64,000 bases of DNA from a virus, in the IMG/VR virus record IMGVR_UViG_3300032893_000016, positions 1 to 64,000 of that record, one strand, 5' to 3'. How positions within the stretch are numbered: the first letter of the stretch is position 1; every line of letters begins with the position of its first letter. The notes beneath the pieces were generated by a model. That model had not been told where the DNA came from. It made no database searches and saw only the letters and a list, made by a program, of their open reading frames with translations. The position numbers were made by a program, and so were the translations under genes. This document shows, one piece after another, positions 1 to 64,000 of the stretch.

Positions 1-1788
1 GCAACCACCCCAGTTCGGATTGCCGGTTTCCGAACACGTGGCCAGCCATGTCTCCAGACCGATCACGTTGGCAAGCTGGACGGGCACATCGAAGATCGCC
101 GGCGTCAGGGCATCGCCGGGCGCGACATTGAAATTCTGAATTAGACCTTGGCCCGTGTCGATGTTGAACTGCGGAACCTGCCCAAGAGTACCAGGGTATT
201 CTTCCGCCGTGCAACCAATCGAGCCGTCATCGTTCTCGACGAGGTCTAAAATCCGCACGCCCACATTGGTCAGACCGGGAAAGTTCGGATCGGTGGCCTC
301 AACGAGGTCCATTGGATCGAGAATGCAGAACCGCTCATCAAGCTGGAAAGAGTACATATTCAAGATGCTTTGATCTTGAAGCTGCAAGTGGGCGGAAACG
401 TTAGCTGCGTTTACATCACAGAAAAGGTGCAGGGACTGGGTCGATCCGCCGCGACGCCCGAACCGATCAATGAGTGCCGCGTCAGATACTTCCACAATCG
501 CCGTCGCGTACTGATTGGCCCGATCGAGGCACTCAATCTTGATATTGTTGATCTGGTCGCTTTTGCGGATACGAGTAATACTGACCGGATCATCACTTGA
601 CCCACCACCACTTGCCGCGCCCGCCGCACTACTTGCCGAACTGCCCACGGAGGCCGCGCTGCCCGTGTTGGCCATAAAGTCGTCGTCGGTCAGGCTGAAC
701 AGCGGGGTCGTGTTTGGCGTGTAAGTATACCCATTGGCGTTGAGCGCCACCGTGCCGCGCGGGATCATTTGCAACACGCCCGATGACCAGATCACCTCCG
801 AATAAGTGGCCTTAGCAATGTCGTCAATCAAAGAGGACATTTGCGTCTGGTTGACGTAGGCCGGGCTGATCCAAAGGCCGGAGGCCAAGCAGAAGCTTTG
901 GTACGTGGCCATCGTGCTGAGCCACACGTACCGAATGTTCACCGTCTGCCCGTTCTGTGCACTATTGAAGTGGTACGTGCCAGTAGTGCTGTCGAACGAG
1001 AACTGCATCGACTGCGGACCACCGGGTACGCATTTCAGCGTCTGGCCACCAATGACGCAGTTGATATTGTACAAAAAGGACGGGCCATGATTGACTACGG
1101 CCGTGTTGCCACTAATAACATGCGCTTCGTCGGCGCTATTGACCTGACCAACCATGCTGGCGGGGAAGCCAATTCCGTACTGCGCATTGGACAGCATGTC
1201 AGGCAGGACTTGGCTGGGGTCCGCATCGCCGCCCGCAAGGCAGCCGTTACCCCCATAGGTGCCGGGGGCGGTGTTGTACAGAAGCGCCATCACCTCCCAG
1301 TTCATGTTGGGCAGGTTGGCGCTGGACCCCAAGCCAAGGTTCTCAGCCGCCGCTTGCGCCCACCCGCTATAGGTCAGGGCATGGGAAGGGTAGGCCGTTG
1401 ACAGATAGGCCCAAGGGCTCTGCGCGATGGTTCCGTCGATGATGTCAAAGCCCGGCGTGCCGACGTTTTGGGTTTGGCTCGTCCATGACGAATTGACGCC
1501 GGCGATGGGGCCTTCACAAAGCGTACCAAGCACGCTGGCGGAATAGGTCACGGTGCTGCCACCGCCACCTTTGCCACCGCCGCCAACCACGCCACCCTTG
1601 CCGCCGCTTTTCTGCGGAGTCACGACTTTGTTGAAGTTCACGTAATCGGTGAGGTTCCAGCCGATGCGCGTCGCGCCGTACACAACCGCAACCGGGATAC
1701 CATAAGCGCTCGACTGGAGCTGGATACCGGTGTAGTTCGGGGTCTGTGCATTTGTGGGTGCAGAGTGGTTTCCGAAAAGGAACGCCAT
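1..1788 (-). CDS. Tail tip / host-specificity protein (J-like, GTA megatron-like); runs off the left edge
   Basis: Not in the ORF track. Read manually from ATG at 1788: MAFLFGNHSAPTNAQTPNYTGIQLQSSAYGIPVAVVYGATRIGWN..GGKGG..LCEGPI. Follows NlpC/P60, as in GTA-type tails. Confidence 0.85.
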   Translation of the reverse strand, partial: MAFLFGNHSAPTNAQTPNYTGIQLQSSAYGIPVAVVYGATRIGWNLTDYVNFNKVVTPQKSGGKGGVVGGGGKGGGGSTVTYSASVLGTLCEGPIAGVNSSWTSQTQNVGTPGFDIIDGTIAQSPWAYLSTAYPSHALTYSGWAQAAAENLGLGSSANLPNMNWEVMALLYNTAPGTYGGNGCLAGGDADPSQVLPDMLSNAQYGIGFPASMVGQVNSADEAHVISGNTAVVNHGPSFLYNINCVIGGQTLKCVPGGPQSMQFSFDSTTGTYHFNSAQNGQTVNIRYVWLSTMATYQSFCLASGLWISPAYVNQTQMSSLIDDIAKATYSEVIWSSGVLQMIPRGTVALNANGYTYTPNTTPLFSLTDDDFMANTGSAASVGSSASSAAGAASGGGSSDDPVSITRIRKSDQINNIKIECLDRANQYATAIVEVSDAALIDRFGRRGGSTQSLHLFCDVNAANVSAHLQLQDQSILNMYSFQLDERFCILDPMDLVEATDPNFPGLTNVGVRILDLVENDDGSIGCTAEEYPGTLGQVPQFNIDTGQGLIQNFNVAPGDALTPAIFDVPVQLANVIGLETWLATCSETGNPNWGGC

Positions 1789-1789
1789 T

Positions 1790-2290
1790 CTAAAGCTTCC
1801 AATCCTTGACAGTGAAAAAGCGACGCGGCCTGAGTTCCCCGCGCTTCGTCGTGACCTCGTAGATGCGCTTCAACGAAGACTTGCGCTCCGCATCGTCAGG
1901 CCCCACAGGACGCAAGGCCCATGCGTGAATGATGCGCGGCCAGTCTTCTACGATCGCTGCATGGGCAAAGCAATGCCCGAACTTGAACAGAACAATATCG
2001 GCAGGCTTGGGTGGTCCTTCAATCTCTGTACAGAAATGAAGGATGCCCGGAGTATCGTCCTTGCCATACAAATAGTACTCCGCATCCTGGTGCAGATGGA
2101 AGTCATGCCTGTAGAAAGGGATGGGCAGCCGGGGGATGATGCCCGCATATTCGTAGACACCGGCTACGAACGTCAGGCAATCGACACCACCTTGCAGCCC
2201 CTTCACGCGCGCATTGGAACGGTAAGGGGTGCCGATCCACTCGCGCGCTTCCTTGATGACGCTGGCGCGCGCTTCTTCTTCTGTGCGCAT
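1790..2290 (-). CDS. NlpC/P60 tail-associated cell wall peptidase
   Basis: EAREWIGTPY..GVDC..HAAI catalytic Cys/His motifs; position in the tail-tip module. Confidence 0.9.
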   Translation of the reverse strand: MRTEEEARASVIKEAREWIGTPYRSNARVKGLQGGVDCLTFVAGVYEYAGIIPRLPIPFYRHDFHLHQDAEYYLYGKDDTPGILHFCTEIEGPPKPADIVLFKFGHCFAHAAIVEDWPRIIHAWALRPVGPDDAERKSSLKRIYEVTTKRGELRPRRFFTVKDWKL

Positions 2291-2291
2291 C

Positions 2292-3188
2292 TTAGACCGC
2301 CGTGCTCGGCTGCGGCACGAACGGCATGCCCCGGAAATGTACTTGGTTGCTGAACTTGGGGCAACCATTCCCATCCGTGTAACTCTTGTTGCATCCGTAG
2401 GTCAACGTGACACCGTCGCCGGGGCTGGGAAGGCCCGTCACATAGCCGATCAGATTGATGGCACCTGTAGGGCCTCCCATCAGTGTCGTGTCTTTAATAC
2501 CGAACGACTGCCCGGCCAAGATGCCGGTAGTGAAGGTGATCTTGCCGAGATCAAAGACCCCATCGGGCAGGAAGCTTCCAATGCCGACCTGGATGGCGGA
2601 TAAGGTACTACCCGGCTCCACAAGACCCGACACCTGATAACTGCTCAGGTTGACTTGGCAAACGGAATCACCCAACTGATTGACGCAGGTGGTCTGAGCA
2701 ACGTTGCGCGGGAATTGCAGATTCAGCAATTCGGTAAAGGCGTTCACCGTCATGGTGATCAACGAACGGCCAGCCACCACTTCCGCGACGCGACCCACGA
2801 AGAACCGGATCACGCCGTACGAAGTGTCGCCGTAGGTTGGCATGAAGGCGCGTTCAAGGAGCACGGTCGCGCCATCGAAGAGGCCCTCACGCATCGCTTG
2901 CAGGAAGGGCGTACCACTGATCGTGGCGGAGCCGGGAATGATCTCCACCGTCAAATTGTCGACGCTAGTACCCACACCCCAATGACACTTGGCCTTGCTG
3001 CCAGTGCGGTCGAAGTAGGGGCCTGTCTGCCCGCCAGCGGAATAGACATTGCCGTTGGCGGAAATGTCCTGATCACCTGAGGTGTAGCACAGGACCAGCC
3101 CGCTCACAAGCTGAATGGTCCACAGATCGGCCGCGTAGAACTGACGGCTTGCAAGCAAGGTCAGCATCTCGGGAGACACGGGCTTCAT
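2292..3188 (-). CDS. Tail hub protein, DUF2163/BR0599 family
   Basis: GLFDGA, C..QLGD..C and C-terminal GCNK..C.KFSN..HFRGMPFVP motifs. Confidence 0.9.
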   Translation of the reverse strand: MKPVSPEMLTLLASRQFYAADLWTIQLVSGLVLCYTSGDQDISANGNVYSAGGQTGPYFDRTGSKAKCHWGVGTSVDNLTVEIIPGSATISGTPFLQAMREGLFDGATVLLERAFMPTYGDTSYGVIRFFVGRVAEVVAGRSLITMTVNAFTELLNLQFPRNVAQTTCVNQLGDSVCQVNLSSYQVSGLVEPGSTLSAIQVGIGSFLPDGVFDLGKITFTTGILAGQSFGIKDTTLMGGPTGAINLIGYVTGLPSPGDGVTLTYGCNKSYTDGNGCPKFSNQVHFRGMPFVPQPSTAV

Positions 3189-3454
3189 TGGGGTGCCTCC
3201 TGATACTTGCCATCCAGGTCCGTGAATCCGATGATGGCGGGTTTGGGTACATCAATTTTGCCGAACCCTTGCAGGATTGTGCCGGGCTCCGGGTGCTTGA
3301 AAGGGGTGGGGTCAAGATAACGGTGAAGCTTTTCGCCTAGCAGCGAACAGGCACTCTGCCTCGTCGGCGCTGCTACGCGGATGCTCAAGCATTCTCGATC
3401 TTCTTGCGTAAAGGTAAAGAGCCAGATTTTCATCTGCCCAATCTGTACTTCCAT
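3185..3454 (-). CDS. Small hypothetical protein inserted in the tail-tip module
   Basis: ATG with AAGGGG upstream; ATGA overlap with the next gene. Confidence 0.5.
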   Translation of the reverse strand: MEVQIGQMKIWLFTFTQEDRECLSIRVAAPTRQSACSLLGEKLHRYLDPTPFKHPEPGTILQGFGKIDVPKPAIIGFTDLDGKYQEAPQ

Positions 3455-3470
3455 TACGGAACCCCTTCCG

Positions 3471-4097
3471 TTACTTGATGCTGGTGAATGTGAGCGACTT
3501 ACACTCGTACACATAAGACAGGAACTTGTCAAACGAAATGCTGTCGTCATCGAACCGGCACGGGAAATAGTACGAGAAGTCGGCGGAAATGTTGACGCCG
3601 GCACCGGGCGGGCTACTGAAGGTAACCACACCGGGATTGGTCTGCCCCCAATGCGTCACGACATAACTACTTGTGGGGGAACCATTCAGATAGACGTTGA
3701 AGGTCTGCGACAGATTCGGTGCAAGAATAGGGCAAGAGCCGCCACCGAAGGACCGCTTCAGCTGGAAGCTAATCGTGCTGCCATCGCCTTGCGCAAAAAT
3801 CTGGCTGGTGACTTTGTTGTCATCCACATCCTGGTACTGAAAGCTATCCCAGCCGCCGAGCATGCTCTCGAAGAAGCCTTCGAGTTGCGAGTACTCAGTA
3901 AAGGTGATGCCGTTGAACGGACCCGCACCTTGACGCAAAAAAGCGAAAGGCAGCTTCCACTGATACCGCGGTGAGGACCAATCCGCGATGCGCACTTCCT
4001 TGCCCGATATGTTCGTCTGCGTCCGGGTCTTGTAGATCGGGGAGCGAGTAACCGGCCAACCAATGCCGGACAAGGTGGGGAATACCGAAGTGCTCAT
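3471..4097 (-). CDS. Distal tail protein, DUF2460 family
   Basis: SGKEVR..W, GDGSTISFQL and PCRFDDD motifs; directly after the tape measure gene. Confidence 0.9.
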   Translation of the reverse strand: MSTSVFPTLSGIGWPVTRSPIYKTRTQTNISGKEVRIADWSSPRYQWKLPFAFLRQGAGPFNGITFTEYSQLEGFFESMLGGWDSFQYQDVDDNKVTSQIFAQGDGSTISFQLKRSFGGGSCPILAPNLSQTFNVYLNGSPTSSYVVTHWGQTNPGVVTFSSPPGAGVNISADFSYYFPCRFDDDSISFDKFLSYVYECKSLTFTSIK

Positions 4098-6685
4098 CCT
4101 GACTTACCTGCTCCCATGAGGGCCGGGTGCATGTTGCGCCGCGCCTTGGCGAAGGCGCTGACCAGCGCTCCCTCATTGTTGCTGAGGACGCGCGCCACCG
4201 ATTGGCCATCCATTGCGTGGATGTGGACATTGTAGGTGTCGCCACCTCCGCCGCCTCCTCCTCCACCATTGTTCGCGATGATGTTCTGCACGCCGCTGGA
4301 AAGGTGCGCGGGGAGGATCATTTCGTCTTCATGGACCATGGCCAACGTATCGTGGGGCACCACCATACCGCCCGCTGCGGAAAGCAGCGAGGTCATCGCA
4401 GAAACCGTGCCGTAGGCGGACGCCGCAGCGGCGGGCGCAAGCTCCGGCCCGACAATTGGAATGGCGGCCGTTGATGCGAAGGCATTTGCCGCCGCAATTG
4501 CCGCCGCGGTCATGATCTGCGTGACCCCAGCCGCGGTTTCAGAGGTCTTGGTGACGATCAGCTTGGCAATCTGCTGTTTGATCCAATCGTCAACGATCTC
4601 CACGCCCATGTTGATGAAGGCATCGGTGATACTGGAAATCACGTTGATCATGGCTTGACGCCACGTCATGGTACCATTCAACATTCCACTCAAGGCGTTA
4701 CCAAAGCTGCGGGAGATCGCAGTGCCCAACTGCTGCCAGCGGTGAACCTCAAACTCAACCAACTGATCGTTTAGTTTGTCGATCCGCGCATTGGACTGCT
4801 GGGTGACCTGCTCCTTCTGTTGCTCCAGCTTTTTGTACTGCTCGCTTTCCTTATCCAGCCCAGCTTGGGCTGCGGTCAAGCGGTCAATGATCTGTTTACG
4901 AATAAAATTCGTAAACGCGGTCTCAAGCTGGGTCTTCTGCTCGATCGTGATCAGGTGCATCTGATAGTCACGATCGTAGGCGCGCAAACCTTCCTGGAGC
5001 TCGCGTTCTAGGTTGGTAACTTCGCGCTGGGTGTCACGCTCCGCATCCGCTTGGCGCTTCTGGTAATACTTATCCCACAGCGCCTGCTTCTGCGTCATGT
5101 ATTCCGCATCTAAGGAGCGGAGCTGTCCGGTGTACTCAGCCTGCTTATCCTTATCGCCGGCGTAAAGGGCTTGCAGCTTGACAAGAGCGGAGCGCTTGGC
5201 TTCGTACGCCTCTTGCGCGGTATCCAGCTCCTTCTGCAGGTGCGCGTTCAGACTTTCCGCGCCCATTGCGTAGGCGGTATTGTCGACCTCCTGCTCCAGC
5301 TTGATGCGGGCTTGCGCGACTTTCTCTTCCGCCTTGATCGCCTCTTCAGCCGCCTTCTGGCCTTCGTTCAGCGGATGAACGCCGGGCGCGTTCTGAAGCT
5401 TGAAATCCGGCAACGCGGCCGAGGGACTTTTGGGAGTAATGAAGCCGGGCAGATCTTCAGGGGTCTTGCCGAGATGGGCAAGTTCGCGCTGGGTGTCCAA
5501 CCAGATGTTCTTGATATTGGTGGCATGATCGCGCGCCGCTTGCTCCCAGCGCTCCATCATAGTTTCCCAGTCTTTGGTCGCCTGACCAAAGTGGCCGGTG
5601 GCTACATCGCCTAGGATATCCGCAACGCCAAGGAACGCGCCGCCCGCTTCCTTACCAAAGGTGATGGCCCACTCAAGAATGGTACGCAGGTCACCGATCA
5701 GCGAGATAATGATCGCGTCGGTGTAGTATAGAATGAACTGAAGTTCTTTCCACGTCTCTTTTACGGATGGGAGCTTTGCATCTTGAACGCCCAGCTCATC
5801 TCCAAGCTTCTTGAAGTCACCCAGCAAACGTTCGACAGCGTCAGAGGTCTGGTCGAACTCGGTCTGGATATCAAGCCACAGATCGTGAAGACCAAAGCCC
5901 TGTTCGTAAACTTTCTTGGACCATTCGTACAGGTCCTGAAATTTGTCGACGACGCCGAGGATGACAGGTGCCAGATCAAGGAACGCCTGAATAGTGACGC
6001 CGTGAATTTCCTGCCCGAGCTTGTACAAAGCTTCGTGGATAGAAGCCAAGGCCGTCGTGGCCTGATCGTCAAGGGCAACGCCGGCACTATCCGCCGCGTC
6101 GCTCAACTCTTTCAGACCCGCCGCACCCTTATCCAGGATCGGGATCATCTGCGCGCCAGCGCGGCCAAACATATCCATAGCCAATGCGGTCTTGTTAGGA
6201 CCATCGGCCATCATTTGGAATTTGTTGGCGATCTGCGGCAACAATTCGTTCAGGGGTAGGATCGCGCCCGTGATCGCATCTTTGTACGTAATATGCAGAG
6301 CAGCCATCGCCTGCTGAGCAGGAGAACCGGCTTTGCTCGTCTCCGAAAGGCTGCGACTCAAACGCTCCAACGCCAGCGCTGCGCTCTCGCCCGAAATGCC
6401 AACACTACCAGCAATGTACTGGAACTCGCCCACCTCCTTGGTGGTCATGCCCAGTATGGCGGCCATCTTCTCGGTCTCTAGACCGAGTTCGGCCATCTTC
6501 TCAGTGAACTCGACAATCTGTTCGACGGCGAACGCAGCGACGAAAGCTTCACCGACTTCCCCTAGCGTGCTTCTGACGGCACGCAGGGGGTCGGTCAAAC
6601 CTTCAATGGCGAACCGGACTTGGTTAAGGGCCGAGATCGCCTCTTCGTTCGCAACGCCAAATTGGACCTTGACGTCGTCACTCAT
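4094..6685 (-). CDS. Tail tape measure protein
   Basis: 863 aa, helical and Ala-rich; MFGRAG motif; C-terminal SAAGG..AMVHEDEMILP; gene order. Confidence 0.92.
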   Translation of the reverse strand: MSDDVKVQFGVANEEAISALNQVRFAIEGLTDPLRAVRSTLGEVGEAFVAAFAVEQIVEFTEKMAELGLETEKMAAILGMTTKEVGEFQYIAGSVGISGESAALALERLSRSLSETSKAGSPAQQAMAALHITYKDAITGAILPLNELLPQIANKFQMMADGPNKTALAMDMFGRAGAQMIPILDKGAAGLKELSDAADSAGVALDDQATTALASIHEALYKLGQEIHGVTIQAFLDLAPVILGVVDKFQDLYEWSKKVYEQGFGLHDLWLDIQTEFDQTSDAVERLLGDFKKLGDELGVQDAKLPSVKETWKELQFILYYTDAIIISLIGDLRTILEWAITFGKEAGGAFLGVADILGDVATGHFGQATKDWETMMERWEQAARDHATNIKNIWLDTQRELAHLGKTPEDLPGFITPKSPSAALPDFKLQNAPGVHPLNEGQKAAEEAIKAEEKVAQARIKLEQEVDNTAYAMGAESLNAHLQKELDTAQEAYEAKRSALVKLQALYAGDKDKQAEYTGQLRSLDAEYMTQKQALWDKYYQKRQADAERDTQREVTNLERELQEGLRAYDRDYQMHLITIEQKTQLETAFTNFIRKQIIDRLTAAQAGLDKESEQYKKLEQQKEQVTQQSNARIDKLNDQLVEFEVHRWQQLGTAISRSFGNALSGMLNGTMTWRQAMINVISSITDAFINMGVEIVDDWIKQQIAKLIVTKTSETAAGVTQIMTAAAIAAANAFASTAAIPIVGPELAPAAAASAYGTVSAMTSLLSAAGGMVVPHDTLAMVHEDEMILPAHLSSGVQNIIANNGGGGGGGGGDTYNVHIHAMDGQSVARVLSNNEGALVSAFAKARRNMHPALMGAGKSG

Positions 6686-6686
6686 C

Positions 6687-7025
6687 TCAGTTCATTCTGC
6701 TGTTAGCGGTGATAACCCCGCCATTGAATAGGCTGGCAAGGCTTCGGAGTTCTTCCGCCCGCGCTGCGCTGGTCGAAACGTTCGTCGCGCCCGGCTTGGC
6801 AAAAGGCTTGGTAGGCAGCTTCTTTGGACGAGGCTTGAACTTCATTCCGTGGGCTGCCGCGACGAAGGCCGATGTGACCATCGCAGGCGGCACATGCTCC
6901 CACTTTTCCATGAAGGCCATGAGCATCGGCATGGTCAGGGTTTCTTCCAACACATGCGGGGGCACACCAGTGTAGCTACAGACTGAGGCGATGATTACGT
7001 CCCAGTCTGGCGGTTCGCTTCCCCC
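6687..7025 (-). CDS. Tail assembly chaperone, -1 frameshift extension (GT part)
   Basis: The -1 frame is open from GGGGGAA (7025-7019): SEPPDWDVIIASVCSYTGVPPHVLEE... Confidence 0.75.
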   Translation of the reverse strand, partial: GGSEPPDWDVIIASVCSYTGVPPHVLEETLTMPMLMAFMEKWEHVPPAMVTSAFVAAAHGMKFKPRPKKLPTKPFAKPGATNVSTSAARAEELRSLASLFNGGVITANSRMN

Positions 7026-7408
7026 TCGGTGCCACTATTGGCTTCCTCCCCCGGCTTGGTCGGACCGCGGCTGGCCAAAGCCACCACCGGGATCATCTTC
7101 ATCATCTCCATCATCGGGAGATCGACATCATCGAAATCATCCCGCGTCAGGGTAGGATGCGCACGCTTCAAGCCCCAGTAGACAATATCGTACAGATCAT
7201 CCATCTGCGCCTCAGTAACGTCAAGGCTTCCGCTCTTGAGTTTCTCAGGCGACATGCCCGCAACCACTTTCATGGAACGCATAAGTGCGGGGATGACATG
7301 ACGATTTTGCTTCGGTGCGAGCAAGGGGATGGGCCACTTCTTGCCCGCCCACTCGATCGTTGGCGTCTTCCCGTCAAGGAAGTCCGCATTGGGTTCTGGA
7401 ATTGCCAT
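6995..7408 (-). CDS. Tail assembly chaperone (G)
   Basis: Lies between the tail tube and tape measure genes; slippery heptamer near its 3' end. Confidence 0.8.
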   Translation of the reverse strand: MAIPEPNADFLDGKTPTIEWAGKKWPIPLLAPKQNRHVIPALMRSMKVVAGMSPEKLKSGSLDVTEAQMDDLYDIVYWGLKRAHPTLTRDDFDDVDLPMMEMMKMIPVVALASRGPTKPGEEANSGTEGEANRQTGT

Positions 7409-7454
7409 AGTTCACCTCTTGGTTGAAAGAAAAACCCCTTCACACGACTACGTA

Positions 7455-8213
7455 CTATTCGGTCGTGGAAATAACGCCAATGTTGCCGTTCTGGTCCGCG
7501 AACGCTTGGAAGTCGAATTCCTGGATCGTGTAATCCGTGTTCTTGAACGGGAACGTCAGCTTGGAAGAACGACAGGCATTCAGCTGGAGATTGAAAGTAT
7601 TCAGCTGGCCTGCATTGTTGGTGTAGCTCTCCGCGATGAAGAGCTGGAACGCCGGGCCCGTGCCCATCGCGCTGTTCGACACCGTCGACTGCACGAGGTT
7701 GGTCACGGTGTAGGCATAGTACAGCGACATGGCGACGTTGTTGTCGCTGGCATTGAACGTATAGACGCCCGTGGCCTCATTCACCGAATACTGGCCAACC
7801 GACGGGGCGCTGGCCACGCGGGTAAGCTGGGAGCCACCAATGGCGTAGAACACGCCATAGTCTGCGACGAACGCCGCCGCATGCGACACGGTGATCGTGT
7901 TGCCGACGCCGGGCGTGCCTTGCTCACCCGTGACGAACTGGGTGCCGGCGTTGCGGGTAAGGGTGGCCGCAGCACCGAACAGCAGGTCACGCATGGTGCT
8001 GCCTTCGATACGCGCGAACTTCGCCTTGCCCGTAATCTTCAGGTTCGCGGGCGCGACGTCGAACGCAATCTTGTTCTGACCGATCAGCTCCTTCAGGGTC
8101 TGATCGAAGTCAATTTCCACATCCTGCAACACGCCGAGGAAGCTCGGGGTGGGGTTGCTGATGTCCGTGCGGCGACCGACAACGGTGCCGGAACCAAAAT
8201 TTACAGCCGTCAT
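7455..8213 (-). CDS. Major tail tube protein
   Basis: 252 aa, beta-rich; LQDVEIDF..KELIG..; position. Confidence 0.8.
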   Translation of the reverse strand: MTAVNFGSGTVVGRRTDISNPTPSFLGVLQDVEIDFDQTLKELIGQNKIAFDVAPANLKITGKAKFARIEGSTMRDLLFGAAATLTRNAGTQFVTGEQGTPGVGNTITVSHAAAFVADYGVFYAIGGSQLTRVASAPSVGQYSVNEATGVYTFNASDNNVAMSLYYAYTVTNLVQSTVSNSAMGTGPAFQLFIAESYTNNAGQLNTFNLQLNACRSSKLTFPFKNTDYTIQEFDFQAFADQNGNIGVISTTE

Positions 8214-8725
8214 TTGGGTACATACTCCTTCTGGAACAGGGAAAAGGTTGGGACAGTTACTGAGATCGGGATCATGGCGAGACCATCGCCGTCAAGGTCG
8301 CCCGGGTCCTTGATGATCGTGCCAGTGATCCACGCATGTTGGCACATGCCGCCAAGGTTTTGCATGCCTGTGATGGGATTGGGGGAAAGCGTGGCTGTGA
8401 CGATGTCGCACAGCTTATTGAGAAGGGATGCGGGAACGTCGGCGCTCTCCGCGTTGGTGTAGATCAGCAACCGCGGCTTCAGCGTTGTCAAGGACGGGCT
8501 GCCTCCGCTACCGCCGACGACATCCTCATCGGTCTCCTGTTGGAAGATGGCCGGGCGCTCGCTTTTGGGCACATCACCCCACAGCTTCAGCTTGCGGTCC
8601 TTCGTTTTCCACACGGGGCTGGAACTGACCCAATCGAAGAGGGCTTGGTACACGGCATCGCGCCCGGTCAGAAGGCCGGACAGCGGGTCGCCGGACGACA
8701 ACCCCGTGATAGGATTCTCAGGCAT
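8210..8725 (-). CDS. Tail terminator/completion protein
   Basis: Position, size, PAIFQ motif. Confidence 0.65.
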   Translation of the reverse strand: MPENPITGLSSGDPLSGLLTGRDAVYQALFDWVSSSPVWKTKDRKLKLWGDVPKSERPAIFQQETDEDVVGGSGGSPSLTTLKPRLLIYTNAESADVPASLLNKLCDIVTATLSPNPITGMQNLGGMCQHAWITGTIIKDPGDLDGDGLAMIPISVTVPTFSLFQKEYVPK

Positions 8726-9209
8726 TTTTGATCCCTTCGACGCCAGCCTCTTTGATGCCTTCTACGATCTCATCCTTCATTTCCTCCAGCGAGGAACGAA
8801 TGTACGATCGTTCGGGAATTTTGGAACCGGGATGATGTACAATTTTGGCGAAGCGCTGCTTTCCACCAGCGACGAAGGCCAGCACCTCTGCCTTGACGGG
8901 CTCGATAATATGCGGGCGGGTGGTGCCACCGAACTCATGGATCGCGGCATAGGGTACGCTTTTCAGCGAGCCCACAGCGATGATCAGGTTATTCTTGCTC
9001 TCCGAAATCCATTTGTGGTCGATGCTGGAGGCCAGTGCACCTGTACGCTTATGCAGCACCTGCCCGGAAAGCTTCTCGGTGACGATCTTCCGTTGCAGCT
9101 TCAACGCCAGCGCAAGGAGCTTGGCCTTCATGGCGCGGTACAGGCTATCCGGCATCCGGCCGATCTTGGCGATCAGCGCCTGATCACCTTGGAGGCTGAT
9201 GGAGAGCAT
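8718..9209 (-). CDS. Neck/tail completion protein (HK97 gp10-like / virion morphogenesis)
   Basis: RTGALASSI, VPYAAIHEFGG, IPERSYIR motifs. Confidence 0.8.
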   Translation of the reverse strand: MLSISLQGDQALIAKIGRMPDSLYRAMKAKLLALALKLQRKIVTEKLSGQVLHKRTGALASSIDHKWISESKNNLIIAVGSLKSVPYAAIHEFGGTTRPHIIEPVKAEVLAFVAGGKQRFAKIVHHPGSKIPERSYIRSSLEEMKDEIVEGIKEAGVEGIKNA

Positions 9210-10063
9210 TAGACCGGCAGTACATTCTTGAAGGGCTGCAAGGTGCTCGTGAACCACTTGGGCAAATCGTTCACGTCGTACGACATGACCTCCTGACCGC
9301 CCAATGACTTGGAGCGACTACCAATGCGGTCGCGGTACTTGAAGCGTTCGCCCACCAGCTCGCAAACCGCGTTCTCAATTGTGTACGGAATGAAGCCGCC
9401 CGTGATGACAACGTTCGCCCCAGCTTGGGCTGCGTTGAATACGTACTTAGATTGCTTGGGCTTGCCGGTCGAGTCGTCGGGGAACAGCGGGGCAGCCGGG
9501 GTATACTGCATAGCGCTGGGGTCGCCCGTGACAGGGGTCAGGGCCGTGCCATCGAGGGTTACGCCGGCGTCCACGGCAAACATGCCAGCCGGGAAATCCG
9601 GGCAAAGCTCATAGGGCGCAGACGTGGGCACCTGCATCGTCACGGAGGCTTGGTAGCCCGCGGTATAGGTAAGGCCGATATTGGCCATCCCACGTGGCAA
9701 GCCATAGCCGCTGACGAAGAGTTGCTGAGCCTTGGCGGGGCAATAGCCATCCCAAGGCTCAAGCGTCCAGCCCGTTCCCATGCCCGGAGGCTGGGTGTTG
9801 GCCGGAATGGACACGCCACTAGCCGTGAAGGACGTGATCTTGGTGACCGGGCGCTGTTTGAGCAGGATGCGGCAAGAGCCGGTCCCACTTAGAATATCAT
9901 TGTAGATCGCAGGCAGGATGGAGGAATACCCTAGCCAACTTAGGGTCACAGCCGACAAGCGGGTGATCTCCTGTTGCAGGATGGGGTTTGCCGCGTCTTT
10001 ATTGTCCTCGATGGCAAGCCATGTGCGGACACGCGACAGGGTCGTCAGGTCTTGCAGGGGCAA
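9209..10063 (-). CDS. Head-tail adaptor with an inserted domain
   Basis: DLTTLSRVRTWL N-terminus, YTAGY, IPYTIENAVCELV; TTG start preceded by GGAG. Confidence 0.75.
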   Translation of the reverse strand: MPLQDLTTLSRVRTWLAIEDNKDAANPILQQEITRLSAVTLSWLGYSSILPAIYNDILSGTGSCRILLKQRPVTKITSFTASGVSIPANTQPPGMGTGWTLEPWDGYCPAKAQQLFVSGYGLPRGMANIGLTYTAGYQASVTMQVPTSAPYELCPDFPAGMFAVDAGVTLDGTALTPVTGDPSAMQYTPAAPLFPDDSTGKPKQSKYVFNAAQAGANVVITGGFIPYTIENAVCELVGERFKYRDRIGSRSKSLGGQEVMSYDVNDLPKWFTSTLQPFKNVLPV

Positions 10064-10175
10064 GGTGGTCTCCGGGCGGAAAAGGGCATGGGGTGACGGA
10101 GAGGTGAATAACCGCCACCCCACTCGCCCTCACGCGATGCGAAGGGGTTCTCACCGCGTGACTATGATCCCTCTC

Positions 10176-10886
10176 TTACGAGAAGGAAACGGTGAACGCA
10201 TAATCGACCAGACCGTTGGCAGCCGGGGCCGTGGTCGGGTTAACGGTGCGCGCCACAGTGTCGACGGTGGCGGTGGAGGCCACATCATCGGCGGACACGT
10301 TGCTGGTGCCGAGGACCTTGGTGGTCTTGGTCACCTTGAGCAACGCGAAGTCCACCACACCCTGCCGGGTCGGGATGCCGAAGTCATTCGACACGCCAAT
10401 ACCGAGGGTGGACGAACCACCGCCCGCAAGGCCAGCCACGGTGCCCGACGTCAGCGACGCAAAGGCATTTGCCGTAGTGACCGTACGGTCGGCCGTGCCG
10501 ATGAGGCTAATGACCTCGGTGATGGCATTGCCATCCTGGTCAAAGCCAACCAGCGTCAGCGTACCCGCGGTAATGTGCGTGCCGCCGTCGACCACACGCA
10601 CCTGCAACTTGCGCGCGTGCACAGGCTGAGCGGCAATGGTGATCGTACCATTCGCCGGCGTCGCCGCCGCCTTGATCGACACCAGGTCAGCGGGGAGCGG
10701 CGAACAGACGAACACCTGCCGCACGCTGGTACCGAAGAAGGTGAAGCCGATGTTCATCAGACCATCGACGTCACCGCTGGCGACGTTGGACACCGAACCG
10801 TCGGAGGCGACCTGATAAACGGTACCCGACTTTCCGGTGATCAACGTGACTTGATTGCCCGCAGGGGCAAGCATTTTGTAACCCAT
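10176..10886 (-). CDS. Putative capsid decoration protein
   Basis: Thr/Ala/Gly-rich beta protein shortly after the major capsid gene; AGGAG RBS. Confidence 0.55.
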   Translation of the reverse strand: MGYKMLAPAGNQVTLITGKSGTVYQVASDGSVSNVASGDVDGLMNIGFTFFGTSVRQVFVCSPLPADLVSIKAAATPANGTITIAAQPVHARKLQVRVVDGGTHITAGTLTLVGFDQDGNAITEVISLIGTADRTVTTANAFASLTSGTVAGLAGGGSSTLGIGVSNDFGIPTRQGVVDFALLKVTKTTKVLGTSNVSADDVASTATVDTVARTVNPTTAPAANGLVDYAFTVSFS

Positions 10887-10942
10887 GTTCTTTACTTTCT
10901 CCTAAAAAGCCGGAACCGTTCCGGGGTTGGTTGAACCAGACC

Positions 10943-11314
10943 TTACGAGGCGGTTTCCGCCGCCTTGATAATGTCCAGCGTGGATGTGGAATGCGCGAGC
11001 ACGATCTCCCGGAGTTTGGCGTCGGGCAGACGACCTTCCGGAAGCTGAATCTTGTTGTCCTCGCAGTAGCCCATCAGCTGACCGCGGCCCATCTTGGCGA
11101 TATTGTCGGCGGCCAATTTGTCAGCGGTCTTGCGGACGTCCTGCAACATGCCAGCCAAGGCTTCAGTTGAGGCTGCCTTGTCGCCATAGCCAAAACTTTC
11201 GGCCAAGGGTGCAAGGTGATCGGGGACGACCAAATGACCATCCTCGACTTTGTATTCAACATTTTCGTGATAGAAAGCGGTGCAGCCTTTCGGTGCACGG
11301 AGCTTCTTGGCCAT
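10943..11314 (-). CDS. Head-associated hypothetical protein
   Basis: Directly downstream of the major capsid gene; AAGGG RBS. Confidence 0.6.
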   Translation of the reverse strand: MAKKLRAPKGCTAFYHENVEYKVEDGHLVVPDHLAPLAESFGYGDKAASTEALAGMLQDVRKTADKLAADNIAKMGRGQLMGYCEDNKIQLPEGRLPDAKLREIVLAHSTSTLDIIKAAETAS

Positions 11315-11353
11315 TGTTTTTCCCTTCAGTGTTTGGAGCGGTGGATGGAAATA

Positions 11354-11385
11354 CAAAGGGGCTGAGAATTACCCCAGCCCCTTTG
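11354..11385 (-). terminator. Intrinsic terminator after the major capsid gene
   Basis: CAAAGGGGCTG-N10-CAGCCCCTTTG inverted repeat followed by a T-rich tract on the minus strand. Confidence 0.7.
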
Positions 11386-11421
11386 GTCTCTAATAGGCTA
11401 TGTCGATTACGCCGGCGTCAA

Positions 11422-12948
11422 TTAAGACGAGGGCGCAATGTTACTGATGACGCCGAAGGCCGGGGGGAAATAATTCTGCAACAGGCCATCGGCCCACACA
11501 GAATACTCATACGCCGGACGGGTCTGCGGCCACTCGATCTGGAAGTAGTCGCGACGCATCTTCATCTGCATCAGGTTGCGGACGTTGCTCATCGGGTAGG
11601 GCAGATCGTTCGACCAGAAGATGATCATGCCGGGCGGCACGTTGGGGTGCAGCAGCACCTGGACAAGCTGGCCACCGGACATGGTGTACTTGTTCAGGTA
11701 ATTGCCGACCACGGTGCCAGCGGTGAGGCTGATGCCAGCCGCGCTGTCCTTGCCCTGCATGTCACCATAGAAGCGGAACAACGGCGCACCGCCGCCCGCA
11801 ATGCTGATCTTGGTGATCGTGCGCAGCTCCTGGGAGTTGACCAGCATGACCTGGGGGCCAAGACGGTAATTATCCCAAAACTGCTTGAGCGCGGCGTCAA
11901 TCTCCACAATGCCGCCCGCACCATCGGTCGTGAGGGTCGTACCGGTGCCGGGGGTGCCGGTCGCCAGCGCATTGTAGTAGCTGTTGCTGCCGCTGGTGCA
12001 AATCTGCGTGATCACACCATCGAACTGCAACTGGTTGCGGCTGTTGTCCGCAGCCGGAAGCGACGCGGCCGTCTGCGTGCCGGTGGCATTGGCGGTAATG
12101 TTGACGCTGTTGATCGAAGTGATCGCACCCAGCGTCTCGGCACCTGCCAAGCCCCAAAACCACGCATAACCCGAGGCGCCCTTGACTGCCGTGGTCGACG
12201 CCTGACACGAGCCATTCGGGCCGGTGATCGAAGCGGTGGCCGCAGCGGACTTCTGACCGGAGCCGCCGCCATACTGAGCGACGGAACCATCGGTGTTCGT
12301 GCGGGTCACCAGACCGCGGATGATATTCGCAGCGGTCGGAGCCGGCGTCACGCCGCCAGCGTAATTGAAGCCGTCGAAGGACAGCGCAACCACGATGACA
12401 GAAAGCGTGATGGAACCCAGCGTGCCACCGGAGCTCGACGCATTGAGGGTCGGGGTCGCGGCCGTGCCCAGCGCAAGGCTGGAGTTGGAGCCGACGATCA
12501 TCTTCTCCTCGCCGATCATCGTCGCCTTCAGCAGGTTGTCCACCGCAAGCGCCTTGGCATCGTCAAGGTTCTTGGCAGCGAGGTCAGCCTGGAAGGTGAC
12601 GCTGTCATCCAGACCGAACGACGCATAGGTCGCGACGTTGTTCTGGACCTGCGTCGTCACCGTGCCGCCGCGCTGACCCTCACCGAGGCCCAGGTCGACG
12701 TTGGTGATGTTGACGCCGGTGATCGAAATCCAATGCGTGGCCGTGCCACCATCGGCAGGCACGCGCGGGATGCGATTGCGGAGCGGCGTCAGAACCGGGA
12801 ACAGGAGCTTCGCATAGGGCTCCAGGTCATACCACACAAGGCCGGTGGCCTGCGTGATCGCCTTCTGGAGCTCCGGGGGAAGCCCGTTGCCGGGGGACTT
12901 ACGGACCTGTTCCCAAATTTGGGCAAAGGTCTCTTTGGTGGGATTCAT
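11422..12948 (-). CDS. Major capsid protein with a large central insertion
   Basis: YDLEPYAKLLFPVLTPLRNRIPRV N-terminus; C-terminal YFPPAFGVISNI; follows the protease/scaffold gene; followed by a terminator. Confidence 0.85.
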   Translation of the reverse strand: MNPTKETFAQIWEQVRKSPGNGLPPELQKAITQATGLVWYDLEPYAKLLFPVLTPLRNRIPRVPADGGTATHWISITGVNITNVDLGLGEGQRGGTVTTQVQNNVATYASFGLDDSVTFQADLAAKNLDDAKALAVDNLLKATMIGEEKMIVGSNSSLALGTAATPTLNASSSGGTLGSITLSVIVVALSFDGFNYAGGVTPAPTAANIIRGLVTRTNTDGSVAQYGGGSGQKSAAATASITGPNGSCQASTTAVKGASGYAWFWGLAGAETLGAITSINSVNITANATGTQTAASLPAADNSRNQLQFDGVITQICTSGSNSYYNALATGTPGTGTTLTTDGAGGIVEIDAALKQFWDNYRLGPQVMLVNSQELRTITKISIAGGGAPLFRFYGDMQGKDSAAGISLTAGTVVGNYLNKYTMSGGQLVQVLLHPNVPPGMIIFWSNDLPYPMSNVRNLMQMKMRRDYFQIEWPQTRPAYEYSVWADGLLQNYFPPAFGVISNIAPSS

Positions 12949-13059
12949 GGCTATTCATTCCTCATGAGTTGTGGCCGACGCGTCGGCCGTTCTTGTTGAA
13001 CACAGGTTGGAGGTTGATGGAAATTCCGCGACGCCCGCCGCGGAGGTTAGAGGTTGAAA

Positions 13060-15417
13060 TTATTCTCCCGGATGCGCCGCGTTGAAGTAGGTCGGACGAG
13101 ACCGGACCATCTTCAGCACGTCAGCGGGATTCTTGGGATCGAGAGCAGGCTGATCGTTGCCCTCGACATTATCGAGGCCGGTGCCTTTGGCAACGACCTT
13201 ACCGCCGCCCGGAGGGGCCGGGTTGCGACGGGACTTGGACAGATCGTCCACCGTCGCGACGACGGTCTCGACCTTTTCGCTGATGGGCTTGAGCAAGCCC
13301 TTCAGAACCGTTTCGATGTCAGCGACACTGACACCCTTGGTCACGACGTCAACCGTACCAGCGGCGGGCGCAGCATCCGCGGCAGGAGCAGCCGCAGCGG
13401 CAGCGGCAGCCGGGGCGGCGTCAGCGGGCGCAGCACCAGCAACCTTGTTGACGTCACCGGCAGGAGCCGCATCTTCCTTGGGGTCGGGCTTCGGCGGATC
13501 CTTCTTGTCGCCCGGCTTGTCGGCCTCACCATCCTTCTTGGCCTTGTTGGTATCACCAGCCGCCGCAGCGGTGTGATCACACTTCGCGCCCAACTGGATG
13601 GACAGATCGTGCATCGACTGCGCCTTGGCGATGACATTGCCATTCCAGTCGTCATTGGCACCCGACGTGTCGGGCAAGCCACCCGGCCATTCTTGGGTCT
13701 GCGGCGTGCTGGTCTTCTCGATCTGCTCCGCCAACGCCATCAAGGAGCCGTAGCCCTTGTCGCCGGTGCGGTCGCCGATGGCCTTGGTCAGGATATCGCC
13801 GGCACCCTTGGTGAAGCCAATGCGCTTGATGATATCGCCCGTGCGCTGCGCATAGGCAATGAAGTCGACATCTTCATTGTTGAGCATTTCGTCGACTTCT
13901 TCCGCCAGCAAATCCTTGACGGCGCTGGACATCTGAACCAGCAAAGCCTCGAAGCGACCCGGCATCGAAGAGCCATCGCCCTCCACAGCCGCTTCCGCTT
14001 CCAGCGAAGAGTGCAGGTAATCGAGGTTGCACAGAAGATTGATGGCGCTGCACGCAGCCATCAGGCCCTTGCGAAGATTGTCCTTCGCATCGGGCCCCAT
14101 TTCAGCAATCGTTTTCGTCACGGGAACTTCCTTTTCCGTTGGAGTGTCTTTTTCGATCTCCACCGCCCACGCCTTATTGATCGCATCAAGGACCTTGGCA
14201 GCATCAGCAGGGGAGTACAGATTTGCATTCTTGATGAGGTACCCTTTCGCGGCGCGAATGCGAGCCGCACAGTACTTGCCATCCTCCATCAAGGGGAGGC
14301 GAGGCTTGGCATCTTTCTGGAGGCCGGGGTCAGCGTACCCAGCTTGCTCCTGCGTACCATAGTCGCCTTTCGGCGCATTGGCCGGAGCAGCTTTGGTAAC
14401 CACCCCCGTCGCATCGGCCGCAGCCGGGTCGACGATCGTAGCCGCAGTCTTGGCCATCGCCGCGCCAGCCTGACCGGGGTCGGGCTTGGCCAGCACCTCG
14501 GCAATAGTACTGGCGCGCGTGAAGGTCTTCTCCAGAAGCGGGGTGACCTTTTCCAGAAACTGGGGGTTGTTAGCGAAGTACCGATTGAGGGCATTCTTGC
14601 CCATCTTGGTCAGGCCCTCGACCTGCGCGTCGGTCATTTCCAGCGCCGCGCCCACGGCCTTGCCAAAGCCAACCTTGTCATCCGCCAAGAGGAGGCGCTC
14701 CGCCACCTTCTCGCTATCGGGCTGCGGCGGCACGGCAGGGGCAGCCGGTGCCGGCGTGGGCTCCGCAGCCTTGGCCACCGGCTCCGGGGCTGGCGTGGGC
14801 GGATTTTGGCTGTCAGGAGGGGTTTCGACCTGGAGGTCGGCGGCCACGAAGGCTTTGCGCACCTCATCCTCCGGGAGGGCCTCAACCGTCTTGGCCAGCG
14901 CCGCGCGCATCTGCTCCACCGTGGGCTCCGGCGCGGGGGTGGAGGCAGGCTCATCCTCCACCGGCTTGACCGCCTTGAAGAAGTCGAAGTCGCACTCGGG
15001 GTTGGCCGGGCGGTCGACCAAGCTGATCTCCACCAGCTCCAACTCCGTGATGACATGGCGGTCGCGCGGGTCCCGGCTCTTGGCGTTACCGCCAATGCTG
15101 AACCCCTTGTACACTTCCTCGACCACCTTCTTCCACGCATCGTCATCGACGACCTTGGCGCAAAGGTACAAGCCCTTTTCATCCACGTCGGCCGACTTGG
15201 CAACGCCCACCGCGGACGTGGTGTGCATCTCGCGGATGTTGCCATATTTCATGTACCCGGGCACCGCTCCCTTGATGGCATCCAAGGTAATGGTGTCCCC
15301 GTCATAATCCTTGGCCGGGGTACTGGCATAGCCGTAGACCAGCCGCTTTTCCTTATCGACCTTGGTGATGGGCATGAAGGCCCGGCCACCGGGCATGGCC
15401 AGCATTTGAAGGGACAT
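13060..15417 (-). CDS. Prohead protease-scaffold fusion
   Basis: VYGYAS..D.DGD, IREMH, YKGFSIGG, EISLVDRPANP protease motifs; internal YADPG..RAA module; Ala/Pro-rich scaffold region. Confidence 0.88.
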   Translation of the reverse strand: MSLQMLAMPGGRAFMPITKVDKEKRLVYGYASTPAKDYDGDTITLDAIKGAVPGYMKYGNIREMHTTSAVGVAKSADVDEKGLYLCAKVVDDDAWKKVVEEVYKGFSIGGNAKSRDPRDRHVITELELVEISLVDRPANPECDFDFFKAVKPVEDEPASTPAPEPTVEQMRAALAKTVEALPEDEVRKAFVAADLQVETPPDSQNPPTPAPEPVAKAAEPTPAPAAPAVPPQPDSEKVAERLLLADDKVGFGKAVGAALEMTDAQVEGLTKMGKNALNRYFANNPQFLEKVTPLLEKTFTRASTIAEVLAKPDPGQAGAAMAKTAATIVDPAAADATGVVTKAAPANAPKGDYGTQEQAGYADPGLQKDAKPRLPLMEDGKYCAARIRAAKGYLIKNANLYSPADAAKVLDAINKAWAVEIEKDTPTEKEVPVTKTIAEMGPDAKDNLRKGLMAACSAINLLCNLDYLHSSLEAEAAVEGDGSSMPGRFEALLVQMSSAVKDLLAEEVDEMLNNEDVDFIAYAQRTGDIIKRIGFTKGAGDILTKAIGDRTGDKGYGSLMALAEQIEKTSTPQTQEWPGGLPDTSGANDDWNGNVIAKAQSMHDLSIQLGAKCDHTAAAAGDTNKAKKDGEADKPGDKKDPPKPDPKEDAAPAGDVNKVAGAAPADAAPAAAAAAAAPAADAAPAAGTVDVVTKGVSVADIETVLKGLLKPISEKVETVVATVDDLSKSRRNPAPPGGGKVVAKGTGLDNVEGNDQPALDPKNPADVLKMVRSRPTYFNAAHPGE

Positions 15418-15523
15418 TGGGTACCTCTGTTCGGGGTTGATGGGGGATTAGGGTACAAACCCTAGGTTTTTACCAAGTACTGAAAATAGCAATAAAATTG
15501 CTCAATTTTAGTACTTCTTTTTC

Positions 15524-15584
15524 TTGCATTGTGTACTTAATGGCCTTTTAATGGCGGTGTTGAAAAAAGCTGCCTCAGGAGGGC
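15524..15584 (+). promoter_or_regulatory. Sigma70-like promoter plus conserved leader/RBS
   Basis: TTGCAT-N17-TTTAAT, then GCCTCAGGAGGGC. Confidence 0.7.
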
Positions 15585-15587
15585 ACA

Positions 15588-15818
15588 ATGCGCAAAGTGG
15601 TTCATATTTTCACAGCAGCATTTGTCAAGCTTTTCACCGAAGTCCATAACGTGCTCTTGGGAACGGCCCCCTTCGTGGTCGATCATCATTATGTCTTTGC
15701 CGGGGTCGCCGTCGTTCTGGTGATCCTGATCTTCATTGCACAAATTAGTGTCAGAAAGGGGGCCGTCGATGAGACGGCCTTCACCCCTACCCCTCGCCGC
15801 CTGCGCAGGAGGGCCTAA
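15588..15818 (+). CDS. Small membrane protein
   Basis: Strong RBS; hydrophobic segment YVFAGVAVVLVILIFIA. Confidence 0.65.
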   Translation: MRKVVHIFTAAFVKLFTEVHNVLLGTAPFVVDHHYVFAGVAVVLVILIFIAQISVRKGAVDETAFTPTPRRLRRRA

Positions 15819-15820
15819 CG

Positions 15821-16207
15821 ATGCGCACAGAAATTTTCCGCGTTGAAGATGCCGATCACGTAGGCCCCTATCAGCCCCTTCACAATGATGGGGACGATTA
15901 TTACAGCAAGAAGTTCTACTGGAACAATTTCAACGACAACGACATGCGGCATCCGGCCCCGGCGATGGACCTGCCCATCAAGGAAGGCACGAAGCATCGG
16001 CCGCTGGAATACAAGTACGGCTTTTCCAGCATGGCGCAGCTCAAGGCTTGGTTCAACAAGCCGCGCCGCGCATGGCTGCGCAAGCATGGCTACAAAATCG
16101 TCCGCTATTGCGCCGACGCCGCCGACCTGCTCATTGGCAAGAAGCAGACGGCCTTTTATTCCGAGACGGCCAAGCGGCTTCCGGGCGAACAGGAGCTGCC
16201 CGCTTAA
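15821..16207 (+). CDS. Phage hypothetical protein
   Basis: AGGAGG RBS; FRVE..GPY, HPAP and YGFSS..QLKAWF motifs. Confidence 0.75.
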   Translation: MRTEIFRVEDADHVGPYQPLHNDGDDYYSKKFYWNNFNDNDMRHPAPAMDLPIKEGTKHRPLEYKYGFSSMAQLKAWFNKPRRAWLRKHGYKIVRYCADAADLLIGKKQTAFYSETAKRLPGEQELPA

Positions 16208-16226
16208 AATTAAGTACGCAGGGGGC

Positions 16227-16286
16227 TTGCGCTTTGCAGGCCCCTTGCCATATTAAGCAAGTACGAAGCAACAGCCTCAGGAGGGC
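16227..16286 (+). promoter_or_regulatory. Promoter plus conserved leader, overlapping a hairpin
   Basis: TTGCGC-N16-CATATT; GCCTCAGGAGGGC at 16274-16286; inverted repeat at about 16218-16248. Confidence 0.55.
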
Positions 16287-16288
16287 TT

Positions 16289-16609
16289 ATGACTACCAAA
16301 CGACAAGCAATACTCGTGGACCGCTTTGGGGCTTTAAAAGCCCGCGCGGACATAGCATACGAGAAGGCGGAAAAGGTCCGCAAGCGCATCGCCCACTGGG
16401 GCGACGGCGCGTATGATGGCAGCCGCTATCGTTCCACCGTTTCCACCTTTGACGTCGACCGGGTCAACAGCGACCTGCTCGCCGCTCGGCTGCGCAAGCT
16501 GCTTTCCCATCGCGCCTACACCAAGCTGATGAAGGCCGCGACCAAGACGACTCCCTGCACCAAGGTGCTGTGCACCTCGCGGCGCAAACCGAAACGGGGG
16601 CGCGCATGA
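16289..16609 (+). CDS. Basic hypothetical protein
   Basis: Directly follows the conserved leader. Confidence 0.75.
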   Translation: MTTKRQAILVDRFGALKARADIAYEKAEKVRKRIAHWGDGAYDGSRYRSTVSTFDVDRVNSDLLAARLRKLLSHRAYTKLMKAATKTTPCTKVLCTSRRKPKRGRA

Positions 16610-16926
16610 GCTATACCCCAAATCGAACACCGCTTCAGTGTGCCCACCCCGGCTGTAAGGAGCTCGGCACCATTGCGGTCGGAGGCCTTCGGTTCTGCGA
16701 CGAGCACGCCGAAGAGCGGCAGGAAGAACTCGCCGCGGAGGAACCCGACTTTGACGAATAAGCGGCCCACCGACGAGGAGATCAGAACGGCCCTCACCCT
16801 TGGGCTGAAGTGCATCAACGATATGATGCCCGGCGTGCGCCATATCGCATTACAGGATTACGCCATCATCAATGACGCACCACTTGCAATGACGAAAATT
16901 TTGAACGGCCTAGGAGGGCCAACAAC

Positions 16927-17325
16927 ATGTCCGCAAAACGCGACACCAAAATCGAACTGACACCTGAACAAAAAGAACTTCGTGATAAGGCCCTGTTGCG
17001 GCCTTGGGATTTGACCGACGATGACTTCGCCAAGCTGACGCCGGGGCAGATCACCCTCGCCATCGAAGCGCAGCTCCTGCGCATGTTCGGCGGGCTGCCC
17101 GACGTCCATAAGCACATTTGCTCCAACCGGCACTGTAATTACATTTGGGAGCATGATGGCTCGAAGATCGGCCCGAAGAACAACAGGGCTGCCCATACCT
17201 GCGCGCGTTGCGGCTGCGAAGCCTACGATCGTACGGGGCATGGCGAAGGCTGGAGTAAGTACGGCAGCGTCGAGGCCGCTTGCAAGGCCGTGGGTATAAC
17301 AATAGAGCAGGCGGTTACCGCCTAA
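16927..17325 (+). CDS. Zn-ribbon hypothetical protein
   Basis: AGGAGG RBS; CSNRHC..CARC. Confidence 0.7.
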   Translation: MSAKRDTKIELTPEQKELRDKALLRPWDLTDDDFAKLTPGQITLAIEAQLLRMFGGLPDVHKHICSNRHCNYIWEHDGSKIGPKNNRAAHTCARCGCEAYDRTGHGEGWSKYGSVEAACKAVGITIEQAVTA

Positions 17326-17339
17326 CCAGGAAGGGAAAC

Positions 17340-18329
17340 ATGGGCCACCAACAGCAGAAAATCGAGCAGGAAATTGCCTCTGCCGGTTTCGTCAAAACCA
17401 AAGACCCAAATTATCAGTACGGCACCCGCACACTATACATCCTAAAGTGTTCGGTTGAGGGCTGCCAAGAAGAACAGCGAAGACATTGGGATGCCGGACG
17501 GCCGCCCGATCCTTTGATAAAGCAGGTCAAGAACAGCGGCTGGTTCTGTGACAAAGGCAAGAAGCCAAGATGCCCCACACATTATCGTCAGCGCACAGCC
17601 GAACTCTTAGCCAAGCACACGGGCCTCAGCCATGAAAGCATCGACGCCGGCGAGGCACAGCAGAAAAGCATTTTAATCGTACCGCCCGCAAAGCCCCGCA
17701 CACGAATGGGCGAGCAGCTTGCGGCGCAACTCAAAGCCGGATCAGCAACCGATGCCGTCGCGGCTGGTGCATTGGATCAGGCCGCTACCAATTACGTCGA
17801 AACGGTATCGCATGACCTTAAAGTCATCGCGCATGCGCTCGTTACGGCTCCCATATCACCGCCAGCGCCTACCATTGCTTTAGTCGATCCCCCAATCTCA
17901 AAGGAAACCAATATGTCAAACAAAGAAGACGCACGCTTCCGCCAGTTCACAAAAGACATTCGCGACCTGCAGGAGCTCATCGAGCTCTTCGGCGGCAACC
18001 AGACCGAAGCGGCCAAGGCCATCGGGCTCTCGCCCACGGCCGTCAGCAACTATTTGCGGGAAAGGGAAATCCCAGTCACCAGCAACCTTGCGGTGAAGTG
18101 GGCACTATCCCAGCGCAAGAAGGCCAAGGCCGCCGAGGTCACTACTATTTTCCGCGTGCCTGACGAAATGCAGGCCGCGGTCAAAGGCATTGCCGAAGGC
18201 CACAAAGGCTGCGTTGTCAGTACTAATGGGCTGTACGTCTTTTGCCTCTTGCCGGGCGATAAAGTACAAAGCGTCTTGAACGTGGTCAAGATGCTGCCCA
18301 ATTGCGAAATAGTGGGCACAGTACCTTGA
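17340..18329 (+). CDS. Zn-finger plus XRE-type HTH protein
   Basis: CSVEGC..CPTH; NQTEAAKAIGLSPTAVSNYL helix-turn-helix. Confidence 0.7.
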   Translation: MGHQQQKIEQEIASAGFVKTKDPNYQYGTRTLYILKCSVEGCQEEQRRHWDAGRPPDPLIKQVKNSGWFCDKGKKPRCPTHYRQRTAELLAKHTGLSHESIDAGEAQQKSILIVPPAKPRTRMGEQLAAQLKAGSATDAVAAGALDQAATNYVETVSHDLKVIAHALVTAPISPPAPTIALVDPPISKETNMSNKEDARFRQFTKDIRDLQELIELFGGNQTEAAKAIGLSPTAVSNYLREREIPVTSNLAVKWALSQRKKAKAAEVTTIFRVPDEMQAAVKGIAEGHKGCVVSTNGLYVFCLLPGDKVQSVLNVVKMLPNCEIVGTVP

Positions 18330-18569
18330 AGCCCACGGAACAATTTCGAGCCGGCGTTCGTGGCTCGATAATGGGTCAGCTCCCGACGCACCCTTTGACA
18401 GGATGCGTCCGCAGTACCGCCCTCCTAGAGTATGCGAGGCGCATGCGTCGGGGGCTGAACCCAGCTTTGCCATTGGACAGGCAGCTGATGGGCGCGGCTG
18501 CCACATACGTCAGACTTGCCACAAAGCTGCGGGAGCAGGAACAGTTGGCCGCCAGAAAGGAACGCATCC

Positions 18570-18815
18570 GTGAGCACTATTGAGCATCGGCCCAAGAAGG
18601 CACCCAGCAAGGCCATCCTCGTGCTGGCCATCAGAGCCATCCGCAAAGATGTCAACGAAATCATCAACGACACCGTCAAGCAGGACGATGTCGGCCAAGG
18701 CTGGTTTGAAGATCACCAACGAATTGCGAGCAACGCCCTCGATCAGCTGTGCACGGCGTTATCAGAGATGCACGGCATCGAACCGGAAGTGAAGAAGAGA
18801 GTGAGGCTGGGTTGA
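18570..18815 (+). CDS. Hypothetical protein
   Basis: ORF within the plus-strand operon; start uncertain. Confidence 0.45.
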   Translation: MSTIEHRPKKAPSKAILVLAIRAIRKDVNEIINDTVKQDDVGQGWFEDHQRIASNALDQLCTALSEMHGIEPEVKKRVRLG

Positions 18816-18817
18816 AA

Positions 18818-19291
18818 ATGGAAGTCATCGAAGGCGGTGGGCAGGAGCCTGAGGAGCTGCTCACGATAACAGAAGCCGCAGCACGAGCGGCTGAAGCACT
18901 TGGGATCTCACCTGAAGAAGCTCTCAAGATGATGATGGAAGATTTGGGCACTGAAAGGCTGCCCGCTTCCTATCACGACTACAAGACCGGTAAGATAAGC
19001 AACGACCCCGGACAAGAACCCCTTCCTTGGTCGAAGTGGCTGCCCGAGCGCTTCCGCTACTGGTTTTGCCTCAAGCTGCTCCGCTTCGCACTGGACTTCA
19101 TGCCCGACGGCACCGCGCGCCTGATGCTCATTGATTACTACATGGAATGGTGGGACATGATGAATGAGGTTGCGGAAGGCGCTGGCAACAAGCTGGCCAA
19201 GGAAGCCAACCCCGACCTGCCACGTATTCCTGCCGAAAGAAAGTATGGCAACTACAACCTTGACCGCATCCCGGACATATTACGCCAGTAG
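18818..19291 (+). CDS. Hypothetical protein
   Basis: Tightly packed ORF in the operon. Confidence 0.6.
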   Translation: MEVIEGGGQEPEELLTITEAAARAAEALGISPEEALKMMMEDLGTERLPASYHDYKTGKISNDPGQEPLPWSKWLPERFRYWFCLKLLRFALDFMPDGTARLMLIDYYMEWWDMMNEVAEGAGNKLAKEANPDLPRIPAERKYGNYNLDRIPDILRQ

Positions 19292-19302
19292 GAGGAACGC
19301 AT

Positions 19303-20091
19303 ATGAAGATCAATACAATAGCCCTGAACAGGATACTAGCGAACGCGACCATCCTGAAAGAAAACGACCAGCTTCACGACGATGTTCAGCGAGCCATAAT
19401 CTCGAACATCAGGCATGAAGCCGGAGCCCTCGTAAACGATGCGCGGGCAGCGGAGCCCGTTGTCTCGGTGACGCCGGCGTCAGAACTCAGGCGGCCCGCC
19501 AGCCAGAAGCGTGAAACGGTCCCGCTCAAGAAGTGGCCTTCCGTGAAGGGCGTGCTGCTTGTTGACCGCGCCCATATTGCGCTGGCAGCCCGCAACTTTA
19601 TCGAGAAGATCACGAACAAGGACTGCAAGTTCATCCACATTGCGGAGCACATCGAAAAGCACTACCCGCATTTTTTCCAGAAGGGCGCTACCGCTCAGCA
19701 GATCCGCAAGGTGATCAACAATGGTGTCACCGCCAGCCGCATGCGCAAGCTTGCCCGGCTGAAGATTGACTGGCAGCACTTCTACAGTGTGACAGGCCCG
19801 CTCGGGGTAAAGGGCCTTGCCGCTGCGAAGACCTTCGTTCCGTACACGCCGACCAACATCCTGGACAGGCCCTTCGATGATCTTGGTCTTCCGACCCGCG
19901 CCTACAACGCAATCTTTCAGGAGCTCGGCAGGGAAGGCACCGTCCGCCAGCTCACGACACTGACCGAAGCACAGCTTCTGCGGCTCAACAACTTTGGGCG
20001 CAAGTCACTGACTGATGTGAAAATGATCCTGATGGAGCATGGCCTCCACCTTGGCATGGGGCGCGGGGAAGCCCGGCCCGTCGAGCGCTAA
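19303..20091 (+). CDS. Protein with a C-terminal RNA polymerase alpha-CTD-like domain
   Basis: ILDRPFDDLGLPTRAYNAI..LTEAQLLRLNNFGRKSLTDVKMILMEHGLHLGM; AGGAGG RBS. Confidence 0.85.
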   Translation: MKINTIALNRILANATILKENDQLHDDVQRAIISNIRHEAGALVNDARAAEPVVSVTPASELRRPASQKRETVPLKKWPSVKGVLLVDRAHIALAARNFIEKITNKDCKFIHIAEHIEKHYPHFFQKGATAQQIRKVINNGVTASRMRKLARLKIDWQHFYSVTGPLGVKGLAAAKTFVPYTPTNILDRPFDDLGLPTRAYNAIFQELGREGTVRQLTTLTEAQLLRLNNFGRKSLTDVKMILMEHGLHLGMGRGEARPVER

Positions 20092-20801
20092 CTCTTCGGC
20101 ACGGCCCGCTGCGCAAAGAACGGGGTCACGTAGAAGTGGCCGGGCGCACCCATCTTGATCTTCTTGTTATTGTACAGATCGATGAAGCGCGTAATGTCCG
20201 CTTCACTGAAATGCTGGAAGTAGAACTTACTGTCCGTTGTCGCCGGAGCCGGGCCTACGGTGATACGATCGTAGCGCCCGTTGGCAATCTCCTGCTCCGA
20301 CAAATCCGGTTTGCTGGGCTCCCCGTTCCGGCCAAAGGCCGGACCTGATTCCCCACCCTTGTACACCTCCTGCCCCGCGATGGGATTGGGTATACCGTAA
20401 ACGTAAATCTTGTACGATTTATCAGTGGGTCCGATCTCGCAGCCCAACTCGATCAGCTCAAAAAGCTTTTCAGGGCTGAGGCTTCCGCAGTAGCTGCAAA
20501 CCGGAAGCCCACTACGATCGTGGTAGAAGTCTTGGGGCTGCTCGGTGAGCTGCATCCCAAAATTGTCGTGCCGGCGTCCACAGGTGTGGCGGCCTTCAGG
20601 CCCCGGATGCGCTTCGTTCATGTGGCCGGTCAGCTTCCAGAACGCATTGCCGCCGCAAGCCTTGTTGCGACCGGCAGCGGCACCCAAGGGGCTGTCTTCA
20701 TCGAAGCCCCACGAAAAGGTACGCGGGCAGAAGGGGCACTTCTCCGGAAGGTACCCATGATGCTCGATCGTCTTGTGGATTGTACGATCCCCCGCCGCCA
20801 T
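20088..20801 (-). CDS. Cys/His-rich (Zn-binding) hypothetical protein
   Basis: CPFC..H..H and CSYCGS motifs. Confidence 0.65.
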   Translation of the reverse strand: MAAGDRTIHKTIEHHGYLPEKCPFCPRTFSWGFDEDSPLGAAAGRNKACGGNAFWKLTGHMNEAHPGPEGRHTCGRRHDNFGMQLTEQPQDFYHDRSGLPVCSYCGSLSPEKLFELIELGCEIGPTDKSYKIYVYGIPNPIAGQEVYKGGESGPAFGRNGEPSKPDLSEQEIANGRYDRITVGPAPATTDSKFYFQHFSEADITRFIDLYNNKKIKMGAPGHFYVTPFFAQRAVPKS

Positions 20802-20803
20802 GA

Positions 20804-21190
20804 CTACTCGTCCTCGTTGTCCTCGCCGTCCTTGGCAGACATACTCGTGCCCTTGCACATGGCCCCGAGTTCGACGCTGAGCGCGTGCACCTTGGCGATG
20901 CGGCCAAGGTCCTTCTCGCTGTGCCGCTTGCCCGCCTTTTCGAGATCGGCCGCGCTGACGCCCTTCTCGGCCATCTCACAGCAATGCACGCAGTCGACGA
21001 GACCAGCGGCGGCGTCGTGGATGGTCTGGACCGCGGTCTGGTCCTTCTTGCCATGCCGCGCGCCCATCTTTTCCAGCTCGCCAACCAGCGAGCGGAAGGA
21101 ATCCCCCTTCGGGACTGATTTGAAGACTGGGTCATCCTTGGGCTGGGCGAGGGCACCGCTGGAGACCATGGACTCAAGAGAGACAGGCAT
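20804..21190 (-). CDS. Stand-alone scaffold-like motif protein
   Basis: Two K.G.RH..KD....HD/HA repeats resembling MHDLSIQLGAKC in the protease-scaffold. Confidence 0.6.
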   Translation of the reverse strand: MPVSLESMVSSGALAQPKDDPVFKSVPKGDSFRSLVGELEKMGARHGKKDQTAVQTIHDAAAGLVDCVHCCEMAEKGVSAADLEKAGKRHSEKDLGRIAKVHALSVELGAMCKGTSMSAKDGEDNEDE

Positions 21191-21224
21191 TCGGGGGATT
21201 CCTTTCGCTTTATGTACGCTAGGC

Positions 21225-21392
21225 TTACAGGATCACGCCAAGGATGCCCTTGGCGAGGCCATGCCCAATCCAGCCCGCGCCGAAGGCGACCAGGAGGGTG
21301 TAGGAATAGGGATGGGCAGCCAGGAAGGTGCGGACCACGCCCACCTCTTCCTTCAGCTTGGCCTTGAGTTCATCAGACAGACCTTTGAACAT
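21225..21392 (-). CDS. Small membrane protein (55 aa)
   Basis: Read manually: MFKGLSDELK..YTLLVAFGAGWIGHGLAKGILGVIL; GAGGAG RBS. Confidence 0.6.
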   Translation of the reverse strand: MFKGLSDELKAKLKEEVGVVRTFLAAHPYSYTLLVAFGAGWIGHGLAKGILGVIL

Positions 21393-21497
21393 GCTTCGTA
21401 CTCCTCTGGGGTTAAAATCCTAAAAGGGGGCGGGGCTTTTCCGGGGTGCGGAGCTTTTTTCCGCATGTTTTTTCGTGCTTTTTAGTACGTAAAAGGC

Positions 21498-21556
21498 TTG
21501 CATTTAAGTACTAAAAGGCGCAGCATCATGGGGTAATAAATGCGCCTCAGGAGGGC
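21498..21556 (+). promoter_or_regulatory. Promoter plus conserved leader
   Basis: TTGCAT-N17-CAGCAT; GCCTCAGGAGGGC at 21544-21556. Confidence 0.6.
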
Positions 21557-21559
21557 CAT

Positions 21560-22060
21560 ATGATCCGCTTTTCAGCTCCCGGCCAAAAGGACTGGTACCT
21601 AAAGCCGCTGGACGGCCGCGCCCGCAAGGGTGGCGAGTGGGGCCTAAACGCCAAGGACTACCGGGGCGGCGAGTTCCTGCCCAAGTACATTCCCCGCCCG
21701 ATCATGCCCCAAATCGACGCCAAGGATTTGCATGCCCTGCTTCATTTCCTTCGGGCGCACAAGATTGGCGTTAAGTTCGCCAAGGTGCCCGCCAGCCGGT
21801 TCCACCATGAACAGCGCACGGACGCGCTGAAGGTGGCCGCCATTGCTGGCCAGCCGCAGCTTCTTAAGAAGCCCATTTTGGCGAGCCGGGACGGCGGGGT
21901 GCTGGATGGCAATCACCGCCTTGATGCCCATGTGGCCACCGGGACACCTGTGCCGGCGTTCATCATCGACCTGCCCTTCGAGCAGGCCATTGCCGCCTTG
22001 TTCGCCTTCCCCAAGACTTATGCCTTTGGGGACGGCGCAAAACACCCCATTGCAAATTAG
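21560..22060 (+). CDS. ParB/Sulfiredoxin-like domain protein
   Basis: MPQID..KPILASRDGGVLDGNHR motif. Confidence 0.75.
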   Translation: MIRFSAPGQKDWYLKPLDGRARKGGEWGLNAKDYRGGEFLPKYIPRPIMPQIDAKDLHALLHFLRAHKIGVKFAKVPASRFHHEQRTDALKVAAIAGQPQLLKKPILASRDGGVLDGNHRLDAHVATGTPVPAFIIDLPFEQAIAALFAFPKTYAFGDGAKHPIAN

Positions 22061-22098
22061 TACGCAAAGCCTATATCTTAGCCAAGCCTCAGGAGGGC
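22050..22098 (+). promoter_or_regulatory. Promoter plus conserved leader
   Basis: TTGCAA-N16/18-TATATC/TATCTT; GCCTCAGGAGGGC at 22086-22098. Confidence 0.6.
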
Positions 22099-22104
22099 CA
22101 AAAG

Positions 22105-22488
22105 ATGATTACACTGGACAAATTGCGCTTACCCAAAGCGGGCTACACGGCCCACATCGACGGCAATGGTGGCGAGGCCGAACTCGTGCTTTGCATGAGC
22201 CCCAGCCAAGCCTACCAGACCGCCTTGGTCGCCATATCGTGCGAGGTCGATGGAACAACGGACGTCATTGCCGACCACCGGCTCAGCGGGAAAGGAAAAC
22301 ACGCCAGCTTCCCGGATGCCGATATGTACAACTTCTTGGTCGGCCTCATCGCTTCATGGGCTGCCAAAGGCATCAAGCCCGATGCCGAACAGCGGGAGGA
22401 ACTGCAGCGCAAAGCCGTCGAGTTCGCACAAAAGATTTGCAAGCACTTCTACTTCCCGATCCCAAAGGAGGCCAAGCGGAAGAAATGA
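22105..22488 (+). CDS. Hypothetical protein
   Basis: Follows the conserved leader. Confidence 0.7.
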   Translation: MITLDKLRLPKAGYTAHIDGNGGEAELVLCMSPSQAYQTALVAISCEVDGTTDVIADHRLSGKGKHASFPDADMYNFLVGLIASWAAKGIKPDAEQREELQRKAVEFAQKICKHFYFPIPKEAKRKK

Positions 22489-22637
22489 AGCTGTCCAGCC
22501 TCCTTTACAAACTCGCCCGCGGTAGCCGCGACGTCAACGCCATCAAGCGTGGGCCGAAGGCCATCGTCAAACGGCAGGTGCGCAAGACACTCATGAAGGG
22601 CGCGGCTGCGCTCATCGGAAAGGTCGTGGGCAAATGA
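22485..22637 (+). CDS. Small basic protein (50 aa)
   Basis: MKLSSLLYKLARGSRDVNAIKRGPKAIVKRQVRK..; ATGA overlaps at both ends. Confidence 0.65.
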   Translation: MKLSSLLYKLARGSRDVNAIKRGPKAIVKRQVRKTLMKGAAALIGKVVGK

Positions 22638-23026
22638 AGGAGCGTGAAGGCAAACGGTACTATGGTTGCTGGGCAGGCAACCCGGAAGGTCGCGCCGAAG
22701 ACCCCAAGCTCTGCATTGAATCGGTCTGGTCGAAGGATCGGTTCAGCCAAGAGAGCCAGTGCTCTCGTAAGCGCGGCCACGGGCCGAATGGCTTGTACTG
22801 CAAAATCCACGATCCCGCCGCTGTCAAAGCGCGGGAGGAAAAGTCCAACGCCAAGTACGAGGAAGGCTTGGAAAAGCATCGCCTCGGCTGGGATGGCCCC
22901 ACCATGCTGAAGGCTTTGATCGACATCGCCAACGGGCACAATGATGCTAGGAGTCTTGCCAGCGAAACCATTACCAAACTCGACCGCGATATCAAAACCG
23001 GAAAGAGGCTGAAGAATGATGACTAA
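22634..23026 (+). CDS. Hypothetical protein with a C..C..C..H Zn motif
   Basis: QCSRKRG..YCKIH. Confidence 0.65.
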   Translation: MKEREGKRYYGCWAGNPEGRAEDPKLCIESVWSKDRFSQESQCSRKRGHGPNGLYCKIHDPAAVKAREEKSNAKYEEGLEKHRLGWDGPTMLKALIDIANGHNDARSLASETITKLDRDIKTGKRLKNDD

Positions 23027-23113
23027 GCACTGGCCACTCATCGCGCTGTGGGCTTGCGCCGCTGGCATCTTTATCCTGACCGCCTACCGCATGATCCACC
23101 CCTTGGGGGCTGA

Positions 23114-23470
23114 ATGACGCGCGAACTAATCGAGAAGCGCATCGGCGCATGCGGCTGCCCGGAAGAAGTCTGGCGCATCGACGGCCTTGATGTTGAGATC
23201 CATTTTGAGAACGCGCCCGAGGGCCCGTTCGCCGATGTGTGGGTCGACGCTGGCGACTGGGATGTGCTGAACCGCTACTCCGGTGAGCCTGACGTGGCGC
23301 GCGAAGCAGCGCTGGCTGATATTGAAAGCTGGCCAGACGAACCCTTGCGTGACCCACAGCAGGAAAGGAAACACATGCTGAAGAAAATCGCCAAAGCTAT
23401 CATCCTCCTTGCCGCGCTTGCTATCATTCTACCTTTGGAAGCAGCGCAGCTCGGGCTGTGGCCTTTCTAA
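23114..23470 (+). CDS. Hypothetical protein with a hydrophobic C-terminus
   Basis: ORF; an internal RBS+ATG near 23375 may start a separate membrane peptide. Confidence 0.5.
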   Translation: MTRELIEKRIGACGCPEEVWRIDGLDVEIHFENAPEGPFADVWVDAGDWDVLNRYSGEPDVAREAALADIESWPDEPLRDPQQERKHMLKKIAKAIILLAALAIILPLEAAQLGLWPF

Positions 23471-23471
23471 C

Positions 23472-23640
23472 CAGTTAAGGGAGGCTATGTACTAGGCGAG
23501 CGTGGGGCGTCATAGCGGTGACCCCGAAAAAAGATGCGATGAGTCAGATCAAGGTATTGCTCAACCAGCCTTGATCTGAGCAGCGGGCCTCCCACCCTTA
23601 ACCCGGGTGACTCACTCCGCTAATTGCATCAACCCCCGCA
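23472..23640. ncRNA. Candidate structured RNA between convergent genes
   Basis: Several nested and crossing inverted repeats (see findings). Confidence 0.45.
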
Positions 23641-23641
23641 T

Positions 23642-24529
23642 TTATTCTCCTAAGACCACGGGAACGATCGTACACTCACAGCCGGGATGAGCCGTAGGCG
23701 CATCGTCCCCAGACGGGAATACATCATCAAGCTCGATGGGTCCAGCGTCTGCATTTTCAAGGCAGATCTCGCAAGCTTCCGCATCAGGCCACCATTCTTT
23801 TTGGACGTTGACGCCGGCGTCTTTCGCTTCTTTGAAGCCACCCAACACCCCCGCATTGTGCGCGTCAATCGTTTCGGTCCGCGCGATCATGCGCGCCCGA
23901 TAATCCGAGAAGGCGAACATTTCGTCCGTGCTGTTCGGACCATCCTGAATGAAATCGGCCAGCTTATTGATTCCCCAACCTTCGTCGATGGCTTGGGTGA
24001 TCGTGCGGTTCAGCATGTCGCGCGTGGTCTCGTCGATGTTCCACTGCGCATTGGGATTGTCGACCAGCTTCCCATCGACCCACTTCTTGCCGACCAGCTC
24101 CGCGCCACGTTCCTTTGCGTAGGCATTGGCCCGGCCGTTGACGAGGTTTACGATGTCGCTTGATGAAGGGCCACCAACAGCAGCGTAAGCATCGCGACCA
24201 GCAGTAGCGAAAGTTGCTGACAGCTGTGGCTCAATATCAGTTGCGAGCTGATCCAAGCCCGACAGGTCGACAATGAGATGACCATTCAGCTCATCCCCTT
24301 TTTTCTTGGCCTTCGTGACCAGCTTCTGCTTGCGGATTTGATCCGCGACATCCTTGGCCATTTTCTTGAATAGGTCAAGAACGATCGTTGTAGCTGCTTG
24401 ACGCTGTTCCGAAGTCCGCGAGTATGGAACAGCAAGGTCATGCGGCCTCTCTTTGGTACTCTTAGTAAGGGATGACGAGTTGGCGGTAGCTGCGCCATGC
24501 GCGTGCGGCGAGTTGCTTTTCGTCGACAT
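23642..24529 (-). CDS. Head morphogenesis protein (SPP1 gp7 / Mu gpF family)
   Basis: RARMIARTET, KEW..ACEIC..N and PTAHPGCEC motifs; start uncertain. Confidence 0.88.
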   Translation of the reverse strand: MSTKSNSPHAHGAATANSSSLTKSTKERPHDLAVPYSRTSEQRQAATTIVLDLFKKMAKDVADQIRKQKLVTKAKKKGDELNGHLIVDLSGLDQLATDIEPQLSATFATAGRDAYAAVGGPSSSDIVNLVNGRANAYAKERGAELVGKKWVDGKLVDNPNAQWNIDETTRDMLNRTITQAIDEGWGINKLADFIQDGPNSTDEMFAFSDYRARMIARTETIDAHNAGVLGGFKEAKDAGVNVQKEWWPDAEACEICLENADAGPIELDDVFPSGDDAPTAHPGCECTIVPVVLGE

Positions 24530-26549
24530 CGTCCATCCAGTTCTCTTTGACGGGGGCGTACACTTCCGGCCCGAACACCAGCTTGCCATCATAGGGCACG
24601 ACCTCGTCAAGGTCGAGGCCCTCCGGCGCATTGTAGGTGATGGTCACGTGGGACTTGTACGAAGGATGATCCCAGCTCGCACCAATGTCCTTGAAGTCCT
24701 GCCACCGGTTCATCAATTGCAGGCTGCCAAACTGAAGTACAACGGCCTCACCGAACTGCTCGATTGAGCGGCTGCCCGTGCTGACGATGACCTTGTCCGG
24801 GGCGCGGGTGATGCGGTCCCAATCGACGGGCTCCCGGCTGAAAGCGATCGTCACGTGCATGTCATCGGGCGGAAGGGTGGTTTCAAAGCCCTGCTCCCTT
24901 GCCCACTTGATGAGATCGTCGGCGTTCAACAGCGGCCGATGGACGTAGAGGGTAGATAGGCCAGCCACCTTGCGCAGCTTCTGCGAAGGTCCAGGAAGGG
25001 CTTTTGCTCCATCCGCTCCCTGTGCCCCCGGCTTGGCCTTCCCGCCAGCAGGGCCAGCTCCAGGCGCGACCAATGGAAGGGGAGGCCCTCCAGGTTCGCC
25101 GGGCGCGGGCGGGTTCACAACGTGCTCAAGCAGGACAGGAGACCCACCCAAGAAGATGATGGGCTTATCGCCAATGTCGCCGTAGGGCTCGCGGCCCATT
25201 GCCTCACGGTACTCATTCAGCGTGATGGCACCCTTGGCGACCTGCGTGTCGAGAAGGCTGACCTTGACCTCGGGGTCTTCTTCCTCATCCTCAGCCCAAG
25301 CAAACTCAAGATCGTACTGGCCAAGATGCTCCTGCACGAGCATGTTGATCAGGCGCAGCACATACCCAAGGAGCGGGGCGAGCCCTTCCTCTGTCGCGGC
25401 CTCTTTCGCGGTCTGCGCCGTGGCGCGGTTGACCTGCTTTACGAAAGCCGTCGGCGGAATCGAGAAGGCGTAGCAGCACACGCGCGCCAGCCATTCATCG
25501 AATTCATCCTTGAGGACCGCGGGCTTGGTCTGCTCCATCTTCGTGCCACCCGGCACGAACTTGGCACGCCGGCGTTGCGCGGTGTTGCCCTCAAAGATGG
25601 CATCCCATGCGTTCTGGAAGTCGGCGATCTGTTGCGGCGTCCAGCTTTCCGGCGTACCGATCAGGGCATCCGGGATGTTGCCCATCGTATAGTACTCAAG
25701 CTGGCTCGTCTGCTTCCGAAGCGCAATGTTGACCGTCATCACGATTTGCTGGACGGGCGACATGCCGTAAATGCGATTGGGGCGCGGATTGCGCGGCTGG
25801 TAGATCAGCTGATCGCGGGTGTAATTCCAAGCAGGCATGCCCTTGATGACCTGCTGATAGGCCACGGAGGGCGGAGCGGGTGTACGACCCTGCTCATCAA
25901 TCACGCGCTTGATGGTCATGCCGGAAACGATCTCGAACTTCGTCTCCATCGGATCGTCGCGGTTGATGTAGATGCTGGGAGCATCATACACAAGCACATC
26001 TTCCAGCAACATGCGCAGCCAAGTGGGGAAGGGGGTAATGCCGTCCGGCTTCTCCATAAACTTGGTGGTCTGGTCGATCCGGGCTTGCTGTTCCGGGGTA
26101 ATGGCCGCTTCCGCTGCCTTCCGTTTGGCCGCGCGAGCAGCCTTACCCAGCTTCTTATTCTCTTCCTCTTCGCGCGGGCGGATCTTCCAACCCAACGCCT
26201 CGATCTGGTCCTTGCGGGTTTCGATCAGCAGCCGCGTGATGTCATGGTATTCCGCCAGCATGTACAAATCCCACATGCTGATGAATTCATCATTGCGAGG
26301 CGGGACAGTCGTGTTCTGACCAACGCGGTAGTCAAGGGCGCGAGCCTGCTCCTGCTTCGGCCCCATCGGCCGCAAGGGTTGACCGGGGCTGAACCATGAT
26401 TCATTGGTCACGTTCTGCACGGTTTCAGAAACGTACTGAACAGCCTTGGCGATCCCCGTACTCTGGAGGAGCCGCCCAACGAGCGAAGGCTTGCCCGCGC
26501 GTACAGGCGCGGGCGGCAGTTGCGCCGTACCGTTGGGATTCATATTCAT
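24462..26549 (-). CDS. Portal protein with a C-terminal Acb1-like 2H phosphoesterase domain
   Basis: Portal motifs (IETRKDQ, YGMSPVQQI, GNIPD, ITLNEYREAMG); P/G/A linker; C-terminal domain with two HVT motifs. Confidence 0.88.
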   Translation of the reverse strand: MNMNPNGTAQLPPAPVRAGKPSLVGRLLQSTGIAKAVQYVSETVQNVTNESWFSPGQPLRPMGPKQEQARALDYRVGQNTTVPPRNDEFISMWDLYMLAEYHDITRLLIETRKDQIEALGWKIRPREEEENKKLGKAARAAKRKAAEAAITPEQQARIDQTTKFMEKPDGITPFPTWLRMLLEDVLVYDAPSIYINRDDPMETKFEIVSGMTIKRVIDEQGRTPAPPSVAYQQVIKGMPAWNYTRDQLIYQPRNPRPNRIYGMSPVQQIVMTVNIALRKQTSQLEYYTMGNIPDALIGTPESWTPQQIADFQNAWDAIFEGNTAQRRRAKFVPGGTKMEQTKPAVLKDEFDEWLARVCCYAFSIPPTAFVKQVNRATAQTAKEAATEEGLAPLLGYVLRLINMLVQEHLGQYDLEFAWAEDEEEDPEVKVSLLDTQVAKGAITLNEYREAMGREPYGDIGDKPIIFLGGSPVLLEHVVNPPAPGEPGGPPLPLVAPGAGPAGGKAKPGAQGADGAKALPGPSQKLRKVAGLSTLYVHRPLLNADDLIKWAREQGFETTLPPDDMHVTIAFSREPVDWDRITRAPDKVIVSTGSRSIEQFGEAVVLQFGSLQLMNRWQDFKDIGASWDHPSYKSHVTITYNAPEGLDLDEVVPYDGKLVFGPEVYAPVKENWMDDVDEKQLAARAWRSYRQLVIPY

Positions 26550-26558
26550 GTTTGGGTC

Positions 26559-26972
26559 CTAGATCGAGAAGGCCGGTTGGCCCTCTTTCTGTTCATAGTA
26601 CTCAATGAGGCGCGCGATCTGCATGACCGAAAGGTCGGCCAGCTTGGGCGCGGTGTGCTTGTTCGGGCCTGCCAACGTATCCCGCATCTGATGTACCAGC
26701 TTGAGCCGGCGAATGATGGACTTGGCGATCATGTCACGCGGGAAGCCGCTGGCGATCCAAAGGTTCTCGCCTCCGAAGTTCACCAGCGAATAGGTGCACA
26801 CCAATGTATGTGATATGTGCTTTGGCGGCTCCGTTGCCTCTTTCAAGGTAATGGGCGCGGTGTATTGATAAGAGAACTGAGCACTCCCATTGGGCTTGTG
26901 CAGCACGTCAGGACCTTCAAAGGCGCGCTCTTGCATATCCAGCGGACCACCAATGCACAGGTACTTAACCAT
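26559..26972 (-). CDS. Hypothetical protein
   Basis: IGGPLD N-terminal motif; between terminase and portal. Confidence 0.65.
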   Translation of the reverse strand: MVKYLCIGGPLDMQERAFEGPDVLHKPNGSAQFSYQYTAPITLKEATEPPKHISHTLVCTYSLVNFGGENLWIASGFPRDMIAKSIIRRLKLVHQMRDTLAGPNKHTAPKLADLSVMQIARLIEYYEQKEGQPAFSI

Positions 26973-26981
26973 GTCAAACCT

Positions 26982-28748
26982 CTAAGCGTCTACCCATCCA
27001 GACTTACGCAACTGCTTTGCGTGATCGGGATTGAGGACGAATGATCCGTCCACACGGGGCAAGATGGGCTCACCACGCAATCCAATCAAGAGCTGGACTT
27101 CGGAAGGGGGCTTTAGTACAACGCCGCCATTGTCGACCGTAGGTGTTACAGGCGGAGCTTTTTCCTTGAGTTCCTTTGCGATCGTTTCTTCAGCAAGCTT
27201 ACGATAGTAGTCGATGAGGCCGGTGGTGCCATCGAGGAAAGCGTTGAACGCACGGCTTGTGCTATCAACGTCGTCATCATGTTGCTCGCCAGTATTATCG
27301 AAGGCCTCAAGTACCGTGAGCCACCTTTCGTTCCACGGGGCGCGCACGACTTTGACAAGGCGGGCTTCCGCGACTGAACTGAACGGACCAAAGCGGACAA
27401 GCTTGTCGCCTGCTTCGGGGGTAGTATAACACGAATAACCATCGAGCAGCTTCTTGAAGTTGAGGGCTTGCGACTTACCAGCCTGCCCCGGGTCTTGGGG
27501 AATCCATTGCTGTACTTCGCGGCCGTCCATCGCGGCCTTCTCTTTGATCTGCGCTTCGACCTTGCCGCTTGACCACTGAACGTACGAATGATCCAAGATA
27601 TAGGTGTAGGGGTCTTTCGACGCATCCTTGGCCTTACCGATCAGCGTCGAACAGGTATAGTCGGGATCGTTGAGCTGGGTCTTCTCCGTCGCGGCCAAAT
27701 CCCAGCCGCGCTTCTTTACCAGGTCTTTCGGTACCTCGTCCGCGTTGATCCAATTCTCAGGCAAAATCCAGGAGCGCTTGAAATGCAAACCAGCGGCAGG
27801 CTTGATGAGCCAGTTGCCTTTGAGCAGGCGCTCGCGTTCGACCGTGGGCAGCGCCAGCAGGTTCGCAAGGTAGCCGGGGTCCTTCTTCATCAGCTCCTGG
27901 TTGTCGAACAACGTGGAGGGGATGAAGGTCACGCTCTTGGGGCGCAACTCAATCTCATTGCCGTTCTTGTCGAACTTGGCAATGCCGAGGAACTCGTGCG
28001 TCAGGTCTTGTGGGCTGCCCGCCCAACGAAGCTCATCGCCGACGCGCACGAACCAGCGCTTGACGCCGGCACGCTCCGGAATGGGGAAGCCCGTTTCAGG
28101 ATCAATCCACCATGCGATGAACTTGGCCACCCAGCTATCCGCATCCGGGTTGCAGGTGGCGCGGATGAAAGGCTTCACGCCGCACGTCGAACGATTGCGG
28201 GACAGCATGTAGAAGAACTGCTTCTGCGTGAACTCGGTAAGCTCGTCAAAGCAGATCAGCGGTACTTGCGAACCATGCCAATCGTGAACCGTATCATCGT
28301 ACTCAAGGTGCGCGAACTTAACCCGCGCGCCCGGCCCCGGCACGTCCGAGTAGGTCGTGGGGAACGTCCACTCAAGCAGGTTCTTGGTCGGGTTCGGCAC
28401 AGCGAACGGGGGCAGGCCCATGTACATGGACATGCTCTCATCCCACAGCGCACCCGGGTTGCGAATGGATGGGGTCGTACGACGAAAGATGACACAACTG
28501 AAGTTCGCATTTGTCCAGGTACGCACAGGCTCCATGAGCAATGCGTACGACTTGCCACCGCCCGCGCTGCCACCAAAGATGGCAATGTCGGCATCGGTGT
28601 GGGCGAAGAGCGCTTGCGGTCCGGGCTGCTCCTCGGGAAACAAGGGCGTAATGCCGTTGGCACGGGCCCAATCATTGTAGCGAATGATGCCGGAAAAAGA
28701 ATTGTAATCAGGCTCCTTGACATCCTCCGCAAGGCGGATGCGGGTCAA
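26982..28748 (-). CDS. terL: Terminase large subunit
   Basis: GGSAGGGKS Walker A; FDELTEF Walker B; RATCNP; GWDLA and HDDDVD nuclease motifs. Confidence 0.95.
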   Translation of the reverse strand: MTRIRLAEDVKEPDYNSFSGIIRYNDWARANGITPLFPEEQPGPQALFAHTDADIAIFGGSAGGGKSYALLMEPVRTWTNANFSCVIFRRTTPSIRNPGALWDESMSMYMGLPPFAVPNPTKNLLEWTFPTTYSDVPGPGARVKFAHLEYDDTVHDWHGSQVPLICFDELTEFTQKQFFYMLSRNRSTCGVKPFIRATCNPDADSWVAKFIAWWIDPETGFPIPERAGVKRWFVRVGDELRWAGSPQDLTHEFLGIAKFDKNGNEIELRPKSVTFIPSTLFDNQELMKKDPGYLANLLALPTVERERLLKGNWLIKPAAGLHFKRSWILPENWINADEVPKDLVKKRGWDLAATEKTQLNDPDYTCSTLIGKAKDASKDPYTYILDHSYVQWSSGKVEAQIKEKAAMDGREVQQWIPQDPGQAGKSQALNFKKLLDGYSCYTTPEAGDKLVRFGPFSSVAEARLVKVVRAPWNERWLTVLEAFDNTGEQHDDDVDSTSRAFNAFLDGTTGLIDYYRKLAEETIAKELKEKAPPVTPTVDNGGVVLKPPSEVQLLIGLRGEPILPRVDGSFVLNPDHAKQLRKSGWVDA

Positions 28749-29431
28749 TGTACAGCTCCGCTCCCGTTCAGGACCTTCTTAGGGTCCGTCTTCTTAAGAT
28801 GCTCATCCAGTGCCTTGTGGAACTGGCGCATGATGAAGTTGGGGTCGCCGTTCGCGCCCGTCTCCCGCCCATTGGGAGCCATGAAGGCAATCGCACTGGC
28901 GGGAATGCCGGGGATCAGGTCCTTACCATCCTTGCCCGTGTGCTCGCGTACTTGAGTTTCCTTCTGGACCCAAGCGTTGAACAGACGCAGCAGAAGCTGA
29001 TTGTCGCCGGGCACCCACTTCTGGTACGGAACCATCTTGGGTTCGCCCTCGAGGTCATTGCCCTGCTCATCCTTGGCACCCTTGCCATGGTACTGGAGCT
29101 TGCCATTCTTTGACTGATGGCGGTAGGCGGTCGTCCAGTAACCCATCGCTCGCTTGTACGTTTCGGTTGCGACGCAGACGCCAAGTTCGGTCTGGCCTTC
29201 ATCGTAGCTGAACCGAAAGTACTTATCGAACGTATCGGCATCAATGCCGAGCAACTCGTAGCAGGTCGACTTCGGCGTCCGCATGGACGAGCAGAAGCGT
29301 ACCCATTGGCGGTCACGCTCGCTGGGCTCATAAGGAGGGCGCCCTTCTCCGCTCCCAATGCGATGCTCATTGGTACGCCTATCAGGCGTACCATCCAACT
29401 TAATGCGCGGCCGTTTCTCTTGCTTGGCCAT
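28745..29431 (-). CDS. terS: Terminase small subunit
   Basis: GRPP plus HTH; KRAMGY; EHTGKDG; overlaps the terL start. Confidence 0.8.
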   Translation of the reverse strand: MAKQEKRPRIKLDGTPDRRTNEHRIGSGEGRPPYEPSERDRQWVRFCSSMRTPKSTCYELLGIDADTFDKYFRFSYDEGQTELGVCVATETYKRAMGYWTTAYRHQSKNGKLQYHGKGAKDEQGNDLEGEPKMVPYQKWVPGDNQLLLRLFNAWVQKETQVREHTGKDGKDLIPGIPASAIAFMAPNGRETGANGDPNFIMRQFHKALDEHLKKTDPKKVLNGSGAVH

Positions 29432-29442
29432 AGTACTTCCCC

Positions 29443-29829
29443 TTACCGATAGGCGATTTTGATGATGGCTTGGCGTGCGTAGTACCGCAGGCCATTGGTC
29501 ACCATGTTACACTGAACTCTGTACTCAGCCCCAAGCGTGCCACCGGCGAAATGGGCGACGCTCAGGTACGAAGTATTGGCGATACCCGCATGGATGTACT
29601 TTGGGCTGCCATCATCCCCCGGCGTCAGGCCATAGTCGACCTTGACACCATCAGCGAAGGCCAGCCATTCAGCAGCGGGGTCATCCGTGTCGCGGCTAGG
29701 CACAATCCAGAATACGGAGGCGATCGTATCATTGATCGCCTGCAACTCACGTGTCAGGTCACAGGTATAGTCGAGGGTTTCGGCGGGCGACTTGGTGAAC
29801 AGCTTTGGTACGATAATGGTGTCCATCAA
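29443..29829 (-). CDS. Small beta-sandwich virion/fibre adaptor protein
   Basis: KSPAETLDY..D and GGT.G..Y.V motifs. Confidence 0.55.
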   Translation of the reverse strand: MMDTIIVPKLFTKSPAETLDYTCDLTRELQAINDTIASVFWIVPSRDTDDPAAEWLAFADGVKVDYGLTPGDDGSPKYIHAGIANTSYLSVAHFAGGTLGAEYRVQCNMVTNGLRYYARQAIIKIAYR

Positions 29830-32150
29830 AGTTGCCGATCATCCACAAGGGTTGCGAAGCCACGATCGTCCACCGACAAGGCGAACTGCCGGTCGTCGAT
29901 TATAGTACCGAAGAAACGTTCCCGTGCCGGGCTGCCAAACCCGAGGGTTGACAGCAGCATGCGGGCATCCTCGACCACCGCCAAAAGATGCTCGATTTGG
30001 AGGGTGTAGAGGCTGGCATGCGCCAGCACTCCCCCTTCCACGGGAAATTTCCAATTCTGGACCAAATTCCCGGCCGTCAACAAGGGAATGCGCGCCAGCC
30101 CGGCTTGGGCTGCCAGTTCCTCAAGGACGGCCTTAGCGGCGCTCCTAGAGGCTGTCAGGTTCTCCAGCGCAAAGACTGTGTTACTCCGGATGGGAGCGAG
30201 CATGTCCCACGGCATCTTGGCATCACCGGAAACCCGCGCCAGCTCCTCCAGCGCCATCTTGGCGGCCCGGCTGGCGCTGACTAGCGCCTCGAGTTGCAGG
30301 ATGGCTTTTGTCGCGGCCCCGGCCAACGCCTCAACAGGCATGCTGACCTTGGACCGCAGGTCTGCAATCCGCTCGTTGGGGAACGTGACGGAACGCGACA
30401 CAGTACCGAATAACAGCTCAACCGGCATCTGCACCGACCGTGCGCAGGTCACAAGCTCCTCAAGGCGCATGGCCAACGTAACCGCGGCTGCTACGCCGGC
30501 GTCTTCAAGGAAGGTGGCATTACGCCTGATGCTGGCGGATGCGTCCGTGATGAACTGATATTGTTGCTGGACCTGCCCGATGAACTCGAGCGGGAAGATG
30601 CTCTCCTGATCAACTCGGATCAGGCCCGTCAACTCCATCGGGTACTTGGCCGTGGCGTTGACAAGCTGGGACACCACCACCGGAAAGCCATACTGAATAT
30701 TGAACAGGCCGTGCGTCTCAATGTTGAACGGCAATGTGGACGTGATGCGTCCAATCAACTCGAACGGCATCTGCGCGCGCCCGATCAGGGCGGACAAATA
30801 CTCGTTGGGGAAGACCCAGTTGGTCGGCCGCACCGAAGCAAGTACTTCTTCCTGTAAGGGCTGGTTGACCTGCACCTTGCCCGCGGTCTCAACCAACATG
30901 GCCGCTTGGGCACGAAGGTTGCCGATGAACTCCATCGGGACGCGCTTGTCGGCGTTGATGAACCCGATCATTTCCAGAAGCAGCTTGGACTGCTTCGTGA
31001 CAGCGACCGACGTGTCCATGTTGAAAGCGTACGACATGCGCATCAGCGCGAAAGGAATCTCGAAGGGCATGTTGGCATTGCCCGCGATCCCGCCCGCGGT
31101 CTCGGTCGGCATCACTTGCGTGCGCCCGGCCGTCAGCAACCATTCATCCGCGAACTTATACTGAACCTTCTCAGACGTACTCGTATCCATCAGCATCTTG
31201 GCGTTGGACACGAACGTGTGCTGAAGCAAAGTTTCCAGCGGGAAGTTGCGCGAAGCAAGCACGCTAATAATGGTCTGGCTATTCTCACCGTACATAGTCA
31301 CCAAGCGGCGCACGATCGTCAACCGCTCCTGCACCAGCTTGGCGTCGCGCTTGATGGCGCTGGACGCATCCATCGGGCTGACACCCGACACGCGCATATT
31401 TGTCACGTCATCGGTCAGGATCACCCACGGAAAATTCAATGTGGCACGCGTGTCGACCAGCATCTTGGCGAACGCCAGAACGCTCAGGCCCGCTGCGTTC
31501 AAGGCCAACATGGGAAGGCTGACCTGAACGCTGGACAACTCCTCCAACGCCAGCTTGGTACTGGCACGGAGCAAACCATTTGGCTCAATCTGGAACGCGT
31601 AGGTGCCATTCATACTGGCCGCAATGGTCAGCAGGAAAGGAATATCTTTATTCCACTGACTATGGCTCTCTTCCGGCACCTGCGCGTTGCCCACGACTGA
31701 TGCCAGCTCTTCGGCAGGCATTAAACCCTGACCGCGAGCAGCAACCAATTCTTCCAGCGAAAGCGACCAACCGTTGCCTTTGATGTTTGCCGCAGCATCG
31801 ATGACGAAGTTGGTATTCTGAACCCACGCACCCTGCGTATCCATCGGCATCTTGCCAAAGCCAAGGATGCTGAAGCCCGCGGTATTTAGTGAGTACAGAA
31901 CGACGTTGCTGTTGACCGAGATGAGTTCTTCAAGCGCGGGCTTGACATTGCCGCGGATGCTGGACAGGTCCTCGGAAGCAAACAAGCCCTTTACATTGAA
32001 GCTACCCGCATTGTCGGTGTACGCAATGCCCTGCCCCCGCACGCTGTCCAGTACCTCGACCTGGAAACTCCACGAAGAGGTAATGGAGAAGGATTTGATG
32101 GCCAGGTAAACTTGCGGCTTGAAAGCTTGACTTCTACCTAGCCGTGCCAT
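29826..32150 (-). CDS. 774 aa protein built from degenerate 14-residue repeats
   Basis: Periodic [MFL]-P-h-E-x-L pattern; coupled to neighbouring genes. Confidence 0.75.
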   Translation of the reverse strand: MARLGRSQAFKPQVYLAIKSFSITSSWSFQVEVLDSVRGQGIAYTDNAGSFNVKGLFASEDLSSIRGNVKPALEELISVNSNVVLYSLNTAGFSILGFGKMPMDTQGAWVQNTNFVIDAAANIKGNGWSLSLEELVAARGQGLMPAEELASVVGNAQVPEESHSQWNKDIPFLLTIAASMNGTYAFQIEPNGLLRASTKLALEELSSVQVSLPMLALNAAGLSVLAFAKMLVDTRATLNFPWVILTDDVTNMRVSGVSPMDASSAIKRDAKLVQERLTIVRRLVTMYGENSQTIISVLASRNFPLETLLQHTFVSNAKMLMDTSTSEKVQYKFADEWLLTAGRTQVMPTETAGGIAGNANMPFEIPFALMRMSYAFNMDTSVAVTKQSKLLLEMIGFINADKRVPMEFIGNLRAQAAMLVETAGKVQVNQPLQEEVLASVRPTNWVFPNEYLSALIGRAQMPFELIGRITSTLPFNIETHGLFNIQYGFPVVVSQLVNATAKYPMELTGLIRVDQESIFPLEFIGQVQQQYQFITDASASIRRNATFLEDAGVAAAVTLAMRLEELVTCARSVQMPVELLFGTVSRSVTFPNERIADLRSKVSMPVEALAGAATKAILQLEALVSASRAAKMALEELARVSGDAKMPWDMLAPIRSNTVFALENLTASRSAAKAVLEELAAQAGLARIPLLTAGNLVQNWKFPVEGGVLAHASLYTLQIEHLLAVVEDARMLLSTLGFGSPARERFFGTIIDDRQFALSVDDRGFATLVDDRQL

Positions 32151-32153
32151 TGG

Positions 32154-33413
32154 TCACCAGAAACTTGCGCGTCTCACCGCTTGCATAATGACGAGTTGTT
32201 CGTTCGGGATACTCACATTGGCACCATCCCACGGCGTGAAAGTTGAAGCGTTAGACGGCTTACCGGATGCAAGCGGGTCAAAGATCAAAGCATCACTAGT
32301 GTTAGCACCACCAAAGCAGGGGTACCAAGGGAGAGTGATACTCCACGTCGTGCCTTTGGTACTTGTTCCTATATTGCCGAAACCGCCAACTTGTGCATCA
32401 GGAGATGCAGCCGCATCATCATTCCAGTATCCAGTATTGGGATCGTAAATCCACATCCCGCCGTTGCCGGTACCATCAGAGATAACGGCAACGTACCCCT
32501 TATTTGAGGTATTGATAATCTCGCGGGACATGTTGGTGTCAAAGCCATTGGTGCCCCAAAAAGTAATGGTTCCACTACCTGGATCAAAATTACCGCAACC
32601 CGCACCATCAGCATTGTCAATACCGTGCGCCAGATCTTTGGCGCTATCAGCAACACCAACTTCAGCGTTGACAACAGAACCGCCGCCTGTGAAACCAAAG
32701 ATGGCTGAGAAGGAACCAAAACGCGGCAACGAACCACGAACCATTCTATCAGTACCAGAGGCATTGATAGTAACGGTCAGGTTGGAATTTGATAAGGTTA
32801 GGTTTGTACCAGAGTCGTAGGGGTTAAGCGTCGAATTATCAGCCAACAACTCAAACGTAAGTTGAACATGCCCCGACGAAGCAGATACTCCAACACTAGC
32901 AGTCGACCAACTAGTAACACCACCATTGGTATCGCTGATGGCCGCAAAGCCGGTATTGGCCGCCGTGCGGATCGTCATGCCGGTTGGCGCGACGTTCACA
33001 GATGCAGCGGATGCTGTACGATGCCCCGCGCAACCTACGCTCCAAGAATTCCCACCACTCTGAATAAATGTTCCGGTTGTCGGATAAGCAATTGTACTGC
33101 TGACTGCACCGGATACCGCAGGCGATACACCAATACCCTTGACACCGCGATAAACAGCGCAAGCCAGACCACTTGCGTTTGTAAATGTACCAGATGTATC
33201 CGACGCATTGGTACAAGTACGAAAATAAGCACCACCCCAAGTCGAGGTAGTCGTGCCTGTTTTGATCGGCAACCATCCTGAAGGAATGGTCGGTGCGGAA
33301 GTAGAACCACTCCGAAATACCCACATAACCTCCAAGTCGCCAATTTGACGACTGGAAGGCATTGTCAGACTTGTTGCAGCCGCTGAATTGGCATTAATGA
33401 AGCTGATGGCCAT
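32154..33413 (-). CDS. Putative receptor-binding/lectin-like virion protein with a SPRY-like C-terminal domain
   Basis: S/T/G-rich; TLNPYD..LTLSNSNLT resembles the start of a SPRY domain; lower GC than neighbours. Confidence 0.6.
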   Translation of the reverse strand: MAISFINANSAAATSLTMPSSRQIGDLEVMWVFRSGSTSAPTIPSGWLPIKTGTTTSTWGGAYFRTCTNASDTSGTFTNASGLACAVYRGVKGIGVSPAVSGAVSSTIAYPTTGTFIQSGGNSWSVGCAGHRTASAASVNVAPTGMTIRTAANTGFAAISDTNGGVTSWSTASVGVSASSGHVQLTFELLADNSTLNPYDSGTNLTLSNSNLTVTINASGTDRMVRGSLPRFGSFSAIFGFTGGGSVVNAEVGVADSAKDLAHGIDNADGAGCGNFDPGSGTITFWGTNGFDTNMSREIINTSNKGYVAVISDGTGNGGMWIYDPNTGYWNDDAAASPDAQVGGFGNIGTSTKGTTWSITLPWYPCFGGANTSDALIFDPLASGKPSNASTFTPWDGANVSIPNEQLVIMQAVRRASFW

Positions 33414-33416
33414 GGT

Positions 33417-33755
33417 TCAGCTATCCGCTGTGTAAGGAGCGCATCCCGGGATTACAATGTCTCCACTTATGATCTTTGATCGTGCATCCGCCTGAGCTGC
33501 AACCGCGTCGGAATAAGTATCTGTCACGGTCTCATTGAAGACACATCCACCTTCAGGGCGAACCTGAGTTAAAAACAAAGGCGGGTTAGCATCATGACGC
33601 AACCCACAAAGTTGAGTTGTAATTACATAACCTGCAAGACTGGTGTCATTCAAAAGCACCTGACCGGGATGTTCCTCACAAAATGCCCGCCACTCTTCTT
33701 CCGACGCCGAAACGATGTTGTTGGCATCGTCCAGAATATAGTAGGCGAGCGCCAC
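33417..33755 (-). CDS. Hypothetical protein
   Basis: GAGG RBS; within the module. Confidence 0.55.
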   Translation of the reverse strand: MALAYYILDDANNIVSASEEEWRAFCEEHPGQVLLNDTSLAGYVITTQLCGLRHDANPPLFLTQVRPEGGCVFNETVTDTYSDAVAAQADARSKIISGDIVIPGCAPYTADS

Positions 33756-33767
33756 AGCAGCTACCTC

Positions 33768-34277
33768 TTACAGGAACTTCAACTTCACGTACCCAGTCAA
33801 GCCGACGGTCGAACCAAAGGCCGCGCGGATGCGCGTGAACTTGTTGGCGGTCAGGATCGGTTCCTGATCCAAGGGAATCTGGTACAAGAACTGGGTGGTC
33901 GGTGCGATCTGCTGGGGACCGCACAGATTACGTACGGTTGTAATCGAACCCTCCGCACTGGCGGTGTAGCCCGACGCCGACGTACCAACGCTGATGTAGC
34001 TGGACGTGGGGTCGCCGCTGTTGAACCAAAGCGCTTCGCCATCCACGGCCGTGATATCCGCCGCGACAAAGGCCGTCACTGTGGCCGCAACGTCCGTCTC
34101 GATCAGTTCGACCGTGCCGGGCGCGGCGGCGGCGTAGGCGTTACCGGAAAAGCCCCACTCAATAATCTTGCAGGGCACCAACGGCTTGATCTGCAAGATG
34201 GTCTTTAGTGTACTGACGTTGACCGGGACAAAAGCAGCCGTAGTATTCTTCGGTCCGTTGAATAGTTGATACAACAT
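33768..34277 (-). CDS. Beta-rich virion structural protein
   Basis: 169 aa, beta-rich; GAGG RBS. Confidence 0.6.
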   Translation of the reverse strand: MLYQLFNGPKNTTAAFVPVNVSTLKTILQIKPLVPCKIIEWGFSGNAYAAAAPGTVELIETDVAATVTAFVAADITAVDGEALWFNSGDPTSSYISVGTSASGYTASAEGSITTVRNLCGPQQIAPTTQFLYQIPLDQEPILTANKFTRIRAAFGSTVGLTGYVKLKFL

Positions 34278-34374
34278 TTCGTCAGCTTCCTCTCAGGTAG
34301 CGCCAAAGTATGGAGGGCGGTGATCTAATCTTTCACCTTGCGGCTTATCCCTTACACAGAGGCCGCCCACAAAC

Positions 34375-35646
34375 TTAGGTCGTCTGCCCGGCAGCGCGGA
34401 GGGTGAATGACGTCTGACCAGGAGCCGCACCAGCGAGCAGCATGAGATTGAGCCACATGGCTTGCGCGCCCGCGCTATTGGGCGCGGCACCATTGGGCAG
34501 ATTCTGCGGTGAAGGCACATTCTCGGATTGCGGGGAAGCACCATTGGTGAAGTACTGATTGACCGCCGCACCGTTGCTGTGCGTGGCAGCCGTCGAACCC
34601 ATGACACCGCGCACGATCGTCCAGGTATTGGTACCTGCGCCCGCCGTGACCTGCACAATTTCGTTGTCGATCTGAACGTAGAAGCCACCTTGCGTGATGG
34701 ACTGCGGAAAGGACGCATTGGCCGTCACGGTCATCGACGTCGCGCCCGTGCTGGCGATAGCACCATTCAGCGTGGTGTTGGCAAGGCTGGCCAAGCCGGT
34801 GATGGGGGCGGTCTGACGATTGGTCACCGTGCCCGTATCATTCAAGGACGAGCACAGCGCGAAGTTCAGGTAGCCGGTACTGGGGTCGGCCTGTTTGGAC
34901 AAGCTGGCCACAGTCAAGGCGGTCGCGGTGTTATTGTTGACCGCGAACACCTTCTCAAAGAACCAGCGGGTCGAACCGCCCGCCACGTCGGCGGCCACAT
35001 TGTAGAACGGACGACGCACCTGGGTGACCTGATTGGGCGACAGATCGAACAGCATGCCATTGTACACGCTGTACACGCTGGTGTTGTCGGGCACCACGGA
35101 CCAGTTGCGATTGACCGCGACGAAGTCCGTACCATAGCTGCTGTTGTCGATAACCTGACGAAGCTGGCCAGCACCGGTGCCACTGATAACGCGGATGATC
35201 ATGCCGACCAAAGCATTGACGCCATCACCGCTCTGCAGCTTGGCCAGCGCCGGGGTAATGCCGGAGGCGTTGGCGGAGCCGCTCTGCATAGTGTGCGAAG
35301 CAATGACCGCGGTGTGCTGGAGCACGGCAATATCGCCGACGGCCGTCGTGCCACCCTGCACCGCCTTCATCAAACGCTGGAACGTGACAGCGCCGCTGAC
35401 AAGGGTGGTACCGTTCAACGTTTTGGTTTCGGTGACGATCGTGCCGCTGGTATTGCGGCCCGAAGTGGTAATCGTGGTGGCGGTATCCGAACCGCTGGAC
35501 GAAAGGTAGTCGACGGTGTCATTGGACCCAAGGTCATCAAAGACCATCTTGGTCGCGAACGAAACCGCGCCGCCCGTGGTCGAACCATCGGTGTCGGGCG
35601 AGTTGGCAGAGCCGTAAAACGTGCAGTCAGAAGGCAGAACGCTCAT
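34375..35646 (-). CDS. Virion structural protein (Thr/Ser/Gly-rich, multi-domain)
   Basis: TTLNGAI..IDNEIV..RG..G.TAATH module; ISGTGAGQ.R motif typical of tail/fibre proteins. Confidence 0.7.
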   Translation of the reverse strand: MSVLPSDCTFYGSANSPDTDGSTTGGAVSFATKMVFDDLGSNDTVDYLSSSGSDTATTITTSGRNTSGTIVTETKTLNGTTLVSGAVTFQRLMKAVQGGTTAVGDIAVLQHTAVIASHTMQSGSANASGITPALAKLQSGDGVNALVGMIIRVISGTGAGQLRQVIDNSSYGTDFVAVNRNWSVVPDNTSVYSVYNGMLFDLSPNQVTQVRRPFYNVAADVAGGSTRWFFEKVFAVNNNTATALTVASLSKQADPSTGYLNFALCSSLNDTGTVTNRQTAPITGLASLANTTLNGAIASTGATSMTVTANASFPQSITQGGFYVQIDNEIVQVTAGAGTNTWTIVRGVMGSTAATHSNGAAVNQYFTNGASPQSENVPSPQNLPNGAAPNSAGAQAMWLNLMLLAGAAPGQTSFTLRAAGQTT

Positions 35647-35711
35647 CGTCGATCCTTTTCAACAAGGGTTGGGTCAACGCCAGCGAACGCCGGCGTAAAT
35701 TCAGGGGCGAA

Positions 35712-35960
35712 CTAGAAGTTGTTAAGGGCCTCGAAATAGTCGCGCGTTACTTCACCGCACACATTCGAGAAAAAGTACTCTTCACCGTGACAGCGCACGG
35801 CCATGACGCGCTCTCCTGTGGCATACACGGTAGAGAAACCGAACCAGCTATCCACGCGCTTGATTCTGTTTCGAACTTCTAGCGAAGCCACATGGCGGTT
35901 GCATTTGGTACACCAAATACCAACGGTACCATTATCAAGCGTGATCGTAAGATCACCCAC
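35712..35960 (-). CDS. Hypothetical protein
   Basis: CTKC..CHG; packed operon. Confidence 0.5.
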   Translation of the reverse strand: MGDLTITLDNGTVGIWCTKCNRHVASLEVRNRIKRVDSWFGFSTVYATGERVMAVRCHGEEYFFSNVCGEVTRDYFEALNNF

Positions 35961-36219
35961 GGCAGAAGCAGTCTACGGCTTCAACTCTGTCGGGCTTGAG
36001 GCCGCCGTAATCCCACTCGGTGATGAGGAATAGCACACAATGCCATTCCTTCTCGGTGAGCTGGCCAAGGGTAACTATGCCGGGCTTGAACCATTCCCAG
36101 CCGCGTGTGCAGACAAAGCCTTGCGCTTCCAGGTACTGATGCGGCCCCGTGTCGTCAATAGGGTCGCCAAAATACCCTTCCATCAGCTCGCGGACTTCGT
36201 CACTTGCTTGCGGCATCAC
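35953..36219 (-). CDS. Hypothetical protein
   Basis: Packed operon; FLITEWDYG. Confidence 0.55.
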   Translation of the reverse strand: MMPQASDEVRELMEGYFGDPIDDTGPHQYLEAQGFVCTRGWEWFKPGIVTLGQLTEKEWHCVLFLITEWDYGGLKPDRVEAVDCFCRG

Positions 36220-36511
36220 GCACCAGACTTATGGGCAGCACGATCGTGGGCTTCTCGCCTATGTGGCAGCACTCTTCAGCCGCAAGGCCGAGCCAATGCC
36301 CCGTGTGGCTGACCACCAAGGTCGGCGTCAACTCGCTTACCCACATGCCAAGCAGCGCTTTCAGTTCCGCTTCATGGCGGATGGCTTGCGCTTTCATTTG
36401 ATTGCGTACAGCCATCAGGCGAAGCTCATCCCATTCCTTCGCTCGTTTCCAGAAGGAGGGGTCGCTGATCGGTCTGGAGAATAGAGGAACAGCGCGGGGG
36501 AGTTCTCTCAT
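36200..36511 (-). CDS. Hypothetical protein
   Basis: Packed operon. Confidence 0.5.
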   Translation of the reverse strand: MRELPRAVPLFSRPISDPSFWKRAKEWDELRLMAVRNQMKAQAIRHEAELKALLGMWVSELTPTLVVSHTGHWLGLAAEECCHIGEKPTIVLPISLVRDAASK

Positions 36512-36708
36512 CTGCGCAGCACCAAGTACAAGCCAAAGGCCGCGAAGCCTAAGCCCACGATCAACAGCAGGAACTGAATATCATCGCGCGACACGATGCT
36601 TGTCCTTGATGCATTGCCAAACGTACAACGGGGTCAATAGGAGGATGACAGCGACACAGAACCAGAAAGACTGCCAGCGGCTGTACCCATGCTTATTGTA
36701 CCCGGGCA

Positions 36709-36918
36709 TCAGCGGCTACCAAGTCCCTCGCAATTGTCGCCACGTGCGCGAATCGTACCTTTCGCGACGCGATCATCCAGCAGCGCCTTGAGTGCCGGCG
36801 TACCTTTTTCGCACGACCAGCCATTCGGGCCCATCGTCAAATACCGGCAGCACTCGAGCTGCCCGACCTTGCACACCGCCTTGACGTACATATCATCAGG
36901 ATACTGTGGCTTCAGCAT
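36709..36918 (-). CDS. Small Cys-rich protein
   Basis: C..G...CCRYL....C.K..RGDNC. Confidence 0.65.
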   Translation of the reverse strand: MLKPQYPDDMYVKAVCKVGQLECCRYLTMGPNGWSCEKGTPALKALLDDRVAKGTIRARGDNCEGLGSR

Positions 36919-37218
36919 CTAATGCTTCCACCTGGTTGGATGCGTAAGCCCTTCGCGAAGCATGGCCTTGGCTTTTTCCGCCTCGGCCAATTCGGCAGGC
37001 GTCAGGAACACACAGCTCAGCGAACCATCACCAAGGCAAACGCGCTCCCCATCAATGTCCTTGACGAGTACGCGACGCAAGCTGGGGTAAATAGCCAGCA
37101 CTTCCACATCGGGCAGGCAATGGCCTTCCATACAATGCCCGTGGATCATTTCACCAACCTTGACTTCGTGGCCATCGCCGGTGTCGATCAAAAGGACCTC
37201 AGGCTGACTTTGCGTCAT
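36919..37218 (-). CDS. Hypothetical protein
   Basis: GGAG RBS before MTQSQ. Confidence 0.5.
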   Translation of the reverse strand: MTQSQPEVLLIDTGDGHEVKVGEMIHGHCMEGHCLPDVEVLAIYPSLRRVLVKDIDGERVCLGDGSLSCVFLTPAELAEAEKAKAMLREGLTHPTRWKH

Positions 37219-37639
37219 GGCGCTCTCCATCCTGCCGCAGGTACGCGACGCGCCCCGCTTGTGTAATCTTCCAAACGGGTACATAGAAGTCGCCAGAACC
37301 TTTGGAGCTGACGACCACGTGCTTCAGATCAGCAAAGCCTTCGCGCGAAAGGTGGGCAACATCTTCATACTCAGACGCAGCGACAAAAAACTCGATACCA
37401 CGATTGCCCTGTTCGAGCAACGCCATCTGGCTAGGCGTAAAGTGTACGATCGTATCGTCAGCCACCGGCAGCCTGTTTCTGAATTGCGAGGCCAGCATAG
37501 TATTGACGGGCGCGGGCTTCGCCAAGCCTTTGTCCGTACTTCAACTCGCGAAGGCTGGGGATAAGCGCCAGCCGCTTCTTCAAAGCTTCCGTCGCTTCGG
37601 TTAGGTACCTTTGGCTTTCGAGTGTCGCTTCCGTGGGCA

Positions 37640-37864
37640 TCAGCCGCCTTCTAAATCCGCCATCTTAATCGTTTCGAGTTCTGAATAGTACTTACGGGCG
37701 CTCTTCTCGGACTTGCGTGCCCCTTTGCGCAACTCCTCCAATGTAGGCAGCGTGCGCAATTTTAGCAAGTACGCATGACCGGTCTGGATGCCGATCTCTA
37801 CGCGCTCAGACCACGGACGATGCCGGACCTTGCTCGGCTTGACGGGCTTCAGTGTCAGAACCAT
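37640..37864 (-). CDS. Small basic protein
   Basis: Packed operon. Confidence 0.45.
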   Translation of the reverse strand: MVLTLKPVKPSKVRHRPWSERVEIGIQTGHAYLLKLRTLPTLEELRKGARKSEKSARKYYSELETIKMADLEGG

Positions 37865-38023
37865 TGGATACCACTCTACGACGGATGCGACCTGTTTTCA
37901 GCTCTTCTGGCGAATAGGAGAATGAAGGCGTCGGGAATTGACCCCGGCTCGACACCGCGCCAGAGCCAAGGCGAGGGGCTTGGGCGGGCGTTTGGGGGAT
38001 GGCTGCCAATGCAGTGCCGCGCT

Positions 38024-38392
38024 TCAGCCACCGTTCCTCCTGGGCCTTGCGCTCGCCCTTGCGGGCATAGTAGGCGCTATCATGGGCGCGTCTGTCTTCT
38101 TTATTTGCGTAGGGCATGATTTCAACCTTGGTAATTCGTCGGGCGGCAAGCCGCTCGCCTTTAAGCCATACCCAAGTACGTTAAGGCAAGTCTCTATATC
38201 GGTAAGTCGGATGGATCGTTCCGCGCGCCACCAGCGACCCAACATATTCTTATTGACGCCGGCGTTATCGGCCAACCAATTGCGAGACCTGCCAATCGCC
38301 ACCAAATGGAAGTGGATGAACCAAACAAGATGATGGGCCTTGGCATGCGGCGCATGCTGGTCAACATTGGCAAGGCCATGCGGGCGGCTCAT
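38024..38392 (-). CDS. XRE-type HTH protein
   Basis: SRNWLADNAGVNKNMLGRW..IRLTDIETCLNVLGYGL. Confidence 0.7.
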   Translation of the reverse strand: MSRPHGLANVDQHAPHAKAHHLVWFIHFHLVAIGRSRNWLADNAGVNKNMLGRWWRAERSIRLTDIETCLNVLGYGLKASGLPPDELPRLKSCPTQIKKTDAPMIAPTMPARASARPRRNGG

Positions 38393-38814
38393 CTGCGGCG
38401 TCGATTGAAACGGAAGTTGTTCAGATTGATAGGCACAGCCGCTGCGGCTTTCATTTCCGCCAGAAAGCTTATGCGCATCCGGCATTCAATGTCCTGCAAG
38501 GCGGTCAGTGCTTGCGCCTCATCACGATTGCAGCGCTGATAGTAAATTTCCACCACCTGCATCGATGTCATACCGATCAGGCTGTTGGCACAGAACTCGC
38601 GCAACCGCTTGGGCAGGATTTCCATACACGCCATTTCCACCACGGCGCGGGCCTCACGACCATCAGCTTCCGCTAAGTTCTTGATATGTATCAGATACCT
38701 AATTACGTCGTCAGCGGACCGAAGCTCCTGCTTTGGTTCCGGGATGACCCAGCTTTGTGCCAAAGCCTGCTGTGCCGGCGTAAGTTCCGCTTCCTTCTTT
38801 AACCGCGATACCAT
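38389..38814 (-). CDS. Hypothetical protein
   Basis: ATGA overlap with the HTH gene; start uncertain. Confidence 0.45.
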   Translation of the reverse strand: MVSRLKKEAELTPAQQALAQSWVIPEPKQELRSADDVIRYLIHIKNLAEADGREARAVVEMACMEILPKRLREFCANSLIGMTSMQVVEIYYQRCNRDEAQALTALQDIECRMRISFLAEMKAAAAVPINLNNFRFNRRRR

Positions 38815-39367
38815 GCAAGTTCCTGTAGCGGCCATCCGCTGCATCCATACCAAAACCGATAAGCCAACCGAAGTCATGCGGCACGGTAAGCGCGGCCATC
38901 ATGCGCGGCTTGATCTGCCTGTAGAACTCATTGGCCGGATCGCCCTTATCGACGCCCATCATGTAGCGCACTTCTTTGGCCTTGGCCAGCCCAAGATAAT
39001 ATTCCATTTTCTGGATCGTCACGCCGCTGTCGAAGACATCATCCACGACAAGCACATTGCGCCCGAACAGGTCAGGCAGCGAAAAAGACATCCAGGTTCT
39101 GTCAGTGGGGATCTCGAACCGACTAGGCGCGGCCTCAATGCGGTGAATGTCAGCGTACCCAAGTTGCGGAAAGATGCGCCGATCAGCCAGGCGAGAGCAA
39201 ACCTCTGACATCATGGGTATGCCACCTGACATGAGCCCAATGACCATGTCGGGTATCCAACCCTTGCGCTGTCCAATATCGAGCACAGTGTTGAGTACCA
39301 TTTGGTGGATGCGGCCTTCCATTTCAAAGCCGCTGAGCACTCCGATATAGCCTTCAGGCACGTACAT
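38711..39367 (-). CDS. Purine phosphoribosyltransferase (HPRT-like)
   Basis: IGLMSGG; PRPP-binding loop VLVVDDVFDSGVT; WLIGFGMD..RYRNL. Confidence 0.85.
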   Translation of the reverse strand: MYVPEGYIGVLSGFEMEGRIHQMVLNTVLDIGQRKGWIPDMVIGLMSGGIPMMSEVCSRLADRRIFPQLGYADIHRIEAAPSRFEIPTDRTWMSFSLPDLFGRNVLVVDDVFDSGVTIQKMEYYLGLAKAKEVRYMMGVDKGDPANEFYRQIKPRMMAALTVPHDFGWLIGFGMDAADGRYRNLHGIAVKEGSGTYAGTAGFGTKLGHPGTKAGASVR

Positions 39368-40218
39368 TACTCGATCTCCGCGATCACGAAGCCGGGATGA
39401 TGCGCCAGCTTCCGCCAATAGTTCATACGATCGAGCACGGACCGCTTGGCCACAGCAGAACCGTTGAGTAAGTAATTGCCGTTCTCCTGCCGCGTGCAGG
39501 CATCACCCTTCAGCTTCAGGTACTTGACCGCGTCGATCTTGAACTTGCTGTCGCCGTACAGCGGCGGGTGCGTATCGAGCTTGGTCGCATCGTACGTAAA
39601 ATCGGAATTGGGCTGCGGAGGCATGCGCGCGGGCCTTGCCGGGCCTTGCTTCTGCTCTTCCTGCTTGATCAACTTGCCTTGCGACACGTCGGCCAATTCG
39701 GAAGGCACCAGCTCCGTTATGTTCTCTTTACCGGTGACGCGCCCTGTCACCGCGCCACCGACAGGTTTCCCTGCCGGGGCCGGGGGCTTGCCACCTTGAG
39801 CAGCCTTACGGCCGCCTCTAGGTTTCTTGTCCGATGTGCCGGCGTCGGCCATCGTCTGCCAATGGTCTTTAGGCAGACAGAAGATGATCTCGTGCTGATC
39901 GGCCTTCTCCATCTCGCACGCAAAGGCTTTGGCGTTGACGAGCGGCAAGCCGGTCACGTACGGAACAGTGATCTGACCACCACCCAGCTTCAGATCCTTG
40001 ACGACGAACAGGGCCTCAGGGTGGTTGAAAGTGCTGAACCGCATCTTGCCCGCAAGAGCGTCAATCTGCACGTGACAGCGATTGAGGTTGTACTGCTTGC
40101 GAAGCGTATCGCTAATACCGATTGTGATGAACGCCGTACCATCCGCCTTGATGCTCATACCCGCTTTCAAGCGGGGAGCAACCTTGACCTGGATGGGGGA
40201 CAAATCAATCCAGCCCAT
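39367..40218 (-). CDS. Hypothetical protein
   Basis: 283 aa; AAGGGG RBS; TAATG coupling to the PRT gene. Confidence 0.7.
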   Translation of the reverse strand: MGWIDLSPIQVKVAPRLKAGMSIKADGTAFITIGISDTLRKQYNLNRCHVQIDALAGKMRFSTFNHPEALFVVKDLKLGGGQITVPYVTGLPLVNAKAFACEMEKADQHEIIFCLPKDHWQTMADAGTSDKKPRGGRKAAQGGKPPAPAGKPVGGAVTGRVTGKENITELVPSELADVSQGKLIKQEEQKQGPARPARMPPQPNSDFTYDATKLDTHPPLYGDSKFKIDAVKYLKLKGDACTRQENGNYLLNGSAVAKRSVLDRMNYWRKLAHHPGFVIAEIE

Positions 40219-40311
40219 GTACTTTCCCCTTCATTTCACCTAAAACATACAAGCATGACTACGGCCACGGCTATAGCGTACGCAAATAGAGCGCACAAGC
40301 CCATCTCCACG

Positions 40312-40572
40312 TCAAACGGTATCGAAATGCCCCAAATGCGCAAACCGTCTGTCCAGGTCAGCCTCGAAGGCGGAAAGCTCCTCTTCCAGCTCTTCGATTT
40401 GTGCTACCATAGCCTCCCGGCACGCCTTCCGCAAACGGGGGTCGACATCCTCGTACTCCGTAGGATGGACCAGCGCTTGGAGGAAGTTTTCGACATCATA
40501 GCATTTGAGCGCGCACTTAAATTTTTCCAGCGCGGTTAATGTGACTTCGTACTGCGTCAGGTCTTCAATCAT
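40312..40572 (-). CDS. Hypothetical protein (coiled)
   Basis: MIE...QYEVT..KF. Confidence 0.55.
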   Translation of the reverse strand: MIEDLTQYEVTLTALEKFKCALKCYDVENFLQALVHPTEYEDVDPRLRKACREAMVAQIEELEEELSAFEADLDRRFAHLGHFDTV

Positions 40573-40670
40573 GGCTCATCCGACATAACGAAATGGCTGG
40601 CAAGTACTTTTTTCTGAACGATGAACGCTACGCATCACGCACCTATACATACTCTTTTCATGCGCGCGGC

Positions 40671-40706
40671 GCAAATCCGGAGGAACCGATTTGCTATAAT
40701 TAGTAC
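40671..40706 (+). promoter_or_regulatory. Extended -10 promoter overlapped by a palindrome
   Basis: TGcTATAAT at 40692-40700; GCAAATC-N10-GATTTGC. Confidence 0.65.
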
Positions 40707-40758
40707 ATCAGATGGGAATGGTCCTGTCTGCGCTATTTGAAATTGTTAGGAGCACTAT

Positions 40759-41373
40759 ATGAAAACGAGAGATAAGTACGTCTCTGTGAATGGATCATGG
40801 CCAGCCGATGCGGATACGAAGAAGCCCATCAGCCCGGCCTTGGCCAAGCGAGCCTTCAAAGTTCTGTACAGGCATCGCTTTCACAAGCCTTGGAAGTTCC
40901 CCGTGCAAGCCGTCAAGGGCGCGCATCGCAGGACATGGGCTGGGTACGTCAAGCTGCCAAAGCACATCGAAAAGTGGGGCATGATCGTCGCCCCCGATGC
41001 GGGCTGGCATAATTTCGTACACGACCTAAGCCACTGGATACACCGGAAGCAATATCCGAACCAGGATGCGCATCGGGCGAGCAGTCACGCGGCGGTTGAG
41101 AAGGACCTGATCGAACAGGTTGTCAACCGCGGCTGGTTGCAGGCCAAGGAGCCGCAGCGGCGGCCGAGGGCGGCGAAGCCCAAGCCCACGCCGGCACAGG
41201 CCAAGCTGCAACGGATCGAAGCGTCCATTGCCCGCTGGGAGGCTAAACAGCGCCGCGCCGCAAACGCCCTGAAGCGTCTATGTCGTCAGCGGGGTCGGGC
41301 GCTTCGTTATGCTGCACGAGTTCAGTCAGCCGCAGCAACGGAAGCAGTTGTGGCCGTCCATAGCAGTCCCTAG
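40759..41373 (+). CDS. Solitary plus-strand gene with a His-rich metal-binding-like motif
   Basis: AGGAG RBS; VHDLSHWIH..H..E; basic coiled C-terminus. Confidence 0.75.
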   Translation: MKTRDKYVSVNGSWPADADTKKPISPALAKRAFKVLYRHRFHKPWKFPVQAVKGAHRRTWAGYVKLPKHIEKWGMIVAPDAGWHNFVHDLSHWIHRKQYPNQDAHRASSHAAVEKDLIEQVVNRGWLQAKEPQRRPRAAKPKPTPAQAKLQRIEASIARWEAKQRRAANALKRLCRQRGRALRYAARVQSAAATEAVVAVHSSP

Positions 41374-41791
41374 GTAAGTCGTCCTCCCCACCAATCGTCC
41401 GCAATGGATCGTTGGTGGGGAGGCGACATTCAACCTTTGGTTCGGTCGCGGCCTTGATCTCGCGGATCATATCGAGGCGCCCTACTTCGGCCAGCTTCAT
41501 ACCTAGGTCCCACAAGCCCTCGAAGGGCTCATACTCTTTGGCCATTGCTGCGTACTTATCGCGGCATTTGGCTTGCGCCTCTTCCCACCAGCGCTTGCGT
41601 TCAGCCACGACTTCGTCGTACATGATCCAATGGATCGGACCATGAAGCAGCGCACCTTGAGCAAAACGAATGGTCTCTTTTACGTACAGCTTTCCACCTG
41701 TGAACTGATCTTCATACAGCTCCCAACTGACCCTCAGCAAGACGGCTTTGCCTACGGTGTCGGTGAAGGCAACTTCCATCTCTTGGGTCAT
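41243..41791 (-). CDS. Hypothetical protein
   Basis: Packed operon. Confidence 0.5.
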   Translation of the reverse strand: MTQEMEVAFTDTVGKAVLLRVSWELYEDQFTGGKLYVKETIRFAQGALLHGPIHWIMYDEVVAERKRWWEEAQAKCRDKYAAMAKEYEPFEGLWDLGMKLAEVGRLDMIREIKAATEPKVECRLPTNDPLRTIGGEDDLPRDCYGRPQLLPLLRLTELVQHNEAPDPADDIDASGRLRRGAV

Positions 41792-41991
41792 CCGGCCAAC
41801 CTCGGAATCTCCATAAGGTAGCGCAGCGCTATCCCGCTTGTGATGCTGGGCATGTACCAGCCGGGCTGTGCATCGGTCAGCTCCCAGTTGGTAAATTCCC
41901 CGCACACCACCGCGCGCAGGTCATCAATGGGGAGCTGGGATAGCGGAATGTACGGACCATTCTCGGCAAGCTGGAAGCGCGGCTCTCTCAC
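41788..41991 (-). CDS. Hypothetical protein
   Basis: Overlapping start/stop codons. Confidence 0.45.
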   Translation of the reverse strand: MREPRFQLAENGPYIPLSQLPIDDLRAVVCGEFTNWELTDAQPGWYMPSITSGIALRYLMEIPRLAG

Positions 41992-42329
41992 ACCCGCACC
42001 CTTTCAGCCCGCGCATGCTCCGCTTGACTGCAGCCGCATGTCAGGCAAGCCCCACCCATGACACCTTTCGGTCGCCTGTACTTGGCGCAAGGCTTGAGGC
42101 CGACGTTGCGCATGATCTCATCAACCACCTGCGCATCAGAAGGCGGGTAAATCGTCTTGGATACGTTTACTACGCCGGCGTCAATCTTGCCCGCGATGAT
42201 CTTGCCACGCGGCCCTTGCGAACTTATTTGGCTCGCCCACTCTTCAGGCGGCACGACACCGCATGTGCAGAAGGCGGCCGTACGCAAGGCCACCGGGCAG
42301 CGACGATCGTGCTCAGACTTTTTGGTCAT
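41988..42329 (-). CDS. Cys-rich hypothetical protein
   Basis: H...C....CTCG and CLTCGC. Confidence 0.5.
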   Translation of the reverse strand: MTKKSEHDRRCPVALRTAAFCTCGVVPPEEWASQISSQGPRGKIIAGKIDAGVVNVSKTIYPPSDAQVVDEIMRNVGLKPCAKYRRPKGVMGGACLTCGCSQAEHARAERVRV

Positions 42330-42762
42330 AGCCGGGCACTTCCACAGGCTTGGTCTGCATGTACTGTTCAAGCTTGCGCAGCTTTTCCAGCGATGCCGTG
42401 TTCATTGTGCCCGGGTTCAGCACGCCGGCACGGCACAGCATCGTCAACAAAGCATGTAGCTGCCCTGCCTCTACGCTGGCGCGGTCGCGATTGGAAAGCG
42501 TGTGGCCGGGATCAGGCTGTACTTGGTCAAGGCCAAAACGTTCTGCCTTGCTGAGGCGGATGCCAAAGCGGCAAAGCGCGGCAATCAGTTCTTCGATGAG
42601 CTCGAAGCACTCTTCCTGCGCAATGGTAATGAGCTCTCGCTCATACTCTGTTGGCAGGGGATCAGGGGATTTGAAACGCGTGGCAGCGTCGGGGTCCGCA
42701 CCGCAGGTACAGAAGTGGCCCGTCTTTTCCTTGAGCTCGCAGCCTGCGTGATGCTCAACCAC
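42313..42762 (-). CDS. MazG-like NTP pyrophosphatase domain protein
   Basis: QEECFELI..SKAERFG..E..Q pattern. Confidence 0.6.
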   Translation of the reverse strand: MVEHHAGCELKEKTGHFCTCGADPDAATRFKSPDPLPTEYERELITIAQEECFELIEELIAALCRFGIRLSKAERFGLDQVQPDPGHTLSNRDRASVEAGQLHALLTMLCRAGVLNPGTMNTASLEKLRKLEQYMQTKPVEVPGYDQKV

Positions 42763-42907
42763 TCAGCGGCCTTTCAGTTCGATCTTGCGCGGCTCAGGCT
42801 TCATGGCAACGCTGCCACCTTCCGCCAGCCGTGCAACCAATATAGTGTACGAAGCCTCCTTCGCAAGCTTTTCGGATTTGCGAAGCCAACGCTTGTACTT
42901 ATATCGT

Positions 42908-43279
42908 TCAACCAGCCGCCGCAGCCACTTGACCATTGTTTGCCTGTCCTGTGGCCGTCATACCTGTAACGCCATTTGCGCGGGCGGCCTCTTCCAGCTT
43001 TTCCTTGCGGATGCGATCTGCCTCAGCCTGATCGGCCAAAATCTTCTTGCGCTTGGCGGCCAGATCGTCTTCCTTGGCCACGAAGTACTTGGCGCAGCAC
43101 GTTCCGTTACAGAAGTGCAGCATCGGAGCGGGCTGCGGAAACTCACCCAACGGAAGTACTTCGGTTCCTTCCTTCAGCGGCACAGATTGATACTGCACCA
43201 TCAAGCGGTAGCGGATGCCATCGCCGGCGTCCGTGTTCTTGCCGCATGCGTCACAGGTCGTCACGTGCTGGAGAGCCAT
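42908..43279 (-). CDS. Zn-finger hypothetical protein
   Basis: CDACGK..HFCNGTC. Confidence 0.6.
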   Translation of the reverse strand: MALQHVTTCDACGKNTDAGDGIRYRLMVQYQSVPLKEGTEVLPLGEFPQPAPMLHFCNGTCCAKYFVAKEDDLAAKRKKILADQAEADRIRKEKLEEAARANGVTGMTATGQANNGQVAAAAG

Positions 43280-43283
43280 AGCC

Positions 43284-43676
43284 TTACCCCTTGTCCGTCA
43301 ATTGCATATACAAACCCGTATCGACCAACTCAGCTACGCGCTTCATGACTTCGGCCACTCTGTCCTCAGGCAAATAGTGCATGACGACCGGGCGCATCAT
43401 CGTATCGCCGGGCTCTCCCAACATGTGAACGATGATGAACGCCTTGACCTGCTCATTGTCGAAGCCGTGCTTGCGCAGCGCCGCCATGTAGGCGGCCTTG
43501 GCAGCGAACAAGGCGTCCGAATACTTTTCCGCATCGGCCTTGGTCTCGACGACCTTCTGATCGAACCCATCAAGGATTTTGCTGATCCGCTCTTTGGGTT
43601 GCAGCGCACATTCGCTTTCGCAAGCGCGTTGGCAGTACTCTTTTGTGTGCGGGCAGCGGACGAAATCCTTGGTCAT
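43284..43676 (-). CDS. Hypothetical protein
   Basis: Packed operon. Confidence 0.55.
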   Translation of the reverse strand: MTKDFVRCPHTKEYCQRACESECALQPKERISKILDGFDQKVVETKADAEKYSDALFAAKAAYMAALRKHGFDNEQVKAFIIVHMLGEPGDTMMRPVVMHYLPEDRVAEVMKRVAELVDTGLYMQLTDKG

Positions 43677-43996
43677 GTCAGCAGCGGCCTCTCACCAAAC
43701 GCCCTTTGCGTTATGGCATTTGTGTACATAGCGCACAAGCCATCTTCGAGCGGCTGATAATGGCGGCACGTAAATGGACGATCGTTGTACTCACCGCAGC
43801 GGCCATCTTCCGTCAACAGCGGACACCAGAAGCGCCAATAACCTTTAGGTGCTTTGTACCATGGGAGGAAAGGCACGCCGGCACGAACCATCCGCACCAA
43901 TATGTACAATGGATGCACTTGATGATCGTCGCCTATGTTCAGCGTAAAGCCGCTACAGCAGCGGCCCGGCCTTGTGCAGATATCGCACAGGCTCAT
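43673..43996 (-). CDS. YkgJ-family CxxC..CC cysteine-cluster protein
   Basis: CDICTRPGRCC..CPLL..GRCGEY.DRP.TCR.Y. Confidence 0.8.
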   Translation of the reverse strand: MSLCDICTRPGRCCSGFTLNIGDDHQVHPLYILVRMVRAGVPFLPWYKAPKGYWRFWCPLLTEDGRCGEYNDRPFTCRHYQPLEDGLCAMYTNAITQRAFGERPLLT

Positions 43997-44229
43997 CAGC
44001 CTTCCTTCGTTTCCTGCCTCTCGGCCATCTTGATGGACAGAAGCTTAGTCGTAAAATCGTCCGCGCTCATAGTATGTACCAATTTGAACTCTAGCAGTTG
44101 GATGCGACCATCTTTGATGCGCTCTTTCAAATCGTCCAAGGTCGCCAGCGCGTCTTCTGTCTTAGCGGCAAATGCGTACCCATTCTTGCTATCGCTTGGC
44201 GTGACTTTCAGATCGAACAGCGAACTCAT
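43996..44229 (-). CDS. Hypothetical protein
   Basis: Coupled start/stop; GAGG RBS. Confidence 0.55.
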   Translation of the reverse strand: MSSLFDLKVTPSDSKNGYAFAAKTEDALATLDDLKERIKDGRIQLLEFKLVHTMSADDFTTKLLSIKMAERQETKEG

Positions 44230-44573
44230 TTGGGTTCCTCTTCGATACGGCCAAAGGCGTCGCGCATTTCCCGCGCCGTCACTTGATGACTTGCACCGCT
44301 GCCCATGAATGTCAGGACCATATCATTGTCCACGATCGGTCGACCGCTAAGGTGGGCTTCTGCATCCACCATCCGCCACCACATACCAATACTTTCGATG
44401 GCCCGGTTGCGTTTCTCTGCCGCGACAATGTCAATCTTTGGTGTACGAAGGATGGCGGCAATGTCGGGCTGGAACATGCCATCGCTGATGGGGCTGACAC
44501 TGGCCTTCTCAATGACGATTGGCTTCGGCTTGCGGAACCATGACAGGAAATCAATCATCCGTGTCATCCCCAT
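44226..44573 (-). CDS. Hypothetical protein
   Basis: Packed operon. Confidence 0.5.
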   Translation of the reverse strand: MGMTRMIDFLSWFRKPKPIVIEKASVSPISDGMFQPDIAAILRTPKIDIVAAEKRNRAIESIGMWWRMVDAEAHLSGRPIVDNDMVLTFMGSGASHQVTAREMRDAFGRIEEEPK

Positions 44574-44769
44574 TCTTGCAGCCGGGCAGGAACTCCACGC
44601 CTATCGTTGGTACAAGGCATGGCGTCCAGACTAACCCACACTTCTGGCATGCGTGGGCCTTGTGCAACTTCAACGCAAATTCATTCTTGTCAATATGTCT
44701 CTCATGGCACACAGGGCACCACAACAACATGGGTATCGGGACGATTACTCTATCAACGGTTTCCGGCAT
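44551..44769 (-). CDS. Zn-ribbon protein
   Basis: CPVC..H.D..H..H.CQKCG..W. Confidence 0.65.
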   Translation of the reverse strand: MPETVDRVIVPIPMLLWCPVCHERHIDKNEFALKLHKAHACQKCGLVWTPCLVPTIGVEFLPGCKNGDDTDD

Positions 44770-44823
44770 AGGTACTTTTTTCGGAAAAATTAAATACGGG
44801 TACTAAATTATCTTCGTACATAC

Positions 44824-45108
44824 TCAGCGTTTCAACTCAAAGGCAAACCAATTACGCTTGGGTGGTGTCAAGGCTGCCATCATTTGGGCATACGCCTCTT
44901 TCCCTACCCACATTTGGCATGGCTTCAAGGCAACGCCATCCCACTCGCTCATGATCCATGCGGTCCGATCAGCACCGGCACCTGCAAGGTCCCATGCCGT
45001 CTTGAACGTTACGGGATCAATGTCAGCAATTGCGAGTGCTTTCGTTGGGGGAATGACAGTCGAGGCGGCGGCTGCGGCAGTACCTAAAAGGAACGCGCGC
45101 CTATTCAT
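44824..45108 (-). CDS. Small protein with a twin-arginine signal
   Basis: MNRRAFLLGTAAAAA. Confidence 0.65.
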   Translation of the reverse strand: MNRRAFLLGTAAAAASTVIPPTKALAIADIDPVTFKTAWDLAGAGADRTAWIMSEWDGVALKPCQMWVGKEAYAQMMAALTPPKRNWFAFELKR

Positions 45109-45400
45109 CGTCCTTGAACCTGAAAGTACCAAAGTAGGCTTCATGCCAATCCACCCCTGACCATCGGTACAAACGACTATTGGTGGTCAGGAAAAGCAAC
45201 TGATCTGTGTCGCCTTCGATTGGGAGCTCATCCACTACGTACATCAGCGGAGGCATTGGCGGAAGCACAATATCCTTCCAAGGCATCATGCCCACCGAAA
45301 GGGTATCAGCGCTAATGCCATCTGCAATTATGGGCTCAACGATAGCAGGCGCGACTACTACCGCCGCCGTGCTGCCCATCAGGAACGATCGTCTGTTCAT
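45101..45400 (-). CDS. Small protein with a twin-arginine signal
   Basis: MNRRSFLMGSTAAVVVA. Confidence 0.65.
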   Translation of the reverse strand: MNRRSFLMGSTAAVVVAPAIVEPIIADGISADTLSVGMMPWKDIVLPPMPPLMYVVDELPIEGDTDQLLFLTTNSRLYRWSGVDWHEAYFGTFRFKDDE

Positions 45401-45777
45401 ATCATGTGCATCAGATTGGCGACGACTACGGAAATAGCTAGTACCAAAAAGCACATGACGGACGCTGTGCCGAACTTCTGATTGATGCCCCCGGCGATGA
45501 ATAGGCCGATGCTCATGCAGGCGAGTACTGATTGGGCGGTCGCCAGCGAACTCATACGACTACTTTCCCTTCGGAAGCACTTCCTGATCGTCAGCCATGA
45601 TACGTACGCTGACACCGGGCTTGTTAGCAAGTCCATTGTACACTTGCAAGGCCCGATGCCAACTGTCTGTCCTGATGCCTTCGATCTCTCGGTTCTCTTT
45701 GATGAACCGAACTAGTACCCTGTATTGCTGCACCTCACGCGGCGGTGTGCACCAAAGCCGCATGCGGGGATCTTCTG

Positions 45778-45990
45778 TTAGTGCAGCGCCACCAGGTTGC
45801 AATTGATTGGCCGGTGTTGCTGAATCATCCTGCATACCTTGGACATACGCCCGGACAGAATGAACAGCAAAGACAGAACAATCAGAAGAGAAAGTACTAA
45901 CAATGCACGATAAGGCGTCTGCGGGCTGTACAGCAGCAACAGGTCGATGCCGCCAACAGCCAGGAGACCCAGCGCCATGAACTTGATCAT
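45778..45990 (-). CDS. Small two-TM membrane protein
   Basis: GGAGGAG RBS; two hydrophobic segments. Confidence 0.55.
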   Translation of the reverse strand: MIKFMALGLLAVGGIDLLLLYSPQTPYRALLVLSLLIVLSLLFILSGRMSKVCRMIQQHRPINCNLVALH

Positions 45991-46454
45991 GTCTGCTCCT
46001 CCTTCTCAAAAGTGAAAACGCGCTGGATACCAAAAGAGCCCAACGCTTTCTGTTCTCGATACGCACTGTGTACTGGGCACAAAGCTAATTCTTCCTTTGT
46101 CCTCCGCCGAATACGGTTCTCAGACAACGTCGACCAAAGAAGATTGCTGCGGCGATTATCCAGACTATCGCCATTCTTGTGATCGCCAATATTGTGGAAC
46201 AGCGATGGCGGGACGCCGGCACGGGCAACCACTACCTTGTGCATGAAGATTACGCCGCGCGGCCTGTGGACGCTCCGCCTGGCGTACCTTTTGCCACGCC
46301 ATGTGACGGCATGCCATGCCCATTGGTTTAGGTACTCATAATCTTCGTTACTGACTATTGCGTACAGATCAGGATCGCGATACGATAGGTAGAGCCTACG
46401 ATAAGGCAGCGGCTCAGGCCAGTGGCGCGGGTCGAAGTCGGGGTCAAGCCACAT
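45987..46454 (-). CDS. HNH endonuclease
   Basis: MHKVV..DHKNGDSLDNRRSNL. Confidence 0.85.
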   Translation of the reverse strand: MWLDPDFDPRHWPEPLPYRRLYLSYRDPDLYAIVSNEDYEYLNQWAWHAVTWRGKRYARRSVHRPRGVIFMHKVVVARAGVPPSLFHNIGDHKNGDSLDNRRSNLLWSTLSENRIRRRTKEELALCPVHSAYREQKALGSFGIQRVFTFEKEEQT

Positions 46455-46607
46455 AGCGGGAACAACCAGACACGCGCTGGGGGCAGACGTGGGTAAGGCG
46501 GCCTAACGGGGGATGACCGTGTGGCCGCCATCTGATTGCCCCTGCTATGGGGCTTTGTACTAAAATTTTGGGCTGTTTTGCAACACAGTGGTCGCGATGG
46601 CTGGACA

Positions 46608-46636
46608 TATTGCCATAAGAATCAGGGGGTTGCAAA
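46608..46636 (-). promoter_or_regulatory. Sigma70-like promoter for the accessory operon
   Basis: Minus-strand TTGCAA-N17-CAATAT. Confidence 0.55.
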
Positions 46637-46645
46637 TAAAATCTA

Positions 46646-46987
46646 CTACGCTGGTTTGCGGCGCAAGTAGTACTCTGTATCGGCCAAATCGGACAGCGGC
46701 GAGGGCACCCCATTAATGTACACAACACGGGGCACGCGCTTCTGGAAAAGCTGGCCGAAGCCAGTACCCAATTGGCTGACTTTAAACCCCGGCTCTTCCT
46801 TGAGAATTTTCTTTCCGGCTGGCGTTCCGAGCACAAGCGCATAGTTGGCAATCTCGTCGATCAAAGGGATCATACGCCGGTCGCTGGCCAAGGAGCCACG
46901 GTGGTACAAAAGATACTGGCCGGGCTCCAACTTGTTGACGGCTTCGCGCATGGCGTGCATGCTGGGAAACTGCGGGCGGACATTCAT
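46646..46987 (-). CDS. Hypothetical protein
   Basis: YHRGSLA.DR..LFQKR; ATGA overlap with sbcC. Confidence 0.65.
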   Translation of the reverse strand: MNVRPQFPSMHAMREAVNKLEPGQYLLYHRGSLASDRRMIPLIDEIANYALVLGTPAGKKILKEEPGFKVSQLGTGFGQLFQKRVPRVVYINGVPSPLSDLADTEYYLRRKPA

Positions 46988-48870
46988 TGTTTGATATACG
47001 AACCTTTCTCGTCCTTCTCAACCACAATCACCTCTTCGAACTCGCCGCGGTCAAACGAGGCGTGATCAACTAGATAGATTGATTTTCTTTCATCCTTGGC
47101 ACGATCGTGCAAGTACTCCAACAACTGATCCACGCCAGCGGGTGACATATGCTGAGTTGGCTCGTCGAGTACTAATACATTGGGAGTGACGCCGGCACGC
47201 GCAAGTAGGATCTCGGAAAGCGCGAACGTAACCGCAAGGTGCCATCGCTGGCTCTCGCCCCCGCTGTAGCTCTCCCACCGAACGGGCTCATCCACGCCGG
47301 GCGGGAATAGAGTAATGTACATCCCAAACTTGGTGTTCCCGCCCTTGACCTCCTTCTCGGTGTTGAACCTGATGGCCCACCCGATCAGCCCGAGCTGTTC
47401 CGCATAGCTGTTGGTCGTAATCTCCAGCTCATGCAGCGCTTCGTCGATCAGCTCCATTCGGATATCTTTGAAAGCCTTATTCCAGTACTTGTAATTCTCA
47501 GCCTCCGCTTCGGCCTTTGAAACCCTTGCTTGCGCTATCTTCAATAGGTCAGCCAACTTGGTGATGCGCTCCTGTGCGCGTCGCTCCGCCACTTCGTGCG
47601 GGTTAGCTTCACGGTAAATGGCGTCTGCTGTACGAGATTTGTCTTGCAAGCGGTCCTCGAGAAGCTTATGCGCAGCTTCCCAATTAGTATAACGGGATGT
47701 TGCTTCCTCCAATGAAGACCTTGCACTATGTACCGCTTCGCCAAAATCCTCTACTTTGGACGCAAGGTCCTCTACCCGCTTGCGCGCGTCCTCTATCGCG
47801 TTCTTGTCACGCTCGCACTGGGAAGCCTTATCTACGCGGACAGCGCGAAGCTGCTTCAGCTCATCTTGCAGATGCTTCTTGCTGACGGGTTGGCCGCACT
47901 GCGGGCACGTGGCTTCCTTGGCAGCGAGAGCCGCTTCGACTTTGGCGATGTCCTCATCGACTATCTTGAGGCGAGCATCCGTCGCGGCCTGAAGGCGCTC
48001 GGCATTGAGGAGTGATTGGCGGGCCTGACGAAGCAACCCTTCGTTACTCGCCAATTGCTGCTCCGCCAGCCGCAACTGCTCCTCCAAGCCTTGGGCGTTC
48101 CGGGGCCTTGGGGGAGCCTTTGCCGCGCTATCCTGAACCGCCTGTTTGGCGTCGTTTTCCTCCTGCTCGGCGGCCTTGAGCCGGGCAGCCTTGTCCTCCG
48201 CCCACCGATCGGCCTCTTTGGCCGCGTGCGAGGCCGCTGCATCGGCTTCCTCCAGCCCTCCCCTATGCCGCTGCTCGTCCAGCCGGGCCTCCGCTGCACG
48301 GGCTTCGCAGGCGCTCGCATGCTTCCCAGCGGCATCCGCGGCATCCAGCCACGTGTCCAAGGCCAGCGCCTCGGCGAACATCTTGGTTTGGGGCTCAGGG
48401 GTCATGTCGAGGAATTGGGTACCGAACTGGCCAATGACCAGCGCCCGCCGAAACAGGTCCTCGGACATGCCGAACGTCTCTGCTACTTCTTTTTGCTGGA
48501 GGACACGGCTGTTGTCATCATCGTCGCCCACATACAACTTGATCTCGTTGGGCTTGCGCGTGCGCTTGATCTCGTACATTTCGCCATTGCGCTTGTAGAC
48601 CAACCGCACCCACGTGTTGGGCTTCTTAACATGCCAAGGCAGGATGGCATCGGCCGGTCGTTCATCCCGGATGGTCTTGCCCCACAGGCACCACGTCAAC
48701 GCATCCCATATTGTACTCTTGGCTGCGCCGTTGGCACCCAGCTCAGGCTCAATCTTGTTGATGCCCGTGATGAAGTACAGGCCAGCCTCTCGGTTCAGAT
48801 CGAACGAGTGCTTGCCGGTGAACGACTTAAAGTCGTTGAACTCAAGGAGGAGTAATTCTAGCTGGTGCAT
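46984..48870 (-). CDS. SbcC/Rad50 (T4 gp46-like) ATPase
   Basis: NGAAKS Walker A; coiled coil with CPQC zinc hook; YSGGE signature; LDEP. Confidence 0.92.
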   Translation of the reverse strand: MHQLELLLLEFNDFKSFTGKHSFDLNREAGLYFITGINKIEPELGANGAAKSTIWDALTWCLWGKTIRDERPADAILPWHVKKPNTWVRLVYKRNGEMYEIKRTRKPNEIKLYVGDDDDNSRVLQQKEVAETFGMSEDLFRRALVIGQFGTQFLDMTPEPQTKMFAEALALDTWLDAADAAGKHASACEARAAEARLDEQRHRGGLEEADAAASHAAKEADRWAEDKAARLKAAEQEENDAKQAVQDSAAKAPPRPRNAQGLEEQLRLAEQQLASNEGLLRQARQSLLNAERLQAATDARLKIVDEDIAKVEAALAAKEATCPQCGQPVSKKHLQDELKQLRAVRVDKASQCERDKNAIEDARKRVEDLASKVEDFGEAVHSARSSLEEATSRYTNWEAAHKLLEDRLQDKSRTADAIYREANPHEVAERRAQERITKLADLLKIAQARVSKAEAEAENYKYWNKAFKDIRMELIDEALHELEITTNSYAEQLGLIGWAIRFNTEKEVKGGNTKFGMYITLFPPGVDEPVRWESYSGGESQRWHLAVTFALSEILLARAGVTPNVLVLDEPTQHMSPAGVDQLLEYLHDRAKDERKSIYLVDHASFDRGEFEEVIVVEKDEKGSYIKQ

Positions 48871-49025
48871 TCTGTCCCTTTGCCCACCGCTCAATCTCTT
48901 CGGCCTGCCGCAGGATTTCGTTGGCCGTCTGTTCGGTGCGCATGGGGAGATCGGTGAGCGGGTATGCGGCGATGGCGGCCTGCAAACACATCAGCCGGAA
49001 TTGGGCCTCAGCCGGGCTTTTGTAA

Positions 49026-49679
49026 TCAGCCGGTGGCGGAACTGGATTGGTTCTCACTGACGACATAATTGAGCAGCCTACAATCGTTGTACGACAGCAT
49101 CAGCGGGTGTCGCGGGCTGCCATCTTTAGCATACCCCAAACACTTCAAAGGTACTGCGTACTTTTTTGCCATAACCCTGATCGCCTCAGCCCGCACATCC
49201 ATCCATTGGTGCTGGACGCCGGCGAAGCCATTGCCGCCCCATGCCGCCACCACGGGCACATTGAGGGCATGCGCCCACTGGAACATTTTGTGTAGTACAA
49301 GATCACCCAGCTCACCCACCGCATCCTCGAAGCCCTCCTTGAAGAGCTCGGCCGGGTAAGGCGTACGCTTGGTGAAAAGGTTAACCACTCCGAACCAGCG
49401 AATACTCAAGCGGCGGTTGAAGCCCACCAGCTTGCGCATCGTGGGGTCATTCTTGCTGCGGCTGGCCAGCGATGGGTTCAGCATCAAGAACACGGCGCAT
49501 TGTATTTCGTACGAGGGCGCGCCGGTGTCGCGCATCAACCAGATGCGATGCCTCTCGGTCGCTACTTCAGGCAACGGCTTGGATGCGAACGAAAGGTTCC
49601 TGATGGATTCTTCTTCAGGGCTCACGGCATCGTCTGTGCGGGAATGATCTTGCTTTCTGCCTTCCACTGGCCGCACCAA
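49026..49679 (-). CDS. DUF1643 family protein
   Basis: MLNPS.A....DPT, VNLF, AAWG and PRHPL motifs; start uncertain. Confidence 0.8.
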   Translation of the reverse strand: MVRPVEGRKQDHSRTDDAVSPEEESIRNLSFASKPLPEVATERHRIWLMRDTGAPSYEIQCAVFLMLNPSLASRSKNDPTMRKLVGFNRRLSIRWFGVVNLFTKRTPYPAELFKEGFEDAVGELGDLVLHKMFQWAHALNVPVVAAWGGNGFAGVQHQWMDVRAEAIRVMAKKYAVPLKCLGYAKDGSPRHPLMLSYNDCRLLNYVVSENQSSSATG

Positions 49680-49876
49680 TCGCGCGGCTGGACAACAGGC
49701 AACATCATCGTTTGATGGATGCGGGGATGGCCTTCAGGGGTCACGCCCATGTTGAAAGCAAAGGGCACAGGCGGGTTCAAGCGGCAAGCGATCCGCATGT
49801 CTTTGCCTGAGCTGACCTCAAGGCGGAAGTGGCAAGTGCCGCAGCACTCTGAAGGAAGCATGGGTCCGGGCATCAT
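49622..49876 (-). CDS. Small Cys-rich protein
   Basis: C..C.F..CR.NPP..P.V...DWCGQW. Confidence 0.65.
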   Translation of the reverse strand: MMPGPMLPSECCGTCHFRLEVSSGKDMRIACRLNPPVPFAFNMGVTPEGHPRIHQTMMLPVVQPRDWCGQWKAESKIIPAQTMP

Positions 49877-49882
49877 TCACCT

Positions 49883-50935
49883 CTACGATATCAGGGACAT
49901 ACCAATGTCCTCAAGCTCCCGCGTCAGGTTATGACGCTTGGCATGAGTACGAACTATCTCTTCCGGCTTCTTGACCAGATCACGCAGCGTGCCCGTGTCC
50001 TCAAGGCGGATGCGCTTGGGCGCTGGCGCTGCGGCCTTCAGCTCGGGCCCAAACAACTGCCAGCCCACAGCCGTGCACTCATCCTTGATGGCCTTGCGCA
50101 TGTCGGGCCAAAGGTCGTAATCGGCGCGGGCAAGATAGACGCGGACCTTTACTTGGTCGCCCTTGTAAATGTCCTCATCCTTCTCAGCCTGCTCCAGCAT
50201 TTTGATGGCATCCTTCGCCGAGGAAGGACGGCGCAACTCAACGAGCACCCTTTGAACACCGTTCAGGTGCAGGTCTTGCTGCTGATGCTTCCCAGCCTTG
50301 TTGGTGCCAATGTGTAGAACGCGCGGGGTGAAACGATCACCAAAGTGGATACGATAGGGCGCACCGACATACTCAATTTTCTTGTTGACAAGCTGCGGCA
50401 CGTGGATGTCACCCGAGAAGACTTTGCCCTTGAAGCCATCAAAGATCGTCGGGCTTATTCCGGGGAGGAGCGTTCCGTTTTCGGATTGCGCACCATCGTA
50501 AGTCTGGTGCGTGAAGATGTATTCGTAATCGTTAAACGTGTCCACCGGCCAGGAATGAACGTCCCGGGTGCATGGTAGAAACAAGCCCATCTTGGAACCC
50601 CACAGGGGCAGCGCTTCCGGGCTGCTAACAAAGTCAACGCCGGGTACAAAATGGACGAAATCAAAAAAGGGCTTGCTAAGATCAAAGCCGTCGTGATTAC
50701 CGAGTGAGACCGTAACCCGAATACCCTCCCGGACAAGACCAGCCAGCTCCATAACGATACGGTTAACAAGTACACTACTATGGTGATCCTTCGCATCTGT
50801 CAGGTCTCCTAGAAAGAGAACGCGCTTACATCCAAGCTCCTTGGCTTTAGTTTTCAGAAAAGGGAAGAGTGCCCAGCGGTATTCATCGTTGGGCTTTTCA
50901 GTGAAGTGAAGGTCAGCTGTTACAAGAGCGGACAC
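49883..50935 (-). CDS. SbcD/Mre11 (T4 gp47-like) nuclease
   Basis: ADLH, LGDL, GNHD, THQ and SGDIH metallophosphoesterase motifs. Confidence 0.92.
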   Translation of the reverse strand: MSALVTADLHFTEKPNDEYRWALFPFLKTKAKELGCKRVLFLGDLTDAKDHHSSVLVNRIVMELAGLVREGIRVTVSLGNHDGFDLSKPFFDFVHFVPGVDFVSSPEALPLWGSKMGLFLPCTRDVHSWPVDTFNDYEYIFTHQTYDGAQSENGTLLPGISPTIFDGFKGKVFSGDIHVPQLVNKKIEYVGAPYRIHFGDRFTPRVLHIGTNKAGKHQQQDLHLNGVQRVLVELRRPSSAKDAIKMLEQAEKDEDIYKGDQVKVRVYLARADYDLWPDMRKAIKDECTAVGWQLFGPELKAAAPAPKRIRLEDTGTLRDLVKKPEEIVRTHAKRHNLTRELEDIGMSLIS

Positions 50936-51435
50936 GGGCTGGCCATCAGGGCTTCAAAGTCGTAGATCAGGATGGCCGCGCTACGCCGGCGATAGATCAC
51001 ACCCAACGGAGTAGCCTTAAAATCAACACCTCTTACATCCATCGTGGCGACGATCGTGGGCATCTGGTTCTGATGCGCGATCAGCAGCGGCACTTTATTC
51101 GCGCGCAAAGCATCGTAGCAGGTCTGCTCCCAAAAAGTAATAAACTCGCCTTTGCCCTTGACCATCGCGCTATCCAGCGCAAGATTCCTGACGCACTTGC
51201 ACTCAACGGAGAAAATGTCGATCAGCTTGTGGCCAATGGGATCGGTAGCCGTGATGTCACCGCCCTGCGTCTTGTTCTTCTTGCCGCTCTTGTGCATCAC
51301 CGTCGCGCGCCCACCTGACATAGCGCTGCGCCAGAACAGATCCTCGCGCAACCCACCAGACAGCCATTGGCTGAGCCGCTTGCAGATCAGGCGCTCGAAC
51401 CCCGCGCCTTTTGCTTTGCCGCCACCCTTCTTCAT
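50920..51435 (-). CDS. Holliday junction resolvase (PD-(D/E)xK)
   Basis: KGAGFER..SGG..GD..VECK. Confidence 0.8.
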   Translation of the reverse strand: MKKGGGKAKGAGFERLICKRLSQWLSGGLREDLFWRSAMSGGRATVMHKSGKKNKTQGGDITATDPIGHKLIDIFSVECKCVRNLALDSAMVKGKGEFITFWEQTCYDALRANKVPLLIAHQNQMPTIVATMDVRGVDFKATPLGVIYRRRSAAILIYDFEALMASPCPLL

Positions 51436-51644
51436 TGAGGCATCCTACTTGCACGCCACGTATCCACCCAACCAGAATACTGTTGGCCGCTAACCCACCA
51501 TACACAATCCAACGAGCAAACGTTATCGCGCTTGAAAAGAATACCCTGCACACGGACCTTGCAGGTCTCATCGCCATCAACTATTACGAAGTCACCCACG
51601 CTGGCGAGGCCCCCATCACCAAGGACCGCAACGACGTCATTCAC
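51432..51644 (-). CDS. Small hypothetical protein
   Basis: Overlapping start/stop codons. Confidence 0.55.
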   Translation of the reverse strand: MNDVVAVLGDGGLASVGDFVIVDGDETCKVRVQGILFKRDNVCSLDCVWWVSGQQYSGWVDTWRASRMPQ

Positions 51645-52687
51645 GACGGCCGGCTCCTCTTATTGCGCGTGGGCAGGACGGCCTTATCCATTTCCCTCCA
51701 GCGCCTCTCTACAAGCGCTCCGACGCGATCCACTTCCTCCCAATACTTTCCATCGGGCAGATCATTCAGATCGTCAAGCATGTCCAGTATCTTGGTCATG
51801 CGATCCTTCGCACCCTTGGGCCAAGCCCCACCCACGTCCTCGATGGCATCAATCTCATTGAGGAACATAAGACTGGCGCGGAGATCATCCGTACCGAACC
51901 CGAACAGGATATCGAAATGGGCCTCACGCAAGGGAAGGCCAATCTTGTTCTTCTTGACCTTGGCCTTGATCTCCACACCGACAGGCAGCTTCTGACCGCG
52001 GGTCGTTTTGGTGATTGCGCCCATATGATGCAGCCACACGACCTGGGACGCGTAGAAGTTCAGAGCACGGCCGCCGCTGCGGCTGGACTTCTCTCCGAAC
52101 ATTGCGCCAATCTTGTCGCGCAACTGGCTGATGATCATAAGGTGGACGTTAGAGGCCTCCACGTCGCGCACCAGCTTGCGGAAGAGCTCCGACATTTTCT
52201 TGGCCTTCTGCGCGCCATAGCTGCCATCGGTGATCTCCCGCTTGACCTCAGCCTCATCGGAGAGCGCGTCAAGGGAATCCAGCACATAGAAGCCGGGCTT
52301 TTTATACTGTCTGCATTGCTTGCAGACGTCATTCAGATCATCGTGGAAGTCTTCCACGGTGTGAAGCTGCGGCTCCAGAAACTTAACGCGCGACATGGGC
52401 ATGCCCAGCGCCGAAGCGTACGGCTTGTCAAAGGCGCTCTCGGCCTCCCGGAAATAGATGTCGCCCTTCTTAAATTTGCGGGCAAAGTTGCAGCTTGCCT
52501 CGATGGCCAGAAGGGTCTTGCCGGTGGAGTTGTCACCCACCACATTGCTGATGCGCCCCATCGGCCATCCACCCCCGAGCGCAAGGTCCAGTACCCTGCA
52601 CCCGGAGGTGATGAACTCTAAATTGGGCTTTGGGTTGGAAAAGTACGCCCCGCCCTCGTCCTCATTCTCAAGCTGGACCCGCGCCAT
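51641..52687 (-). CDS. recA: RecA/UvsX recombinase
   Basis: LDLALGGGWP.GR; GDNSTGKT; LDSL; ISQLRDKIG..GGRALNFYAS; KNKI. Confidence 0.93.
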   Translation of the reverse strand: MARVQLENEDEGGAYFSNPKPNLEFITSGCRVLDLALGGGWPMGRISNVVGDNSTGKTLLAIEASCNFARKFKKGDIYFREAESAFDKPYASALGMPMSRVKFLEPQLHTVEDFHDDLNDVCKQCRQYKKPGFYVLDSLDALSDEAEVKREITDGSYGAQKAKKMSELFRKLVRDVEASNVHLMIISQLRDKIGAMFGEKSSRSGGRALNFYASQVVWLHHMGAITKTTRGQKLPVGVEIKAKVKKNKIGLPLREAHFDILFGFGTDDLRASLMFLNEIDAIEDVGGAWPKGAKDRMTKILDMLDDLNDLPDGKYWEEVDRVGALVERRWREMDKAVLPTRNKRSRPS

Positions 52688-52690
52688 GCG

Positions 52691-54076
52691 CTACCGACGG
52701 CTGCCCCTGCCGCCCCTTTCACTGTCGCGCCCGCTATCACGAGAGCCCCTGCCACCGCGCTCGCCGGCGTCGGCCTCAAGGCGCACCCGCCCACCGCGCG
52801 GGGACTCTTCCTCGGCGGTATCGCGACCCCGGCCCCGGCTTTCGCCGCGCCCGCCACGGTCGCCGCGCCCACGACCAGCATCGGCAACAGCCTCCCGGGC
52901 GGTCTCTTCGACCTCATCCGGAGGGTCCGCTTCCGCAGACCGCGCACCCCCACCACGCCGCCCCTCCGGCTCCGCAGACCGGGCACTCGAACGTCCTTCC
53001 CCCCGTTCGCCGCGCCCCCGGCTGCCCTCCTCCGACTCTTCCCGGCCACCCCGGCTTGAACCCCGGTCGGAGCCGCGTTCTCCGCGCCCGCCACGGGCTT
53101 CTTCACGCCCGCCGCCCCTGCCGCCGCGCTCCTCGCGCCCGCCGTCATCGCGCCCGCCACGGCCCCTGCCGCGCTCTTCCTCCTCCGGCTCATCATCCGG
53201 AGGATCATCCCGACGGCTGCCCCGGCTGCTCCGAGTATCGTCCCGGGTGCGCTCAGGCTCAGAACCCCGGCCCCGGCCCCGGCCACGATCGTCGCCGCGC
53301 CCACCGCGGCCCCGGTCATCATCCCTGCCGCGCCCACGGCCACCCTTGTCCTCGTCTTCCTTATTGGACCGGGCCACCGTGCCAGCGAGCACCTTCTCAA
53401 GGTACTCATTGGTCTGATAATTGAGGATGGATGGCAAGGGATGCTCGGCGATGTAATCGAGCCACTTGATCTGCTCATCCTCGTCCTTGGAAATGTACGA
53501 GGGATCGCGGGCCACATCCATGCCGGGGTAGCGGGTGTTCAGGCCGGTGCCCTCCCGCTTGAAGAACAGATCGTAGCCGTCATCCGGATGATCCAGCACG
53601 ATCACGGAATTGTCCTGCTGAGACTGGCAGCGCGTGGCAATGTCCTTGTCGGTGGACCACGACATGTTCCAGACCTGCGGCCCGGCTTCTTCGTTCTTGC
53701 GGTCGATCATCCAGACCAGCACGCGCTTATTGGCCTTGATCTGATTGAACAGCTCATCATCGCCATCCGCCTTGAGGCGCGCGGCCTCTTCACAGATCGG
53801 GCAATCCTCGTTGAGCATCTTCTTGGGGCAAAGGTACTGCCCATTGTCCGCGCCCACATTGCCGTGGACCCAAACGGTGATGCTCCAATGATCACCCCAC
53901 GTTTCCGTGTCCTCCCACGTCGGGGGCAAGATGCGGACTTGCTGCTTCCCCTCCGGGATGCGCCAGACGGGGAAGTCCTGTTTAATGATCCCGTCGAAAT
54001 TGCCGCCCTGTTGATTGGCGTGTGCGCTAACCGCTGCGGCATTATCGCGCTCGCGATAGCCGGACCACTTACCCAT
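52691..54076 (-). CDS. T4 gp32-like ssDNA-binding protein with a long RGG/acidic disordered tail
   Basis: VRILPP, CP....CPICE, GYDLFFKREGTG..TRY; about 230 aa low-complexity C-terminus. Confidence 0.85.
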   Translation of the reverse strand: MGKWSGYRERDNAAAVSAHANQQGGNFDGIIKQDFPVWRIPEGKQQVRILPPTWEDTETWGDHWSITVWVHGNVGADNGQYLCPKKMLNEDCPICEEAARLKADGDDELFNQIKANKRVLVWMIDRKNEEAGPQVWNMSWSTDKDIATRCQSQQDNSVIVLDHPDDGYDLFFKREGTGLNTRYPGMDVARDPSYISKDEDEQIKWLDYIAEHPLPSILNYQTNEYLEKVLAGTVARSNKEDEDKGGRGRGRDDDRGRGGRGDDRGRGRGRGSEPERTRDDTRSSRGSRRDDPPDDEPEEEERGRGRGGRDDGGREERGGRGGGREEARGGRGERGSDRGSSRGGREESEEGSRGRGERGEGRSSARSAEPEGRRGGGARSAEADPPDEVEETAREAVADAGRGRGDRGGRGESRGRGRDTAEEESPRGGRVRLEADAGERGGRGSRDSGRDSERGGRGSRR

Positions 54077-54222
54077 GTTCTTTCCCTTCTCTCGATAGGC
54101 GACCTAAACTCTTCAAATAATCCATACGCGACCGGTAATAGGCGAAGCTTCCCGCCCGCACTACCAGGTACGCAATGAACGGACTGCACAGCGCTAACGC
54201 CAGCGCGGCGATCAACCAGAAC

Positions 54223-54759
54223 TCAGCGGTCACGAGACTGATTCCTTCTGTTGAACGCCGGATCGTTTTTGTGGGCATTGGCGACTGCTTGGCGCACCGC
54301 GCCATCTGTCGTCCAGTACCCGGACGCATAAAGCTGGACCAAATCCTTAATGGCGTAGCCGCGCTGATCGAACGCGCGTTCCAAAGCCTGCCACAGGTCG
54401 GCCTCAAGGCAGGCGTCACCATACTTGGCCGCCAGCTTCTTGATGGACGGCATTAGCATGATCTTGTTCTTGACGCCCGTCTCTGTCATCTTGCCGTCAT
54501 CTTCGCGCCACCCAGCGCGCACCGAAGCATCCAGCTCGGCTTCCAGCTGTTCCTTTTCCAGCTTCAGCTTGTCACGCCGGCTCTTGGCGAACATGTACTC
54601 TTTGCTGACTTGATGGTACAGATCAGGATGCTCCGTCAGGTCATCATCCAATTCGTACTTTTGGATGCGAAGCTTCGTCTCCAGATCGTCCATGAGCTCC
54701 GGGGTCTTGTACCCATCGGGCACAGGAACATCGTTCAGGGTCACTCTTTCTCTTGCCAT
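54223..54759 (-). CDS. UvsY-like recombination mediator
   Basis: Helical; KMTETGV..AFDQR..L..LYASGYW; next to SSB and RecA. Confidence 0.6.
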   Translation of the reverse strand: MARERVTLNDVPVPDGYKTPELMDDLETKLRIQKYELDDDLTEHPDLYHQVSKEYMFAKSRRDKLKLEKEQLEAELDASVRAGWREDDGKMTETGVKNKIMLMPSIKKLAAKYGDACLEADLWQALERAFDQRGYAIKDLVQLYASGYWTTDGAVRQAVANAHKNDPAFNRRNQSRDR

Positions 54760-54778
54760 GCTATGACATACCCCACGC

Positions 54779-55699
54779 CTATCCGATCACGTTGGCACAG
54801 GCAAGGATAACCTGCCCAATACCATCACCCTTGTACATGACCTTGCCAAAGGCTTCGAGAACAGCAAGCGAGCGCGCGGCTTTTTTGGTGGTGTCGGCAC
54901 CCAGCGCGACTTTCGTATGATAGCCGATCACAACCCGGCGTATACTTTCCGGGTCGAGGTCCTTCATCTTTTCAACCAGTGCCATGATCTGCTTGTAATT
55001 GGAACTCTGCAACAGCAGCCGGGCCAGCTCAAAAGCCTCCGGCGCATTGGTCGCGGACTGCAGGAGCTCGGCTGCTTCTTCAACAGACCCAGCTTCCATG
55101 CAAATGTTCAGGTTCGACAGGGCCTGCCGGGGGCTGCCATTTGCCTCGTCGGCGCACAGCCCAATGATCTCCCCGCCGACCTTGTCGGTCAGGATATTTT
55201 CTTTGTCAGCAATGGTGCACAGGAAATTGTACAGCTCATCGCCCGTCAGGTCGCGCAAAGCGTACGAGGCAAAGCGGGTCTTGATGCTGGCCTTCAGCTT
55301 CGTCGGCGCTGTCGTACAGAAGAACCAATAAATCCACGGGGGCGGCTCTTCGAGCGATTTCAGCAAGGAATCCAGCGCTTGGCCGGACAAGCCTTGGCAC
55401 TCATCAATAATGATGGCGCGCGAACCGGACAGCCTATAGTTCAGCGTGGAAGTGATCTTCCGCATTTCGTCGATACCGGTGTTCGACGCTGCGTCAATCT
55501 CAAGGATGCCTTCATCGGGAACCCCGAACGCGCGGGCAGTAATGCGGGCCAAGGTCGTCTTGCCTGTGCCGGCGTTGCCTGTGAACATGAACCCTTGGGC
55601 GGACTTCTTGGCCACGACGGCCTTGAGAGATTTGACCGCGGCGTCCTGCCCTACCACCTCATCAAAGGTCTTCGGACGATATTTCGTAATCAAGCTCAT
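54779..55699 (-). CDS. Clamp loader, DnaX (gamma/tau)-like AAA+ ATPase
   Basis: KYRPKTFDEVVGQ; GTGKTTLAR; EIDAASNTGID; IIDEC; LLKSLEEPP. Confidence 0.92.
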   Translation of the reverse strand: MSLITKYRPKTFDEVVGQDAAVKSLKAVVAKKSAQGFMFTGNAGTGKTTLARITARAFGVPDEGILEIDAASNTGIDEMRKITSTLNYRLSGSRAIIIDECQGLSGQALDSLLKSLEEPPPWIYWFFCTTAPTKLKASIKTRFASYALRDLTGDELYNFLCTIADKENILTDKVGGEIIGLCADEANGSPRQALSNLNICMEAGSVEEAAELLQSATNAPEAFELARLLLQSSNYKQIMALVEKMKDLDPESIRRVVIGYHTKVALGADTTKKAARSLAVLEAFGKVMYKGDGIGQVILACANVIG

Positions 55700-58278
55700 G
55701 CGGCCAGCTTCCCCTTCCAGGTGTCGGACGCGTACTCGCCCGCCTTCTTAAGGTCATACCAACTCGGGCCTGCGGACATTTCCACCGTCAAAGGTACATT
55801 GACCCAATCGTAATCCGTGTACAGCATCTCGGTAACCACATCCTGCGCCCATTCATCCGCGCCCTTCTTCTTGCGGAAGAATGTCAAATCGTCATGGATG
55901 AACATATTGCACTGGTAATCAAGGCCGCGCTTGGACAGCCGCGTCGCCGCGCCCATGACGATGAAGGTCTCGCAAGCCTGAATGGGGCTGTTGATGACCT
56001 CGTTCATGGACATAGGCGCATGGCGGATCGTGCCATCCAGACTGATGACGTATCCATTCTGCTTGTAGAACTTAATGGCGCGCTCCTGCCATTCCTTCAC
56101 GCCTTCAAAGGTGTACCAGAACTCGTCATACAGCGGGCTGATGACCTTTTCGGGGATGTCAAGATTGTTGGCCACACTTTGCATGGCCGAGCCAAAGAAC
56201 AGCGGGAACGTCCAGCCATTCTTTACCACATCGCGGAACTTGCGGATCGGATCGTCTTCCAGGTGGAACTCGTCCATACGCCGCGGATATGCCTTGGCCA
56301 GCTTCTCGGTCCACTCCAAATGAATGTCATACCGATCCCAAAGCGCCTTGATGAACGAGCGATCCTGACTGGCCATCGCGATGATGCGCGCCTGAATCTG
56401 GCCGTAGTCGAACGCATAACAGTATTCATCCGAGCCGGGTCGTATCTGCTTGCGGACTTCCTTACCCTCAGCGTCGCGCTTGGGAAAGTTCTGCTCATTG
56501 GGGCCATCGGATGATGTGCGCCCCGTCTTGGTGAAGACCGTGTTCAAGGATGGATGCAGCAGCCCATCCTTCCAATAGTATGCGCCGCCCGGCCCCAGCT
56601 CCCGGATATAGGTCGACAGCATCTTCTCGACGCCGCGAAGGTGGACAATCTTGTCAAGGCCGGGCAGGTCAATTTCGTTCAGCACGTCTTCATCGGTGGA
56701 GTATTTTTCGTTGCCACCGCTATCGGTCTTCCAGCCCTCCTTACATTTGTAGACGTCCTTCAGGAGCTTTTCGACATCGTGGTTATTGGTGGGCTTGAAC
56801 GGCCGCCCGATTACTCTCTTAAACTCTCGCGCAATTTCAGACTTGGCGATCTCGTCGTGCAGATCGCGTGCAATGTCTTCATATTTATGAAGCAGGTCTT
56901 CGTTCTCGTCCGGATCAATAGGCACGCCTTTGAGCTGCGTGAGGACGGCTGTTGGAACGCGAGACATCCGCTCGTTGAAATGCTCTTCACGTTTTGCATC
57001 CCGTATAAGATCAAACTGTCGAACGCCAAGAAAGTAATGGTACCGAGTATCGAGCCCATTATAATGTAGAGTATCTTCCAAAGGCTCATTGAGCATGTCC
57101 TCCTTGTCCAGCGGGCTTAGAACTTTAAGGTCAAAGCCGAAGTGTTGGCGCACGAGGAAGTTCAGGGACAGCGGCCCCTGCCTACCCTTCTCGCCGACAC
57201 GCTCATCGAGCACAGCGGCCTGCACCATCGTGCAAATCCATTCGCCGGCTCGCAGGATGCTGTGCCCGAACAGGTAGCCAACCCACTCCATTTCAAAGGC
57301 CGCATTGTGGACCATCTTGATGACCTTGGAGCACAAGAACGTCTCGAAGGCATCTCGTATCTTCTCAAACTGCGCTTTCGTCCAGTTCGCCCGCGGATGC
57401 TCATAAGGGAAGGCCAGCACCTTCTCGCCCGTGCCAACCGCAATCGTCAGAAGGCGGCCATCATTGTACGGCCGGACAGTTTCGGTTTCAAAGTCCATGC
57501 CGACTGCCCATTGCTCGGCAGCCCATTCAAGGTGTGCGACGATCGTATCAACGTCCTCGTCCGTGCCACCCAGCACAATATCGACATTGATGTCGCGCTG
57601 GTCCACTTCGTGGTAGTACTGATTGACGTCGGCCCACTCGATCTTGTCCAGCTCTTTGAAGACGCGCCTTATGTCGAAGTCGAACGCGCGCTCATCCTCA
57701 TTGTAGATGCCAGCCGCATCGTTCTGCCAATCCTTGCGCTTCTTAAGGAGCTCGGCCGGGCTGACCACCGGGTATAACCAGCACACATGGCCAGCAATGT
57801 TAACCACCGCCCGCCTGCCGCGCCAATCATAGATACGATCGTCGCCTACGGCCCATTTGAGCGCCGCCTGCCCCACGGCAAGAATGGCCTTGGGCTTGGC
57901 AGCGGCAATGTCGCGCTCCACGCTTGGCCTGCAACACTCGACCTCGTACTTGGCGTCGGTCAGCTTGTTACCGGGCGGGTGCGTGCGCACCACATTGTTG
58001 AAGCGGATGTCGCTTTTCCAGTCTTTGGGGATACGCCGGCGTAACAGCAGCCCCGCCTCCCCGGAGAAGTGGTCGTCCTGTTTATCATCGGTCTTGGACG
58101 GGAACTCACCCAGCACATAAAGGAGGGGCTCGGACGCCCCGCTTGGGGCCATGTGGGGGTGGGCGTTCTTAACCTTATCTAAAGGACAAGCTCTACATTC
58201 CAAGCGACGTAGCAATTCCGCGGAAGGTTCTCCCTTCTTGCCCTTGCCCTTGCCCGTGCCTGAGGCTAGGAAACCCAT
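55696..58278 (-). CDS. polA: Family A DNA polymerase with an N-terminal UDG-like domain and 3'-5' exonuclease (SPO1-like architecture)
   Basis: CRACPL..GEFP; DFET, HNAAFE, YNGLD; TGRTSS..PNEQN.P; DYGQIQAR; R...K....F...FG; HDD. Confidence 0.92.
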   Translation of the reverse strand: MGFLASGTGKGKGKKGEPSAELLRRLECRACPLDKVKNAHPHMAPSGASEPLLYVLGEFPSKTDDKQDDHFSGEAGLLLRRRIPKDWKSDIRFNNVVRTHPPGNKLTDAKYEVECCRPSVERDIAAAKPKAILAVGQAALKWAVGDDRIYDWRGRRAVVNIAGHVCWLYPVVSPAELLKKRKDWQNDAAGIYNEDERAFDFDIRRVFKELDKIEWADVNQYYHEVDQRDINVDIVLGGTDEDVDTIVAHLEWAAEQWAVGMDFETETVRPYNDGRLLTIAVGTGEKVLAFPYEHPRANWTKAQFEKIRDAFETFLCSKVIKMVHNAAFEMEWVGYLFGHSILRAGEWICTMVQAAVLDERVGEKGRQGPLSLNFLVRQHFGFDLKVLSPLDKEDMLNEPLEDTLHYNGLDTRYHYFLGVRQFDLIRDAKREEHFNERMSRVPTAVLTQLKGVPIDPDENEDLLHKYEDIARDLHDEIAKSEIAREFKRVIGRPFKPTNNHDVEKLLKDVYKCKEGWKTDSGGNEKYSTDEDVLNEIDLPGLDKIVHLRGVEKMLSTYIRELGPGGAYYWKDGLLHPSLNTVFTKTGRTSSDGPNEQNFPKRDAEGKEVRKQIRPGSDEYCYAFDYGQIQARIIAMASQDRSFIKALWDRYDIHLEWTEKLAKAYPRRMDEFHLEDDPIRKFRDVVKNGWTFPLFFGSAMQSVANNLDIPEKVISPLYDEFWYTFEGVKEWQERAIKFYKQNGYVISLDGTIRHAPMSMNEVINSPIQACETFIVMGAATRLSKRGLDYQCNMFIHDDLTFFRKKKGADEWAQDVVTEMLYTDYDWVNVPLTVEMSAGPSWYDLKKAGEYASDTWKGKLAA

Positions 58279-58722
58279 CTAACTGCCCTTCGCAAAGACC
58301 ATACCCAAAGGATGGCGATGGCTGCCACCATAGTGGTGGCTCGACCATGTTTGCGGCTGGAACTGAAAATCAATAGGAAGGCCGGTCTGTGCCCGCAAGC
58401 GTTCGGAGATTGCGACGGTTAGAAGCGTCCACTTCGGATCATGCTCCCAATGGCCACCCCGGCTTAGATCTTTGTACCCCGCATCAGGAAACTCCGCGAT
58501 GAAGGCTTCATCCTTCATGATGAACCGAACGTCAACGTCACGCCAATCAGGCCGGTGCAAGACAGACCCAACTAGGTAGCAGCCGAACCCATCAAAGGCC
58601 CGGTTGATCTGAATGCACGCCTGATCGAGTAGGAAATACGTTGGAGGACCAATGTGGTCAATTTTCTTGCGCCTAGGTGGTATGAGCGGGGGCTCACATG
58701 CGTACTTGCCGGGCTTGAACAT
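58279..58722 (-). CDS. Minimal nucleotidyltransferase-fold protein
   Basis: YLVGS....RDVDVR..IDFQ. Confidence 0.65.
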   Translation of the reverse strand: MFKPGKYACEPPLIPPRRKKIDHIGPPTYFLLDQACIQINRAFDGFGCYLVGSVLHRPDWRDVDVRFIMKDEAFIAEFPDAGYKDLSRGGHWEHDPKWTLLTVAISERLRAQTGLPIDFQFQPQTWSSHHYGGSHRHPLGMVFAKGS

Positions 58723-59849
58723 TAGACCAGCCGAGTTGACGCCAAATAGGTGAACGTGCCAATCTGGAAGACGGCCGCCTTGTCGGTCAGCATCATCTTC
58801 ATGGGATCATCCTTCTTTTTCTTATCGGCATCCTCATCGGGATTGCTGACGGGCAACACCCGCTTGATGATGGCGGGGTCAACGTTCACCCTGATATTGG
58901 GGTGCTTACCGAAGTCCATCCGATCGTCCAGCTCGCCGAGGCCGCTCTTGGTGTACAGGATGAGCTCCCCGTTCTTGACTTCCATTTCAAGGGTCTCGCC
59001 CGGGAGGCCGGCGAGCAGCACGAGCGCCCGCTCGATTGCATTGGGGAACTGGTCGGGCACTTTCTGGAAGCAGGGCTTGGCCAGCGTGTCATCCATGGTA
59101 TCGAAGAATTTGTAGGGCTTGTTGACGTTGATCATGCGCCCGAAAATGCGGACGCCGTCATCATTGATGGCGTTGACTTCGCTCTCGGAAACGAAAAGCT
59201 TGCCGCCCTTCTTGCAGAGCTTCCTGACCAGCTCGCAGAAGTCGGAGGGGATGCAAACGCGCTTCAGCTTGTAGCCGGAAGGCAGCTTGCCGCGCACTTC
59301 CGTAATGCTGGCGCTATCGGTCGTGTAGGCGTACAGATCATCCTTGTCGGGGATGAACGTGACGCCGAGCTGATCCTGAACCGAAGTGTCGCGGCCCGCC
59401 GACAGCATGACCGTTTCCAGCATGACAAGAAAATCATTGCCAATCGTCCGGGTGGGCTTGCCAGTGACTTCGGGCTGATCCCACACCGAGGCACTCAAGG
59501 GGAGCAGCCCGGCCTCCAGCTTGGCACCAGCGGCCTTCATCCGCATCAGCGCCCCGTCCTCGCCCTCGACCTCTTCAAAGCTGACCGTGTCGGCCCCGCT
59601 GTGGGAAAGGAAGCCGGTGAGCAGCGCCCCATTCATGCCGCCCTTGAAAGGCGACTTGAAAGGTACCGTGATGCCGATCACATCATTGAAGGCCATCAGC
59701 GTGTCGCCGTTAAACCAGACGCACATCAGCGCCTCCAGCGGGCTCTTGGCCGCTACCGCGGGCGCGACCGTTTCAAGTGCCGCCAGCAAGTCCTTCCGGG
59801 GAAGTGTCTTGCCATCATTCGAAGTTGCTTTGCCGCCTCTGGCCATCAT
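58722..59849 (-). CDS. Sliding clamp (DNA Pol III beta-like)
   Basis: About 375 aa; three-domain beta-clamp pattern (L.GV.F..YTTDS, FGRMI..Y); near the clamp loader. Confidence 0.75.
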   Translation of the reverse strand: MMARGGKATSNDGKTLPRKDLLAALETVAPAVAAKSPLEALMCVWFNGDTLMAFNDVIGITVPFKSPFKGGMNGALLTGFLSHSGADTVSFEEVEGEDGALMRMKAAGAKLEAGLLPLSASVWDQPEVTGKPTRTIGNDFLVMLETVMLSAGRDTSVQDQLGVTFIPDKDDLYAYTTDSASITEVRGKLPSGYKLKRVCIPSDFCELVRKLCKKGGKLFVSESEVNAINDDGVRIFGRMINVNKPYKFFDTMDDTLAKPCFQKVPDQFPNAIERALVLLAGLPGETLEMEVKNGELILYTKSGLGELDDRMDFGKHPNIRVNVDPAIIKRVLPVSNPDEDADKKKKDDPMKMMLTDKAAVFQIGTFTYLASTRLV

Positions 59850-60032
59850 CAAAACCCTTGCGTTGCTTTTTAGGCATACGCGCGAGCTTTTCGGGCCTGC
59901 GGTCAGCGGGAATGTCCAATGTACTCTTGACGGGGCTGTGCATATAGAAGTACGACAGAAGCCAAGCGTTGCCTCCGACACGACGAAGCAGCGGGCACCA
60001 AGTCTTCTCACCACGCATGGGAATGGCGTACA

Positions 60033-60284
60033 CTACTCGCACGAGTCCTCCGTTTGCTTGGCGTGTGCAAGGATGGCCTTCACGCGACGTTTATCGTGGG
60101 TTGTGTTGCCCCATGTCCCGTTGAACTTCTTGGAGGGCGGGCGGATGCCGGTGGCGGAAATGGCCGCCAGCCATTCAGGCTTCCATTCGTGGATGATATA
60201 GTGGTACGAATAAAGGCGCGGGCAATCCATTAGCGTCAGGATGCGCGAGCACCAATCATCGTTCCCAGCGTACAGGATGCGCAT
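60033..60284 (-). CDS. Small protein resembling the DpdA N-terminal module (copy 2)
   Basis: MRILYAG..PRLYSYHY; TAATG-coupled to the previous ORF. Confidence 0.6.
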   Translation of the reverse strand: MRILYAGNDDWCSRILTLMDCPRLYSYHYIIHEWKPEWLAAISATGIRPPSKKFNGTWGNTTHDKRRVKAILAHAKQTEDSCE

Positions 60285-60523
60285 TACTCAACCTGTCGGG
60301 CAGCCGCAAGAACGGCCAGCCTCCGCCGCCGCATGTACGATCCATTGTCAAAGCCGCGCCGTTTCTTGCCCGACACCTTCTTTTCACCATGCAGGTAATC
60401 CTTGAGGTCGGCCTTCTCGGTCACCATGAAATAGTAGGACAGCAGCCGCGGTAGATCGCCCAGCGCGTTCAGCACTTGGCGTTGATACTCCGCGGTGGGC
60501 CAAGTTGCGTACACAAGTTTCAA
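60284..60523 (-). CDS. Small protein resembling the DpdA N-terminal module (copy 1)
   Basis: MKLVYAT..PRLLSYYF. Confidence 0.6.
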   Translation of the reverse strand: MKLVYATWPTAEYQRQVLNALGDLPRLLSYYFMVTEKADLKDYLHGEKKVSGKKRRGFDNGSYMRRRRLAVLAAARQVE

Positions 60524-60527
60524 AAGA

Positions 60528-60770
60528 TTACTCGCATTTCAGGAACACCGATGCCAGATAACGGACCTCGGCAAACGGGAACAAAAGTCGCTGCCAATTC
60601 CTAGCCTGATTCTCGGAGAAGCAGAACACAGGCGACCCCTTAAAGAAGATGATACCCATGATGGGGTGAACCAGCCAGTACTTTTCCTTGATGTGAAGCA
60701 CATGGCCTTCCGACGCAAACTGCGCATCGGGCAACGCCTTGTAAGAAACTCTCTGATCGTCAGCTTCCAT
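60528..60770 (-). CDS. Hypothetical protein
   Basis: Overlaps the end of dpdA. Confidence 0.5.
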   Translation of the reverse strand: MEADDQRVSYKALPDAQFASEGHVLHIKEKYWLVHPIMGIIFFKGSPVFCFSENQARNWQRLLFPFAEVRYLASVFLKCE

Positions 60771-61608
60771 GGGAAAGCTTCAGCCGGTGGCGGAACACAT
60801 CTACGCCGGCGTGCTCCTCGAACTTCTTCATAAAGTAGACAATGGCGCGGGCACGAGCTTCATAATCGTGCGCGCAATCCAGCACCGTAACCCCCACCTC
60901 GTTTTCCAGCCAGTTGGATATCATGGCGCGTACCGACGGGCCCATCAAGAGGAAATGGTCGGAAGGGGTGCCCTTGTCACGATCGGTGGCGCTGATGGTG
61001 TGCTTGAGAGGCGCCTCCTTGTAATTGGGCTTTCCGTTCTTGAACTTGGGGATCAGGATTGATCCGTACGCGGCCGTCTGCGCCCATGACGTTGCGTCGC
61101 AGGTCGTCCAAGGGTAGCGGGCCATCAGAGGGAAGCTGCTCATAGCAAAGCCGTGGGTCTTGACCAGCGGCTTGCCCTTGTGATCGGTCAGATAGGTGAA
61201 GCAGGTATCCAGCCAACGCCGGGCCTCAGATGCGCCACACAGATTGGTCGCCGGGGAAAGGCCGATGTAGGGCTCTCTGTCCTGCAACATGCGCTCCAAC
61301 CAGAACCAGCGCTCTCCGCGGTGGAACACAGGAATGGGGGAAAGCCCCGCCTTTTTCATCTTCTGCAGGTTCTGATAAGAGGCGCGGGCACCGGCTTCCG
61401 CATCGTCCGCGGTGCGCTTCTTATCCTTCTCGCCGGGAATCACATCCAGATTGACATAGGTATCAATGTACTGCAGGTTGTCTTTGATGTACTTTATGTA
61501 ATCGTTCAGGTTGATCTCAGTCTTCTTCGTGAACGCGCTGAAAGCCCCTGAATCTAACATAATAAAGACTTTTTCCTTTTTGGGCTCTTCGAGCCTAACG
61601 CGTGTCAT
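60760..61608 (-). CDS. dpdA: DNA 7-deazaguanine transglycosylase (DpdA, TGT fold)
   Basis: LDSGAFS, NLDVIP, PIPVFH.GE, YIGL, THGFA, YPW...D.TSW; next to folE and queC. Confidence 0.85.
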   Translation of the reverse strand: MTRVRLEEPKKEKVFIMLDSGAFSAFTKKTEINLNDYIKYIKDNLQYIDTYVNLDVIPGEKDKKRTADDAEAGARASYQNLQKMKKAGLSPIPVFHRGERWFWLERMLQDREPYIGLSPATNLCGASEARRWLDTCFTYLTDHKGKPLVKTHGFAMSSFPLMARYPWTTCDATSWAQTAAYGSILIPKFKNGKPNYKEAPLKHTISATDRDKGTPSDHFLLMGPSVRAMISNWLENEVGVTVLDCAHDYEARARAIVYFMKKFEEHAGVDVFRHRLKLSHGS

Positions 61609-62053
61609 CAGATGCGTAGCTCCGAATATGGAGGCAGGGCACGTTCAACTCTTGGTACACCTTAATGACTTCGTGCATATCGTCAAAGGCCATCTCAATG
61701 AACCAGCCTTCTCTCCGCACCTTATGGACCATCCCCCGCTTAACCTCGGCCGTCGTTGTGCCCCAGTCGCCATTGGCGCGAGCCAAGATGCGGCTGCCAT
61801 CAATCGGCACGTCATGCTTGTACAGCCAGTCCTGCATTTCAGGGATGGACCCTTCATGCTTGCCGGTAAACAGAAACAACGGATGAACCTTGGCAAGATT
61901 GCGCGCCAGCTTCACCATCTGGTAAAGCGGCGGATCACGGTAGAACTTCTCGTCCCACTCTTTCCACTCTTTCGCCTTGGCGTGGTGAATGCGATGGCTA
62001 GGGTCGGAAAGCGTGCCCTCCATGTCGAACACGTAGCAGGACGGTTTACCCAT
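61595..62053 (-). CDS. HAD-family phosphatase (PNKP phosphatase-like)
   Basis: VFDMEGTL, FTGK, K, AFDD motifs. Confidence 0.8.
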   Translation of the reverse strand: MGKPSCYVFDMEGTLSDPSHRIHHAKAKEWKEWDEKFYRDPPLYQMVKLARNLAKVHPLFLFTGKHEGSIPEMQDWLYKHDVPIDGSRILARANGDWGTTTAEVKRGMVHKVRREGWFIEMAFDDMHEVIKVYQELNVPCLHIRSYASDDTR

Positions 62054-62811
62054 TACAAGTCAGCCCAAAGCTTTCGATGCTTTACAATTACGTACGGAAC
62101 AATCTCCGCCTTGCGGTTTCCATCGTAATGAGTACCATGCTTCATTTCGGAAAGGATGGCAAGGTTGGCTTCAACCGAGAGCGGATCAACCTCGTAGGCC
62201 TCCGGGATGCCAAGCTGGCCAAAGACACCCCAGCGCCGGAAGCATGAAATGCAGTGACCGCAAGGCGTCGGCGTGTTGCTGAGGCACGAGTTCGTGTTAT
62301 GGATTTCCTCCACCGACACGCCACGCTGCAACAAATACTCAACGATCGACACCTTGTTCCAACCGCGGGCGGCCAGCGGAAACATGACCTCCAGGTTGGG
62401 CTTCATCGTCGTGTAGCTGAGGACCGTAGTCATCATATGACGGAACGTGTTATTCTTATCAACCGCCTTGGCGTGGGTTTCACCCGCCAACGCCCCAATC
62501 CACAGCTCATCGGGCAAGGTCATGCAAGCCGCAAGCGCCGCCAGCGCCATGTTGCGACCCGGAATGTAAATATCGCCGGCGAGGCCCATGGTCTTGATCC
62601 CATCCTTGGTCTTGCCCAGCCAGTCGACGCGTCGGATATCAGTTTCGGGCGGGAGGGACCTGATCTCTTTCTCCAAGTAGGGCTGGCCAATGTCGAAGAA
62701 GATTGGATGAACTACGACCGGCTCAGCGCCAATGGGGATGTACCCTTTGCAAAGGTAATACATGGCCAAGCTATCGAGGCCACCCGAGTAAAGGATTGTC
62801 ACCTTGGTCAT
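62053..62811 (-). CDS. queC: 7-cyano-7-deazaguanine synthase
   Basis: LYSGGLDS, IPGRN and SC......CG.C.SC..R Zn site. Confidence 0.9.
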   Translation of the reverse strand: MTKVTILYSGGLDSLAMYYLCKGYIPIGAEPVVVHPIFFDIGQPYLEKEIRSLPPETDIRRVDWLGKTKDGIKTMGLAGDIYIPGRNMALAALAACMTLPDELWIGALAGETHAKAVDKNNTFRHMMTTVLSYTTMKPNLEVMFPLAARGWNKVSIVEYLLQRGVSVEEIHNTNSCLSNTPTPCGHCISCFRRWGVFGQLGIPEAYEVDPLSVEANLAILSEMKHGTHYDGNRKAEIVPYVIVKHRKLWADL

Positions 62812-63383
62812 TTGTTGGCCTCCGCCGCCAGCGCCAGAAACTCCGAGCGAGCCTTGGCATCCTGGAACATTGCACCCCGAAAAGCTGTCGTGGTCGTCCA
62901 CGTTCCTGCAATGCAGACACCCCGGCTTTCCATGCACCGGTGTCGACAGCGCACAAGCACGCCCGCGCCCTTGGCGTCAAGATGCTTGAACAAAGCGTCG
63001 ACTATCTGATTGGTCATCCGCTCCTGAACTTGCAAACGGTGGGCAAAAATATCCACCAGCCGCTTCAGTTTGGAAAGCCCCACGATCCCCTTCTCGCCGG
63101 GGATGTAGGCAATATGCGCCACCCCAAAGAACGGGGCCATATGATGCTCGCAGAAGCTATTGACCGGCAGGTTGGCCTGGAAGATCATTTCATCGTAATG
63201 ATGACCGGCCTCTTCGAAGACCTTGAGGACGTCCTCCGGCTTCTGATTGTAGCCGCTAAACCAATGCTTGAAGGCTTTAGCCACACGTACCGGCGTATCC
63301 TTTAAGCCCTCACGGTCGAAGTTGCCGGGCTCAATCTGCTCCAGCATTGCCCTTACGGCCGCCTGAATTTCAACTTCACGCAC
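62808..63383 (-). CDS. folE: GTP cyclohydrolase I
   Basis: REGL.DTP.RVA, SFCEHH, GLSKL.R, RLQVQER.T, H.CM..RG. Confidence 0.95.
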   Translation of the reverse strand: MREVEIQAAVRAMLEQIEPGNFDREGLKDTPVRVAKAFKHWFSGYNQKPEDVLKVFEEAGHHYDEMIFQANLPVNSFCEHHMAPFFGVAHIAYIPGEKGIVGLSKLKRLVDIFAHRLQVQERMTNQIVDALFKHLDAKGAGVLVRCRHRCMESRGVCIAGTWTTTTAFRGAMFQDAKARSEFLALAAEANK

Positions 63384-63972
63384 GGATAAACAGGCCCCAA
63401 ATCTCAGCGTGCCCGGCACGCAACTCAACTGTCTCTACCGGACATACGGAACTGAACCCATTAAGCTGCATAAAGTGTACTAACCAGCGCTCATCCCAAA
63501 TCGTATAGTGGTACTCCCAAAAGGCCCATTCAGACTTCCGATGGGGCACGGCAATGAAGACAAGGCCATCGTTGGGGTCCAGCATGCTCCGCGCCGCCGC
63601 AATGGCAGCATAGGGATTGTAGACGTGCTCCAAAGAATGATTCAGCACGACGAGGTCGAACTTCTCATCCTTGAACAAATGGCGCAGGTTGGGATCGGTC
63701 ATATCCCAGCGCCGGATATCCAGGTTGAACGGATTGATACTGAAATGAGTGTCGACGCCCGCCACCCGCCGCACAATGCCCGGGTTCATGGACCGAAGCT
63801 GGTTCAGGCAGGTGCCGTAGTCGCACCCCAACTCCAGCACGGACTTGGGCAGCCCAAAATTGTGCTCGAACAGACGATGTGCAAGCCAGTCCATGCCCTG
63901 CCGGGCATAGCTCTCAATCTCCCGCGACCGACCATCATCGTCATGGTTGTGGTGCGCTGTATGCTCCGGCAT
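63376..63972 (-). CDS. Class I SAM-dependent methyltransferase
   Basis: VLELGC..G, FDLVV..HSLEHV, IAVP. Confidence 0.85.
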   Translation of the reverse strand: MPEHTAHHNHDDDGRSREIESYARQGMDWLAHRLFEHNFGLPKSVLELGCDYGTCLNQLRSMNPGIVRRVAGVDTHFSINPFNLDIRRWDMTDPNLRHLFKDEKFDLVVLNHSLEHVYNPYAAIAAARSMLDPNDGLVFIAVPHRKSEWAFWEYHYTIWDERWLVHFMQLNGFSSVCPVETVELRAGHAEIWGLFIRA

Positions 63973-64000
63973 GATTCCTCCTAGAAGGGCTGGACTAGCC

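What the first reader, a model, noticed from the sequence alone, without database searches (positions are those of the whole stretch)
60033..61608. Split DpdA with two alternative small N-terminal subunits
Seen: this DpdA reaches LDSGAF after only about 17 residues. From my recollection of the family, phage DpdAs usually start with two barrel strands of the form (L/I)YFAG...RL(L)SY before that motif, and these are absent here. Two coupled ~80-aa ORFs just downstream each carry that pattern (MKLVYAT..PRLLSYYF and MRILYAG..PRLYSYHY), followed by different basic tails. Inference: the TGT barrel is completed in trans, and two interchangeable small subunits could give one catalytic core two DNA-sequence or base specificities. 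That would be a modular DNA-hypermodification enzyme.
Basis: partly seen in the sequence, partly recalled or inferred. Interest (0 to 1): 0.85.

Follow-up and report, generated by a model that had tools for sequence, protein, structure and literature searches.

The report
Split phage DpdA with spare barrel-quarters
This phage's DNA-modifying enzyme DpdA, which swaps guanine for a 7-deazaguanine, is encoded without the first quarter of its barrel fold, and three small genes just downstream each encode a version of that quarter; I found this layout in many uncultured phages but in no paper.

Summary
The 282-aa DpdA (60760-61608, minus strand) reaches LDSGAF at residue 18. By homology it matches only residues 85-371 of Z. 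mobilis TGT, so it lacks barrel strands beta1-alpha1-beta2. There are three downstream paralogous mini-genes, not two: A 60284-60523, B 60033-60284, C 59815-60042. Each carries that module.

The same about 33-residue module occurs in relatives in three arrangements:
- fused to the N-terminus of the core
- fused to the C-terminus, a circular permutation
- as 1-5 free mini-genes beside dpdA

All 201 module hits in 103 of 178 loci lie on the dpdA strand. AlphaFold models of natural fused forms are confident. The N-fused module superposes on TGT residues 40-84. The permuted form has six core strands plus two module strands. A library-wide profile search found 475 clusters, mostly free 41-107-aa proteins.

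Trans-completion of the barrel is therefore well supported, though only indirectly, because the complex predictor was closed. The idea that alternative modules retarget specificity is untested. It is plausible because the module carries the beta1/alpha1 and beta2/alpha2 loops, which published structures link to substrate and DNA contact.

Earlier notes of this scan reported the same arrangement in at least seven other genomes. I found no description of it in the papers I searched.

The parts
60760..61608 (-). DpdA core (282 aa): TGT-fold DNA 7-deazaguanine transglycosylase carrying barrel units beta3-beta8 and the three conserved Asp (D19 in LDSGAF, D55, D171). It lacks beta1-alpha1-beta2.
   Evidence: phrog_887 E 8.5e-44, protein residues 16-206 to profile positions 58-238. 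Invariant columns are listed in A2. It is 44% identical over residues 14-275 to residues 9-269 of the one-piece L019 protein. The model of that protein aligns residues 1-265 to Z. mobilis TGT residues 85-371, Z 13.8-14.4.
60528..60770 (-). 80-aa ORF of unknown function between dpdA and module gene A. Its start overlaps the dpdA stop by 11 nt. It is not a module paralogue.
   Evidence: Gene-like GC by codon position, 0.53/0.34/0.68. No Pfam or PHROG family. No homologue in the other 177 loci.
60284..60523 (-). Module gene A (79 aa, TTG start). It is a 'T-type' quarter-barrel (beta1-alpha1-beta2, then a 'DYLHG' helix, a basic linker and a terminal helix). It is the likely primary partner of the core.
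   Evidence: Module HMM E 7e-8. An orthologue lies directly after dpdA in the closest locus, L018. It is collinear with residues 292-360 of the C-fused L019 protein. hhalign to the N-termini of fused DpdAs gives 94% probability. The T-type profile finds 475 clusters library-wide.
60033..60284 (-). Module gene B (83 aa, ATG start overlapping A's stop in TAATG). It is a second version of the quarter-barrel, with a shorter beta1/alpha1 loop and a different beta2/alpha2 segment.
   Evidence: Module HMM E 7.9e-6. 36% identical to A. GC3 0.76.
59815..60042 (-). Module gene C (75 aa, GTG start preceded by GGAGGA). Its tail is shorter, with no terminal helix, and its 3' end overlaps the likely clamp start near 59849.
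   Evidence: Module HMM E 4.5e-5. 36% identical to A. RBS read directly from the sequence.
61595..63972 (-). Upstream genes of the same operon: an HAD/PNKP-type phosphatase (61595-62053), QueC (62053 to about 62811), GTP cyclohydrolase I FolE (62808-63428) and a SAM methyltransferase (63376-63972). These genes supply the 7-deazaguanine base.
   Evidence: Pfam matches. QueD lies at 64758-65309 and a radical-SAM protein at 79986-80288 of the same record, both outside the window.
58722..59849 (-). Sliding-clamp gene that follows the module array. The order dpdA, small genes, clamp, PolA is the same as in Edwardsiella phage ZHS and in Vid5.
   Evidence: phrog_947 E 1.9e-25. Annotated regions.

Best explanation
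The phage makes its DpdA as a split (beta/alpha)8 barrel. The 282-aa core supplies strands beta3 to beta8 and all three catalytic or base-binding aspartates. The missing first quarter (beta1, the beta1/alpha1 loop-helix, beta2 and a short following helix) comes from a separate protein of about 80 aa that docks into the open barrel.

ORF A is the most likely standing partner, because it belongs to the module class that relatives fuse to the C-terminus of the core. ORFs B and C are further versions of the same piece that can occupy the same slot. The assembled enzyme then exchanges guanine in phage DNA for the 7-deazaguanine made by the adjacent FolE/QueD/QueC genes and a candidate QueE.

**Shown:** the missing segment, the homology of the small ORFs to it, natural fusions in both orders, confident eight-stranded models of the fused forms, and wide conservation of free modules beside dpdA.

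**Inferred:** binding in trans, that all three modules are used, and what difference the choice of module makes.
For: 1. **The core is short by exactly beta1-alpha1-beta2.**
   - The N-fused homologue model aligns residues 1-310 to TGT 40-371 (Z 20.0, rmsd 3.1 A, 266 aligned).
   - The core-first permuted homologue aligns only residues 1-265 to TGT 85-371 (Z 13.8-14.4).
   - The window core is 44% identical to that core.
2. **The small ORFs carry that piece.**
   - hhalign gives probability 94% and E 1.4e-7, ORF A residues 1-33 against fused DpdA residues 1-36.
   - In the N-fused model the same segment forms strand 2-5, helix 13-22 and strand 27-31, ahead of the LMLDS strand at 48-52.
3. **Fusions occur in both orders (Rosetta-stone evidence).**
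   - About 11 of the 120 closest homologues have the module at the N-terminus.
   - A profile built almost entirely from free modules (one of its 32 rows, L101:910-1197, is the C-terminal part of a fused ORF) hits the C-terminal extension of more than 20 core ORFs at E<0.01.
   - Window DpdA plus ORF A are collinear with the one-piece L019 protein.
4. **The natural C-fused protein models as one compact domain.**
   - pLDDT is 94.6 and pTM 0.92.
   - It has six core strands plus module strands 291-295 and 313-317, with block-mean pLDDT 91-98 over residues 281-330.
5. **Conservation across loci.**
   - 201 module ORFs lie in 103 of 178 loci, all on the dpdA strand. The background is 9018 plus-strand against 13685 minus-strand ORFs.
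   - 129 of 174 free copies start with Met exactly at model position 1, and 30 more with Leu or Val.
   - 37 of 69 unfused cores with at least 1.5 kb of flank have one to five free modules. None of 8 C-fused cores does (Fisher p 0.005).
6. **Library-wide census.** 475 clusters match at E<=1e-3. The best 150 are nearly all 41-107-aa proteins matched from residue 1.
7. **A cultured phage shows the same layout.** In Edwardsiella phage vB_EpM_ZHS, DpdA starts 10 residues before FLDSGAY and two small ORFs of the same pattern follow.
Against:
- 32 of the 69 unfused cores had no module detected within the flanks. This may reflect the limits of a 33-position HMM, since several have room for a divergent N-terminal module, but it leaves open that some cores work alone.
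- 7 of 9 N-fused cores also have free modules. A simple 'one missing piece' model does not explain that.
- The module HMM does not reach the N-termini of the canonical DpdA1 proteins of Vid5 and K251 (E>5). The link to that clade rests on shared pattern and fold.
- In this window an unrelated ORF separates dpdA from module A.
Confidence: 0.8

Rival explanations
1. Only one module, ORF A, is the working small subunit. ORFs B and C are redundant or decaying duplicates with no distinct role.
For: C-fused relatives manage with a single module and never carry extra ones (0 of 8). 12 of the 37 unfused loci that have modules carry exactly one. In this window B and C have no close counterpart in other loci. 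Their best matches are within the locus or weak. C has a truncated tail that overlaps the clamp start.
Against: 25 of 37 module-bearing unfused loci carry two to five copies. 125 of 134 modules in multi-copy loci are closer to a module in another phage than to their own neighbours, so distinct classes are old and maintained. B and C keep intact frames, gene-like GC3 and their own start signals, and C has the best RBS of the three.
Confidence: 0.25
2. The mini-proteins are regulators or competitors rather than structural parts. For example, they could time DpdA activity or poison a host TGT/Dpd enzyme by mimicking its first barrel quarter.
For: N-fused cores, which should already be complete, often keep free modules (7 of 9). 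In bacterial TGT the beta1/alpha1 loop-helix is part of the homodimer interface (PMC5395182), so a free copy could in principle interfere with an interface.
Against: Unfused cores have no other source of beta1-beta2. The module is covalently part of the enzyme in both fused architectures. Nothing here points to a host target.
Confidence: 0.07
3. The core works alone with a six-stranded or otherwise rearranged barrel, and the resemblance of the small ORFs to DpdA N-termini has no functional meaning.
For: 32 of 69 unfused cores had no detected module nearby.
Against: Strand bias of 201 to 0, Met at model position 1, two fusion orders, the library-wide family of free mini-proteins, and the 94% hhalign match. 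I know of no TGT-family enzyme that lacks beta1-beta2 (my own knowledge).
Confidence: 0.04

Closest known systems
Phage DpdA1 (Enterobacteria phages 9g and CAjan, Pantoea phage Vid5, Vibrio siphophages)
   Same: Same TGT-like fold and LDSGAF and 'W..DS.SW' motifs, with 31-33% identity over the core. Same genomic place, between the preQ0 genes and the clamp/polymerase genes. Same expected reaction, post-replicative guanine exchange in DNA (PMC6884629, PMC10516641).
   Different: DpdA1 is a single chain with beta1-alpha1-beta2 at its own N-terminus; the motif sits at residues 62-67. Here that piece is absent from the core and is encoded three times as separate genes.
Bacterial DpdA of the Dpd system (S. 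Montevideo, PDB 7UI4)
   Same: TIM-barrel transglycosylase with three invariant Asp (Asp95, Asp130, Asp256; PMC10164549). Their counterparts D19, D55 and D171 are invariant in the window's family. 7UI4 is among the Foldseek matches.
   Different: The bacterial enzyme is a single chain with a Zn site (CXCX2CX22H) and a large Ins8 insertion, and it needs the ATPase DpdB. The window protein has no such Cys motif, no DpdB neighbour, and is split.
Bacterial tRNA-guanine transglycosylase (Z. mobilis TGT)
   Same: Best structural match of the fused homologues (Z 20.0). The module corresponds to TGT residues 40-84. [quoted passage not shown]
   Different: TGT acts on tRNA, has an N-terminal beta-sheet lid and a Zn subdomain, and is one chain forming homodimers.
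Eukaryotic TGT heterodimer QTRT1/QTRT2
   Same: It is a two-subunit member of the TGT family (mentioned in PMC10164549).
   Different: Both of its subunits are complete barrels. Here a single barrel is divided between two polypeptides.
Split and circularly permuted TIM barrels (HisF half-barrels, engineered fragment complementation)
   Same: A (beta/alpha)8 barrel assembled from separate (beta/alpha)n pieces, and barrels that tolerate permutation. This comparison rests on my own knowledge and was not checked here.
   Different: The cases I know are laboratory constructs or inferred ancestors. Here the split, the permutation and a set of alternative quarter-barrels occur naturally within one enzyme family.

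Membership tests
TGT/DpdA superfamily (7-deazaguanine transglycosylases) | Significant sequence-profile match to a TGT/DpdA family | tested here: met
   phrog_887 E 8.5e-44. tblastn matches annotated phage queuine tRNA-ribosyltransferases in 183 phage records. No Pfam family matched.
TGT/DpdA superfamily (7-deazaguanine transglycosylases) | Three invariant active-site aspartates: a general acid/base in the DSG motif, a base-recognising Asp, and a nucleophile Asp (PMC10164549) | tested here: met
   D19 (LDSGAF), D55 (NLDVIPG) and D171 (CDATSW) are invariant in 46 homologues. Their equivalence to Asp95, Asp130 and Asp256 is by motif and order, not by residue-level superposition.
TGT/DpdA superfamily (7-deazaguanine transglycosylases) | A complete (beta/alpha)8 barrel within one polypeptide | tested here: not met
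   By homology the core covers only TGT residues 85-371. Strands beta1 and beta2 are found in separate ORFs.
TGT / bacterial DpdA | Structural Zn site CXCX2CX22H | tested here: not met
   No such Cys/His motif is present in the 282-aa sequence. The phage DpdA1 sequences read here also lack it.
Phage DpdA systems | Genomic association with 7-deazaguanine (preQ0) synthesis genes | tested here: met
   FolE and QueC are in the same operon. QueD lies at 64758-65309. A radical-SAM candidate for QueE lies at 79986-80288.
Phage DpdA systems | Inserts a 7-deazaguanine into DNA | not testable with these tools
   This needs LC-MS of phage or plasmid DNA.
Phage DpdA1 (9g/CAjan/Vid5 type) | N-terminal beta1-alpha1-beta2 segment in the same chain, ahead of LDSGAF | tested here: not met
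   The motif is at residue 18 here, against residues 62 and 67 in Vid5 and K251.
Free DpdA quarter-barrel mini-proteins (unnamed family defined here) | About 33-residue module (consensus MKIYLA[GT]...RLLSY[YF]) starting at the initiator codon, encoded next to dpdA and on its strand | tested here: met
   ORFs A, B and C score E 7e-8, 7.9e-6 and 4.5e-5 and are the only hits in the 98-kb record. The family comprises 201 ORFs in 103 loci, all on the dpdA strand, and 475 clusters library-wide for the T-type.

The most novel reading that the evidence does not exclude
One catalytic DpdA core pairs in turn with several interchangeable quarter-barrel subunits. Their different beta1/alpha1 and beta2/alpha2 loops and basic tails would change which DNA sequence contexts are modified, or how densely, or the assembly state of the enzyme. 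This would be a natural combinatorial enzyme in which a quarter of a TIM barrel is the swappable specificity part, with permuted and fused relatives as fixed versions.
Probability: 0.25. Interest if true: 0.92.

Novelty: new variant of a known kind. Interest (0 to 1): 0.8.

Why it matters
- **DNA modification.** DpdA is the signature enzyme of 7-deazaguanine DNA modification in phages. The published work I read treats it as a single-chain enzyme (PMC6884629, PMC10516641, PMC10164549). If a large clade needs a separately encoded quarter of its barrel, expressing the 'dpdA' gene alone would fail. Annotation pipelines would keep calling the partners hypothetical proteins. The real unit of function would be a core plus a small-subunit set.
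- **Protein evolution.** Natural split, circularly permuted and multi-copy quarter-barrel forms within one family would be a living example of the modular (beta/alpha)2 assembly of TIM barrels. That assembly has so far been argued from ancestral reconstruction and engineering (my own knowledge).
- **Specificity.** If the alternative modules change specificity, this would also explain how one DpdA could serve more than one motif, and it would offer a compact handle for engineering.

Tried and rejected
No result was obtained.
Context for the 50-58% identical relatives from Logan assemblies could not be fetched. The closest locus with DNA is L018, at 52% identity.

**Searches with no result**
- tblastn of ORF A against 50,697 phage records: no match.
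- Word-index search with the small-ORF alignment: only the window's own ORFs.
- phmmer of the window DpdA and of Vid5 DpdA against PDB sequences: nothing meaningful.
- Pfam: no family for DpdA or for any small ORF.
- Paper searches for DpdA with 'split', 'barrel' or 'circular permutation', and for phage ZHS: no description of the arrangement.

**Checks that failed or fell short**
- The module HMM does not detect the N-termini of Vid5 and K251 DpdA1 (E>5).
- Slippery repeat switches were reported for such mini-genes in earlier notes of this scan. In 59800-60800 I found no dinucleotide run of four or more units and no homopolymer of six or more.
- Single-linkage clustering of the modules lumped 128 of 174 into one cluster and was dropped in favour of a simple T/G typing at positions 6-7.

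**Idea rejected**
- I considered that the 80-aa ORF might be a fourth module. It is only 21% identical to ORF A in the alignment, lacks the motifs, and is not hit by the HMM.
Full report
**What is in the window**

On the minus strand a tight run of genes reads as follows:

| Gene | Coordinates |
|---|---|
| SAM methyltransferase | 63376-63972 |
| FolE | 62808-63428 |
| QueC | 62053 to about 62811 |
| HAD/PNKP-type phosphatase | 61595-62053 |
| DpdA | 60760-61608 |
| 80-aa ORF | 60528-60770 |
| Small ORF A | 60284-60523 |
| Small ORF B | 60033-60284 |
| Small ORF C | 59815-60042 |
| Sliding clamp | from about 59849 |
| 147-aa protein | 58279-58722 |
| Family-A DNA polymerase with an N-terminal UDG-family domain | 55696-58278 |

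The record is a 98-kb IMG/VR virus contig estimated to be 76% complete. QueD lies just beyond the window at 64758-65309, and a radical-SAM candidate for QueE lies at 79986-80288.

**The observation**

- DpdA (282 aa) has LDSGAF at residues 18-23. It matches phrog_887 at E 8.5e-44, but only from profile position 58 onward.
- One-piece phage DpdAs (Vid5, Vibrio K251) reach the motif at residues 62 and 67, after a segment with two hydrophobic strand-like motifs.
Both B and C are 36% identical to A.
- A and B overlap in TAATG, and B and C overlap by 10 nt. C has GGAGGA 3 nt before its GTG start. A starts at TTG, in exactly the register of its homologues.
- All of these ORFs have gene-like GC by codon position.
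- A module HMM hits only these three ORFs in the whole record (E 7e-8 to 4.5e-5; the next hit has E 0.46).

**Relatives**

A search of 5.8 billion proteins gave 317 homologues of the core. Most of the 120 best start within about 25 residues of the motif, like the window protein. About 11 carry an extra N-terminal segment of the form M.F..(A/G)G ... L.SY(Y/W/F).

I fetched 160 loci from metagenomes and IMG/VR. I then iterated an HMM of the module over all stop-to-stop ORFs.
- It converged on a 33-position model with consensus MKIYLAG ... RLLSYYYI.
- It hit 201 ORFs in 103 of 178 loci.
- All 201 hits lie on the dpdA strand, although the background has more ORFs on the other strand (9018 against 13685).
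- Of the 174 free copies, 129 begin with Met exactly at model position 1 and 30 more with Leu or Val.
- The median length of a free copy is 58 aa. Their tails are basic, with median pI 9.6.

**Three architectures**

The module occurs in three arrangements:
1. Fused to the N-terminus of the core (21 ORFs).
2. Fused to the C-terminus of the core (16 with the first HMM). A profile built almost entirely from free modules hit more than 20. One of its 32 rows, L101:910-1197, is the C-terminal part of a fused ORF.
3. Free, immediately downstream (131) or upstream (33) of dpdA, in one to five copies.

Two classes stand out:
- A 'T-type' (..YLATW.., followed by a Y..TG helix) is the one found C-terminally fused or free downstream.
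- A 'G-type' (..YLAG..G..) is the one found N-terminally fused, and also free on either side.

Window ORF A is T-type, and its orthologue sits right after dpdA in the closest locus, L018. The window DpdA (residues 14-275) and ORF A (residues 3-69) are collinear with residues 9-269 and 292-360 of the one-piece protein of L019.

**Structure**

*N-fused homologue P0013* (55% identical to the window core):
- The AlphaFold2 model has pLDDT 92.8 and pTM 0.90.
- It shows strand 2-5, helix 13-22 and strand 27-31 before the LMLDS strand at 48-52.
- It superposes on Z. mobilis TGT as residues 1-310 against 40-371, with Z 20.0, rmsd 3.1 A and 266 aligned residues.

*Natural C-fused protein of L019:*
- The model has pLDDT 94.6 and pTM 0.92.
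- It has six strands in the core, then strand 291-295, helix 300-308 and strand 313-317. Block-mean pLDDT is 91-98 over residues 281-330.
- In a sequential alignment only residues 1-265 superpose on TGT, against residues 85-371, with Z 13.8-14.4.

The module therefore corresponds to TGT residues 40-84, that is beta1, the beta1/alpha1 loop-helix and beta2. The core starts where TGT beta3 starts, and the C-fused forms are circular permutations.

hhalign of the ORF A family against the N-fused family aligns ORF A residues 1-33 with DpdA residues 1-36 at 94% probability and E 1.4e-7. I could not inspect coordinates, so the eight-strand barrel is a strand count plus high confidence, not a verified strand order. 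The complex predictor that would have tested the window's own pair was closed.

**How widespread**

A profile of the T-type family, scored against 1.84 billion cluster representatives, found 475 clusters at E<=1e-3 and 170 at E<=1e-10. The best 150 are almost all proteins of 41-107 aa matched from residue 1.

Among non-redundant loci with at least 1.5 kb on each side of the core:
- 37 of 69 unfused cores have one to five free modules.
- None of 8 C-fused cores has a free module (Fisher p 0.005).
- 7 of 9 N-fused cores do.

In multi-copy loci, 125 of 134 modules are closer to a module of another phage than to their own neighbours. The classes are therefore old and maintained, not recent tandem copies. 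In this window only A has such an outside counterpart. B and C look lineage-specific.

A cultured phage, Edwardsiella phage vB_EpM_ZHS, has the same layout. Its DpdA starts 10 residues before the motif, and two small ORFs of the pattern follow. One of them is the top, though weak, HMM hit in that locus (E 0.007).

**Mechanism**

*Best supported:* the core and a mini-protein assemble into one barrel, and ORF A is the default partner.

All three conserved aspartates are in the core (D19, D55, D171; roles as in PMC10164549). The module is therefore structural and substrate-facing rather than catalytic.

What the choice of module changes is not known. Two published structures make an effect on substrate recognition plausible:
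[quoted passage not shown] The Thr47-Thr62 loop-helix is part of the dimer interface (PMC5395182).
- In bacterial DpdA, the beta1/alpha1 insertion helps form the DNA-binding surface. [quoted passage not shown]

Both of those loops lie inside the module, and they are the parts that differ most among A, B and C. By register, the class-defining residues after beta1 (A-G against A-T-W) fall at about TGT positions 45-47. That mapping is approximate, because only alignment ranges were available.

**Open problems**

- The simple missing-piece model does not explain why N-fused cores keep free modules.
- No module was detected near 32 of the 69 unfused cores.
- I cannot say whether ORF C, with its shortened tail overlapping the clamp start, is functional.

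**Novelty**

The papers I searched and read on phage and bacterial DpdA do not mention a split or permuted DpdA or small partner proteins. One of them notes that DpdA3 and DpdA4 could not be made to work in E. coli (PMC10516641). That may or may not be related.

Earlier notes of this scan describe the same arrangement in at least seven other genomes, and in this same stretch read from another window. Some of those notes report slippery repeats as on/off switches; I found none here.

I file this as a new variant of a known kind: a known enzyme family in an undescribed split, permuted and multi-module architecture.

Noticed in passing
window 60528-60770 (-): An 80-aa ORF with gene-like codon-position GC sits between dpdA and module A, and its start overlaps the dpdA stop. 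It has no Pfam or PHROG family and no homologue in the other 177 loci.
   Followed up: partly
window 61583-61608 (-), DpdA residues 1-9; homologues P0014-P0071: The core begins MTRVRLEEP, and many short-form homologues begin M(x)ERV(K/R). In N-fused forms the same ERV/ERI(K) motif is internal, between the module and LDSGAF. It could be a docking peptide or simply the end of the linker helix.
   Followed up: partly
window 55696-58278 (-): The family-A DNA polymerase carries an N-terminal UDG-superfamily domain (PF03167, E 1e-13). That is notable in a phage that replaces guanine in its DNA.
   Followed up: no
window 61595-62053 and 63376-63972 (-): A HAD/PNKP-type phosphatase and a SAM methyltransferase lie inside the FolE-QueC-DpdA operon. 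The final base may therefore be something other than plain preQ0.
   Followed up: no
L004-L015 (IMG/VR loci): A more distant DpdA clade with the motif LDSGAH(S/T) also starts only a few residues before the motif. I did not check whether it has its own free modules.
   Followed up: no
P0147 (207 aa), P0187 (218 aa), P0277 (394 aa): A few longer proteins match the T-type profile. One has two matched stretches and may be a tandem double module. One 394-aa protein has the match at residues 7-55 and may be an N-fused T-type. The sequences were not inspected.
   Followed up: no
L128, L130, L135, L136, L158, L059, L073 and others: Cores that already have an N-fused G-type module are often followed by a free T-type module, whereas C-fused cores never have extras. 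This suggests the two classes are not simply equivalent, or that an internal start produces an unfused core isoform.
   Followed up: partly
L001 (Edwardsiella phage vB_EpM_ZHS) 4718-5128: ZHS has an annotated nucleoside 2-deoxyribosyltransferase between its module genes and the clamp, at the place where this window has module C. Its N-terminus (MKINKLYLCGP) superficially resembles the module start.
   Followed up: no
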